From positions 1-17,528 of the forward strand of contig JAUYJR010000052.1 in assembly GCA_030699255.1 (NCBI GenBank): a stretch of DNA of 17,528 bases, given 5' to 3'. Positions within the stretch are counted from its first letter, which is position 1. Every line of letters begins with the position of its first letter. The notes under the pieces are model-generated. The model did not search any database, had not been told where the DNA came from, and was given only the letters and a program-made list of their open reading frames with translations. Source of the stretch: a bacterium (GTDB lineage: Bacteria; Patescibacteriota; Minisyncoccia; Minisyncoccales; UBA10102). The position numbers were made by a program, and so were the translations under genes. Shown in pieces: positions 1 to 17,528 of the stretch.

Positions 1-129
1 ATAGAGAACGGGAATAACAAGACCCGTACCCGCAACAGCAAGGGCATAAGAAAAAAACACCAGGACGGTAGAGGTCCTGTATTGCTTTACATGCGGAAAG
101 TAATACTTGAAGATTTTTCTGATATCCAT
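1..129 (-). CDS. 5' end of a membrane protein with an ABC-exporter-like N-terminus (partial, continues past window start)
   Basis: The reverse-strand ATG at 129-127 opens an unbroken frame to position 1: MDIRKIFKYYFPHVKQYRTSTVLVFFSYALAVAGTGLVIPVLY. A basic N-terminus followed by a hydrophobic TM-like stretch is the usual opening of ABC permease/ATPase fusions. Only 43 codons are visible, so the family call is weak. Confidence 0.4.
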   Translation of the reverse strand, partial: MDIRKIFKYYFPHVKQYRTSTVLVFFSYALAVAGTGLVIPVLY

Positions 130-136
130 ACAAATG

Positions 137-208
137 TGCCCTCAGTAGGATTCGAACCTACAACCAACTCCTTAAAAGGGAGCTGCTCTACCATTGAGCT
201 ATGAGGGC
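137..208 (-). tRNA. tRNA-Lys (anticodon UUU)
   Basis: The reverse complement folds as a cloverleaf. Acceptor GCCCTCA/TGAGGGC; D arm GCTC-AATGGTA-GAGC; anticodon arm GCTCC-CTTTTAA-GGAGT (loop C-T-TTT-A-A); 5-nt variable loop; T arm GTAGG-TTCGAAT-CCTAC; discriminator A. CCA is not encoded. Confidence 0.9.
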
Positions 209-347
209 GAACAAATTACCCCGACCCCCGGCTTAAGACACCTTCGGTTTCTTATGTCGCTCACTTCCCGCAAGCGCCGTTCGCTCCTATCTTCCAACAC
301 GGGGTAATTTGGAACTTCGTTCTCTTTACAAATTACCCCTATTCCTA

Positions 348-1451
348 CTACAATCCTTCTTCGCGCAGTCTCTGTATGAGGTCTTTTTGCTGTTTTGTCA
401 ATTTCTGAGGCACCGAGATCCGCACGGTTGTGTAGAGATTGCCCCTTCCTATTCCTCCATAATGAGGAATTCCTTTACCGGAAACCTTAAACACCTTTCC
501 CGACTGTGTACCCAAAGGCACCCGCAGGGCAATAGGAGATCCCTCCAATGTTGGAACATCAACTTCATCTCCCAGAACAGCTTGAGATAAGGAAATGGGA
601 ACTTCCACAAACAAGTCATCTCCCTTTCTACTAAACACTTTGTGAGGCTTCACCAAAACACGAATATAGAGATCTCCATTTTTTCCGCGCTTCCGCCCCG
701 CATCTCCTTTCTCTTTCATTTTGAGAACTTGGTTTGAATCAATACCTGCGGGAATCTGAACTACAATTTTGTCCTCTCCCCGCACCCTTCCCTCTCCCGA
801 ACATACATTGCAGGGAGAGTCGGGCTTTAACCCTTCTCCATTGCACTCGGGGCAAACACCCACTCTTGTGAAAGATCCAAGAAAGGTTCTCTGGATCTGC
901 TGAACCTCTCCAGTTCCCCTGCAAGAGAAGCATTCATTTACTTTTGACCCCGGATCGGCTCCCACTCCCTGGCACCTGCCACACTGAATGAATTTGTGAA
1001 GAAGAATTTCCTCTTTCTTGCCATGGAGCGCGTTTTCCAGGGTAATTTCCACATCAACCTCAATATCCTCTCCTTTCCGCAGATGATCTCGGGAATGAGA
1101 AGCTGATCCTCCAAAAAATTCCTCAAATATGTCTCCAAGGTCTTGGAAGTCAAATCCGTACGCATCTCCCTCTTCCCCATCGGTAGGGCCTCCGGGCTGT
1201 CCCCACCCCCAACGAAATCCTGCCTGCCCCTGCTGATCTCCCGCCCCCTCAAACACTCTCCCAAACTTATCATATTGAGATCGCTTATCTTTGTCGGAAA
1301 GAATTCTATAGGCTTCTGAGACTTCTCTAAACATCTTTTCATCCCCTCCTTTGTCAGGATGGTGCTTATGGGCCAAACGGCGATATGCCTTCTTTATGTC
1401 TTCTAGCGTGGCATCTTTTGAAACACCAAGCATCTTGTAGTAATCAGGCAT
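348..1451 (-). CDS. dnaJ: molecular chaperone DnaJ (Hsp40)
   Basis: N-terminal J domain with HPD (YYKMLGV...AYRRLAHKHHPDKGG), then a G/F-rich linker. Four CxxCxGxG zinc motifs follow (CGRCQGVG, CFSCRGTG, CPECNGEG, CNVCSGEG). Lies downstream of dnaK. Confidence 0.95.
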   Translation of the reverse strand: MPDYYKMLGVSKDATLEDIKKAYRRLAHKHHPDKGGDEKMFREVSEAYRILSDKDKRSQYDKFGRVFEGAGDQQGQAGFRWGWGQPGGPTDGEEGDAYGFDFQDLGDIFEEFFGGSASHSRDHLRKGEDIEVDVEITLENALHGKKEEILLHKFIQCGRCQGVGADPGSKVNECFSCRGTGEVQQIQRTFLGSFTRVGVCPECNGEGLKPDSPCNVCSGEGRVRGEDKIVVQIPAGIDSNQVLKMKEKGDAGRKRGKNGDLYIRVLVKPHKVFSRKGDDLFVEVPISLSQAVLGDEVDVPTLEGSPIALRVPLGTQSGKVFKVSGKGIPHYGGIGRGNLYTTVRISVPQKLTKQQKDLIQRLREEGL

Positions 1452-1599
1452 AACAGAAAATCAAAAAATCAAAATTAGCGAAGCAATCTCAACTCCGAGC
1501 ATATGCCTTCAGAAGAGACCGCCATAAAATTCAGCAGGATTTTTGATGGTCTTGCAAAGGTATACTCTCGGAGTGCGGGGTTGACGAGATAGTTATTGG

Positions 1600-3501
1600 T
1601 TATTTATTCTCACCCTCTTCTCCTTCTTTTTTCTCTCGATACTCGGCCTCCTGATTTTCTTCGCCTGCTTCGGAATCTTGCTTGGGATTCTCTTTCGCAT
1701 GGTTCTCATGTAAAGCAGATCCCACCTTCTGAGTTGCCTGAGAAAGATCCTCCACGGCTTTCTTTAACTCCTCTATTGTACCCTTGTCCTTCACACTTTT
1801 CAATGCCTCAATCTTTTCCCGCACCTCCTTGCGAATATCTTCAGCAATCTTTTCTCCCGCGTCTCGCAGAGATTTTTCCGCCGTGTATAAGAGGGAATCT
1901 GCAACATTTCTTGTTTCCACCAGCTCCTGCTTTTTCTTGTCTTCCTCCGCGTGAGTCTCGGCTTCTCGCTTAAGACGCTCCACCTCTTCTTCCGACATGC
2001 CAGTTGATCCCTCAATACGAATGGATTGCGATTTTCCCGAAGCTCGGTCTTTTGCCGTTACGCTCAAAATGCCATTTGCATCAATATCAAAGGTTACCTC
2101 AACCTGCGGAATGCCACGAGGAGAAGGAGGAATGCCATCTAGAATAAATCTGCCCAGAGACTTATTGTCTTGAACCATAGATCGTTCCCCTTGCACCACG
2201 TGTACATCAACGGATGTCTGATTGTCTGCCGCTGTTGAAAACACCTGCGACTTGCTTGCCGGAATTGTGGTGTTCTTTGCAATTAAGACGGTATTCACAC
2301 CTCCCAATGTCTCAATGCCCAAAGAGAGCGGGGTAACATCCAAGAGAAGAATATCCCTAACATCACCGCGGAGAATACCCCCCTGAATAGCAGCTCCAAT
2401 GGCTACCACCTCATCGGGGTTAATGGATTTGTTTGCCTCCTTGCCAAACAAAGCTTTTACTCCTTCTTGAATAGCCGGCATACGAGTCTGCCCTCCCACA
2501 AGAACAATTTCATCTATATCTTTTGCCTCAAGCTTTCCCTCTTTGAGCGTCTGTCTCACAAGGTCAAGAGATTTATCTATGTACTCCCGCACCATATTCT
2601 CCAGCTGAGATCTTGTAAGCTTGTACAATAGATGTTTGGGACCCGAAGAGTCAGAGGTAATGAAAGGAAGGTTCACTTCCGTTTCCATTGAGCTGGAAAG
2701 TTCAATTTTTGCCCGCTCGGCAGCCTCTTTAAGCCGCTGAGTAGCCAAGGGATCCTTTGCAAGATCAATGCCTTCATCTTTCTTATACTGCTCTGCCAAC
2801 CAGTCCATAATTTTCTGGTCAAAGTCTTCTCCTCCCAGATGCGTATCTCCTCCGGTTGCCTTTACCTCAATGGTGTCTTCCCCAACCTCAAGAATAGAGA
2901 TATCAAACGTTCCCCCTCCAAAGTCATACACCACAATCTTCTCGTCTTTCTTTTTGTTTAATCCATACGCAAGCGCTGCCGCCGTTGGTTCGTTAATAAC
3001 GCGTTTCACTTCAAACCCCGCAATTTCTCCCGCAACTTTTGTTGCTTTTCGCTGACCATCATCAAAGTAAGCGGGAACCGTAATAATCGCCTCGTCAATC
3101 TTTTCTCCCAACTTATCCTCCGCGTCAGCCTTGAGTTTCCGAAGCACCATGGCTGAAATCTCAGCCGGCTTATACCACTTCTCCCCCATTTTTACCTCAA
3201 CACCGCCATCTTGAGCTTCTTTAATCTCATATGAGAGGAAGCGTTTTGTATTCTGTATTTCCTTGTCAGAAAATCTCCGCCCAATAAGCCGCTTTGCAAC
3301 CGAAATGGTGAATTTTGGATTTGTTACCTGCTGGCGTCTTGCCTGCACTCCCACAAGAATTTCTCCATTTTTTGCAAGAGCCGCAACGCTTGGGGTTGTG
3401 CGGGACCCCTCTTTATTTTCAATAATCCTGGACTCCCCTCCCTCCATAACAGCCATGGCGGAAAAGGTGGTTCCTAAGTCAATGCCAAGTATTTTTCCCA
3501 T
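1600..3501 (-). CDS. dnaK: molecular chaperone DnaK (Hsp70)
   Basis: Full-length Hsp70 with hallmark motifs GIDLGTT, DLGGGTFD and [10 protein letters not shown]. Acidic C-terminal tail. Confidence 0.97.
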
Positions 3502-3518
3502 AGGTTTTGTTTATTACA

Positions 3519-4004
3519 TTACTCTTCTTTATACTGCGCAACCAGCACTCTGGCAGGACGAATAACACTCTCTGAATACCGGTATCCTTTCTCCGCAACA
3601 CGGACAATTGTTCCCGGTGGAGCATGTACTCCTTCAACTTCTCCAATTGCTTCGTGGAGCGCGGGATTAAAGGACTCCCCTTCTGCTGGCGCAATTTCCT
3701 GAATTCCACACAAGGCCAACGCGCTCCGCAACTGGGACTGAATTTGAGAGAGCCCCAAACTCATATCTTTGTTTGAATCGTAAGAAACTTGCAGGGCGCG
3801 CTCAAGACTATCAAGAACCGGAAGAAGCCGCTGGAGAATATCTTTCTTTGCTCGTAGCTCCACATCTTGCCTGCGGGAACTCTCGCCCTTTTTGTAATTC
3901 TCAAAATCTGCCTGCGTTCTCTTCCAGTTATTCATACACTCATAAAGCTCAGCCTCCAACTTTTGGGAATCCGGCTTCTCATTTGTTTTTTCTTTTTGCT
4001 TCAT
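3519..4004 (-). CDS. grpE: nucleotide exchange factor GrpE
   Basis: 161 aa with coiled-coil N-terminus and a GrpE-type C-terminus (FNPALHEAI...G.IV.V.EKGY...VIRPARV). Sits between hrcA and dnaK. 4-nt overlap with the hrcA stop. Confidence 0.9.
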   Translation of the reverse strand: MKQKEKTNEKPDSQKLEAELYECMNNWKRTQADFENYKKGESSRRQDVELRAKKDILQRLLPVLDSLERALQVSYDSNKDMSLGLSQIQSQLRSALALCGIQEIAPAEGESFNPALHEAIGEVEGVHAPPGTIVRVAEKGYRYSESVIRPARVLVAQYKEE

Positions 4005-4699
4005 AGCAAAGATCGTATAAGACGAATATTTTTTGTGTACGCCATGCGCGTGGGACCAACAATGGCAACCAGCCCTTCTCTTCCGTAACGCAGAGATGTT
4101 CCCATCACCACGCTCAGTCGGTGAGAACTGCTAAACGGATTCTCTTGCCCAATGTACACCGAGAACTCTCCGTCTTGAAGCACATTCTCAACGCATTCTT
4201 CCATGTCTTTAACACAACGAATGAGGTCTGCAACATACTCCTGGTTGCGAAATTCCGGCTCCCGCAACACCTCTCCCCATCCTTCCTGCCAGAAAAGACG
4301 ATGCTCTGTGGTGTACAACACAACAAGATTTGAGGTTTCTCGAGAAAGAAATTTTGCAAGAGATCGAAACAACTGAACACCTTCTTCAGAAAACGAAGTA
4401 TCTCGTGACTCTGCTGTATTTGCCATTAATGGAGACGCACGCTTCTGCTCTAGCTCCAAGACATGGTCTACAAACATTCGGTATCCGCGCTCCGTTGGAA
4501 CTCTCCCTGCCGAAGTATGCGGCTGAAAGATAAGTCCCTGATCGGCAAGCTCCCTCATCTCATTCCGAATAGTAGCCGGAGACACGCTGATTCTGCTCCT
4601 CTGCTCCACGTACTGGGAACTTACGGGTTCGGCGGTCTTAATGTACGAAGATACAATATGGGTGAGAATATGGAGCTGTCGTTCCGTTATCTCTGTCAT
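4001..4699 (-). CDS. hrcA: heat-inducible transcription repressor HrcA (compact, 232 aa)
   Basis: N-terminal winged helix (SPATIRNEMRELADQGLIFQPHTSAGRVPTERGYR) and C-terminal GPTRMAY motif. Start moved to the ATG at 4699. The track's start at 4735 is a TTG lying inside the CIRCE operator. Confidence 0.85.
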   Translation of the reverse strand: MTEITERQLHILTHIVSSYIKTAEPVSSQYVEQRSRISVSPATIRNEMRELADQGLIFQPHTSAGRVPTERGYRMFVDHVLELEQKRASPLMANTAESRDTSFSEEGVQLFRSLAKFLSRETSNLVVLYTTEHRLFWQEGWGEVLREPEFRNQEYVADLIRCVKDMEECVENVLQDGEFSVYIGQENPFSSSHRLSVVMGTSLRYGREGLVAIVGPTRMAYTKNIRLIRSLL

Positions 4700-4724
4700 G
4701 GTCTTAAGTATATCCCATTTTGTA

Positions 4725-4751
4725 TTAGCAGTCAACCCGTCCGTCTGCTAA
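4725..4751 (-). promoter_or_regulatory. CIRCE-like inverted repeat (HrcA operator)
   Basis: TTAGCAGTC-N9-GTCTGCTAA, against the CIRCE consensus TTAGCACTC-N9-GAGTGCTAA. The 7-bp arms TTAGCAG/CTGCTAA are perfect. It lies 26 nt upstream of the hrcA ATG and about 20 nt downstream of a candidate -10 box. Confidence 0.6.
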
Positions 4752-4759
4752 TACCTCTC

Positions 4760-5623
4760 TTATTTTGAGTCTCTATACCGTAGGTATGCCTGGCTTCCAA
4801 ATTGAAGATCAATGTACTCCAAGTGAGGTCTGCGTTCCTGTTTAATATGATCTTCCAGTACAGCGGCAAGCTTTGTTCCTTGCCAGGAGGTGTTTCCATT
4901 CAGATCCATAATAACGCTCCACCCTTCTGTTGTTACCTGCTCTATGCGGCCTTCCTCCGTAACAATATGATGAACGGAAACGCCCGGAGCAAGCGCGCGG
5001 AAAACAATTTCCGCCTCTTCCATTGCCTGGAGAATACGGGAAAGCTTTTCAGACGATATAACACTATCCCCTATCATAGCTTTTGTTGCACTATCATTTC
5101 CCGTTAAAAAAAGTATGCTTGCATCTTCTTCTCTAGATTCGCGAAATGCTTTTCCTGTTCTATCCAGAACAACACACTCCTCATATTGCTCTCCTTGGCA
5201 CCACAAAACAACACTTTCCCGCTCTTGCAAGAGCATAGAGAGTTTCCGTGGGAGATGCCTTTGAACCTTCGCGGAGAGAAGTGCCGGATACCGGCTTTCA
5301 AGCTCCTGCTCCAGAGAATTGAGAGGAACGGAAAATATGCTTGCCGTTGAAAACCAAAGAACTTTCCGAGAGAGCATTTCGCTTGCGATACCTCGCGCCT
5401 CATGCTCTGAGATTTCTTGAAGGTCTCCTTGTACTTCAATGGTGTCTACCGCAAATAGAGAAGAGAGGAATAGAACATACAGAACAACAAGAACCATGAC
5501 GGTGCCTGCAATACCAATCCAAAACCATGTACGCCTCCATAGAGTAGACCAAAAAGACGGTTTTTTTCGCCGAACCGTGAGTGGTGAGTTTGGTCGAACC
5601 ACTTTCCTTAGCCTCTCCCTCAT
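4760..5623 (-). CDS. ftsQ: cell division protein FtsQ/DivIB-like (one TM helix plus POTRA-like region)
   Basis: Basic N-terminus, one TM helix (WFWIGIAGTVMVLVVLYVLFLSSLF), then the FtsQ-style pattern VDTIEVQG...IS..E......KV.RHLPRKL...L.ERE.V.LW. ATGA overlap with the serS stop. Confidence 0.6.
   Translation of the reverse strand: MRERLRKVVRPNSPLTVRRKKPSFWSTLWRRTWFWIGIAGTVMVLVVLYVLFLSSLFAVDTIEVQGDLQEISEHEARGIASEMLSRKVLWFSTASIFSVPLNSLEQELESRYPALLSAKVQRHLPRKLSMLLQERESVVLWCQGEQYEECVVLDRTGKAFRESREEDASILFLTGNDSATKAMIGDSVISSEKLSRILQAMEEAEIVFRALAPGVSVHHIVTEEGRIEQVTTEGWSVIMDLNGNTSWQGTKLAAVLEDHIKQERRPHLEYIDLQFGSQAYLRYRDSK
4772..4800 (-). promoter_or_regulatory. putative promoter of the hrcA-grpE-dnaK operon
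   Basis: Minus strand reads TTGGAA (4800-4795), a 17-nt spacer, then TATAGA (4777-4772). It sits inside the 3' end of the upstream ftsQ-like ORF and just upstream of CIRCE. Confidence 0.4.
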
Positions 5624-6885
5624 TGCTTTTCAATAACACTCTTTCCTACAAACTTTTGAAGAATCTCCGGTACCGTAATGCTACCATCTTCCTGTTGGTA
5701 GTTTTCCATAATAGCAATGAGCGTTCTCCCAATAGGAAACCCGGTGGCATTGAGCATATGAACAAATTCCAGCTTGCCATCTTTTTTCTTCATGCGAATA
5801 TTTAGGCGTCTTGATTGAAAGTCCGTGGTATTGGATGCCGAACTCACTTCGCGGTACCTTCCCTGACCCGGGAGCCATGCTTCAATATCAATCGTAGAAA
5901 CAGCGGGGCGAGACATATCTCCCGCGGCAAGTTGCATCACCTGGTATGGAATACCAAGCGCCCGCCACAGATCCTCTTCAAAATTGAGCAGGAACCCATG
6001 TTCTTCACGGGATTTTTCAGGATGGCAGAAACTAAAGAGCTCTACTTTATCAAACTGATGAACTCTCAAGATACCACGCGTATCTTTTCCATATGAACCA
6101 GCCTCTTCTCGAAAGCATGTTGAAAAGGCAATGTAGCGCCGCGGAAGTTCTTTTTCTTCAAAAACCTCGTCGGCATGCATAGGACCTACCGCCTGCTCAG
6201 CCGTTCCAACAAGAAACAGCCCGTTTTTCTCAAGGTAGTAACGCTCCGCCAAGTCTTCCGGCGTATCCACATACCCCATCTTTTGCATCATTTCTGCTCT
6301 AATAAGAACAGGTGGAGAAATTGGCGTAAATCCTGATCTTATTCCCATATCCATCACATACCGTATGAGGGCAAGCTCAAGCAGAACCGCGTCATTCTTG
6401 AGATATGCAAAGCGAGATCCCGAAACCTTTGCCGCCCGCTCAACGTCAAGGATGCCGAGTTGTTCGCCAAGCTGAAAGTGGTCTTTTGGCTCAAACGCAA
6501 ACACGGGCTTCTCCCCCACCTGACGGATAACCTGGTTCTGATCTTCTCCACCTTCCGGCACATCATCTTGCGGAATATTTGGGAACCGCGTCATCACCAA
6601 CTTCAAAGATTCTTCCAGCTCTTTGAGAATTTCTTCTTGGGCGCGAGTTTCTTCTTTGAGCTTTTTTCCTTCCTCAATTTTCTGATTGCGATCTTCGCCC
6701 GAACTTGCTTGCACCTCCTCGGACAGCATGTTCTGTTTTGCCCTTAGCTCTTCTACTTGGAGTAGAACTACCTTTCTCCGATCATCCAGCTCAATGAGTT
6801 GCGCGGTATCAAGCGCAACCCCGCGCTTTTTGAGCGCTGTAGCCACGTATTCCGGATTCTCCCGTATACTTTTTATATCAATCAT
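5620..6885 (-). CDS. serS: seryl-tRNA synthetase
   Basis: MIDIKSIRENPE... N-terminal coiled-coil arm and a class II core (FREEAGSYGKDTRGILRVHQFDKVE, GRTLIAIMENYQ). Confidence 0.95.
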   Translation of the reverse strand: MIDIKSIRENPEYVATALKKRGVALDTAQLIELDDRRKVVLLQVEELRAKQNMLSEEVQASSGEDRNQKIEEGKKLKEETRAQEEILKELEESLKLVMTRFPNIPQDDVPEGGEDQNQVIRQVGEKPVFAFEPKDHFQLGEQLGILDVERAAKVSGSRFAYLKNDAVLLELALIRYVMDMGIRSGFTPISPPVLIRAEMMQKMGYVDTPEDLAERYYLEKNGLFLVGTAEQAVGPMHADEVFEEKELPRRYIAFSTCFREEAGSYGKDTRGILRVHQFDKVELFSFCHPEKSREEHGFLLNFEEDLWRALGIPYQVMQLAAGDMSRPAVSTIDIEAWLPGQGRYREVSSASNTTDFQSRRLNIRMKKKDGKLEFVHMLNATGFPIGRTLIAIMENYQQEDGSITVPEILQKFVGKSVIEKQ

Positions 6886-6894
6886 ATAGTATGG

Positions 6895-8370
6895 TTAATC
6901 TCTTTCTCTTGGCTTCATGGTGGGAAACAGCGTGACTTCCCGCAGGCTGTGCGAATTGGTTAAAAGGGCAACAAGCCGGTCTATTCCCATGCCAAACCCG
7001 GCCGTGGGAGGCATGCCGTATTCCAAAGCCTCAAGAAAGTCTTCATCCATGCGCTGAGCATCTTCCAATCCCTCTTTAAACAAAGACTCCTGCTCCTCAA
7101 ACGCCTTTCGCTGAGCCATAGGATCATTTTGCTCCGTATACGCTTTAACCAACTCCCACCCTCCCCCAACTAGAAGCTGAACCGTTTCGGCTTCCTTGGG
7201 ATTTTCCTTTCGCGCTTTTGCCAAAGGAAACATCTCTGAAGGATGATGAATAACAAATTGAGGTTCCCACAGGTGAGGACGAATAACCTTCTTATATATC
7301 ATGTCCATAATTCTCCCCTTGCTTAATGTACTTTCGGTCTCAATTCCCATTTCTTGAGCCTTGGCAAGAAGGGTATCTCTGTTCATGCTCTCAATATCAA
7401 TATCTGCGTACTTGCGAAAGAGTTCGGCGTACTCTACTCGAGGCCAGGGAGGAGTAAAATCAATTTCTTTTCCCGCATACTCGATTTTTTGCGTTCCATG
7501 CGCAAGCTCCACCACAAAAGCAATGAGCTGTTCAGTGAGCTTCATCATATCCTTGTAGTCGGCATACGCCCAGTAGAACTCCAGCATGGTAAAGTCCGGA
7601 CTATGCTGGCGATCCACCCCTTCATTTCGAAATACTCGCCCCATTTCATACACCTTCTCAAATCCCCCAACCATAAGACGCTTCAAAGGAAGTTCCAAGG
7701 AAATGCGCAAAAACATGTCCAAGTCAAACGCGTTGATATGCGTTACAAACGGTTCAGCTTCAGCCCCGCCATAGATACTTTGGAGCACGGGTGTTTCCAC
7801 CTCCATAAATCCTTCTTTTGCAAGAAAATCTCGAATCGCTTTCATAATCACAGATCTTTTCTCAAATACCTCTTTTGTTTCTTTGTTAAAGAGAAGATCA
7901 AGGTACCGCTTGCGATAGCGCTCCTCCACATCCTGCAGACCATGCCACTTGTCCGGAAGTGGAAGGAGAGATTTTGCCAACACGGTATAGTCGGCAACAT
8001 CAATGGTCTGTTCTCCTTTTTTTGTTTCAAACATGGTGCCCCGCACTTGTATAAAATCTCCCACATCCACCGCCCCCAAAAAGAGCTCAAAGGAGGCCTC
8101 TCCAACATGATTTTTTCGGAGGTACGCCTGAAGTGTTCCCGTTCCGTCTTCTATATGAAAAAACAAGGAACCTCCATGCTCTCGAAGGGACCTAACTCTT
8201 CCTAAAACGGTAATTTCTTCTCCACTCTGGGAAAGACTAGAGAACGTCTCCAGCACGCCCTTTGTGGTATGCGTACGCTTCACGGAGCTTGGATACCCTT
8301 GCATGCCCGCCTTTTCCAGGCGCTCAAGCTTTTTGATCCGCTCTTCCCGTATATCTTCAATAGTTGCCAT
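6895..8370 (-). CDS. lysS: lysyl-tRNA synthetase, class II
   Basis: OB-fold N-terminal domain plus class II motifs (YLRISLELPLKRL, FRNEGVD..HSPDFTMLE, GFGMGIDRLVALLT). Confidence 0.95.
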   Translation of the reverse strand: MATIEDIREERIKKLERLEKAGMQGYPSSVKRTHTTKGVLETFSSLSQSGEEITVLGRVRSLREHGGSLFFHIEDGTGTLQAYLRKNHVGEASFELFLGAVDVGDFIQVRGTMFETKKGEQTIDVADYTVLAKSLLPLPDKWHGLQDVEERYRKRYLDLLFNKETKEVFEKRSVIMKAIRDFLAKEGFMEVETPVLQSIYGGAEAEPFVTHINAFDLDMFLRISLELPLKRLMVGGFEKVYEMGRVFRNEGVDRQHSPDFTMLEFYWAYADYKDMMKLTEQLIAFVVELAHGTQKIEYAGKEIDFTPPWPRVEYAELFRKYADIDIESMNRDTLLAKAQEMGIETESTLSKGRIMDMIYKKVIRPHLWEPQFVIHHPSEMFPLAKARKENPKEAETVQLLVGGGWELVKAYTEQNDPMAQRKAFEEQESLFKEGLEDAQRMDEDFLEALEYGMPPTAGFGMGIDRLVALLTNSHSLREVTLFPTMKPRERD

Positions 8371-8415
8371 GGTATGGAGATTGTAGCTGATTTTTTCTGT
8401 TCTGAAAAGACTCTG

Positions 8416-9060
8416 TTACGGGGAGAATAAACGCCCCGCGTTGGAGATAATTTCTTTCCACATCTTGAGCCAGTCCGTAATGCCCCGAATGAATCCTCGC
8501 TTCTTTGACTTGGTCATATGGGAAAGTCCGGGAAGCGCGGTTGCCACAATCTTTTTCTTCATTCGCCGGGCAGTCACCGTAACAGCCACCTCCACAAGAT
8601 ACCCCTGCATGGCCTCCCGATCCACCGCCTCCCATATTTCTCGCTTGAGAATACGGAAACCGCTTATGGGGCCTCCCGAATACCTGCTTAAGCTGTTTAC
8701 TAGCGAGTTGCCCCGGTCAATAGATCCCACAGCCATGTCAGCTTCTTCTTGCTCCATAAGCTTTATGAGGGCAGAAACATGCCCTTGAGAAAGAGAGAAG
8801 AGGTCCGCATCAGCAAACAAAAGCAAGGGGGCTTTGGTAAGTTCAACACCGCGCGCCAACGCCTCTCCTTTTCCCAAGTTTACTGGCAAACAAACAACGC
8901 GAGCTCCTCCAGCTCGCGCTCTCTCTGCTGTTCTGTCTTCTGATCCGTCATCAACAACAAGAACTTCCGCAATGCTTCCGTGCCCCAAGAGCACGGAGGT
9001 AACATGTTGAATTGTTTTTTCTTCGTTAAACGCGGGAATAATCGCGGCAATCTTCTGCAT
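8416..9060 (-). CDS. family 2 glycosyltransferase
   Basis: AAIIPAFNEEKTI...VLVVDDGSEDRT...NLGKGEA...FADADL is a typical GT-A/GT2 N-terminal DxD architecture. The acceptor cannot be assigned. Confidence 0.8.
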   Translation of the reverse strand: MQKIAAIIPAFNEEKTIQHVTSVLLGHGSIAEVLVVDDGSEDRTAERARAGGARVVCLPVNLGKGEALARGVELTKAPLLLFADADLFSLSQGHVSALIKLMEQEEADMAVGSIDRGNSLVNSLSRYSGGPISGFRILKREIWEAVDREAMQGYLVEVAVTVTARRMKKKIVATALPGLSHMTKSKKRGFIRGITDWLKMWKEIISNAGRLFSP

Positions 9061-9083
9061 ACCTTAGTATAGCAGAAATGAAG

Positions 9084-9539
9084 CTATGAGATACTCTTGA
9101 GCAGATACTCTGCCACTCCCCCGGGAGTTTCCACCGTAACCTTCTCTCCTTTTTTCTTTCCCAAGAGAGCAAGTCCCAAAGGAGATTCGGCCGAAAGCTT
9201 TCCCTCCAGAGGATTTGCTTCTTGGGGACCTGTAATGGTAAACACGGAAGATTCTTTTCCTTCTACCAATGTTACGGTAGAACCAATGGCAACTTTCTCG
9301 CTTTGAGATGTCTGCTCCACCACCTCTGAATTTTTAAGCATGTGCTCTATTTCAGCAACGCGTGCCTCAACAAGCCCCTGCTCTTCTTTGGTGTTGGAGT
9401 AGTCAAAGTTTTCTGAAAGATCGCCAAATGCAATTGCCTTCTGCAGGCGCTCAGCCAACTCCTTTCTCTTTGTTGTTTTGAGATACTCAAGCTCTTCTCT
9501 GAGCTTTTGCTCTCCTTCTTTTGTGATGTATCGTATCAT
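9084..9539 (-). CDS. greA: transcription elongation factor GreA
   Basis: MIRYITKEGEQKLREELEYLK...DLSENFDYSNTKEEQ...ITGPQEANPLEGKLSAESPLGLALLGKKKGE is full-length GreA (151 aa). Start moved to the ATG at 9539. The track's 82-aa N-terminal extension runs through a terminator and a repeat hairpin. Confidence 0.9.
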   Translation of the reverse strand: MIRYITKEGEQKLREELEYLKTTKRKELAERLQKAIAFGDLSENFDYSNTKEEQGLVEARVAEIEHMLKNSEVVEQTSQSEKVAIGSTVTLVEGKESSVFTITGPQEANPLEGKLSAESPLGLALLGKKKGEKVTVETPGGVAEYLLKSIS

Positions 9540-9590
9540 AAATATATTTTGATTTTGCTTCCCTTTGTACTCTTTTTTTGCCCTTGTGTC

Positions 9591-9657
9591 AACAAAAACC
9601 GGCTTGGGGCTGTGGGCGCAACAGAGGAGAATGTTGTTGTACCCCCAGCCCCAAACC
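9591..9657 (-). terminator. intrinsic terminator closing the hammerhead/structured-RNA transcription unit
   Basis: On the minus strand GGTTTGGGGCTGGGGG (9657-9642) pairs with CCCACAGCCCCAAGCC (9616-9601). That is 16 positions with one U-G wobble and one mismatch, around a 25-nt loop. GGTTTTTGTT follows (9600-9591). The wobble exists only on the minus strand. Confidence 0.7.
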
Positions 9658-9737
9658 GACAAATGCTTGTGTATCAAAAGTGAACCAATCTCTCCGTTGA
9701 ATTCTCGTTTTGGTTTGCCAAAACAAGAACTCAGTTG

Positions 9738-9799
9738 AGAGGAGAAGTGTGAGTTGAAAGCAGGGTGCGACCTGACTCTAACCACATTTCTCCTATTTG
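9738..9799. repeat. 62-bp direct repeat, copy 1 (self-complementary hairpin)
   Basis: Identical base for base to 10268-10329. A diverged extension runs to about 9819. Confidence 0.95.
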
Positions 9800-10179
9800 C
9801 TTGCCCCTAGGAGGGGCTTGTTGGTGTCCCTACTTTTGGTAGGGACACCGTCCGTTCCATTCAGGAGGCAGATCCTCCTGACAGGATCGGATCGAATCGG
9901 CGGGACGGGGATCATCGCTGTACAGAGTACAGCGATCCCCGTTGCACCGCGGTTGCCGCGGTTGAGGGGGAACGAGTGATTCACGTGATTCGGTGGCCAT
10001 ATGGGCCACCTCCTTCCCCGACCGGGCGAATATTTTGGAATGCCCAGGCCGGCAGAAAAAGAGAAAAACGATTGAGCAATATCAGCCAAGATACAAAATA
10101 TGGGGCTGTATTGCTGTGCAAACAGATACTTCTCTCCTTCTGCCGACCCGAGCGGTGTGTGATGTAAAAGAACTTCAAT

Positions 10180-10271
10180 CTCTGTTTTCGCTCTTTTGAG
10201 CTCATCAGCTCGGACCTCCCGTAAAGCGGGACCCCGTCCCACCACGGGACAGGTACATCCGAGAAACAGAG
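10180..10271 (-). ncRNA. hammerhead self-cleaving ribozyme, type III topology
   Basis: Core CUGAUGA (10208-10202). Stem II GCUC-AAAA-GAGC. GAA (10189-10187). A 7-bp stem III includes the A15.1-U16.1 pair. U17 is at 10264. Stem I is 6-7 bp. Full parse in the findings. Confidence 0.8.
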
Positions 10272-10329
10272 GAGAAGTGTGAGTTGAAAGCAGGGTGCGA
10301 CCTGACTCTAACCACATTTCTCCTATTTG
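10268..10329. repeat. 62-bp direct repeat, copy 2
   Basis: Identical to 9738-9799, a period of 530 bp. A diverged extension runs to about 10350. Its minus-strand 3' edge overlaps stem III of the hammerhead by 4 nt. Confidence 0.95.
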
Positions 10330-10373
10330 TTGACCCCGGTGGAGGGGCTTAGTTTACGCCGAGGCGAAAGAGG

Positions 10374-10658
10374 TCATGACACACGATGGACGCGGATCAC
10401 ATGCTTGTCGCTGACGCCGGCGTTAATGCCGACTTTGTACGCCGAGGCGTACGCGACCAACTCCAGGCGCTCTCCCACCTGGAGGGCGTCGAGCAGTGGG
10501 GTCCACTGCTCCGTCAACGCCTCGACGTTCTTGTCGCTCATGCGCCCTTTGGCGCAAGAGCGAGCGTTTTCGGCCGCAATTGCGGCCAGATGCTCGGCAT
10601 CACTCGGGGCCACGGTCTGAATCTGGCCACCATAGCGACTAACCTCAAATAAATGCAT
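10374..10658 (-). CDS. hypothetical protein, 94 aa (islet ORF)
   Basis: ATG preceded by GAAGGAGGATATC, a strong SD with a 5-nt spacer. G/C-rich third codon positions throughout. I recognise no family. Confidence 0.7.
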   Translation of the reverse strand: MHLFEVSRYGGQIQTVAPSDAEHLAAIAAENARSCAKGRMSDKNVEALTEQWTPLLDALQVGERLELVAYASAYKVGINAGVSDKHVIRVHRVS

Positions 10659-10819
10659 GATATCCTCCTTCTGCCCGGATAACGTTCCGGGCCAACATAT
10701 TTGTCCACAGAAGACCTTTGCAAGATCAACTGCCTCCTGTGGAACAAGGAACCAACAATATACATTGTCTTCTCCTTGCTCCGCAGGATGGATGATATAA
10801 AAGGTACTACTGCTCTATT

Positions 10820-10856
10820 CAGAACAAGCAAACTCTCCTGTTTAAGGAGAGTTTGC
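10820..10856 (-). terminator. terminator/attenuator-like hairpin inside the 5' leader of the 94-aa ORF
   Basis: Minus strand reads GCAAACTCTCC-TTAAACA-GGAGAGTTTGC, an 11-bp perfect stem, followed by TTGTTCTG. It lies about 65-100 nt downstream of promoter P3. Confidence 0.4.
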
Positions 10857-10927
10857 GTCCATTTTCTCTTTATTGGCGCCGGTCTCTCCCCAAACCGGCG
10901 CCATCCATATGCTTGATTGTTAAGGGC

Positions 10928-10955
10928 ATTATATCACACTTTCCAGATTTGTCAA
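10928..10955 (-). promoter_or_regulatory. near-consensus sigma70 promoter P3 (extended -10)
   Basis: Minus strand reads TTGACA (10955-10950), a 16-nt spacer, then TGATATAAT (10936-10928). Confidence 0.65.
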
Positions 10956-11060
10956 GCCCTTTCATTCCCTGTGAAAATCCACTACGTCAATGAACTTTCA
11001 CAGGGAGAGCAGAGAGTAGAAAATAATTCGTGCAGTTTTATTTTCTCTCTCTGCTCTTTG

Positions 11061-11504
11061 TCACACAATAGCGGCGAGTGACGCGCCGAGGAGCTTCTCG
11101 GCAACCTGCCGAGCAAGCTCCTCCAAAGCAGAACCTTCCATGTCCTCCGGCCGGACAAGAAAGTCTGCCTTGGCAAACCCCTTGGCCGGGTCGGTAGTCA
11201 AGTCGAGTGTTACCACTCGACCCTGCCACTCAACCCAGCCATCCACACCATGGTACCGATCGGCGGGGCTGCCGACCGCAGTGTACAGACGGAGCTGGAA
11301 CCAATCTTCCAGCTCCAGCGCCATACACACCGTGGCGTGGAGATCGGAGGCCATCCGTGGGCCAGGATCGGCCGGATCCCACGGCTGGCACTCCCTCACC
11401 AGAGCCAGGGCCTGCCTGTATGGCAGGTACTCCTGGCTCTGGCGCCAGACGCACTCTCCGAGCACCTCGTGCTCAAAGAGCCTTCCAGTGTAACCGTTGC
11501 CCAC
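11061..11504 (-). CDS. hypothetical protein, 147 aa (islet ORF)
   Basis: GTG at 11504 preceded by AAAGGAGGTAAGTTC (SD AGGAGG, 7-nt spacer). Strong G/C bias at third codon positions. The track's start at 11558 lies upstream of the gene's own -10 box. I recognise no family. Confidence 0.7.
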   Translation of the reverse strand: MGNGYTGRLFEHEVLGECVWRQSQEYLPYRQALALVRECQPWDPADPGPRMASDLHATVCMALELEDWFQLRLYTAVGSPADRYHGVDGWVEWQGRVVTLDLTTDPAKGFAKADFLVRPEDMEGSALEELARQVAEKLLGASLAAIV

Positions 11505-11548
11505 GAACTTACCTCCTTTCAAATCAAATTTTGTAGTGATCTGGGAAT

Positions 11549-11577
11549 AGTATATCACAAATATAAAGAAAAGTCAA
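11549..11577 (-). promoter_or_regulatory. near-consensus sigma70 promoter P2 (extended -10)
   Basis: Minus strand reads TTGACT (11577-11572), a 17-nt spacer, then TGATATACT (11557-11549). It shares GGGCTTGAC and GTGATATA with P3. Confidence 0.65.
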
Positions 11578-11602
11578 GCCCCCTTGAGGACCTGACTATA
11601 CG

Positions 11603-11836
11603 CTATTGCCGCGTATTTTTTGGAGGCCAAAGAATCTTTACAACGCATCCTTTCTCCCCTATTGGGGAGCATTTTGGACAGTCAGCACCAAACACTGCTG
11701 TGGCACCAACTGCTCCTTTTCCCATCCTCTCCCGCAACTCCTCCTTTCTTTTGTTACTGAGGAGCTGTGCAAATCTCTCCCATTCCACGGAGTACTCTCC
11801 GCATATGGGACACTGAAAGGTAAAGATGCCCTGCAA
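11603..11836 (-). CDS. small zinc-ribbon protein, 77 aa (islet ORF)
   Basis: Two CxxC pairs (CPIC near the N-terminus, CPKC near the C-terminus). TTG start preceded by AAAGGAG with an 8-nt spacer. Confidence 0.55.
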   Translation of the reverse strand: MQGIFTFQCPICGEYSVEWERFAQLLSNKRKEELRERMGKGAVGATAVFGADCPKCSPIGEKGCVVKILWPPKNTRQ

Positions 11837-11894
11837 GATACCAGCTCCTTTCTCTACAACATGTCTACAACCGTTTTTCCTGGAGCCGAGAGGT

Positions 11895-11922
11895 ATTATA
11901 CATATTATTAAAACTGTGTCAA
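11895..11922 (-). promoter_or_regulatory. consensus sigma70 promoter P1
   Basis: Minus strand reads TTGACA (11922-11917), a 16-nt spacer, then TATAAT (11900-11895). The -35 box overlaps the mrdA TGA stop (11921-11919). Confidence 0.6.
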
Positions 11923-13832
11923 GGACTCGTACGAGAGAAGTATTTCTGAAAAACCTCCCGTACTACGGGGAGTGCTCCCACCTGCCCTTCTAATATATCT
12001 TCCGTAACGATAACAAAGACAATTTCAGGATCCTCATAGGGAGCAAAGGCAACCGTCCACGCATAGAGATAGTCTCTCCCCTGCCCGTCTGTTCTACCTG
12101 TTTGGGCTGTTCCCGTTTTTGCCGCAACCTGCACCGAAAGAGAATTCAGCCAGCCTTGAGCTGATCCCTGAGTTACCGTCTGGCGCATCCCTTGTTGCAC
12201 CGTTTCTATATAGATTTGTGTTCCAATATTATCTTGAATAATTTCAGGCTCTATCTCTTTACTCTCTTTTGTCTCGCTGTCTATGACCTCAGCAACAAAC
12301 CGAGGACGATATATGGTTCCTCCATTTGCAATACCAACAAATGCCGAGGCAATCTGCAAGGGCGTTGCGGCAAACGCGCCCTGCCCAATAGAGAGGTGGT
12401 ACGTACTCCCCAATCTCCAATTTTCGTCAATGGTTGGCAAGGTGCCCCTCCCCTCTCCTGCAATATCAATGCCAGTTTTCTCCCCCAATCCAAATAATTT
12501 GTAGTATTCAAGAATCTTTGTGGGACCCAGTCCTTTTTGATCTTCAAATCCGCCACCCACAATGTAGAAGAATGTGTTAACAGAGTCCGCAATAGCGCGC
12601 TTCACATCGCTCCATCCATGGTATTTATGATCTCGGAAACACTCATCTTGTTCGGCAAATTTGTTCCATATACAGATTTGTTCCGGAGAATAGATGCGCG
12701 TTGCAGGCGTAATAATACCTTCTTCAAGCGCGGCAAGAGCAATAATGGGTTTCATAACAGATCCTGTTGGAAACCCAATTCCTCCCATTGCGCGGTTAAA
12801 TAGCGGATTAAGAGGATTTGCAATGAACAAACTCCATTCCTGCTTTGTAACATTTTTGGAAAACATAGAAGGATCAAAGCTTGGTACGCTTACCATACCA
12901 AGCACTCCTCCTGTTTTTGGATCTAGTGCTACAGCCGACGCTTTCTTTGCTCCCGTCACCTGTAAGACATGTTCAATGGCCTCCCTTATATCTTTCTGGA
13001 GCTGAAGATCAAGATACAGCACCAGACTACTACCCGCAACGGGAAGAACTCTCTCTTCGCTCCGAACGATGGTTCCTCGTGCATCTCTTGTAAATACCTC
13101 CATGCCAGGAATTCCTCTAAGTATTGTTTCATACGACTGCTCAATGCCCATCTTGCCAATTCGATCGGTAACAGAGTAGCCTTTCAGATTCTTTAGCTCT
13201 TCTTGAGAAATTTTTGCCGTATACCCTATTACATGAGCTAAAAGATCTCCCGCCACGTACTCTCGGAAGGTGCTTGAACGCAGTTCACAGCCTTGAAGCC
13301 GATCAGCTCTTGCTTGGGCTGTAACAAGCTCTTCGTGAGAAAGATTATGAATAACCACCATGAGAGGATCTTCGGTTTCATAAAATTCCGTAAGAAGCTC
13401 ATCAAATGGACGATTCGCAATTACGGAGAGTTCTTTAAAGAGCTCCTCTTTTGAGTTACGGGCTCCCGGAACATCTCGCTTGTCGCACACCAGATCAAAT
13501 GCCTGGCGGTTTCGCACCAGCTGAGTCATGGAGCGATCGTATAAAACTCCGCGATCAGCCAGCACAGAAACTCTTCTCAATGTATTATTCTCGGCAAGCG
13601 TTGCAAGCTCTTTGTGAGAAACAATCTGCAACGCAAACACGCGCACGCCAAAGAGAAGCACAATGAGGAGAAAGAAGCAGTACAAGAGGAGAAATATTGT
13701 TCGAGAGAGCGGAGATTCCAGCTTCTTGTCTTGTTCTCCGTTCTCATGCAGAATATCGTGCGGTTCAATATCCTGCATTCCTCCGCGCCTGATTGTTCTA
13801 TGAGAAGATTGAAAAGGAGGAAAGTCGAACAT
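11919..13832 (-). CDS. mrdA: penicillin-binding protein 2 (elongasome transpeptidase)
   Basis: N-terminal TM helix, a PBP dimerisation region, and transpeptidase motifs SxxK (GSVMKP), SxN (DSVNTF) and KTG (AKTGTA). Lies downstream of mreC-mreD. The start could instead be the internal Met at 13778. Confidence 0.85.
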   Translation of the reverse strand: MFDFPPFQSSHRTIRRGGMQDIEPHDILHENGEQDKKLESPLSRTIFLLLYCFFLLIVLLFGVRVFALQIVSHKELATLAENNTLRRVSVLADRGVLYDRSMTQLVRNRQAFDLVCDKRDVPGARNSKEELFKELSVIANRPFDELLTEFYETEDPLMVVIHNLSHEELVTAQARADRLQGCELRSSTFREYVAGDLLAHVIGYTAKISQEELKNLKGYSVTDRIGKMGIEQSYETILRGIPGMEVFTRDARGTIVRSEERVLPVAGSSLVLYLDLQLQKDIREAIEHVLQVTGAKKASAVALDPKTGGVLGMVSVPSFDPSMFSKNVTKQEWSLFIANPLNPLFNRAMGGIGFPTGSVMKPIIALAALEEGIITPATRIYSPEQICIWNKFAEQDECFRDHKYHGWSDVKRAIADSVNTFFYIVGGGFEDQKGLGPTKILEYYKLFGLGEKTGIDIAGEGRGTLPTIDENWRLGSTYHLSIGQGAFAATPLQIASAFVGIANGGTIYRPRFVAEVIDSETKESKEIEPEIIQDNIGTQIYIETVQQGMRQTVTQGSAQGWLNSLSVQVAAKTGTAQTGRTDGQGRDYLYAWTVAFAPYEDPEIVFVIVTEDILEGQVGALPVVREVFQKYFSRTSP

Positions 13833-14112
13833 ATTTGCGTATAAAAAATCTTATACCTAACACCAAGGCAAGCAGAACACCTATCCATATGCCAAAAAAC
13901 GATGAGGAAAAAGTATCAAGAATAACTCCTCCCGCAAGCGCCGCAATAATGTCCGTGGGATACCGTTCATCGGAAAAAAGCGCAATCCCCAGCACAAGCA
14001 AAAGAACAAGATTTGGCGTTACCCCATAGATGGGAAAGTGAGCAAAGAAACTTGACTGAACAAGAAATGCTACACACAGAAGTATTGTTATTCCAATACC
14101 GGTTTTTAGCAT
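13798..14112 (-). CDS. mreD: small polytopic membrane protein, MreD-like
   Basis: 104 aa made almost entirely of TM helices. It starts 3 nt after the mreC stop and sits upstream of mrdA. The call rests on position and hydrophobicity, and the protein is shorter than typical MreD. Confidence 0.5.
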   Translation of the reverse strand: MLKTGIGITILLCVAFLVQSSFFAHFPIYGVTPNLVLLLVLGIALFSDERYPTDIIAALAGGVILDTFSSSFFGIWIGVLLALVLGIRFFIRKYVRLSSFSIFS

Positions 14113-14115
14113 ACG

Positions 14116-14910
14116 CTATTCCACAACAAGAAACAGAAGTTCCAGCGAACGTGGAGAGAAGGTCAAATCAATATGGGCCCGCTGAAAAGACTCCACATCA
14201 ACTTGCTGTGTTTCTCTTACCACGCCAATAAAAAGATTTGGAGGAAGAACACTCCCAATACGATTTGTTACAATAATGTCTCCGGTTTCAATGAGCGCGT
14301 CGGGAGGAAGAAACTCCATGCTTGCTCTCCCCTGCCCCGCACCTTGTACAACTCCCATAACATTTTTTTCCGCAATCCTTGTATCATACGCAAAGTCTTT
14401 ATGGGAAGGCAGAAGTATTGTGGAGGCATGAGGGAAAGCTTCCTTCACCACTCCCACAAATACCCTCCCCGATGTTATTACGGACATACCCGCGTGAACC
14501 CCCTCTTCTCTCCCCTGCCCAATAAGAATCATATCTCCTCCCGGGACAATTCCAATCATATCAACCCTCTGGAGACGAAAATCCTCAGGGAGTCCGTTCC
14601 CAATAGATTGAAGAAGAAGCTCATATTCTCGCTTAATATCTTGCAGAGAGAGAAGCTCCGAAATGAGAAGTGATTGCTCGTCTCTTAAGTATTGAGCCTC
14701 CTTGCTGAGAGCAGAAGGATAGAGAATTCCTTCTGAAAATTGAGCAACAGAAGCTCCGGATTTCCAGAGAAGTGACTGCAAGGGCAAGGAGGCTCGAAAG
14801 GTAACCTCTCGTACCTTTGCAAAAAACATATTTCCTCCAATGAGTAAAAAAAGAAGAGCTAATCCCACACCAATTCCATATTTTTTTAAGAAAATAAATC
14901 TCGTAGACAT
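14116..14910 (-). CDS. mreC: rod shape-determining protein MreC
   Basis: N-terminal TM helix, a coiled-coil region, and a beta-rich C-terminus (GMSVITSGRVFVGVVKE...GDIIVTNRIGSVLPPNLFIGVV). Start moved to the ATG at 14910. The track's start at 14973 lies inside the rRNA terminator hairpin. Confidence 0.8.
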   Translation of the reverse strand: MSTRFIFLKKYGIGVGLALLFLLIGGNMFFAKVREVTFRASLPLQSLLWKSGASVAQFSEGILYPSALSKEAQYLRDEQSLLISELLSLQDIKREYELLLQSIGNGLPEDFRLQRVDMIGIVPGGDMILIGQGREEGVHAGMSVITSGRVFVGVVKEAFPHASTILLPSHKDFAYDTRIAEKNVMGVVQGAGQGRASMEFLPPDALIETGDIIVTNRIGSVLPPNLFIGVVRETQQVDVESFQRAHIDLTFSPRSLELLFLVVE

Positions 14911-14916
14911 TATCGT

Positions 14917-14945
14917 AGTATAGGGCAGAGAGAGAAGTGAATCAA
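14917..14945 (-). promoter_or_regulatory. putative mreC promoter giving a leaderless or near-leaderless mRNA
   Basis: Minus strand reads TTGATT (14945-14940), a 17-nt spacer, then TATACT (14922-14917). Only 6 nt (ACGATA) separate the -10 box from the ATG at 14910. Confidence 0.45.
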
Positions 14946-14959
14946 CCCCCGCACAAAGC

Positions 14960-14993
14960 AAAAAACAGACCACATTATATTGGTCTGTTTTTT
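14960..14993 (-). terminator. intrinsic terminator of the rRNA operon (structurally bidirectional)
   Basis: AAAAAACAGACCA-loop-TGGTCTGTTTTTT. A 7-bp GC-containing stem is flanked by A6 and T6 runs. It lies 16 nt downstream of the 5S rRNA 3' end. Confidence 0.75.
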
Positions 14994-15008
14994 GAGATCA
15001 AAGTCTTT

Positions 15009-15118
15009 GTAAGGCGACTACCTACTCTCGCCCATAAGGACTACCATCGGCCTTGGAGGATTTCACTTCCGTGTTCGGGATGGGAACGGGTGGAGCACCT
15101 CCAGTATAGTCGCCTTAC
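15009..15118 (-). rRNA. rrf: 5S ribosomal RNA
   Basis: The reverse complement reads GTAAGGCGACTATACTGG...CCACCCGTTCCCATCCCGAACACGGAAGTGAAA...GCCGATGGTAGT...GAGAGTAGGTAGTCGCCTTAC. Helix I closes the two ends. Confidence 0.95.
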
Positions 15119-15590
15119 ATAAACTTCGATCGTATGCTCAAATTTTGTGCAGGGCATGCTTCCATGTGCCTGAGAAACTTATGAGCGTAGTGGGCGTAAA
15201 TTGCCAGCCAAGTACATTGCAAAGACCATTAGTACTCCTCAGCTTAACTCGTTGCCGAGCTTCCACTTAGAGCCTATCAACCTCGTCTTCTTCGAGGGGT
15301 CTTTGAGGATTAATCTTAAGGTAGGCTTCGCGCTTATATGCCTTCAGCGCTTATCCCTTCCCAACTTAGCTACCCAGCGATGCTCCGGGCGGAACAACTG
15401 GTACACCAGAGGTTGGTTCGTTCCGGTCCTCTCGTACTAAGAACGACTCCTTTCAATCCTCAGCGCCTGCGGTAGATAGGGACCAACCTGTCTCACGACG
15501 GTCTGAACCCAGCTCACGTACCACTTTAATTGGCGAACAACCAAACCCTTGGGAGCTGCTTCACCCCCAGGATGTGATGAGCCGACATCG

Positions 15591-16456
15591 CCTGTCGACA
15601 TTTTTCTTCCGTTACCAGAAGGATCGGACTATATCTTCACCCCACAATCACTTTGCGACTAAGGGGGTCGGCGTGTTATACAGATTTTAGCTCTGTATAA
15701 GGAACATATTGTTAATGTTCACAAGTCTCTACGGGGCTATAAATCAATTTGTATTTCATGGATGGAATCAGGAGATCTCCGATTAAATTTTTCAGAGTCG
15801 GTATAGAAGACTTGATAAATCTTATACGATAGTATTCTTTGTCGCGATTCAACCTTGCCTCTAATCCTATTTTACAAAGAAGTCGTATAAGTCTAAGTTG
15901 GTCCTCAATGCCGAACTGTTGCGTATTCAGGTATATATCTGAATCTCTGCACCTACTTCCATCATCCATAAACCATATGCTTACAACATGGGGATCGAGC
16001 CGAAGTTCTGTTGGAATAACTTTTTTGCCATTGCGATAAAATCGCCGGTATAATTCGGTTATTTCCGGATGTTGGCGGGTATAAAAACGGTATGCGACTC
16101 TTTGGCCGTTTCCATTTCGCATCTTTGGTCCCGAAACACAGATACTTCGCAGTATGCTGAATTTCCAATCAACATACTCTTTTGCCCGAAACATATGATT
16201 TACTTCCAGAAAAGCATCCTTTCTTCCCGGCATGATCCGGAGGTATCCATCACCAAGGATCGAACCGAGAATTGTAGATGTCTGTAATTGAGTTAAGCTT
16301 CCCACGGCATTGTCCATAGATATGGGTACATTATACCATATGGAGTTCACCGTTATAAGCCGATTTTTGTTTTTCTTCGAATCTCTATTTCTCTCGAAGA
16401 ACAGGTATGACATTACTGCCATAGCACCCCGATTATAAATTTATAACTTATGGTTA
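15591..16456 (-). mobile_element. group I intron in 23S domain V (between E. coli U2500 and C2501)
   Basis: The exon sequence GTTCGGCACCT | CGATGTCGGCTC is split by 866 nt. The 5' exon ends in U and the intron ends in G. The intron segment GGGTGCT (16429-16423) can pair with the exon end GGCACCT (16463-16457) as P1, with a U-G pair at the splice site. A LAGLIDADG ORF sits inside. Confidence 0.8.
15712..16422 (-). CDS. LAGLIDADG homing endonuclease (double-motif, intron-encoded)
   Basis: Two LAGLIDADG motifs (ILGSILGDGYL and VSIWFMDDGS) at monomeric double-domain spacing. The true start may be the internal Met at 16317 (MDNAVGSL...). That would leave more 5' intron sequence for the ribozyme core. 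Confidence 0.9.
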   Translation of the reverse strand: MAVMSYLFFERNRDSKKNKNRLITVNSIWYNVPISMDNAVGSLTQLQTSTILGSILGDGYLRIMPGRKDAFLEVNHMFRAKEYVDWKFSILRSICVSGPKMRNGNGQRVAYRFYTRQHPEITELYRRFYRNGKKVIPTELRLDPHVVSIWFMDDGSRCRDSDIYLNTQQFGIEDQLRLIRLLCKIGLEARLNRDKEYYRIRFIKSSIPTLKNLIGDLLIPSMKYKLIYSPVETCEH

Positions 16457-16496
16457 AGGTGCCGAACAGGGCCGTAGATATGGACTCGCGGGCCCT

Positions 16497-16528
<32 letters not shown>

Positions 16529-17528
16529 TGATGATCTCCGCGTGTCCCACAAGAACACGTCGGTTCACTAAGTTCTGGTTTCCCAACTGCTCGACATATC
16601 CGTCTCGCAGTAAAGCTGGCTTTTGCCTTTACACTATCACTCCGATTTCCATCCGGAGCTAGCCAACCTTTAAACGCCTCCGCTACTTTTTAGGAGGCAA
16701 GCACCCCACCTAAACTACCAACCACTCACTGTCCCCCGTTTTACGAGGTTAGTCTTACCCACAATCCAGACGGGTGTTTCATTGGCGACTCCATTCGCCC
16801 CGAAAGGCGAACTTCAAAGTCTCCCCGCTACGCTACGCAGAAAAGCAAACAAGACAATAAGAAGATATAGTAAAGCTCCCGGGGTCTTTCCGTCTAGCCG
16901 CAGGTAGGGGGCATCTTTACCCCCATTGCATTTTCACCGAGCTGCTCCTGGAGACAGTTCCCCGGTCGTGACGCCATTCATGCGGGCCTGAATTTACCAG
17001 GCAAGGGAATACGCTACTTTAACACGGTTATAGTTACCGCGGACGTTCACTGGGGCTTCACTCACTCAGCAACACACGGCAAGCCGCATGAAACCGGCAA
17101 GCTTAACACTCCAGCACTGGTCAGGCGTCAGCCTCTATACATCCTCTTACGAGTTAGCAGAGACCTGTGTTTTTGGTAAACAGTCGCCGGGAAATCGTTT
17201 GCTGCGGCCCATCTTGCGATGGGCGGGTCTTATTCCGAAGGTACGACCACTAATTTGCCGAGTTCCTTCAGGAGCTTTCACTCGTTCACCTAGGCACGTT
17301 TATGCCTACCCACCTGTGTCGGTTTGCGGTACGGACTCACCAAACTCATATTCTTGGAGATTTTCTGGGAAGAATGCTCACCTGGATTCCGCCTCCCGAA
17401 GGAAGCAGTCTTCGCGCTGCTTGCGCTCCCGAAGGAGAACTTACAGAACGAACAGAAATCCAATAATCCGCCCAGGCTACTATTCTCCGTTATCCAAGAA
17501 AGCATTTGGCGAGGGGCCGGAATATTAA

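Follow-up and report, generated by a model that had tools for sequence, protein, structure and literature searches.

As judged by comparison with the closest relative, the window (the whole 17,528-nt stretch of DNA analysed here) carries, between the PBP2 gene and greA, an inserted accessory island in which a type III hammerhead ribozyme is followed by a long chain of stable hairpins. Our main reading is that the island is phage-derived and that its hairpin-array RNA represents the non-coding 3' part of one transcription unit; we give this reading a probability of about one half. The ribozyme appears to define both the 3' end of one RNA, a protective hairpin, and the 5' end of a structured non-coding RNA.

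The island (9593..11914, minus strand) is about 2.32 kb long and GC-rich, and its transcripts are hyper-structured. It comprises three small ORFs, which have consensus promoters of their own, and the RNA under study. In the closest relative, L001, whose GreA is 80% identical, the PBP2 gene leads directly into the greA promoter region and the island is missing. Homology to L001 stops at the left copy of an 8-bp direct repeat, TTGACACA (11915..11922, minus strand), which overlaps the PBP2 stop codon and forms the −35 box of the first promoter of the island (12/12 in the promoter scan). The right copy (9585..9592, minus strand) provides the −35 box for the promoter of greA itself, composed of TTGACA, a 17-nt spacer and TACAAA (9569-9564, minus strand); the same promoter as in the window (TTGACA-17-TACAAC) stands straight after PBP2 in L001. 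The GC content is 0.53–0.64 in the island and 0.45–0.48 in the flanks, and the fold z-score of 200-nt sliding windows lies between −3 and −12 across 9500-11700. Searches with the three ORFs against PHROGs, PADLOC, NCBIfam and Pfam gave no useful match.

The transcript with ORF94 and the RNA likely starts at a sigma-70 consensus promoter (10928..10955, minus strand; TTGACA, 16 nt, TG-TATAAT), which scores 12/12 and has an extended −10 element. A structured leader follows (10659..10925, minus strand; fold z −8.9), with a terminator-like hairpin at 10856-10828. This 12-bp hairpin keeps its pairing in L081, a closely related strain, with two double compensatory and two wobble changes. On the strength of its sequence we regard ORF94 (10374..10658, minus strand), which has a strong ribosome-binding site (GGAGG), as a real but orphan protein gene. 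Its differences from the L081 version are distributed 20/10/36 over the codon positions, and the GC content by codon position of the real genes of the island is.66/.43/.73 (ORF94) and.72/.45/.72; in ORF77, a zinc-ribbon ORF, it is flat. Only six relatives of ORF94 were found among 1.84 billion representative proteins, and the remote ones are located in phage early regions or beside an integrase. AlphaFold models of ORF94 (pLDDT 53) and ORF147 (pLDDT 42) were both too poor for fold searches, and sequence searches of the PDB were empty. The ORF94 cassette has apparently been exchanged, and one of the crossover points falls within the repeat hairpin described below.

When compared with synonymous-codon shuffles, the folds of ORF94 and ORF147 have z-scores of −5.1 and −12.8, respectively, and the folding energy of ORF147 is −310 kcal/mol in the sense and −259 kcal/mol in the antisense direction. 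It is unusual for a 2.3-kb island to be selected for extreme RNA structure even within its protein genes, and this hyper-structure points to strong pressure on transcript stability in a mobile element.

The ribozyme occupies positions 10180..10271 of the minus strand. We consider it a genuine type III hammerhead on the basis of a partial Rfam HH9 match, a custom model, covariation and the minimum-energy fold, which yields all three stems. Stem III, which is open, pairs 10271-10265 with 10186-10180; stem I pairs 10263-10257 with 10215-10209 and contains a 41-nt insertion forming two hairpins; stem II pairs 10201-10198 with 10193-10190 (4 bp, loop AAAA). The core is intact (CUGAUGA at 10208-10202 and GAAA at 10189-10186), and cleavage is predicted between U10264 and C10263, the triplet U10266-U10265-U10264 followed by C10263 satisfying the NUH rule. 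The Rfam match to HH9 (RF02275) scored 21.2 bits against a gathering threshold of 52, and Hammerhead_3 (RF00008) gave no match because of the stem I insertion; metagenome relatives without this insertion match RF00008 over its full length (36–40 bits, threshold 48.5). With the custom family model the score was 70.4 bits (E 6e-18).

The same ribozyme, with the same substrate strand, occurs in 11 metagenome loci. In an alignment of 10 family members, 93.9% of the cells are paired, compared with 28–53% in slid controls. Both partners have changed in six of the pairs, and pairing is complete (100%) in stems I and II; part of stems I and III was fixed by the search pattern, so that invariance there is by construction. 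A search of 9000-12200 for a second hammerhead, with filters off, found none, and the next best match scored 10 bits. A degenerate second hammerhead after copy 2 of the repeat was rejected: its similarity was reached by 56 of 1000 shuffles, and the covariance model came back empty. Literature searches on hammerheads of candidate-phyla bacteria, on those located in cassettes and on those neighbouring Ro60 returned nothing relevant.

Homology at the level of architecture links the ribozyme to a module widespread in phages. Its 23-nt core together with stem II has matches in 28 phage contigs of IMG/VR, one to four per contig; in these contigs no similarity to the window was found beyond the ribozyme. 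In most of the phage copies examined, a stop codon lies 25–45 nt upstream of the ribozyme, which directly follows a hairpin; the next ORF (at least 60 aa) starts 19–31 nt downstream of the ribozyme in about one-third of them. The pre-ribozyme hairpins vary in sequence (GGGAAGUU/AACUUCCC, GGGAG/CUCCC, GGGUUUU/AAAACCC and AGGAGAA/UUCUCCU) and are always present; the 11 metagenome loci have the hairpin-hammerhead layout as well. In the window, a hairpin at 10324-10270 abuts stem III, and the ORF94 stop codon (10374) lies about 50 nt before this hairpin. When the orphan genes of the ribozyme family were searched against the same four databases, only Ro60 (in L119) and NYN (in L115) were recognized.

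The hairpin is contained in a direct repeat of 62–70 nt. Copy 1 (10268..10337, minus strand) carries the 55-nt hairpin immediately 5' of the hammerhead, with a small hairpin (10347-10334) just upstream. Copy 2 (9738..9807, minus strand), 530 nt away, is 100% identical over 62 nt and holds the hairpin 9794-9740, with no ribozyme after it. The repeat ends 3–4 nt ahead of the cleavage site, and contig L083 breaks exactly where the repeat ends. Seven substitutions and a 6-nt insertion in the L081 version of the copy-1 hairpin leave its stability unchanged (−24.2 vs −24.1 kcal/mol), and the apical CAGG-UCGCAC-CCUG is fully conserved. The loop of the last hairpin, H11 (9631-9620), contains UUCUCCUCUGUU, in which the 3' arm of the hairpin together with the substrate strand of the hammerhead occurs for a third time; this third copy is followed by G (position 17) and is not cleavable, and copy 2 reads CUCU-CAAC. 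Neither stems I and III nor a triplet suitable for cleavage can arise from the sequences after copies 2 and 3. Attachment sites or integron attC were also considered for the 62-nt repeat and rejected, as GTTRRRY/RYYYAAC cores and an integrase are lacking and the phage module fits better. The repeat thus corresponds to the recurring pre-ribozyme hairpin of the phage module, which places the RNA body in the slot where a gene would normally be, and it is this position that leads us to read the array as non-coding cargo RNA.

The predicted 3' cleavage product (9593..10263, minus strand) is 671 nt long and runs from the 5'-OH of C10263, the first base past the cleavage site, to the terminator-like hairpin; the U-tract after H11 ends at 9591. 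Eleven helices had been described in this region, and all of them are present at the coordinates given, each segment folding into the hairpin claimed. The 'cargo' itself (H1-H8; 9803..10145, minus strand) consists of eight consecutive stable hairpins with no conserved ORF or Rfam match. When folded separately, H1 to H4 have energies of −40.2, −16.2, −25.3 and −11.1 kcal/mol, H5 to H8 of −24.9, −24.0 (H6, extended), −19.7 and −9.5 kcal/mol, and H9 and H11 of −24.0 and −39.5 kcal/mol. The outer stem of H1 has 16 bp with two G-U pairs. H10 (9698..9733, minus strand) is a 16-bp hairpin with two G-U pairs that exist on the minus strand only, and its energy is −20.7 kcal/mol on that strand vs −12.3 kcal/mol on the plus strand. 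H11 (9591..9659, minus strand), a 23-bp hairpin followed by UUUUUGUU, resembles an intrinsic terminator; it is absent from the list of the automatic terminator scan because its 11-nt loop exceeds the 8-nt limit of the scan. The array is a linear chain of simple, near-perfect local hairpins and not an 'ornate' multi-junction fold. Such hairpins are unlike most catalytic or ligand-binding RNAs.

The segment from 10340 to 9585 of the minus strand (756 nt) folds at −365.9 kcal/mol, compared with −243.9 ± 9.0 kcal/mol for dinucleotide shuffles (z −13.6), and the 450 nt after the ribozyme reach z −14.1. In 200-nt windows, 9701-10000 stands at z −10 to −12, the median of the whole window being −1.0 and 23S rRNA giving −3 to −4. 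The plus strand also folds far better than its shuffles (z −15.4), so the z-score alone cannot pick the strand; the minus strand was picked by the G-U count, absolute energies, the ribozyme and the U-tract. In the minimum-energy folds of the hairpins, the minus strand has 14 G-U pairs and the plus strand has 5, and the summed energies are −298.8 and −272.0 kcal/mol, respectively.

The strand bias in G-U pairs on which the original prediction relied is therefore stronger than had been counted. The repeat hairpin (H9), said to be the only one favouring the plus strand, does so, but so does H7, and these two are the only ones. What stands of the proposed functional minus-strand RNA is a transcript-level feature of that strand, indicated by the G-U bias, the orientation of the hammerhead and the end hairpin with its U-tract; covariation, suggested as a further check, found no support in the body from the single relative. 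Hairpin density, taken as a mark of a dedicated RNA, loses this meaning when considered alone, since the flanking protein genes of the island are equally hairpin-dense. The failure to recognize a known RNA class by eye is matched by the database results: a cmscan of 9300-10700 with E up to 10 returned only HH9 and chance-level microRNA and Spi-1 matches, with none to ROOL, GOLLD, HEARO, OLE, raiA or other ribozyme classes, and a scan of the whole window at the Rfam gathering thresholds returned only rRNA and tRNA. Given the hairpin density across the island, it may be that the body does not serve any separate function.

The region 9593..10263 is most likely non-coding, in agreement with the original view that it is probably not a protein gene; we read it so because of the absence of protein homologues, the flat codon-position GC and the loss of start and frame in L081. 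The 174-aa ORF found here has no homologue, not even a self-match, among 5.8 billion predicted proteins, and no Pfam match. Its GC content by codon position is.56/.52/.55, and in L081 it has lost its ATG and is thrown out of frame by an indel of 2 nt. Exact-protein look-ups of GreA and of a 74-aa ORF inside the RNA found neither on record.

The hairpin-array RNA was found in two closely related strains only, and its locus is stable, chromosomal and syntenic in both. The organism is present in the metagenome runs SRR13727534, SRR26726065 and SRR22388049, the last of which is the source of the L081 strain. L081 is the sole homologue and covers only the first ~257 nt after the cleavage site, where it is about 97% identical to the window (eight substitutions and one indel over 258 nt). 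The background is similar, with 97.5% identity at the end of ORF147, 95% in the promoter region and 95–100% across the flanks; because the RNA diverges at this background level, its conservation says nothing on selection on the body. Purifying selection on the RNA, considered in view of 97% identity against 77% for ORF94, was rejected after comparison over the full length, as the flanks are equally conserved and the ORF94 cassette is the outlier. In the body helices L081 has no double compensatory change. Substitutions at 10180 and 10053 break pairs. Three others in the ribozyme and body preserve them: 10115 A to G and 10217 A to G do so on the minus strand alone, and 10046 U to C gives better pairing on both strands. 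A BLAST search with 9540-10380 (841 nt) against phage and plasmid records gave no match, and exact-pattern scans of viral contigs (repeat loop, H3, H7) and JGI metagenomes (repeat loop) found no copy.

We propose that transcription would proceed from the promoter at 10955 through the structured leader and ORF94, and that the hammerhead, right after the 55-nt hairpin, would cut between U10264 and C10263. The upstream ORF94 mRNA would retain the hairpin as a protective 3' end, and the downstream product would be a 5'-hydroxyl RNA of 671 nt comprising the ribozyme, eight hairpins, the second 55-nt hairpin, one more hairpin and the terminator-like hairpin with its U-tract. In phages the module separates cistrons, and here a terminator may have replaced the missing second ribozyme. 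The ribozyme architecture, the helices, the strand bias, the insertion of the island and the homology to the phage module can be read from the sequence itself. We infer that the RNA is transcribed, cleaved and accumulates in an unusually nuclease-resistant form, the resistance being suggested by the 5'-OH, structure at both ends and few single-stranded gaps. Its most likely job, speculative as this is, would be to serve the island as a stable decoy or as an RNA that binds proteins. A fuller version of this proposal sees a long-lived, stand-alone and large 'hairpin-array' RNA of a novel type, the cargo of a hammerhead-delimited phage cassette, acting as a decoy or sponge for an RNA-targeting or double-stranded-RNA-binding host factor, with the hyper-structured mRNAs of the island following the same RNase-resisting strategy. 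Longevity would then come from the 5'-OH, the ribozyme cap and the wall-to-wall helices; we regard this version as doubtful.

It is conceivable, although on the unlikely side, that the hairpin array is a by-product or spacer: a decayed cassette kept as a 3' untranslated tail, which insulates the greA promoter from read-through and is structured through the island-wide hairpin pressure. The hyper-structure does extend over the whole island, ORFs and leader included, the terminator-like end of the unit stands just before the promoter of greA, and the second hairpin copy without a ribozyme looks like a decayed cassette boundary; the body also shows no covariation and diverges from L081 at the background rate. 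However, a terminator right after the ribozyme would be enough for insulation, which makes 470 nt of hairpins an excess. The 62-nt copies are 100% identical, although the hairpin varies between strains (at seven positions plus an indel), which is difficult to reconcile with passive decay; the strand bias in G-U pairs is a sign that the transcript is under selection. We consider it very unlikely that the body instead encodes a small orphan protein in a frame from about 10152 to 9796, for instance from CUG 10128, 8 nt after GGAG, with hairpins reflecting an mRNA hyper-structure like that of ORF147. A stop-free frame of 181 codons is reached in only 20 of 1000 shuffles, and the shorter frame downstream of 10152, beyond the 2-nt indel, is open in both the window and L081; ORF147 demonstrates that wall-to-wall hairpins and coding are compatible in this island, and ORF77 shares the flat codon-position GC. 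Yet the frame has no canonical start with a free Shine-Dalgarno sequence, the GGAG being inside helix H1, and the protein databases cited above contain neither a homologue, a self-match nor a Pfam match. Its GC content by codon position (.53/.53/.60) is unlike that of ORF94 and ORF147, the four substitutions in the 48 codons shared with L081 (three non-synonymous, one synonymous) correspond to the neutral expectation, and the peptide would be of low complexity, rich in P, G, R and N.

A small mobile unit of 530 nt, retrozyme-like or viroid-like and made up of hammerhead, body and hairpin, seems improbable to us; it would be integrated as 1.13 copies between 62-nt direct repeats and could excise through recombination of the repeats or give rise to circular RNA. 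Type III is the hammerhead type of viroid-like RNAs and retrozymes, the repeats flank a highly structured non-coding unit at a spacing of 530 nt and end just before the cleavage site, self-complementarity is high on either strand, and the apparent exchange of the ORF94 cassette has a crossover inside the repeat hairpin. Nevertheless, there is a single ribozyme and a single cleavable site (neither copy 2 nor the third copy provides another), so that a monomer with two ribozyme-made ends cannot be released. A ribozyme of minus polarity is lacking, the fold is a chain of local hairpins rather than a rod, BLAST searches of phage and plasmid records and scans of viral and metagenome contigs, the latter limited to exact short patterns, revealed no further copy, and the pre-ribozyme hairpin that recurs in phage cassettes accounts for the repeat more simply. 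We consider a DNA-level element very unlikely as well; its hairpins would act in single-stranded DNA instead of RNA, either as an origin of replication or transfer or as sites at which the island recombines. Both strands fold far beyond chance, many stems are perfect palindromes with loops of 3–5 nt, DNA hairpins tolerate G-T wobbles, and the inserted island has an 8-bp repeat on either side. However, the strand bias has the same direction as transcription of the ribozyme, ORFs and terminator, and the coding regions are filled with hairpins too, which no origin needs; genes for replication, a relaxase or a recombinase are missing from the island, as are iterons and any family of repeated hairpin sequences.

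Hammerheads are abundant in bacteria and phages, and their biological purpose is still largely unexplained. The locus offers a clean, testable case for this question. If the RNA accumulates, hammerhead-delimited cassettes can carry RNA cargo besides genes; if it is an inert tail, the locus represents no more than a hammerhead of the ordinary phage type, followed by a long and structured 3' UTR.

ROOL, GOLLD, OLE, HEARO and raiA, whose functions are unknown or only recently emerging, are comparable to our RNA in size (500–800 nt) and in their mobile-element or phage-related context. They differ in that none of their covariance models matches it and in their conserved multi-helix junctions, in place of which a linear hairpin chain is found here. 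Retrozymes and viroid-like circular RNAs have in common with the locus a type III hammerhead, a base-paired non-coding unit of a few hundred nucleotides and direct repeats; here, the only ribozyme lies outside the repeats, cleavage is possible at a single site and the fold is not rod-like. The window ribozyme shares with Hammerhead_3 (RF00008) the core, the three stems, the NUH triplet UUU and a 4-bp stem II with a tetraloop; it adds the 41-nt stem I insertion and makes up only the first ~90 nt of the feature. With the modules of tailed phages the locus shares the order of stop codon, hairpin and type III hammerhead, the linked small orphan genes and a pre-ribozyme hairpin that recurs within one genome. 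In those modules closely spaced ribozymes flank a gene, as in L092, whereas in the window 470 nt of non-coding hairpins come after the ribozyme, and the next hairpin copy leads, without a ribozyme, into a terminator-like end.

We favour reading the hairpin-dense minus-strand segment 10263-9591, beside greA, as a non-coding, processed cargo RNA, with a probability of about 0.5. On the minus strand, the unit runs from a promoter through a structured leader, ORF94, a hairpin, a type III hammerhead and eight hairpins (H1-H8, the body) to the same hairpin again, helix H10 and the terminator-like H11 with its U-tract; greA's own promoter comes next.

The unit is part of an island that separates the PBP2 gene from greA. 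In L001, the closest relative genome (GreA 80% identical), a TTGACA-17-TACAAC promoter comes straight after PBP2, with greA behind it; in the window, the equivalent promoter (TTGACA-17-TACAAA, 9592-9564) is preceded by an extra 2.32 kb. Homology with L001 ends at TTGACA(C/G)AG, just 3' of the PBP2 stop codon, and the 8-bp direct repeat TTGACACA is found at both ends of the extra DNA (11922-11915 and 9592-9585). Both copies double as promoter -35 boxes; the pair may have arisen by target-site duplication, or the match may be a coincidence of promoter consensus. The island (9593-11914) contains no transposase, integrase or terminal inverted repeats. Its GC content is 0.53-0.64, against 0.45-0.48 in the flanks, and its minus strand has three consensus sigma-70 promoters and three small ORFs: the zinc-ribbon ORF77, ORF147, with seven homologues in other contexts, and ORF94, for which a set of 1.84 billion representative proteins contains only six relatives, some of them encoded in phage early regions or beside an integrase. 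At the equivalent spot, between promoter and greA, L001 carries a different 284-nt element (3712-3995), whose inverted ends (GGGGGCGGGAUUCGAACUCACAUCGG...) pair in a closing stem of some 30 bp. Its fold z is -11.5, Rfam has no match for it, and it resembles either a miniature inverted-repeat insertion or a further structured RNA. With a score of just 1080 bits across about 1500 model positions and several helices shortened, the partial 23S rRNA at 15210-17528 fits a deeply branching uncultured lineage.

Judged by its core, stems and family covariation, minus-strand 10271-10180 is a hammerhead of type III. In stem III, C10271-U10265 is paired with A10186-G10180; stem I pairs 10263-10257 with 10215-10209 and holds a 41-nt insertion of two hairpins; stem II is GCUC-AAAA-GAGC. 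The core CUGAUGA lies at 10208-10202, the GAAA element at 10189-10186 and the predicted cleavage site between U10264 and C10263. Rfam gave only a partial HH9 match (21.2 bits, E 0.027), under the gathering score, and no match in the region to other ribozyme classes. A degenerate pattern combining the core with the arms of this ribozyme retrieved the same ribozyme, lacking the stem I insertion, at 11 metagenome loci, of which several come from 0.1-micrometre groundwater filtrates; these copies are full-length matches to Rfam Hammerhead_3, at 36-40 bits. An alignment of 10 distinct family sequences supports all three stems, with 93.9% of cells paired (28-53% in slid controls) and six pairs altered on both sides, and a covariance model built from it scores the window at 70.4 bits.

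The metagenome loci are arrays of unrelated small GC-rich orphan genes with near-identical structured 5' leaders (hairpins and a ribosome-binding site; e.g. L117 1894-1943 and 2937-2986, L121 601-705 and 1577-1683, and a 5' leader common to L116 and L121) and a common 3' hairpin-hammerhead. L116, L118 and L121 have tRNA genes close by, and in L124 the GC-rich block stops exactly at the ribozyme. In L119, a Ro60-like gene (TROVE and vWA; 12-1190) precedes a hairpin, the same type III hammerhead (1223-1277, ribozyme orientation) and then a hairpin-forming non-coding stretch. This ribozyme might release a Y-RNA-like partner; we found no report of a Ro60-hammerhead arrangement in the literature.

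Two direct repeat copies (10337-10268 and 9807-9738), with a 530-nt offset and 62 nt of perfect identity, each fold into a 55-nt hairpin, and the end of copy 1 coincides with the start of stem III. All 11 metagenome loci have a hairpin in the equivalent position, with arms that vary by locus (GGGAAGUU/AACUUCCC, GGGAG/CUCCC, GGGUUUU/AAAACCC). The ribozyme core is shared by 28 phage contigs with 1-4 type III hammerheads apiece; in most copies examined the hammerhead lies 25-45 nt past a stop codon, directly 3' of a hairpin, and in about a third the next ORF (at least 60 aa) begins 19-31 nt downstream. In phage contig L092, two closely spaced hammerheads lie one on each side of a gene. Given these metagenome and phage layouts, the repeat is best explained as a recurring pre-ribozyme hairpin marking cassette ends in a phage-type system, and an attachment site, which fits less well, was dropped. 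By position, the 470-nt hairpin array of ribozyme, body and hairpin fills a gene slot. After hairpin copy 2, the expected ribozyme is missing, its place taken by H10 and the terminator-like H11. The H11 loop (9631-9620) holds a third partial copy, ACA-UUCUCCUCUGUU, which corresponds to the hairpin 3' arm plus the ribozyme substrate strand; it is not cleavable, since a G comes next and a stem I partner is lacking. Speculatively, it pairs with the freed stem III strand after cleavage. ACA-UUCUCCUCUGUU (9620-9634) could alternatively pair with AGGAGAA sequences; about 0.1 chance 12-mer matches are expected in 2 kb.

All the helices of the original prediction are present on the minus strand, at the coordinates given for them. 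The 756 nt of 10340-9585 fold to -365.9 kcal/mol, against -243.9 +/- 9.0 in dinucleotide shuffles (z -13.6), and the 450 nt 3' of the ribozyme reach z -14.1; in sliding 200-nt windows the feature lies at -10 to -12, the 23S rRNA at -3 to -4 and the window median at -1.0. The plus strand also falls below its own shuffles (z -15.4), so the z-score is no guide to strand. The minus strand was chosen from the G-U pairs (14 against 5, upholding the claim of strand-specific wobbles), the summed hairpin energies (-298.8 against -272.0 kcal/mol) and the ribozyme and U-tract, both on that strand. Hairpin density had been taken as the mark of a dedicated structured RNA, but the whole island is equally dense, protein ORFs included: sliding-window z is -3 to -12 across 9500-11700, and against synonymous-codon shuffles it is -12.8 for ORF147 (11061-11504), -5.1 for ORF94 (10374-10658) and -5.3 for ORF77 (11603-11836), all minus-strand genes filled with sense-strand hairpins, versus +0.2 for PBP2. 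The ORF147 region folds to -310 kcal/mol sense and -259 antisense; perfect stems encode conserved protein motifs such as LFEHEVLGE. Density is thus a property of the island transcripts and cannot alone identify a dedicated RNA. Among orphan genes adjoining family hammerheads, some show it more mildly (z -4 to -6) and others do not show it.

The sole homologous contig, L081 (Logan, 1,235 bp), takes in ORF94, the repeat hairpin and the ribozyme, plus 257 nt at the start of the product. Identity is 96.9% in the RNA part (eight substitutions and one 2-nt indel) and 76.6% in ORF94 (differences 20/10/36 by codon position). This contrast was considered as purifying selection on the RNA and rejected, the flanks being conserved alike: the ORF147 end is 97.5% identical, the promoter region 95%, and divergence is confined to about 10900-10286, a block that starts with the leader hairpins and stops with the repeat hairpin's 5' arm. 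Divergence of the body is, on this alignment, at background level. The ORF94 cassette (10286-10903; L081 300-950) is 70-88% identical between flanks of 95-100%. This contrast suggests either that recombination within conserved boundary sequences swapped the cassette or that ORF94 is under diversifying selection; the cassette is hypervariable and apparently exchanged, with one crossover inside the hairpin. An exact 12-nt duplication, CGCCTCGGCGTA (minus strand, 10355-10366 and 10438-10449), with one copy within ORF94 and the other in a 16-nt post-stop stretch missing from L081, suggests a small templated insertion. Against this single relative, the ribozyme and body show no double compensatory change; three substitutions preserve pairs via wobble (two on the minus strand only), two break pairs at helix ends and three fall in loops or linkers. 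Other parts of the island do show structural selection. Despite seven substitutions and a 6-nt insertion, the stability of the repeat hairpin is maintained (-24.2 and -24.1 kcal/mol) through a register shift. In the leader (10659-10925), a 12-bp terminator-like hairpin (minus strand, 10828-10856), about 70 nt 3' of the consensus promoter at 10955, differs from L081 by two double compensatory and two wobble changes; it may act as an attenuator, or a small leader RNA upstream of ORF94 may end there.

Of the original claim of a functional minus-strand RNA, the strand stands, as does a probably non-coding nature; function argued from hairpin density does not. Nothing marks the 174-aa ORF (10317-9796) as a gene. 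It lacks any Pfam match and any homologue among 5.8 billion predicted proteins (a self-hit is also absent), and its GC by codon position is flat (.56/.52/.55, against.66/.43/.73 in ORF94 and.72/.45/.72 in ORF147). In L081, the ATG is absent and the 2-nt indel at 10161-10160 shifts the frame. A shorter frame 3' of the indel is open in both sequences, and the longest stop-free run, 181 codons, was equalled in only 20 of 1000 shuffles; an orphan peptide gene therefore keeps a small probability, but it lacks a usable start codon, and the four substitutions in the 48 shared codons are three non-synonymous and one synonymous.

That the segment is an inert tail or insulator, or a decayed cassette, is a doubtful but appreciable alternative. 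A retrozyme-like mobile or circular unit is very unlikely: retrozymes and viroid-like RNAs need two cleavage sites, but the family covariance model, with filters off, found no second hammerhead in 9000-12200. A single-stranded-DNA element is as improbable as a peptide gene. Under the favoured cargo RNA, co-transcriptional cleavage would yield two molecules, an ORF94 mRNA whose terminal hairpin bears a cyclic phosphate and a 671-nt RNA. With its 5'-OH buried in the ribozyme fold, a 3' terminator hairpin and almost no single-stranded stretches, this RNA would be highly resistant to 5'-end-dependent and 3'-exonucleolytic decay. Speculatively, its role is that of a stable RNA that binds protein or acts as a decoy, and the hairpin that recurs unchanged towards the 3' side of both products is a common tag for recognition or stability.

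This is a well-defined, testable case, and the RNA hyper-structure across the island is odd. In the Rfam search the body belonged to no described RNA family; ROOL, GOLLD, OLE, HEARO and raiA are unlike its chain of near-perfect simple hairpins. From its sequence, the locus is classified as a hammerhead-delimited cassette with a large non-coding hairpin array as cargo, so far in two closely related strains only, and its layout matches that of the phage hairpin-hammerhead intergenic module.

What the first reader, a model, noticed from the sequence alone, without database searches (positions are those of the whole stretch)
9738..10350. Two perfect 62-bp direct repeats 530 bp apart bracket the ribozyme and RNA; each is a hairpin burying an SD-AUG
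Positions 9738-9799 and 10268-10329 are identical at all 62 positions. Each is followed by a diverged extension of about 21 nt, to about 9819 and 10350. In that extension a CCCC/GGGG hairpin is retained while the loop differs. The sequences diverge abruptly on the other side. On the minus strand each 62-mer folds with AGGAGAAAUGUG pairing to CACACUUCUCCU, with one A-C mismatch. Inner helices are GAGU/ACUC and CAGG/CCUG. An SD-like AGGAGA and an AUG are therefore sequestered in the stem. Copy 2 abuts the hammerhead: its last 4 nt are the start of stem III, so cleavage would leave this hairpin at the 3' end of the upstream mRNA. Copy 1 sits near the 3' end of the structured RNA. Perfect identity beside diverged flanks suggests one of three things: a recent duplication, gene conversion, or a repeated module such as a protein-binding or processing hairpin or a small mobile palindromic element. 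One window cannot separate these.
Basis: seen in the sequence. Interest (0 to 1): 0.65.

Follow-up and report, generated by a model that had tools for sequence, protein, structure and literature searches.

The report
Twin hairpin modules flanking a hammerhead
A Patescibacteria genome island carries two old copies of an ~85-nt RNA hairpin module, recently made identical over 62 nt by gene conversion; one sits directly against a hammerhead ribozyme and would cap the cut mRNA, an arrangement that also recurs in phages.

Summary
Positions 9738-9799 and 10268-10329 are identical (62/62). Each copy is followed on the plus strand by a diverged ~21-nt extension that keeps a small GC hairpin, and each folds into a stable hairpin (-24.5 kcal/mol, z -5.5). 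Copy 2 overlaps stem III of a canonical type III hammerhead on the gene strand (10271->10180, cleavage U10264|C10263).

The repeat lies in a ~2.2-2.4-kb hypervariable island between PBP2 and greA of a Wildermuthbacteria-like bacterium. Four strains carry four different cargo sets there.

Between strains, orf94 has dS 0.84. The block from the extension through the hammerhead and cargo is ~97% identical, except for a ~22-nt patch in the hairpin's 5' arm. That patch lies inside the 62-mer. The two extensions differ at 8 of 27 aligned positions. So these are old paralogous modules homogenised by recent gene conversion. A fresh duplication is unlikely.

The relative keeps the hairpin's stability with a different pairing register. 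Ten of 17 distinct phage hammerheads have a hairpin abutting stem III, against a 3.3% background.

Most likely the module is a 3'-end capping hairpin coupled to ribozyme cleavage. The SD-AUG is incidental. The module was absent from GTDB representatives, JGI metagenomes, IMG/VR, GenBank phages and plasmids. The rest of this genome was not available to search.

The parts
10268..10329 (-). Module copy 2 (M2): the 62-nt perfect repeat. It forms a long interrupted hairpin (paired 10324->10270). Its last 4 nt are the outer part of the 5' strand of hammerhead stem III.
10330..10352 (-). Extension of copy 2: a small GC hairpin (GCCCC...GGGGU, 10348->10333) plus the linker UCAAC. The AACA that spans the linker/62-mer junction (10331-10328) can pair with UGUU of stem III.
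10180..10271 (-). Type III hammerhead ribozyme. Stem III 5' strand 10271->10265; H17 = U10264; predicted cleavage between 10264 and 10263. Stem I 10263->10209, with a ~43-nt two-hairpin insertion in loop I. CUGAUGA 10208->10202; stem II 10201->10190; GAA 10189->10187; stem III 3' strand 10186->10180.
   Evidence: conserved in L001
9823..10179 (-). Cargo RNA released by cleavage. It comprises a spacer, a long G-U-containing hairpin (10152->10043), then a chain of perfect short hairpins. It contains an uncalled 56-aa ORF (10000->9830). No Rfam family matches. It is replaced by an antisense hicAB-like pair in L031.
9800..9822 (-). Extension of copy 1: a small GC hairpin (GCCCCU...AGGGGC) plus the linker CAAGC. 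It differs from the copy-2 extension at 8 of 27 aligned positions.
9738..9799 (-). Module copy 1 (M1): the same 62-nt hairpin, at the 3' end of the cargo.
9691..9737 (-). A 16-bp hairpin (9733->9698). UCUC (9740->9737, of which 9740-9738 are the last nt of copy 1) pairs with GAGA (9694->9691) and encloses this hairpin, in the position that the hammerhead occupies after copy 2.
9592..9659 (-). Intrinsic terminator (61-nt GC-rich hairpin plus a UUUUUGU run) ending the transcription unit. It is the shared right boundary of the island in L031, L035 and, in part, L034.
10374..10658 (-). orf94: a real gene of unknown function whose 3' UTR carries copy 2. dN/dS is 0.19 and dS is 0.84 against its only known homolog.
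10928..10955 (-). Consensus sigma-70 promoter (TTGACA-16-TATAAT, TG-extended) that presumably drives the orf94 / module / hammerhead / cargo unit.

Best explanation
The repeat consists of two paralogous copies of an ~85-nt RNA module: a small GC hairpin, a short linker, and a long 55-nt interrupted hairpin. Each copy sits at the 3' end of one of two consecutive units of a single transcript: orf94, and a ~360-nt hairpin-rich cargo RNA. The transcript lies in a hypervariable cargo island of a Patescibacteria genome.

Proposed mechanism:
1. Transcription from the promoter at 10955 runs through orf94, module copy 2, the hammerhead, the cargo and module copy 1 to the terminator at ~9600. This step is inferred from consensus motifs.
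2. The type III hammerhead cuts between U10264 and C10263. This is inferred from a fully canonical core; activity was not assayed.
3. The orf94 mRNA then ends in the module hairpin plus GUUU with a 2',3'-cyclic phosphate. The hairpin stacks directly on stem III before cleavage and afterwards acts as a 3' cap against 3'-to-5' exonucleases. This is inferred from established knowledge of 3' stem-loop protection and from the recurrence of the same layout in phage hammerheads.
4. The downstream 5'-OH RNA carries the same module near its own 3' end.

The perfect 62-nt identity is a recent gene-conversion (non-allelic recombination) tract between two old copies. It is not a fresh duplication.

A 4-bp alternative helix (AACA 5' of the hairpin with UGUU of stem III) is isoenergetic with the active fold and could modulate cleavage. 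This rests on the folding model only.
For: - Repeat and hairpin.
- Canonical hammerhead that shares 4 nt with copy 2.
- Conservation in L001: the same orf94 -> module -> hammerhead -> cargo order is present. The hairpin's stability is kept (-24.6 vs -24.5 kcal/mol) with a 6-nt insertion and a changed pairing register. The A-C mismatch becomes a G-C pair. The 3' arm and apical loop are nearly invariant.
- Divergence pattern: orf94 has dS 0.84 and dN/dS 0.19. The block 10352->9993 is ~97% identical between strains apart from a ~22-nt patch in the hairpin's 5' arm, and that patch lies inside the 62-mer.
- The extensions differ at 8 of 27 positions; the probability of 0 differences in 62 nt at that rate is 3e-10.
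- Ten of 17 distinct phage type III hammerheads sharing this stem II have a hairpin of <= -13 kcal/mol ending within 3 nt of stem III, against 3.3% of random 45-mers from the same loci.
- Published view that bacterial and phage hammerheads process polycistronic RNAs into pieces of differing stability: PMC3088659, PMC6765202.
- The active and clamped folds are isoenergetic in both strains.
- Independent assemblies support both junctions of copy 2.
Against: - There are no RNA data. Cleavage, transcript ends and any stabilising effect are untested.
- Only two strains carry the module, so the structural conservation rests on a single comparison.
- Copy 1 has no ribozyme beside it, so its 3' end would have to arise by trimming from the terminator.
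- The cargo folds almost as well on the opposite strand (-248 vs -257 kcal/mol). Its hairpins are therefore plain palindromes, with no sign that they evolved as structures on one RNA strand.
- Other cassettes in the island end in different hairpins, so the module is not general.
- The direction of the conversion, or whether L001 was the converted copy, cannot be decided without L001's downstream copy.
Confidence: 0.5

Rival explanations
1. The module is a DNA-level recombination site that bounds exchangeable cassettes. It would be analogous to integron attC hairpins or to attL/attR, and the 530-bp hammerhead-plus-cargo unit would have entered, or can leave, by recombination within the 62-nt core.
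For: - The modules sit at the 3' ends of two successive units in an island with four different cargo sets in four strains.
- A divergence breakpoint falls inside the module.
- Perfect core identity with one diverged side and one unrelated side is the pattern expected of attL/attR.
- The hairpin forms on both strands.
- L031 carries an antisense toxin-antitoxin cassette, as chromosomal integron arrays often do.
- The L002 contig stops exactly at the core's end, which fits a mixed population with and without the unit.
Against: - No integrase or recombinase is present in the 17.5-kb window or in the syntenic L032.
- The attC signature is absent. The GTT/AAC elements are internal and in the reverse order, and the base of the hairpin is AGGAGAA/UUCUCCU (reading).
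- The other cassettes in the window, and all those in L034, lack the module.
- In L031 the hammerhead side stays while copy 1 is lost, which recombination between the two modules would not produce.
- L001 already has the unit, and its core differs from the window's, which is odd for a conserved att core.
- No copies were found elsewhere.
Confidence: 0.17
2. The 62-mer is a small mobile palindromic element (MITE/REP/PATE-like) that inserted twice recently, so that it brackets the ribozyme only by coincidence.
For: - It is a compact hairpin with perfect identity between copies and sits in intergenic sequence.
- IS200/IS605-type ends are directly repeated hairpins (own knowledge, not tested).
Against: - Both copies are preceded by a homologous but diverged extension hairpin, so the repeated unit is older and larger than the 62-mer.
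- There are no terminal inverted repeats beyond the hairpin itself and no target-site duplication.
- Only two copies occur in 17.5 kb, and none in GTDB representatives, JGI metagenomes, IMG/VR, GenBank phages or plasmids.
- The orthologous copy in L001 is at the same site with a diverged arm.
- No Y1 transposase or other transposase was detected.
Confidence: 0.07
3. The hairpin is a translational control element that hides an SD and AUG, for an ORF that begins inside the module.
For: AGGAGA and AUG lie in the 5' arm of a stable hairpin. A 174-aa ORF runs from that AUG to a TAG in copy 1.
Against: - The ORF has no relative among 1.84 billion representative proteins.
- It is not called as a gene in the collection.
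- Indels of 6 and 2 nt break the frame in L001, where the AUG is shifted and its ORF stops in the hammerhead core.
- The ribozyme would cut the ORF 54 nt after the AUG.
- The GGAG-to-AUG spacing is only 2-3 nt.
- The SD-like arm is the variable one, while the CU-rich arm is conserved.
Confidence: 0.04
4. The duplication is an assembly artefact, for example a chimeric join of strain variants across a shared 62-mer.
For: - The sample contains several strain variants of this island.
- The L002 contig ends at the repeat boundary.
- The junction from cargo through extension 1 to copy 1 is seen only in the window.
Against: - The 62-nt repeat is shorter than a standard read, so reads span it with both flanks.
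- The orf94 - module - hammerhead - cargo path is contiguous in an independent run and strain.
- Extension 1 is a distinct sequence that must exist somewhere next to the 62-mer.
- A k=31 graph is expected to break exactly where L002 ends if the repeat is real.
Confidence: 0.05

Closest known systems
Type III hammerhead ribozymes in phage/prophage intergenic regions (Perreault et al. 2011, PMC3088659; Rfam clan CL00010)
   Same: The catalytic core and stem II (CUGAUGA-GCUC-AAAA-GAGC-GAAA) are identical to 28 IMG/VR phage loci. Stem I is 6 bp and starts its loop with UGU, as in the phage copies. The position between transcription-unit parts matches, and a stable hairpin directly 5' of stem III is present in 10 of 17 distinct phage examples.
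   Different: Loop I carries a ~43-nt two-hairpin insertion, so Rfam models give only a partial match (21.2 bits against a 52-bit gathering score). The host is a CPR bacterium's chromosomal island with no phage genes nearby. No gene start follows the ribozyme, only an RBS-like remnant. The upstream hairpin is much longer (55 nt) and is duplicated downstream.
3'-terminal stabiliser stem-loops left by mRNA processing (e.g. phage T7 RNase III sites; REP stabilisers in E. coli operons) - own knowledge
   Same: A stable hairpin ends up at the new 3' end of the upstream cistron after an endonucleolytic cut. Similar hairpins recur after successive units of one transcript.
   Different: Here the cut would be made by a self-cleaving ribozyme rather than by a protein nuclease, and would leave a 2',3'-cyclic phosphate. 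The stabilising effect has not been tested.
Integron attC sites / CALIN cassette arrays
   Same: Hairpin-forming repeats in direct orientation lie at the 3' end of small cassettes in a variable array. A toxin-antitoxin cassette in reverse orientation is present in a sister strain.
   Different: There are no R''/R' core sites in the attC arrangement and no integrase in 17.5 kb. Most cassettes in the island lack the module, and each cassette has its own promoter.
Retrozymes / viroid-like circular RNAs with hammerheads
   Same: Direct repeats bracket a ~0.5-kb non-coding, highly structured segment that contains a hammerhead.
   Different: Only one of the two repeats adjoins a ribozyme, so a unit-length RNA cannot be excised. 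The fold is a chain of local hairpins rather than a rod. No other copies were found.

Membership tests
Hammerhead ribozyme (type III) | Conserved core: C3 U4 G5 A6 N7 G8 A9, G12 A13 A14, the A15.1-U16.1 pair, and H17 not G | tested here: met
   CUGAUGA at 10208-10202; GAA at 10189-10187; A10186 pairs with U10265; H17 = U10264. All of these are identical in L001.
Hammerhead ribozyme (type III) | Three helices around the core with Watson-Crick pairs adjacent to it (1.1-2.1, 10.1-11.1, 15.1-16.1); stems I and II closed, stem III open | tested here: met
   The adjacent pairs are C10263-G10209, G10201-C10190 and A10186-U10265. The MFE of the isolated ribozyme gives the three-way junction. The fold with these helices enforced lies within 0.1 kcal/mol of the MFE in full context.
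Hammerhead ribozyme (type III) | Score above the Rfam gathering threshold | tested here: not met
   There is no hit at gathering thresholds. The only hit is a partial HH9 match of 21.2 bits against 52, explained by the 43-nt insertion in loop I. A model built from 13 phage hammerheads hits at E 4e-8, but those sequences were selected by the same 23-nt core, so this is not an independent test.
Hammerhead ribozyme (type III) | Self-cleavage activity | not testable with these tools
   This needs in-vitro transcription or mapping of RNA ends.
Integron attC recombination site | R'' (RYYYAAC) at the 5' base and R' (GTTRRRY) at the 3' base of the hairpin, with L boxes and extrahelical bases | tested here: not met
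   The base of the hairpin is AGGAGAA/UUCUCCU. The GTT and AAC elements are internal and in GTT...AAC order on both strands (sequence).
Integron attC recombination site | An integron integrase and attI nearby, or an array of many attC sites | tested here: not met
   The window ORFs give no recombinase domain. There are only two modules, and the other cassettes end in unrelated hairpins.
MITE / REP / PATE-type mobile palindromic repeat | Many dispersed copies at unrelated sites | tested here: inconclusive
   There are two copies in the window. No true matches were found in GTDB representatives, JGI metagenomes or IMG/VR with two patterns. The rest of this genome was not available.
Intrinsic (Rho-independent) terminator | A GC-rich hairpin immediately followed by a U tract | tested here: not met
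   The terminator scan did not flag the module. Copy 1 is followed by CAACUGAG and copy 2 by GUUUCUCGG. The real terminator is at 9659-9592.
Retrozyme / viroid-like hammerhead element | A ribozyme in each repeat, so that a unit-length RNA is excised; rod-like or branched circular RNA | tested here: not met
   There is only one hammerhead in the window. The region after copy 1 matches no ribozyme. The fold is a chain of local hairpins.

The most novel reading that the evidence does not exclude
The hairpin module is the boundary or recombination site of a previously undescribed, integrase-independent cassette-exchange system in Patescibacteria hypervariable islands. Under this reading, the 530-bp hammerhead-plus-cargo unit is a small mobile, ribozyme-bearing cassette that moves by recombination within the 62-nt core, possibly through a circular intermediate.
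Probability: 0.1. Interest if true: 0.7.

Novelty: new variant of a known kind. Interest (0 to 1): 0.38.

Why it matters
The biological role of bacterial and phage hammerheads is still described as undefined (PMC6765202). This locus, together with the phage loci gathered here, shows a recurrent and testable architecture. A stable hairpin abuts stem III, so self-cleavage would leave a capped 3' end on the upstream mRNA. That gives a concrete mechanism for the proposal that ribozymes process polycistronic RNAs into pieces of differing stability.

The locus also documents a hammerhead with an expanded loop I in a CPR bacterium. It offers a clean small-scale example of gene conversion homogenising RNA modules inside a strain-variable cargo island. 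If the isoenergetic clamped and active folds are real, the module could also tune ribozyme activity.

Tried and rejected
- Is the 174-aa ORF spanning the unit a gene? No. It has zero relatives among 1.84 billion representatives, no Pfam, PHROG or NCBIfam hit, is not called as a gene, and is frame-broken in L001.
- Known RNA family for the cargo or the module? None in Rfam, even at E <= 10.
- Dispersed repeat? The 21-mer CAGGTCGCACCCTGCTTTCAA gave 0 hits in the genome, metagenome and viral collections. The gapped pattern AAGCCCCTCC-N10-14-AAATAGGAGAA gave 5 hits, none module-like.
- Cargo hairpins and the stem I insertion in viral contigs: 0 hits.
- The element, orf94 and orf147 against GenBank phages, and the element against plasmids: no match.
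- Does the duplication extend beyond the module (AGAGATTG..GTTC..CTTTT..ACACA after both copies)? Not significant: 63 of 1000 shuffles scored as well.
- Is the cargo a decayed paralog of orf94? No similarity at the DNA or protein level.
- Structure of orf94: the AlphaFold2 model had pLDDT 53 and was unusable, so no fold search was run. The PADLOC hit to Csx1 (E 0.012) is too weak to use.
- orf147 homologs sit in unrelated accessory contexts with no hammerhead or module nearby.
- Attempts to retrieve an independent contig across copy 1, through exact GreA, partial edge ORFs and GT2, all failed.
- Is the cargo structure specific to one RNA strand? The two strands fold almost equally well, so no claim of an evolved RNA structure is made.

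Full report
**Observation.** The window holds a perfect 62-nt direct repeat at 9738-9799 and 10268-10329, with a spacing of 530 nt. The chance expectation for such a repeat is ~7e-30. Nearly all genes here are on the minus strand, so I read the region in that orientation. The order is as follows.
- orf94 (10658->10374).
- A small GC hairpin plus linker, here called extension 2 (10352->10330).
- The 62-mer copy 2.
- A hammerhead.
- About 360 nt of hairpin-rich sequence, here called the cargo.
- A second small GC hairpin, extension 1 (9822->9800).
- The 62-mer copy 1.
- A 16-bp hairpin.
- A strong intrinsic terminator (9659->9592).
- The greA promoter and greA itself (9539->9084; Pfam GreA_GreB).

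The 62-mer folds into an interrupted hairpin of -24.5 kcal/mol (z -5.5, 0 of 200 shuffles as stable). Both extensions keep a CCCC/GGGG hairpin. The extensions differ at 8 of 27 aligned columns, and on the other side of the 62-mer similarity stops at once.

**The ribozyme.** Rfam's gathering thresholds give no ribozyme, and a permissive scan gives only a partial HH9 match. Inspection and folding nevertheless show a complete hammerhead.
- The 5' strand of stem III is CUCUGUU (10271->10265).
- H17 is U10264, and cleavage is predicted before C10263.
- Stem I is CUCGGA(U)/(G)UCCGAG, with a ~43-nt two-hairpin insertion in its loop.
- The core reads CUGAUGA, stem II is GCUC-AAAA-GAGC, then GAA, and the 3' strand of stem III is AACAGAG.

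Every criterion used by Perreault et al. (PMC3088659) is met. Because stem III is the open stem, this is a type III hammerhead. The exact core plus stem II occurs in 28 IMG/VR phage contigs, which are ordinary short type III, and a few type I, hammerheads in intergenic regions. A covariance model built from 13 of them finds the window and L001 sites at E ~4e-8. This is only partly independent, because the phage loci were selected by the same core.

**Genomic setting.** GreA homologs place the organism in Patescibacteria, near Wildermuthbacteria.
- In the MAG contig L032 (GreA 80% identical), PBP2 is followed by greA after only ~310 nt. In the window about 2.4 kb lies between them.
- Strain L031/L035 (GreA 94%) starts with 29 nt identical to the window's post-hammerhead spacer. 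It then lacks the long hairpin, carries an antisense hicAB-like pair in place of the cargo, has no copy 1, and rejoins the window at the terminator.
- Strain L034 has yet another cargo (92-aa and 58-aa ORFs) between the same boundary promoter and terminator, with no module and no hammerhead.

The repeat therefore lies in a hypervariable cargo island whose cassettes each carry a near-consensus promoter. GC content is raised across 9650-11600. No recombinase is present in the window.

**Is anything coding between the repeats?** A 174-aa ORF runs from the AUG in copy 2 to a TAG in copy 1, but it is not a gene.
- It has no relative among 1.84 billion representative proteins.
- It has no family hit.
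- No gene was called anywhere in 9565-10317 in a 15-billion-protein collection.
- Indels of 6 nt and 2 nt break the frame in L001.

A 56-aa Cys-rich ORF with a good SD (10000->9830) remains unresolved. The released 529-nt RNA is extremely structured (-257 kcal/mol, z -11.4). Its complement folds almost as well (-248, z -9.7). The structure is therefore mostly plain palindromes, and I make no claim that it evolved on one RNA strand.

**Origin of the perfect identity.** L001 (another run, another strain) carries orf94, the module, the hammerhead and the cargo start in one contiguous piece. orf94 is a real gene with deeply diverged alleles: dN/dS 0.19, dS 0.84, 66 of 282 nt different. From extension 2 onward (10352->9993), however, the two strains are ~97% identical. 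The exception is one ~22-nt patch, the 5' arm of the long hairpin, which has a 6-nt indel and several substitutions, plus one change in the 3' arm. That patch lies inside the 62 nt that are identical between the window's two copies.

The extensions of the two copies are ~30% diverged, so the copies are old. At that rate, zero differences in 62 nt has P ~3e-10. The simplest reading is two old paralogous modules, with a recent gene-conversion tract covering the 62 nt in the window lineage. Alternatively, a corresponding event occurred in L001. A fresh duplication would have copied the extension too.

L001's hairpin keeps the same stability (-24.6 kcal/mol) with a different pairing register, turns the A-C mismatch into a G-C pair, and keeps the apical CAGG-UCGCAC-CCUG stem-loop. 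This argues for selection on the hairpin and on the sequence of its 3' arm. It rests on a single comparison.

**Function.** In the full-context fold, the module hairpin and stem III are contiguous with no unpaired base between them. The same layout recurs in phages.
- Among 17 distinct type III hammerheads sharing this stem II, 10 have a hairpin of <= -13 kcal/mol ending within 3 nt of stem III. An eleventh ends 8 nt away.
- Only 3.3% of random 45-mers from the same loci do so.
- Collapsing the set to about six sequence types, four of which have a hairpin, still gives P ~2e-5.

Cleavage would therefore leave the hairpin plus GUUU with a 2',3'-cyclic phosphate at the 3' end of the upstream mRNA. 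From established knowledge of 3' stem-loops blocking 3'-to-5' exonucleases, the best-supported role is a 3'-end cap coupled to ribozyme processing. This fits the published but unproven idea that bacterial and phage hammerheads split polycistronic RNAs into parts of differing stability (PMC3088659, PMC6765202). Copy 1 occupies the equivalent position at the end of the cargo. There, a plain hairpin enclosed by UCUC...GAGA sits where the hammerhead sits after copy 2.

An alternative 4-bp helix, AACA (10331-10328) with UGUU (10268-10265), competes with stem III. It is isoenergetic with the active fold in both strains (-72.7 vs -72.6 and -68.7 vs -68.6 kcal/mol). It could act as a switch, but this is a model-level result only.

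**Rivals.**
- *attC- or att-like recombination site.* This fits the cassette-end position, the breakpoint inside the module and the variable island. Against it: no integrase, no attC core arrangement, no module on the other cassettes, and no copies elsewhere. L031 also keeps the hammerhead side while losing copy 1.
- *MITE-like element.* Disfavoured by the older, larger homologous unit, the orthologous position in L001, and the lack of other copies. The rest of this genome could not be searched.
- *SD-AUG control.* Not supported, for the reasons given above.
- *Assembly artefact.* Unlikely. The repeat is shorter than a read, L001 is contiguous across copy 2, and the Logan contig L002 ends exactly at base 10268, as a k=31 graph should at a true repeat. 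The junction into copy 1 is, however, seen only in the window.

**Comparison and verdict.** The ribozyme is a new member of the hammerhead class, with an unusual loop I insertion, in a CPR chromosome. The repeat is a lineage-restricted pair of 3' hairpin modules homogenised by conversion. The hairpin-abutting-hammerhead architecture is shared with many phage loci, and in the papers I searched and read I did not find it described as a unit. That makes this a new variant of a known kind with moderate interest. The main open possibility of higher interest is that the module marks exchangeable cassettes in an integrase-less system (probability ~0.1).

Noticed in passing
window 9661-11883 (compare L031:1-552, L034:1216-2147, L032:9692-10000): The interval between PBP2 and greA is a hypervariable cargo island, with four different gene sets in four related strains. 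Only the boundary promoter and the terminator are shared. In the window, three cassettes each have a near-consensus sigma-70 promoter (11922, 11577, 10955).
   Followed up: partly
L003-L030 (IMG/VR loci), about 45 nt upstream of each hammerhead: Phage type III hammerheads with stem II GCUC-AAAA-GAGC very often have a stable hairpin directly abutting stem III (10 of 17 distinct, against 3.3% background). Several share the motif GUGUCUUYAAAGACAC. The hairpin and hammerhead may form a functional unit.
   Followed up: partly
window 10265-10268 and 10328-10331 (minus strand); same positions in L001: AACA just 5' of the module hairpin can pair with UGUU of hammerhead stem III. The clamped (inactive) and active folds are isoenergetic in both strains, each about 40% populated in the ensemble.
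   Followed up: partly
window 15591-16456, ORF 15712-16422 (-): The 23S rRNA gene carries a ~0.87-kb insertion relative to L032. It encodes a LAGLIDADG_2 homing endonuclease (Pfam E 1.5e-36), so it is a probable rRNA intron or insertion of the kind common in CPR bacteria.
   Followed up: partly
L031:28-255 (-): The HicA-like toxin ORF has an in-frame TGA where I would expect a Gly codon (KK*FEVDHVTGSHH). It is either a pseudogene or a hint of UGA recoding in the donor of this cassette.
   Followed up: no
L032:9710-9995: In the relative that lacks the island, the PBP2-greA spacer holds a 26-bp perfect long-range inverted repeat that includes a tRNA T-arm-like GAGTTCGAATCCCGCCCCC and encloses ~230 nt. 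ARAGORN and Rfam (gathering thresholds) find nothing.
   Followed up: partly
window 9620-9631 and 10265-10276 (-): The 12-mer UUCUCCUCUGUU, which spans the junction of module copy 2 and stem III, recurs in the loop of the terminator upstream of greA. Four of 200 shuffles did as well, so this is marginal.
   Followed up: partly
window 10828-10856 (-) and L001:~375-420: The orf94 leader contains a terminator-like hairpin plus a U run, about 100 nt downstream of the consensus promoter. L001 keeps the hairpin with different sequence. It may be an attenuator or the end of a small RNA.
   Followed up: no
window 10130-10143 (-), 10670-10680 (-), L034:2087-2100: GGCAGAAGGAG occurs both in orf94's ribosome-binding region and 40 nt after the hammerhead. 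The 14-mer GCAGAAGGAGAGAA is also the only internal block shared with L034's island. It may be the remnant RBS of a gene that once followed the ribozyme.
   Followed up: partly
window 9830-10000 (-): A 56-aa ORF with four Cys has a GGAAGGAGG SD 8 nt upstream and lies inside the cargo. Its start and stop codons each sit in perfect hairpins. No collection calls it as a gene, and its coding status is unresolved.
   Followed up: partly

Follow-up and report, generated by a model that had tools for sequence, protein, structure and literature searches.

A previously unannotated type III hammerhead ribozyme, self-cutting by prediction, is very probably encoded on the minus strand at positions 10180-10271 of the window, by which we mean the whole 17,528-nucleotide stretch of DNA from a CPR (Patescibacteria) bacterium that was analysed here. 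The element is located between two small genes of the same strand, ORF94 upstream and ORF56 downstream. We assign a probability of about 0.65 to the complete reading, namely that it is a hammerhead of a CPR subfamily which cleaves itself and thereby uncouples the two cistrons. Its membership of the hammerhead class, judged by sequence and structure, can be held with high confidence.

Sequence and fold of the hammerhead

Read on the minus strand from 10271 to 10180, all invariant hammerhead nucleotides are present in type III order. The 5' strand of stem III, CUCUGUU (10271-10265), is followed by the cleavage-site nucleotide U17 (10264) and by the 5' strand of stem I, CUCGGA(U) (10263-10257). 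Stem I encloses two hairpins, HP1 (CCUGUCCC-GUGGU-GGGACGGG, 10253-10233, 8 bp) and HP2 (UCCCG-CUUUA-CGGGA, 10231-10217, 5 bp), which are separated by a single G (10232), and it is completed by its 3' strand, (G)UCCGAG (10215-10209). The core sequence CUGAUGA (10208-10202), stem II GCUC-AAAA-GAGC (10201-10190), the core GAA holding G12, A13 and A14 (10189-10187) and the 3' strand of stem III, AACAGAG (10186-10180), come next. Both parts of the core (C3 U4 G5 A6 N7 G8 A9 and G12 A13 A14) are complete, the G10.1-C11.1 and A15.1-U16.1 pairs are intact, and the H17 position 3' of U16.1, where any nucleotide except G is allowed, is occupied by U10264; among the relatives it is C, U or A. Three helices of 6-7 bp (stem I), 4 bp (stem II) and 5-7 bp (stem III) surround the core. 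Both RNA ends are in stem III and stems I and II are capped, as in the type III topology, and the cut is predicted between U10264 and C10263. All coordinates and assignments agree base for base with those of an earlier sequence-only reading of this DNA, which had also placed the cut directly after a repeat hairpin and had described the element as unannotated and unseen by protein-based annotation; these points are borne out by our analysis.

The minimum-energy fold of the 92-nt element is exactly the hammerhead (-42.2 kcal/mol, z = -3.9), and none of 200 shuffled sequences folded as well. The combination of CUGAUGA, a 4-bp stem II and GAAA occurs once in the window as compared to a mean of 0.007 in 300 dinucleotide shuffles, an expectation that counts the core and stem II only and does not yet demand stems I and III. 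In the 7-bp stem III, the outer two pairs (C10271 and U10270) are in competition with the lowest two pairs of the adjoining hairpin, termed P0; what the family conserves of this stem is its inner 5 bp, CUGUU/AACAG.

Relatives in CPR genomes

Pattern scans yielded about 28 distinct relatives in CPR genomes, and the core, stem II and stem III are common to all of them. Model R1, built without the window sequence, matches 10231-10180 at 40.7 bits, with a next-best match inside the window of 9.9 bits; the score is partly circular, since a 27-mer of the window itself had served to find the relatives. In the window copy, the 5' half is threaded wrongly by R1. This half, CUCUGUU-U/CUCGGA-UG (the slash marking the predicted cut), lies outside every search pattern and agrees in register with the family consensus, given one 37-nt gap. 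In the 28-sequence alignment, 99.3% of the cells pair, against 36-50% in slid controls. Compensatory changes are seen in 10 of the 15 base pairs, including all six of stem I and three of the four of stem II, and the covariation score was reached by none of 500 shuffles. This support comes from the wider family of paralogues and relatives and not from the near-identical orthologue at locus L002.

At gathering score, Rfam finds no hammerhead in the window or in 19 related loci. In permissive mode, the best score of the window is 21.2 bits with HH9 (cutoff 52), local to the core, and canonical relatives are recognised as Hammerhead_3 with 35.3 bits at best (E 8e-5; threshold 48.5). Because the canonical relatives also miss the cutoff, the Rfam negative is uninformative: the gathering threshold is conservative for this short CPR subfamily, which is missed as a whole. 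The covariance-model search that the sequence-only reading had proposed as a check could be carried out as such, with no match at gathering score, and would wrongly reject the element.

To judge from their sequences, these relatives very probably constitute an unannotated CPR subfamily, defined in this analysis as the P0-hammerhead. Its traits are a P0 hairpin adjoining stem III, the CUGUU/AACAG stem III itself, a 4-bp stem II with an RAAA loop (family norm GCUC-RAAA-GAGC) and a 6-bp stem I, which is closed by an A-U pair and capped by the 6-nt loop U-G-Y-G-U-A. The window copy has the P0, stem III and stem II of the subfamily, and its P0 hairpin ends within about 1 nt of stem III. Three features of the window copy had earlier been considered unusual; the three-way junction of stem I is indeed absent from all other recovered members apart from the orthologue, whereas the minimal stem II is normal in the family and U17 is present in several relatives. 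The relatives are located in spacers that separate genes of the same strand, with a Shine-Dalgarno-led start 30-220 nt downstream, and the window copy lies between same-strand genes too. In locus L073 (Parcubacteria), at least 10 hammerheads are arranged in tandem units. A literature search found no published report of hammerheads in CPR bacteria.

The loop-1 insertion and competing folds

The window copy is a variant of the CPR subfamily because its loop 1 carries a 37-nt insertion (10217-10253, minus strand), consisting of HP1, the single G and HP2, which makes stem I a three-way junction. MAFFT places one clean 37-column gap opposite the insertion in all 26 relatives, and once it is removed in silico the stem has 6 bp and the loop 6 nt, as in the rest of the family. 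The two-hairpin insertion was found in no other recovered family member and is shared only with the orthologue. Although the window copy departs from the family loop U-G-Y-G-U-A, the stem and the first loop bases (U and G) are kept. The two bases of the key tertiary pair, the U on the 5' side of loop 1 and the A on the 3' side of loop 2, are retained at the family's distance from the core, and the remainder of loop 1 is replaced by the branch. The frequency of the minimum-energy structure in the ensemble is 0.05, and in the centroid structure one long hairpin takes the place of HP1 and HP2. Contact between loop 1 and loop 2 is required for fast cleavage at physiological Mg2+ (PMC2632901; PMC3088659), and rates drop by orders of magnitude upon slight alterations in the geometry of stem I or stem II (PMC3088659). 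Since the insertion replaces most of the contact-making loop 1, the window copy could be slow.

For nascent transcripts ending at 10180-10150, the hammerhead-enforced fold lies 0.3-2.5 kcal/mol above the minimum. The equilibrium probability of stem III in a 411-nt context is at most 0.09, owing to two alternative pairings: an extension of P0 across the 5' strand of stem III, and a helix between GUUCUUUU and AAAAGAGC. All ribozyme parts are transcribed ahead of the local competitors. The downstream GUUCUUU was considered as a ribozyme-specific anti-helix against AAAAGAGC and was rejected, as the motif persists in ribozyme-less junctions and, in L073, shows no covariation with stem II.

The P0 hairpin and the anatomy of the junction

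The first element of the junction behind ORF94 is a small GC hairpin, CCCC-UCCACC-GGGG, predicted at 10334-10347 of the minus strand; the same hairpin is found after ORF56 (9803-9817) and after ORF148 in locus L081. P0 itself (10271-10323, minus strand) is a hairpin of about 20 bp with the apical loop UCGCAC (fold z = -3.7) and lies in copy A (10268-10329) of a 62-nt exact repeat. The sequence-only reading had recognised this repeat hairpin upstream of the ribozyme. It does adjoin the cut, and it is not incidental: it represents the family-wide P0 and is found again behind the second small gene. In 26 of 30 family members, as compared to 43% of shuffles, a hairpin with 5 bp or more ends no further than 3 nt from stem III, and the P0 structure is preserved despite many changes in L002 and L081. 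The slot that holds the hammerhead is followed by the motif AUUGAAGUUCUUUUACAUCACACACC (GUUC[U/A]UU..ACA, 10154-10179, minus strand), which occurs after the hammerheads of about 10 of 17 relatives and also in hammerhead-free junctions in the window and in L081. A long leader hairpin comes next (10042-10153, minus strand), with about 25 bp at its base and an apical domain (-59.5 kcal/mol, z = -8.8); only a 7-bp stub of it is left in L079, and in L081 it has grown by nested insertions. The downstream structured RNA of the earlier reading is not one RNA gene and resolves into this leader hairpin of variable length and the 56-codon ORF56 (10000 to 9830), led by a Shine-Dalgarno sequence.

A second copy of the junction, located after ORF56 (9741-9817, minus strand), consists of the small hairpin (9817-9803) and P0 copy B (9793-9741; exact repeat 9799-9738). 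The place that the hammerhead has in copy A is here taken by a predicted 16-bp hairpin (9690-9741, minus strand) closed by CUCUC/GAGAG. L081 2530-2585 matches this hairpin with 96% identity and is followed by the same post-slot motif. The hammerhead occupies the exact slot of the plain hairpins in junction B and in L081, within the same CUCU...AGAG frame. Together, the repeat copies form a 62-70-nt direct repeat with a spacing of 530 nt, which brackets the ribozyme segment. Two other identities were considered for parts of the junction. P0 is probably not an integron attC site, as the window contains no integrase and no R''/R' core-site consensus could be recognised by eye, and GUUC..TTGACA has the wrong spacing to any -10-like hexamer for a promoter -35 element.

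Flanking genes and the strain-variable island

ORF94 and ORF56 are co-oriented and presumably driven by one strong promoter, within a block that is a strain-variable insertion between the PBP2 gene and greA. The presumed start of the ribozyme transcript is a sigma-70-type promoter, TTGACA-16-TATAAT with an extended TG (10928-10955, minus strand; agreeing with the consensus at 12 of 12 positions). The L002 promoter is identical (100%), and the block from the promoter onwards (10955 to 10786) is 88% identical in L081. At the other end, a terminator-like hairpin with a U-run (9594-9659, minus strand; -39.5 kcal/mol, z = -6.8), conserved in L079, is followed by a promoter-like TTGACA-17-TACAAA (9592-9564, minus strand) for greA, which starts at 9539 and was identified by its GreA N-terminus. 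No match to phage and plasmid collections was obtained by blastn for the 834-nt gap, and ARAGORN found no tRNA or tmRNA in the PBP2-greA spacer of L080.

ORF94 (10374-10658, minus strand) is an orphan small protein gene. Its differences from L002 are distributed 20/11/36 over the three codon positions, 31 of the differing codons are synonymous and 22 non-synonymous, and indels are absent; for these reasons we take it to be a real coding sequence. The identity to L002 is only 76.5%, as compared to 94-100% in the flanks. A single homologue was found among 5.8 billion proteins. No match was obtained in Pfam, PHROGs or NCBIfam, PADLOC offered nothing beyond a match to Csx1 (E 0.012) that is much too weak to be considered, and the AlphaFold2 model has a pLDDT of 53. 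For the 165/147-aa ORF, Pfam, PHROGs, PADLOC and NCBIfam gave nothing usable. ORF56 (9830-10016 of the minus strand including its Shine-Dalgarno sequence GAAGGAGG at 10016-10009; ATG at 10000, stop at 9832-9830) encodes 56 aa ending in RCNGDRCTLY...CQEDLPPEWNGRCPYQK. Its C-terminal 4-Cys module recurs in two unrelated contigs and is conserved there as protein sequence: a phmmer search of 1.84 billion representatives located the module at the C-terminus of P0138 and P0139, with the stop codon at the same place (E 3-4e-5), BLASTP gave 54% identity over 39 aa, and the GC-rich contig L082 encodes the module with different codons. A profile search of the PDB with the 4-Cys module gave no match.

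Locus L002 is the sole true orthologue of the ribozyme and is 96.7% identical over it. The flanks are equally so, and we do not take this orthologue as evidence of selection, the ribozyme being no better conserved than its surroundings. Comparison of homologous loci, as suggested in the sequence-only reading, accordingly shows ribozyme and flanks conserved alike and has little power with one orthologue. A sister strain has plain hairpins in the slot that the ribozyme fills in the window and other genes in the place of ORF56. Since its junctions lack a ribozyme, the latter is dispensable for the island.

Proposed function and alternative explanations

The function of the element is probably that of self-cleaving punctuation between cistrons, splitting a shared transcript. 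The ribozyme would fold while the polycistronic RNA is being made and would cut between U10264 and C10263. The upstream ORF94 mRNA would then have the P0 hairpin and a 2',3'-cyclic phosphate at its 3' end, and these should protect it from 3' exonucleases, and the ORF56 mRNA would start with a 5'-OH and the compact ribozyme body, making it a poor substrate for 5'-end-dependent decay. Both cistrons would in this way be uncoupled. Tandem bacterial hammerheads on polycistronic RNAs have been reported to cleave in vitro (PMC3088659).

The interrupted loop 1 raises the possibility of a crippled or relic hammerhead, a mere structured spacer in which the branch has done away with the contact between the loops or other folds prevail. 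Such contacts are important for activity (PMC2632901), and cleavage is slowed by orders of magnitude when stem I or II geometry is slightly changed (PMC3088659). The low equilibrium probability of stem III in long contexts, the plain hairpins that fill the same slot elsewhere and a degenerate family copy with the core UUGGCGA at L057:3304 point in the same direction. However, the core nucleotides and the A15.1-U16.1 and G10.1-C11.1 pairs of the window copy are all intact, and so is the spacing of the loop 1 U and the loop 2 A from the core. Stem branching is not unique to the window, as a relative at L073:2608-2692 has a branched stem II, and no more than about 2 kcal/mol separates the active fold from the minimum; we regard a relic as rather unlikely. 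The branch could also act as a conformational switch or bind a small molecule or protein, making the ribozyme conditional and setting the ORF94:ORF56 ratio. It is found only at the window locus and in the orthologue, it has two near-isoenergetic folds and it replaces exactly the activity-controlling loop. Nevertheless, it shows no covariation or conservation past one 97%-identical orthologue and resembles no Rfam aptamer. GC-rich nested hairpin insertions are common in the island (e.g. the leader hairpin) and the branch may be likewise neutral, which leaves allosteric control improbable.

The direct repeat at 530-nt spacing would fit a retrozyme- or viroid-like circular RNA, in which the repeat marks a longer-than-unit copy that the ribozyme trims to monomers. 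The ribozyme class is the same, direct repeats are nearby and the tandem units of L073 each bear a hammerhead. In contrast to such RNAs, for which at least two ribozyme copies are expected, the window has a single hammerhead without a second cleavage site to release a unit, and a plain hairpin comes after copy B of the repeat. The supposed unit holds a protein gene, its neighbours on the chromosome are housekeeping genes, and the repeat belongs to the junctions, being present after each gene even in the ribozyme-less strain. We therefore rejected the repeat as a circular-RNA unit and consider such an origin very improbable. A chance match, or a piece of protein-coding sequence, is scarcely credible: an open frame of 174 aa (9793-10317) does span the region, but it has no homologue and no family match and is spurious, the expected chance occurrence is far below 0.01 and the family shows covariation. 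A wider proposal, unlikely in our view, is that of an undescribed CPR cassette system with the ribozyme as interchangeable punctuation. One promoter would serve an array of small, fast-evolving genes whose junctions follow a fixed grammar of small hairpin, P0, slot, GUUCUUU..ACA motif and leader hairpin. Either a hammerhead that cuts itself or a hairpin cleaved by the host would occupy the slot. With its branched stem I, the window copy would be a naturally regulated, protein- or ligand-gated hammerhead, and the L073 arrays, with at least 10 hammerheads alternating with a triple-hairpin RNA, might be the non-coding counterpart.

Comparison with known systems and significance

Hammerheads are the best-known self-cleaving RNAs, and to our knowledge their roles in bacteria are still unproven. 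The window copy shares with the type III hammerheads (RF00008, clan CL00010; Perreault et al. 2011, PMC3088659) an identical core, the A15.1-U16.1 and G10.1-C11.1 pairs, H17, an open stem III and closed stems I and II, and with bacterial and phage hammerheads the intergenic site on a polycistronic transcript (PMC3088659). The segment CUGAUGA-GCUC-AAAA-GAGC-GAAA is identical in phage contigs (48). Unlike those hammerheads, the window copy scores below the Rfam gathering cutoff, has a three-way junction as stem I in place of a hairpin with a terminal or internal loop, carries a conserved P0 fused 5' of stem III and resides in a CPR bacterium.

The hammerhead in the 3'-UTR of mammalian Clec2 genes is discontinuous, expanded by a long insert in a stem. 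Here too, a big insertion in a peripheral stem is tolerated with the core kept, whereas the window insert is a compact 37-nt double hairpin in the tertiary-contact loop and the setting is bacterial and intercistronic. Early and late mRNAs of phage T7 are processed at intercistronic RNase III hairpins, and RiboJ is a synthetic insulator composed of a satellite-RNA hammerhead and a hairpin in the 5' UTR. The proposed logic is the same, with an intergenic cut, a protective 3' hairpin and a defined downstream 5' end, and in the island the ribozyme and long plain hairpins share one slot. The plain slot hairpins may, we infer, be RNase III substrates. In contrast to T7, cleavage at the window element would be autocatalytic and not by a host enzyme; RiboJ, for its part, is engineered.

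The annotation of the region is corrected by this analysis, which reveals an unannotated 56-codon gene and shows the 174-aa ORF call to be spurious. A three-way junction in place of the activity-boosting loop is of use for structure-function studies and is a possible natural precedent for engineered aptazymes. The sister strains, with a ribozyme or a plain hairpin in the same slot, provide a natural experiment on hammerheads as intercistronic processing signals. For the poorly studied CPR bacteria, the element points to a testable hammerhead subfamily that is missed by present Rfam thresholds.

A probable type III hammerhead ribozyme between ORF94 and ORF56

The sequence-only reading had placed a type III hammerhead at 10180–10271 on the minus strand, and its transcription and all sub-coordinates agree with the sequence. 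From 5′ to 3′, the 5′ strand of stem III (10271–10265) is followed by U17 (10264), the 5′ strand of stem I (10263–10257), two GC-rich hairpins (10253–10233 and 10231–10217), the 3′ strand of stem I (10215–10209), the core CUGAUGA (10208–10202), stem II GCUC-AAAA-GAGC (10201–10190), the core GAA (10189–10187) and the 3′ strand of stem III, AACAGAG (10186–10180). In isolation, the minimum-energy structure of these 92 nt is exactly the hammerhead (−42.2 kcal/mol, z = −3.9), and 0 of 200 shuffles were as good.

At gathering thresholds, Rfam identified just 23S rRNA, 5S rRNA and one tRNA in the whole window and no hammerhead, and no hammerhead passed at 19 related loci. In permissive mode, the top hammerhead match in the window was HH9, local to the core (21.2 bits, cutoff 52), and the best among five related loci was Hammerhead_3 (35.3 bits versus 48.5, E = 8e-5). 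The Rfam search proposed by the sequence-only reading thus gave no significant match, an outcome it had counted, together with absent cleavage, against the ribozyme; yet the silence of Rfam on the window copy is uninformative, because textbook-looking relatives also fall below gathering. From 21 relatives, with the window sequence left out, a covariance model (R1) was built; its sole match in the window is at 10231–10180 (40.7 bits; runner-up 9.9 bits). This score is partly circular because relatives had been sought with the 3′ half, and R1 threads the 5′ half of the window copy wrongly.

A family of relatives in CPR genomes

Viral contigs scanned for CUGAUGA-GCUC-N4-GAGC-GAAA gave 48 matching contigs as compared to about one expected (an estimate from collection size), with type III and type II hammerheads whose stem II is identical to that of the window. 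Among metagenome contigs, the 27-mer CTGATGAGCTCAAAAGAGCGAAAACAG was found at 21 loci, about 12 of them distinct, and a genome scan localized the family in CPR genomes (Uhrbacteria, Parcubacteria, Paceibacterota and Saccharibacteria), with one more contig in a metagenome-assembled genome (MAG) labelled Gammaproteobacteria. Family members are all type III and share a layout of hairpin, (N)CUGUU-H, cleavage site, 6-bp stem I with A-U closing, loop UGYGUA, CUGAUGA, 4-bp stem II with RAAA loop, and GAAA-ACAG. U17 and the minimal stem II, regarded as unusual on first reading, are normal here. The 7-bp stem III assigned earlier holds for its inner 5 bp, which are conserved; the two outer pairs are not part of the conserved stem because the two basal pairs of P0, the hairpin abutting it, compete with them.

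The 5′ half of the window copy, CUCUGUU-U|CUCGGA-UG, aligns (MAFFT) in register with all relatives with one 37-column gap in loop 1, and provides non-circular evidence for family membership since it was in no search pattern. Without the 37 nt the sequence reads CUCGGA-UGUAGG-UCCGAG, which has the family geometry of 6 bp in the stem and 6 nt in the loop. Across 28 sequences, 99.3% of cells are paired and compensatory changes occur in 10 of 15 pairs (6/6 in stem I, 1/5 in stem III, and 3/4 in stem II, where the figure rests on copies that the model found in the Parcubacteria contig L073). The covariation score was reached by 0 of 500 shuffles, and slid controls pair at 36–50%. These alignments indicate that the window copy belongs to the CPR hammerhead family. 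Its hammerheads lie between same-strand genes, with the upstream stop 9–300 nt before and a start codon, mostly with a Shine-Dalgarno motif, 30–220 nt after; the products of several downstream genes are small CxxC proteins.

Individual copies vary. The one at 3304–3358 of the relative L057 has a degenerate core (UUGGCGA) and is probably inactive, and L073 3219–3273 shows a U10.1-U11.1 opposition (UUCC-GAAA-GGAU). L073 (MAG contig JANLIU010000041.1) carries at least 10 hammerheads on one strand in about 4 kb (2350–3860 and 5650–6700), on both sides of a 592-aa DEAD/DinG-like helicase beside nusA. They alternate with 7 copies of a conserved three-hairpin motif of ~90 nt (GGUCGG..CCGAC / CUUAAGU..ACUUAAGG / GUGCUUUCGAAAGAGAGUGCUG), which has compensatory change in 9 pairs and matches no Rfam family. 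The whole may form an array in which the ribozymes process a new small RNA.

A 37-nt branch in loop 1

In the insertion, a single G separates HP1 (8 bp) from HP2 (5 bp), and stem I thereby becomes a three-way junction. Among loci with the 27-mer, the same insertion is present only in the orthologous contig L002; at L073:2608–2692 it is stem II that is branched and expanded instead. In natural hammerheads loop 1 contacts loop 2, the key being a 5′ U of loop 1 paired with a 3′ A of loop 2 (PMC2632901). The insertion lies in this loop 1; both nucleotides are kept at the family distance from the core in the window copy, while the remaining loop 1 is not. The L002 ribozyme differs by three substitutions (GUA to GUG in the junction, U-A to U-G in HP2, and one that removes the outermost pair of stem III), all tolerable, but it is uninformative on selection because, at 96.7%, its identity is like that of the flanks.

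The PBP2-greA island and its coding genes

All genes of the window are minus-strand housekeeping genes, transcribed in the order 23S, 5S, mreC, PBP2, island, greA (true start 9539), family-2 glycosyltransferase, lysS, serS, ftsQ, hrcA, grpE, dnaK, dnaJ and tRNA. By GreA, the nearest named relatives are Candidatus Wildermuthbacteria. The MAG contig L080 (GreA 80% identity) keeps the synteny with 310 nt between PBP2 and greA (5691–6001) as compared to about 2,380 nt in the window (9540–11918), and by this comparison the island is an insertion. It begins with a 77-aa zinc-ribbon ORF (11603–11836; CPICGEY...CPKCSP) and a 147/165-aa ORF (147 aa at 11061–11503, GTG start near 11503, own promoter TTGACT-17-TATACT), both lacking family matches, followed by a perfect sigma-70 promoter (10955–10928), ORF94 (10374–10658) and the ribozyme junction. 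Downstream, where only a structured RNA had been described, we find a long leader hairpin, ORF56, a second junction and a terminator-like hairpin just before greA.

ORF94 and its L002 counterpart (582–866) show 20/11/36 differences at first/second/third codon positions, in 31 synonymous and 22 non-synonymous codons with no indels, a pattern that marks ORF94 as a real gene. Its DNA identity is just 76.5% as compared to 94–100% in both flanks, which suggests diversifying selection or allele replacement of that single small gene.

ORF56 (within 9830–10016), uncalled before, has a strong Shine-Dalgarno GAAGGAGG 8 nt ahead of the ATG at 10000 and comprises 56 codons with the C-terminal end RCNGDRCTLYSDD...CQEDLPPEWNGRCPYQK, a module of the form RCxGxRCxLY...CQ[ED]xLPxxWNGRCxYQx-stop. 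A perfect palindrome of 7 bp, GGUGGCC-CAUAU-GGCCACC, holds its start codon in the loop. An exhaustive phmmer search of 1.84 billion representatives returned two matches (E 3–4e-5), P0138 (183 aa) and P0139 (148 aa), otherwise unrelated proteins that end in this module; the four Cys all align and the stop codons coincide (54% identity over 39 residues by BLASTP). One is on a GC-rich contig of an unrelated organism and uses different codons; the module is therefore conserved as protein and is not an echo of RNA structure. It has no Pfam or PDB match.

The spacer occurs in several versions, namely 310 nt (L080), about 2.4 kb (window) and ORF148/ORF239/hicAB (the sister strain, contigs L081 and L079), all having promoter and leader, repeated junction modules and terminator. 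This strain-variable island looks like an array of cassettes driven by a promoter, and no recombinase is in view. A perfect inverted repeat of 26 nt, GGGGGCGGGATTCGAACTCACATCGG...CCGATGTGAGTTCGAATCCCGCCCCC, brackets the L080 spacer (5735–5995) and has the look of the T-arm and acceptor of a tRNA; ARAGORN found no tRNA or tmRNA in the 310 nt.

The ribozyme occupies a conserved intercistronic slot

Of 30 family members, 26 have a hairpin (5 bp or longer) whose end lies no more than 3 nt from stem III, as compared to 43% of shuffles, and this hairpin covaries within L073. In the window it is P0 (hairpin 10323–10271), part of a 62-nt repeat. The upstream P0 hairpin is thus a component of the hammerhead module.

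Both small genes have a small GC hairpin, CAAAUA, P0 and UCU on their 3′ sides. Junction A, after ORF94, continues with the hammerhead and GAGAUUGAAGUUCUUUUACAUCACACACC-GCUCGGGUCGG, and junction B, after ORF56, with a 16-bp hairpin closed by CUCUC/GAGAG and then GAGAGAUUGGUUCACUUUUGAUACACA. The sister strain (two contigs of one sample that overlap at their ends; GreA identity 94%) has the promoter and leader of the window at the start but different cargo, namely an ORF of 148 aa that includes the 4-Cys module, an ORF of 239 aa and, on the opposite strand, hicAB. Its junctions in L081 and L079 keep the grammar; their slots hold plain hairpins, and a hammerhead is absent. The second of them agrees with junction A on either side of the slot (sister ...CUCCC-UCU-[hairpin]-GAGAGAUUUGGAAAGUUCUUUUACAUCACACACCGCUCGGG; window ...CUCC-UCU-[hammerhead]-GAGAUUGAAGUUCUUUUACAUCACACACCGCUCGGG), and stem III is made from the CUCU...AGAG frame that also closes the slot hairpins. 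The match on both sides shows that the slot between cistrons is conserved and that the ribozyme is one of its interchangeable occupants.

Other elements recur around these junctions. The leader hairpin (10042–10153) keeps its base, GCUCGGGUCGG...CCGGCCUGGGC, in the window, L079 (17–40) and L081 (1405–1650), with an interior of nothing (L079), about 85 nt (window) or, nested inserts included, about 220 nt (L081); its behaviour is that of a palindrome gathering nested insertions. GUUC(U/A)UU(G/U)ACA lies just 3′ of the hammerhead in about 10 of 17 relatives and in the window at 10154–10179, 9662–9690 and 10985–11000; it also occurs at hammerhead-free junctions, as after the 147-aa ORF (hairpin AGAGCAGAGAGAG..CUCUCUGCUCU, then CCCUGUGAAAGUUCAUUGAC). 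Its spacing does not suit a promoter, and covariation with stem II is absent. UUCUCCUCUGUU, composed of the P0 3′ end and the stem III 5′ strand, has a third copy at 9615–9626 in the loop of the terminator-like hairpin; this copy is not cleavable because the next base is G, and may be a remnant of another junction. The short-read assembly L001 (Logan SRR13727534) ends at window position 10268, the end of the 62-nt repeat, and L002 (SRR22388049) breaks in the palindrome over the ORF56 start; such junctions are therefore expected to be systematically fragmented in public assemblies.

Predicted cleavage and alternative explanations

The motif, family membership, junction anatomy and coding flanks are shown by the data above, and self-cleavage is inferred: the transcript from the 10955 promoter would cut itself at 10264/10263, leaving an ORF94 message that ends in P0 with a cyclic phosphate and an ORF56 message that starts with a 5′-OH and the folded ribozyme, so that their fates would be uncoupled. 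This logic resembles that of the RNase III sites that separate phage T7 genes and of RiboJ, an engineered insulator. Bacterial hammerheads in tandem on polycistronic RNAs cleave in vitro, their function being unproven (PMC3088659).

In the 411-nt equilibrium ensemble, stem I forms with a probability of about 0.7 and stem II about 0.6, and stem III with at most 0.09. Stem III competes with P0 extended over UGUU (AACA 10331–10328 with 10268–10265), and a second competing pairing joins GUUCUUUU (10173–10166) with AAAAGAGC. In nascent transcripts ending at 10180–10150, the hammerhead-enforced fold is 0.3–2.5 kcal/mol above the minimum, a gap within the error of a folding model that carries no tertiary energy. 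The modelled active fold is accessible but not guaranteed, and it seems unlikely, although conceivable, that the window copy is a slow or dead relic. A gated ribozyme with the branch as sensor is improbable. That the 530-nt repeat marks a unit-length or circular RNA element is more doubtful still, as there is a single ribozyme, the cargo is coding and the repeat serves as a junction element. A chance match, or simply a 174-aa ORF, is hardly credible; the core with a 4-bp stem II occurs once in the window as compared to a mean of 0.007 in 300 dinucleotide shuffles, stems I and III not being required.

Hammerheads in bacteria and phages, intergenic copies included, have been known since 2010–2011. 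New here are a CPR subfamily with a fused P0 hairpin, which lies below Rfam thresholds and has no counterpart in the searchable literature, a stem I shaped as a three-way junction in the window copy, and evidence for a ribozyme alternating with plain hairpins at an otherwise identical junction. The central claim is one additional hammerhead, raised above routine by its branch and by the natural slot-swap experiment.

What the first reader, a model, noticed from the sequence alone, without database searches (positions are those of the whole stretch)
10330..11922. GC-rich, SD-using islet with consensus promoters, inserted between mrdA and greA in an SD-poor genome
Three contrasts with the surrounding genes are visible in the sequence. 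(1) Composition. My hand counts give 38/60 G+C at 11211-11270, against 21/60 at 5041-5100 and 28/60 at 2401-2460. The 94-aa and 147-aa ORFs also show strong G/C bias at third codon positions. (2) Translation signals. The three islet ORFs have AGGAGG, AGGAGG and AAGGAG at 5-8 nt from their starts. The housekeeping genes I inspected show no SD-like purine tract upstream. Examples are dnaK (TGTAATAAACAAAACCT-ATG) and serS (GATTAACCATACTAT-ATG); dnaJ, grpE, lysS, mreC, mrdA and greA look the same. (3) Transcription signals. Each islet ORF has its own near-consensus sigma70 promoter. P1 is TTGACA-16-TATAAT, P2 is TTGACT-17-TGATATACT and P3 is TTGACA-16-TGATATAAT. P2 and P3 share extra flanking identity (GGGCTTGAC, GTGATATA). 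The -35 box of P1 overlaps the mrdA stop codon. Together these suggest a horizontally acquired cassette expressed independently of the host operons. The products are a 77-aa zinc ribbon and 147-aa and 94-aa proteins with no motif I recognise. The hammerhead and structured RNA form the 3' module of the cassette. Possible functions include a defence or addiction module, a phage or plasmid remnant, or an RNA-centred system. The function is unknown.
Basis: partly seen in the sequence, partly recalled or inferred. Interest (0 to 1): 0.65.

Follow-up and report, generated by a model that had tools for sequence, protein, structure and literature searches.

The report
Self-expressed foreign gene cassettes with ribozyme
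Three small foreign genes, each with its own promoter and ribosome-binding site, plus a self-cleaving hammerhead RNA, sit between two housekeeping genes of an uncultivated bacterium whose own genes use no such ribosome-binding sites; two of the genes form an uncharacterised partner pair seen at many other genomic sites.

Summary
orf94 and orf147 have GC 0.60/0.63 and GC3 0.73/0.72, against 0.41-0.51 and 0.35-0.52 for host genes. Only the islet ORFs have strong Shine-Dalgarno sites. The only two 12/12 sigma70 matches in the 17.5-kb window are P1 and P3.

The nearest genome available (L009, GreA 80% identical) has mrdA and greA adjacent, separated by about 300 nt, with none of this DNA.

The islet is not one cassette. 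It is an array of three autonomous promoter-gene-terminator units, like the 'morons' of phage genomes. orf147 belongs to an unannotated family of 999 clusters with no Pfam model. Its partner is the zinc-ribbon protein orf77: a zinc-ribbon gene is adjacent in 57 of 81 loci, and one natural fusion exists. Close relatives of the pair lie in unrelated housekeeping contexts, including inside the S10 ribosomal-protein operon. There too they are GC-rich, self-promoted and SD-led.

orf94 is a real gene (dN/dS 0.19) with only one homologue. Downstream lies a canonical type III hammerhead (cleavage at 10264|10263) with an expanded stem I. It is followed by five strong hairpins and bracketed by 62-nt identical direct repeats 530 nt apart.

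Biochemical function is unknown. A nuclease-like fold for orf147 is only a weak lead.

The parts
11895..11922 (-). P1, sigma70-type promoter TTGACA-16-TATAAT (12/12). The -35 box overlaps the mrdA TGA stop codon.
11603..11836 (-). orf77: 77-aa zinc-ribbon protein (CxxC...CxxC). TTG start, AAGGAG SD 8 nt upstream, GC 0.49. It is the conserved partner of the orf147 family.
11572..11597 (-). Terminator-like hairpin after orf77. It overlaps the -35 box of P2.
11549..11577 (-). P2, TTGACT-17-TG-TATACT (10/12, extended -10).
11061..11504 (-). orf147: 147 aa, GTG start, AGGAGG SD, GC 0.63, GC3 0.72. Member of a large unannotated family (999 clusters, no Pfam model). Invariant residues are T6 G7 E11 Q40 P47 D82 D88 T99 D101 T103 K108 A113.
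10966..11055 (-). Two strong hairpins after orf147, marking the end of the unit. There is no canonical U-tract.
   Evidence: (I21)
10928..10955 (-). P3, TTGACA-16-TG-TATAAT (12/12, extended -10).
10659..10921 (-). About 260-nt structured leader of orf94. It holds a hairpin at 10875-10902 and a terminator/attenuator-like hairpin at 10828-10856 followed by UUGUUCUG. The latter keeps its pairing in L006 through two double (compensatory) changes.
10374..10658 (-). orf94: 94 aa, ATG start, AGGAGG SD, GC 0.60, GC3 0.73. Only one homologue is known (77% identity). dN/dS is 0.19, so it is a real gene.
10268..10337 (-). Direct repeat copy X_A. 62 nt are identical to X_B (70 nt at 96%). It is itself an imperfect hairpin of about 55 nt.
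   Evidence: (D1)
10180..10271 (-). Type III hammerhead ribozyme. Stem III is CUCUGUU/AACAGAG. The predicted cleavage is after U10264, before C10263. Stem I is CUCGGA/UCCGAG and encloses two extra hairpins. The core is CUGAUGA, then stem II GCUC-AAAA-GAGC, then GAAA.
9824..10153 (-). Array of five strong hairpins: 10153-10042, 10027-9955, 9949-9900, 9893-9852 and 9850-9824. The z-score is -13. It contains a doubtful 56-aa ORF (10000-9833) with an AGGAGG that is sequestered in a stem.
9738..9807 (-). Direct repeat copy X_B, 530 nt downstream of X_A.
9599..9733 (-). Hairpin (9733-9698) and a strong intrinsic terminator (9659-9599, followed by a U-run). This is the predicted end of the P3 transcript. 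The greA promoter (TTGACA-17-TACAAA, 9592-9564) follows.

Best explanation
The roughly 2.3-kb segment 11922-9598 (minus strand) is horizontally acquired DNA. It sits in the mrdA-greA spacer of a small-genome bacterium, probably of the Candidate Phyla Radiation (CPR), whose own genes start translation without Shine-Dalgarno (SD) pairing. The segment is built from three autonomous transcription units. Each has a near-consensus sigma70 promoter, a strong SD, a gene and terminal hairpins. This is the architecture of phage 'morons', here in a bacterial chromosome.

Units 1 and 2 (P1-orf77 and P2-orf147) encode the two halves of a conserved protein pair. orf147 belongs to a widespread unannotated family with an invariant acidic/lysine constellation (E11, D82, D88, D101, K108). 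I infer a metal-dependent enzyme acting on nucleic acid. The 73-108-aa zinc-ribbon partner would be its binding or regulatory subunit. Elsewhere the pair is normally a translationally coupled bicistron; here it is split and reordered.

Unit 3 (P3) should give a transcript of about 1.3 kb. In order it contains a 260-nt structured leader with an attenuator-like hairpin, orf94, repeat X_A, the hammerhead, five hairpins, repeat X_B and a terminator. Hammerhead self-cleavage between U10264 and C10263 would split it in two. The 5' product is an orf94 mRNA ending in the X_A hairpin with a 2',3'-cyclic phosphate. The 3' product is a highly structured RNA of about 665 nt with a 5'-OH end, finishing in X_B and the terminator. 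The stability and fate of the two halves would thus be uncoupled, as proposed for hammerheads that flank genes in prophages.

What is shown: the sequence signals, the composition contrast, the absence of the segment from the nearest relative, the recurrence and pairing of orf147 with the zinc ribbon, purifying selection on orf94, and the canonical hammerhead fold.

What is inferred: that the promoters and SDs are used, that the ribozyme cleaves, that the two proteins form a complex, and every statement about biochemical function.
For: Foreign origin.
- Composition z-scores are +5.7 and +6.7, and tetranucleotide distance peaks over the islet.
- L009 keeps the order 23S-5S-mreC-mreD-mrdA | greA-GT2-lysS but has an unrelated spacer of about 300 nt.

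Autonomy of the units.
- P1 and P3 are the only 12/12 promoters in the window.
- SD energies are -8.7 to -12.3 kcal/mol for islet ORFs and no stronger than -3.3 for host genes.
- Hairpins or terminators follow each unit.
- In L003 versus L147 the homologous pair cassette begins a few nt before its -35 box and ends right after its terminator. L003 also carries a second GC-rich (GC3 0.78), SD-led, self-promoted gene (Band_7) inserted next to it.

The orf147 + zinc-ribbon pair.
- A zinc-ribbon gene lies directly downstream in 57 of 81 loci with enough sequence; 8 of the 48 downstream partners in the first count overlap by 4 nt.
- orf77 matches those partners at E 1e-10 to 1e-5.
- P0092 is a natural fusion of both proteins.
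- Close relatives sit in unrelated contexts: next to a PemK TA pair and a Mur ligase, next to Band_7/dnaE, after a PaaX-like gene, and inverted between rpsS and rplB in the S10 operon. In that last case the pair has TTGACT-17-TATAAT, an AAGGAG SD and GC 0.58-0.60 in a host of GC 0.42.
- The family has 999 clusters at E<=1e-3 and no Pfam hit in 101 members. It has no relatives in 2.9 million viral contigs.

orf94. dS is 0.84, dN is 0.16 and dN/dS is 0.19 against L006.

Hammerhead.
- The unconstrained MFE fold of 10275-10175 gives the three-stem junction with the CUGAUGA and GAAA core.
- A regex-plus-stem test over about 0.5 Mb of module loci found it only here and in L006.
- Stem II and the UGU start of loop I match a common class of phage hammerheads.
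- L006 keeps the region at 97% identity, and its indels break the overlapping ORFs.
- Prophage hammerheads that flank single genes are thought to process long transcripts (PMC3088659).
Against: - The nearest 'empty' site is at roughly family-level distance (23S 92-94% identical), so insertion versus loss is argued from composition and recurrence rather than from a clean junction.
- No integrase, transposase or target-site duplication bounds the islet, so no mobility mechanism is shown.
- orf77 and the spacers have host-like GC.
- Distant family members match their host's GC and sit in partly syntenic housekeeping neighbourhoods. The family as a whole may therefore be a resident cellular function rather than a selfish one.
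- The nuclease idea is weak. Foldseek on a model with pLDDT 94 gave no hit better than E 0.03. hhalign against Hjc and YraN was negative.
- The hammerhead scores only 21 bits against Rfam HH9, whose threshold is 52. Its cleavage triplet, UUU, is unusual.
- No expression data exist, and the host anti-SD sequence is unseen.
Confidence: 0.7

Rival explanations
1. Addiction or defence module. orf147 is a toxin or effector, perhaps a nuclease, and the zinc-ribbon protein is its antitoxin or sensor. The cassette persists at housekeeping sites because losing it is harmful, or because it protects against phage. orf94 and the hammerhead RNA would be accessory immunity or regulatory parts.
For: The pair consists of two small adjacent genes, often with 4-nt overlaps. 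It has its own promoter and sits in variable contexts, including next to a PemK TA pair and inside an essential operon. The orf94 allele is far more diverged (dS 0.84) than its 97%-identical flanks, as seen for genes under frequency-dependent selection. The weak structural neighbours are mostly PD-(D/E)xK nucleases.
Against: There is no match to any of 5027 PADLOC defence models, nor to Pfam, NCBIfam or PHROGs. A natural fusion of the two proteins is unusual for a toxin-antitoxin pair. In this window the two genes are separate transcription units in reversed order, which breaks the usual stoichiometric coupling. Many family members look like long-term residents with host composition.
Confidence: 0.2
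2. The 530-bp unit (one X repeat, the hammerhead and the hairpin array) is a separate small mobile element that integrated by recombination within X, leaving X_A and X_B as junction repeats. It could be a non-autonomous hairpin-ended element of the IS200/IS605 (PATE) type, an attC-like cassette, or a DNA copy of a hammerhead-bearing circular RNA.
For: The direct repeats are 62 nt and identical, exactly 530 nt apart, with a sharp 3' boundary 4 nt before the hammerhead cleavage site. Each repeat is an imperfect palindrome, like the recombination hairpins of ssDNA transposons and integron attC sites. The unit is extremely structured, z about -12.5 to -13. An independent assembly (L008) breaks exactly at the end of X_A, as expected for a true repeat. 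The related genome L009 carries a different 269-nt hairpin element at the same spacer.
Against: There is only one hammerhead and no second self-cleaving motif, so a unit-length RNA cannot be excised by ribozymes. No attC core sites (RYYYAAC/GTTRRRY) flank X. No integrase, Y1 transposase or reverse transcriptase lies in the window. A 20-mer from X is absent from JGI metagenome contigs and IMG/VR. The unit has no BLAST match in phage or plasmid collections. No second insertion site is known.
Confidence: 0.08
3. The region is ancestral to the lineage and was deleted or replaced in L009. The high GC3, the SDs and the strong promoters reflect selection for very high or special expression of these genes, not foreign origin.
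For: Only one fairly distant comparator genome has the empty site. L006, a related strain, also carries orf147-orf94-hammerhead. The spacers and orf77 have host-like composition.
Against: Highly expressed host genes such as dnaK show GC3 0.45 and no SD. Pair homologues only 44-56% identical are GC-rich, SD-led and self-promoted in at least five unrelated genomic contexts. That pattern fits a shared mobile gene pool better than local adaptation.
Confidence: 0.08
4. The 'structured RNA' is not a functional RNA. It might be a DNA-level array of palindromes, such as protein-binding or recombination sites or an origin remnant. Alternatively it might be the mRNA of a small protein (orf56, 10000-9833), which the hammerhead would liberate as a separate cistron.
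For: The hairpins are nearly perfect palindromes, with only 9 G-U among 126 pairs, and both strands fold almost equally well (-179 versus -173 kcal/mol). orf56 has the strongest SD in the window (-15.5 kcal/mol) at correct spacing. Phage hammerheads usually sit just upstream of an SD and ATG.
Against: orf56 has no homologue among 5.8 billion proteins and no Pfam hit. Its GC3, counted by hand from the sequence, is about 0.55 against 0.72 for the real islet genes. Its SD and AUG are buried in stems. The hammerhead fixes the functional strand as the transcribed one.
Confidence: 0.12

Closest known systems
Phage 'morons': autonomous promoter-gene-terminator units inserted between conserved genes (Juhala/Hendrix et al. 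2000; cited from my own knowledge)
   Same: Each unit has its own sigma70 promoter, one ORF and terminal hairpins or a terminator. The units sit between genes that are adjacent in a relative. Their base composition differs from the neighbours. In L003 versus L147 the unit boundaries coincide with the -35 box and the terminator.
   Different: The units lie in a bacterial chromosome between housekeeping genes, not in a phage. No relatives were found in viral contigs. There is an added contrast in translation-initiation mode: SD-led units in an SD-independent host.
Bacterial and prophage hammerhead ribozymes that flank genes (Perreault et al. 2011, PMC3088659; Rfam clan CL00010)
   Same: The core is the canonical CUGAUGA/GAAA. 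Stem II (GCUC-AAAA-GAGC) and the UGU start of loop I are identical to those of many phage hammerheads. The ribozyme sits in an intergenic position within a mobile-looking transcription unit, so a likely role is transcript processing.
   Different: Stem I carries an insertion of about 45 nt forming two hairpins, so Rfam models do not reach threshold. The cleavage triplet is UUU. There is a single copy rather than a flanking pair. It is followed by a hairpin array of about 330 nt and bracketed by 62-nt direct repeats. The host is a CPR-like bacterium, and the two full-text searches found no paper on hammerhead ribozymes in this group.
Type II toxin-antitoxin and other two-gene selfish modules
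   Same: Two small genes are tightly linked and often translationally coupled. The module is self-promoted and patchily distributed at variable sites.
   Different: There is no homology to known toxin, antitoxin or defence families. A fused form exists. Many members appear to be vertically inherited residents.
PD-(D/E)xK (restriction-endonuclease-like) nucleases, e.g. Hjc, VRR-NUC and the homing endonuclease I-Ssp6803I
   Same: The weak Foldseek neighbours are dominated by this fold. There is a conserved N-terminal-helix Glu, a hGxD motif at a strand start and a D-x-T on the next strand, followed by a Lys.
   Different: All matches have E >= 0.03 and TM <= 0.35. The canonical (D/E)xK lysine is a threonine. 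The strand/helix order departs from alpha-beta-beta-beta-alpha-beta. Profile comparison to Hjc and YraN is negative.

Membership tests
Hammerhead ribozyme (type III) | Conserved catalytic core: C3-U4-G5-A6-N7-G8-A9, G12-A13-A14 and the A15.1-U16.1 pair | tested here: met
   CUGAUGA at 10208-10202 and GAAA after stem II; the A15.1-U16.1 pair is present.
Hammerhead ribozyme (type III) | Three helices around the core, with stem III open and stems I and II closed | tested here: met
   The unconstrained MFE fold of 10275-10175 gives stem III of 7-8 bp, stem I of 6 bp (with inserted hairpins) and stem II of 4 bp. It is preserved in L006 with one U-A to U-G change and one mismatch at the end of a stem.
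Hammerhead ribozyme (type III) | NUH cleavage triplet 5' of stem I | tested here: met
   The triplet is U16.2-U16.1-U17, followed by C1.1 (10266-10263). H = U is allowed but uncommon.
Hammerhead ribozyme (type III) | Score above the Rfam gathering threshold | tested here: not met
   The best match is HH9, 21.2 bits against a threshold of 52, covering the core only. The stem I insertion explains the shortfall.
Hammerhead ribozyme (type III) | Self-cleavage activity | not testable with these tools
   Needs in vitro transcription.
Moron-like autonomous transcription unit | Own promoter, ORF and terminator, lying between genes that are adjacent in a relative, with deviant composition | tested here: met
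   The terminator of the orf147 unit is a hairpin pair without a U-tract.
Moron-like autonomous transcription unit | Resides in a phage or prophage genome | tested here: not met
   All flanking genes are housekeeping. The family is absent from IMG/VR.
Classical genomic island or integrative element | Integrase or recombinase, tRNA/tmRNA target, and direct repeats flanking the whole island | tested here: not met
   There is no such gene in the islet or the window. The repeats flank only the 3' 530 bp. The only tRNA is 9 kb away.
Type II toxin-antitoxin system | Homology of either partner to a known toxin or antitoxin family | tested here: not met
   Pfam, NCBIfam, PADLOC and PHROGs gave nothing significant.
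Type II toxin-antitoxin system | Bicistronic, co-regulated pair | tested here: inconclusive
   This holds for most family loci. In this window the genes are reordered, each with its own promoter.
PD-(D/E)xK nuclease superfamily | Alpha-beta-beta-beta-alpha-beta core carrying the E...D...(D/E)xK catalytic motif | tested here: inconclusive
   The model has pLDDT 94. Foldseek hits are weak (E >= 0.03) though enriched in this fold. The lysine position is a threonine. hhalign against two members is negative.
Integron gene cassette (attC) | R''/R' core sites (RYYYAAC...GTTRRRY) at the ends of the imperfect palindrome, with an IntI integrase nearby | tested here: not met
   The X flanks read GTCAAC... 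and ...CUCU|GUUUCUC or CUCU|CAACUGA. There is no IntI.
Retrozyme or viroid-like circular RNA element | A self-cleaving ribozyme once per unit, in at least 2 copies, so that a unit-length RNA is released | tested here: not met
   One hammerhead is present. X_B is followed by CAACUGAG, which cannot form stems III and I. No other ribozyme motif was found.

The most novel reading that the evidence does not exclude
Two new things may be superimposed here.

(a) The orf147 + zinc-ribbon cassette may be a previously unrecognised self-propagating (homing-type or addiction-type) element of CPR bacteria. It would place itself precisely in the spacers of essential operons (mrdA-greA, rpsS-rplB). It would carry universal expression signals (consensus promoter, strong SD) that bypass the host's SD-independent initiation.

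(b) The 530-nt hammerhead unit, bounded by hairpin-forming 62-nt repeats, may be an independent RNA-centred mobile element. Alternatively X_A and X_B may pair into an rRNA-like processing stalk of about 55 bp that, together with the hammerhead, excises a stable structured RNA.
Probability: 0.15. Interest if true: 0.8.

Novelty: new variant of a known kind. Interest (0 to 1): 0.55.

Why it matters
CPR/Patescibacteria genomes are tiny and are thought to be poor in mobile DNA. Their translation-initiation rules are also barely studied.

This locus shows a recurring class of compact, self-sufficient expression cassettes. They are GC-rich and carry a consensus promoter and a strong SD. They lodge between, and even inside, essential operons of hosts whose own genes avoid SD sites. 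That gives a concrete handle on three questions:
- how horizontal gene flow works in these organisms;
- whether their ribosomes still use SD pairing when it is offered;
- what a widespread, completely unannotated two-protein system (999 clusters) does.

The locus also adds a structurally expanded hammerhead coupled to a large hairpin-array RNA, in a bacterial group for which the two full-text searches found no paper on hammerhead ribozymes.

Tried and rejected
Searches that found nothing for orf147 or orf94:
- Rfam at gathering and at E<=10 gave nothing for the leader, the hairpin array or X.
- Pfam, NCBIfam, PADLOC and PHROGs gave nothing significant. The weak Csx1 hit for orf94 (E 0.012) was discarded.

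Structure of orf147:
- The first AlphaFold run with 7 sequences was useless (pLDDT 42). It was redone with 101 sequences (pLDDT 94).
- The PDB sequence profile search gave nothing.
- Foldseek against PDB and BFVD gave no significant hit.

Searches for more copies of the hammerhead unit or X:
- BLAST against phages and plasmids gave no match.
- A 20-mer from X gave 0 hits in JGI metagenome contigs and in IMG/VR.
- Exact-product look-ups of the 174-aa and 59-aa ORFs overlying the RNA are not on record.
- The GreA exact look-up is not on record.

ORFs overlapping the RNA or the leader, all rejected as genes:
- The 174-aa and 74-aa ORFs are broken by indels in L006.
- The 76-aa leader uORF loses its ATG in L006.
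- orf56 has no homologues.

Other ideas rejected:
- Co-occurrence of hammerheads with the orf147 family: none in 91 other loci.
- The 30-nt similarity between the stem I insert and the 3' end of mrdA (D3) is at chance level.
- Integron attC, retrozyme, retron, CRISPR and type III TA readings were each considered and rejected on defining features (see the membership tests).
- The search for related loci with the 101-sequence alignment failed because no block was conserved enough. It was repeated with 21 sequences.


Full report
WHAT IS THERE

All genes in the window run on the minus strand. The order is 23S (interrupted), 5S, mreC, mreD, mrdA, the islet, greA, a GT2 glycosyltransferase, lysS, serS, ftsQ, hrcA, grpE, dnaK, dnaJ and tRNA-Lys. 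Between the mrdA stop (11919) and the greA start (9539) lie 2.4 kb. The closest available genome has about 300 nt at that position.

CHECK OF THE OBSERVATION

Composition:
- The three hand counts of G+C are exact.
- orf94 has GC 0.60 and GC3 0.73. orf147 has GC 0.63 and GC3 0.72.
- Twelve host genes have GC 0.41-0.51 and GC3 0.35-0.52.
- Against host 300-nt windows the two ORFs are +5.7 and +6.7 sd. Tetranucleotide distance to the host profile peaks at 10-12 kb.
- One correction: orf77 (GC 0.49) and the inter-ORF spacers (0.43-0.44) are host-like.

Translation signals:
- The islet ORFs carry AGGAGG, AGGAGG and AAGGAG at 5, 7 and 8 nt before an ATG, a GTG and a TTG.
- Pairing energies to an assumed canonical anti-SD are -11.0, -12.3 and -8.7 kcal/mol.
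- All twelve host genes fall between +1.7 and -3.3, weaker than the random background of -3.6.

Transcription signals:
- P1 and P3 are the only 12/12 sigma70 matches in 17.5 kb.
- P2 is 10/12 with an extended -10.

IS IT FOREIGN?

A scan of one genome per species with GreA found a single close relative, L009. Its GreA is 80% identical and its 23S is 92-94% identical. All other hits are at or below 51%.

L009 keeps the gene order on both sides. However, mrdA (3781-5685) and greA (5995-6453) are separated by 309 nt that share nothing with the islet. BLAST homology stops at window 11935 and resumes at 9549.

Two other assemblies (L007, L008) are the same strain. L006 is a related strain that also carries orf147-orf94-hammerhead.

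The comparator is distant, so polarity rests on the combination of an absent site, deviant composition, and recurrence elsewhere (next section).

THE orf147 + ZINC-RIBBON PAIR

A word-indexed search found only six homologues of orf147, at 47-56% identity. They lie in different contexts. In each case a 73-80-aa CxxC...CxxC protein homologous to orf77 lies next to the gene.

An exhaustive HMMER search with the alignment found 999 cluster representatives at E<=1e-3, of which 496 are at E<=1e-10. None of 101 members scanned hits any Pfam model.

In 80 further metagenomic loci plus the earlier ones:
- A zinc-ribbon partner is adjacent in 57 of 81 loci that have enough sequence. It is nearly always directly downstream; 8 of the 48 downstream partners in the first count overlap by 4 nt.
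- orf77 matches these partners at E 1e-10 to 1e-5.
- One protein, P0092, is a natural fusion of the two.

The pair is therefore a functional unit. In the window its order is reversed and each gene has its own promoter.

Neighbours of the pair are diverse housekeeping genes. The most striking case is P0010 (44% identical to orf147). With its partner it lies in inverted orientation between rpsS and rplB inside the S10 ribosomal-protein operon. There it has TTGACT-17-TATAAT, an AAGGAG SD, a bidirectional terminator and GC 0.58-0.60, in a host of GC 0.42 whose ribosomal genes lack SDs.

Across loci, the clade closest to the window is consistently GC-rich relative to its flanks. Its members have promoters matching at >=11/12, 26-60 nt upstream, and strong SDs. 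The neighbouring genes have a median anti-SD energy near -1.5. More distant members match host GC and look resident. No relative was found in 2.9 million viral contigs.

CASSETTE BOUNDARIES

L003 and L147 carry the same pair at 87% identity, next to the same dnaE. The shared block starts a few nt before the -35 box and ends just after the terminator.

L003 has in addition a 1.3-kb insertion directly after it. This is a Band_7 gene with its own TTGACA promoter, a GAGGAGG SD and GC3 0.78.

So promoter-gene-terminator units with this signature accumulate side by side. That is the architecture of phage 'morons' (my own knowledge), here in bacterial chromosomes.

WHAT orf147 MIGHT DO

With 101 sequences, AlphaFold gives a confident model (pLDDT 94). 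It has three N-terminal helices, a four-stranded sheet and a long C-terminal helix.

Foldseek found nothing significant in the PDB or BFVD. The weak hits (E 0.03-5) are dominated by PD-(D/E)xK nucleases: VRR-NUC, Hjc, AvaII, I-Ssp6803I and Can2.

The invariant residues are E11, D82, D88, D101, T103 and K108, with K112 and D114 nearly invariant. They suggest a metal site. The canonical lysine is a threonine, and profile comparisons with Hjc and YraN were negative.

I therefore treat 'nuclease-like enzyme plus zinc-ribbon subunit' as a lead, not a finding.

orf94

orf94 has one homologue, in L006. Between the two, dS is 0.84, dN is 0.16 and dN/dS is 0.19, so it is a real gene under purifying selection.

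The flanks differ sharply from this. The 3' end of orf147 is 97.5% identical and the hammerhead RNA is 97.1% identical between the same two genomes. The locus is thus a recombinational mosaic with an old, divergent orf94 allele.

The 260-nt leader of orf94 holds an attenuator-like hairpin. That hairpin keeps its pairing in L006 through two double changes.

THE 3' MODULE

From 10271 to 10180 the RNA folds, without constraints, into a type III hammerhead:
- Stem III is CUCUGUU/AACAGAG.
- The cleavage site is U10264|C10263.
- Stem I is CUCGGA/UCCGAG and encloses two extra hairpins.
- The core is CUGAUGA, stem II is GCUC-AAAA-GAGC, followed by GAAA.

Rfam reaches only 21 bits on the core, because of the stem I insertion.

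The same stem II and a UGU start of loop I occur in dozens of phage hammerheads. Those sit just upstream of genes. Such ribozymes are thought to cut long transcripts into gene-length pieces (PMC3088659).

A pattern-plus-stem test found the motif only here and in L006 among all module loci.

Downstream follow five strong hairpins (z = -13). They are nearly perfect palindromes, so both strands fold about equally well. After them come a hairpin and a strong intrinsic terminator at 9659-9599, and then the greA promoter.

The hammerhead and the hairpins are bracketed by a direct repeat: 62 nt identical, 70 nt at 96%, spacing 530 nt. Each copy is itself an imperfect hairpin. The two copies could also pair with each other into a stem of about 55 bp that closes the whole domain. 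The repeat ends 4 nt before the cleavage site.

An independent assembly breaks exactly at the end of copy A.

I could not find this repeat or the unit anywhere else. ORFs overlapping the RNA are not conserved or have no homologues.

The meaning of the repeat remains unexplained. It could be a recombination scar of a small mobile unit, a duplicated 3' stabiliser, or a processing stalk.

MOST LIKELY MECHANISM

Three independent transcripts are made:
- P1 gives the zinc-ribbon mRNA.
- P2 gives the orf147 mRNA. The two proteins act together.
- P3 gives a transcript of about 1.3 kb that the hammerhead splits. One product is an orf94 mRNA ending in X_A. The other is a 5'-OH structured RNA of about 665 nt.

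The consensus promoters and strong SDs make the units expressible irrespective of host conventions. That fits genes which move between hosts.

All functional steps are inferred from sequence.

VERDICT

The biochemical function remains unknown.

The locus is a new variant of known kinds: moron-like islets, and hammerheads in mobile contexts. It combines a sizeable uncharacterised protein pair with an unusual ribozyme-RNA module.

Noticed in passing
window 15591-16456 (minus strand), inside the 23S rRNA gene: An 866-nt insertion relative to the 23S of L009. It matches a group I intron below threshold (Rfam 30.5 bits, E 1.3e-5). It holds a 236-aa LAGLIDADG_2 homing endonuclease ORF (15712-16422, Pfam E 1.5e-36) with GC 0.40 and an SD-like GGGGUG.
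   Followed up: partly
L009 5718-5986 (mrdA-greA spacer of the nearest relative): The 'empty' site is not bare. It holds a 269-nt element with perfect 26-nt terminal inverted repeats (GGGGGCGGGATTCGAACTCACATCGG). It folds into a Y-shaped structure (-150 kcal/mol, z -11.5). There is no Rfam or tRNA/tmRNA match. The spacer may be a hotspot for structured or mobile elements in this lineage.
   Followed up: partly
L009 1136-1337: The 23S of L009 has an insertion of about 200 nt at a different position, which the window lacks. rRNA insertions therefore vary between these relatives.
   Followed up: no
L137 5001-5670, L138 1000-1669: The family pair (P0010 plus a 73-aa zinc ribbon) is inserted in inverted orientation between rpsS and rplB of the S10 ribosomal-protein operon. 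It carries its own promoter and a bidirectional terminator that should interrupt operon transcription.
   Followed up: partly
L003 888-2223: A second self-promoted, SD-led, GC-rich (GC3 0.78) single-gene cassette (Band_7/SPFH) is inserted right after the pair cassette, relative to L147. Its promoter shares GGCTATTGACA with the pair's promoter, much as P2 and P3 of the window share GGGCTTGAC.
   Followed up: partly
P0092 (213 aa, from the representative library): A natural fusion of an orf147-family domain (residues 2-130) with a C-terminal zinc ribbon homologous to orf77. It could be a true fusion or a frameshifted gene pair.
   Followed up: partly
window 10290-10870 versus L006: The divergence is mosaic. 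The orf94 block is 76% identical (dS 0.84), while orf147 and the hammerhead RNA on either side are 97-98% identical. This implies allelic replacement by recombination. In the window X_A is identical to X_B, but L006's X_A differs by a 6-nt insertion and several substitutions, which suggests concerted evolution of the repeats.
   Followed up: partly
window, upstream of all 12 host genes; also L009 and L137: Host start regions pair with the anti-SD even less well than random sequence (+1.7 to -3.3 against a background of -3.6 kcal/mol) and are A/U-rich. This points to SD-independent, possibly short-leader, initiation. For example, greA has TTGACA-17-TACAAA only about 25 nt before its ATG.
   Followed up: partly
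window 9955-10027 (minus strand): The strongest SD-like sequence of the window (GGAAGGAGGUGG, -15.5 kcal/mol) lies inside the noncoding hairpin array. It is paired with CUCGUUCCCC, and an AUG sits in the loop of a perfect 7-bp hairpin. It could be a sequestered start of orf56 or a chance or decoy site.
   Followed up: partly
L008 end (= window 10268): An independent Logan contig of the same strain ends exactly at the last base of repeat copy X_A, as expected if the assembler's graph branches at a true repeat. It could also hide population heterogeneity for the 530-bp unit.
   Followed up: no
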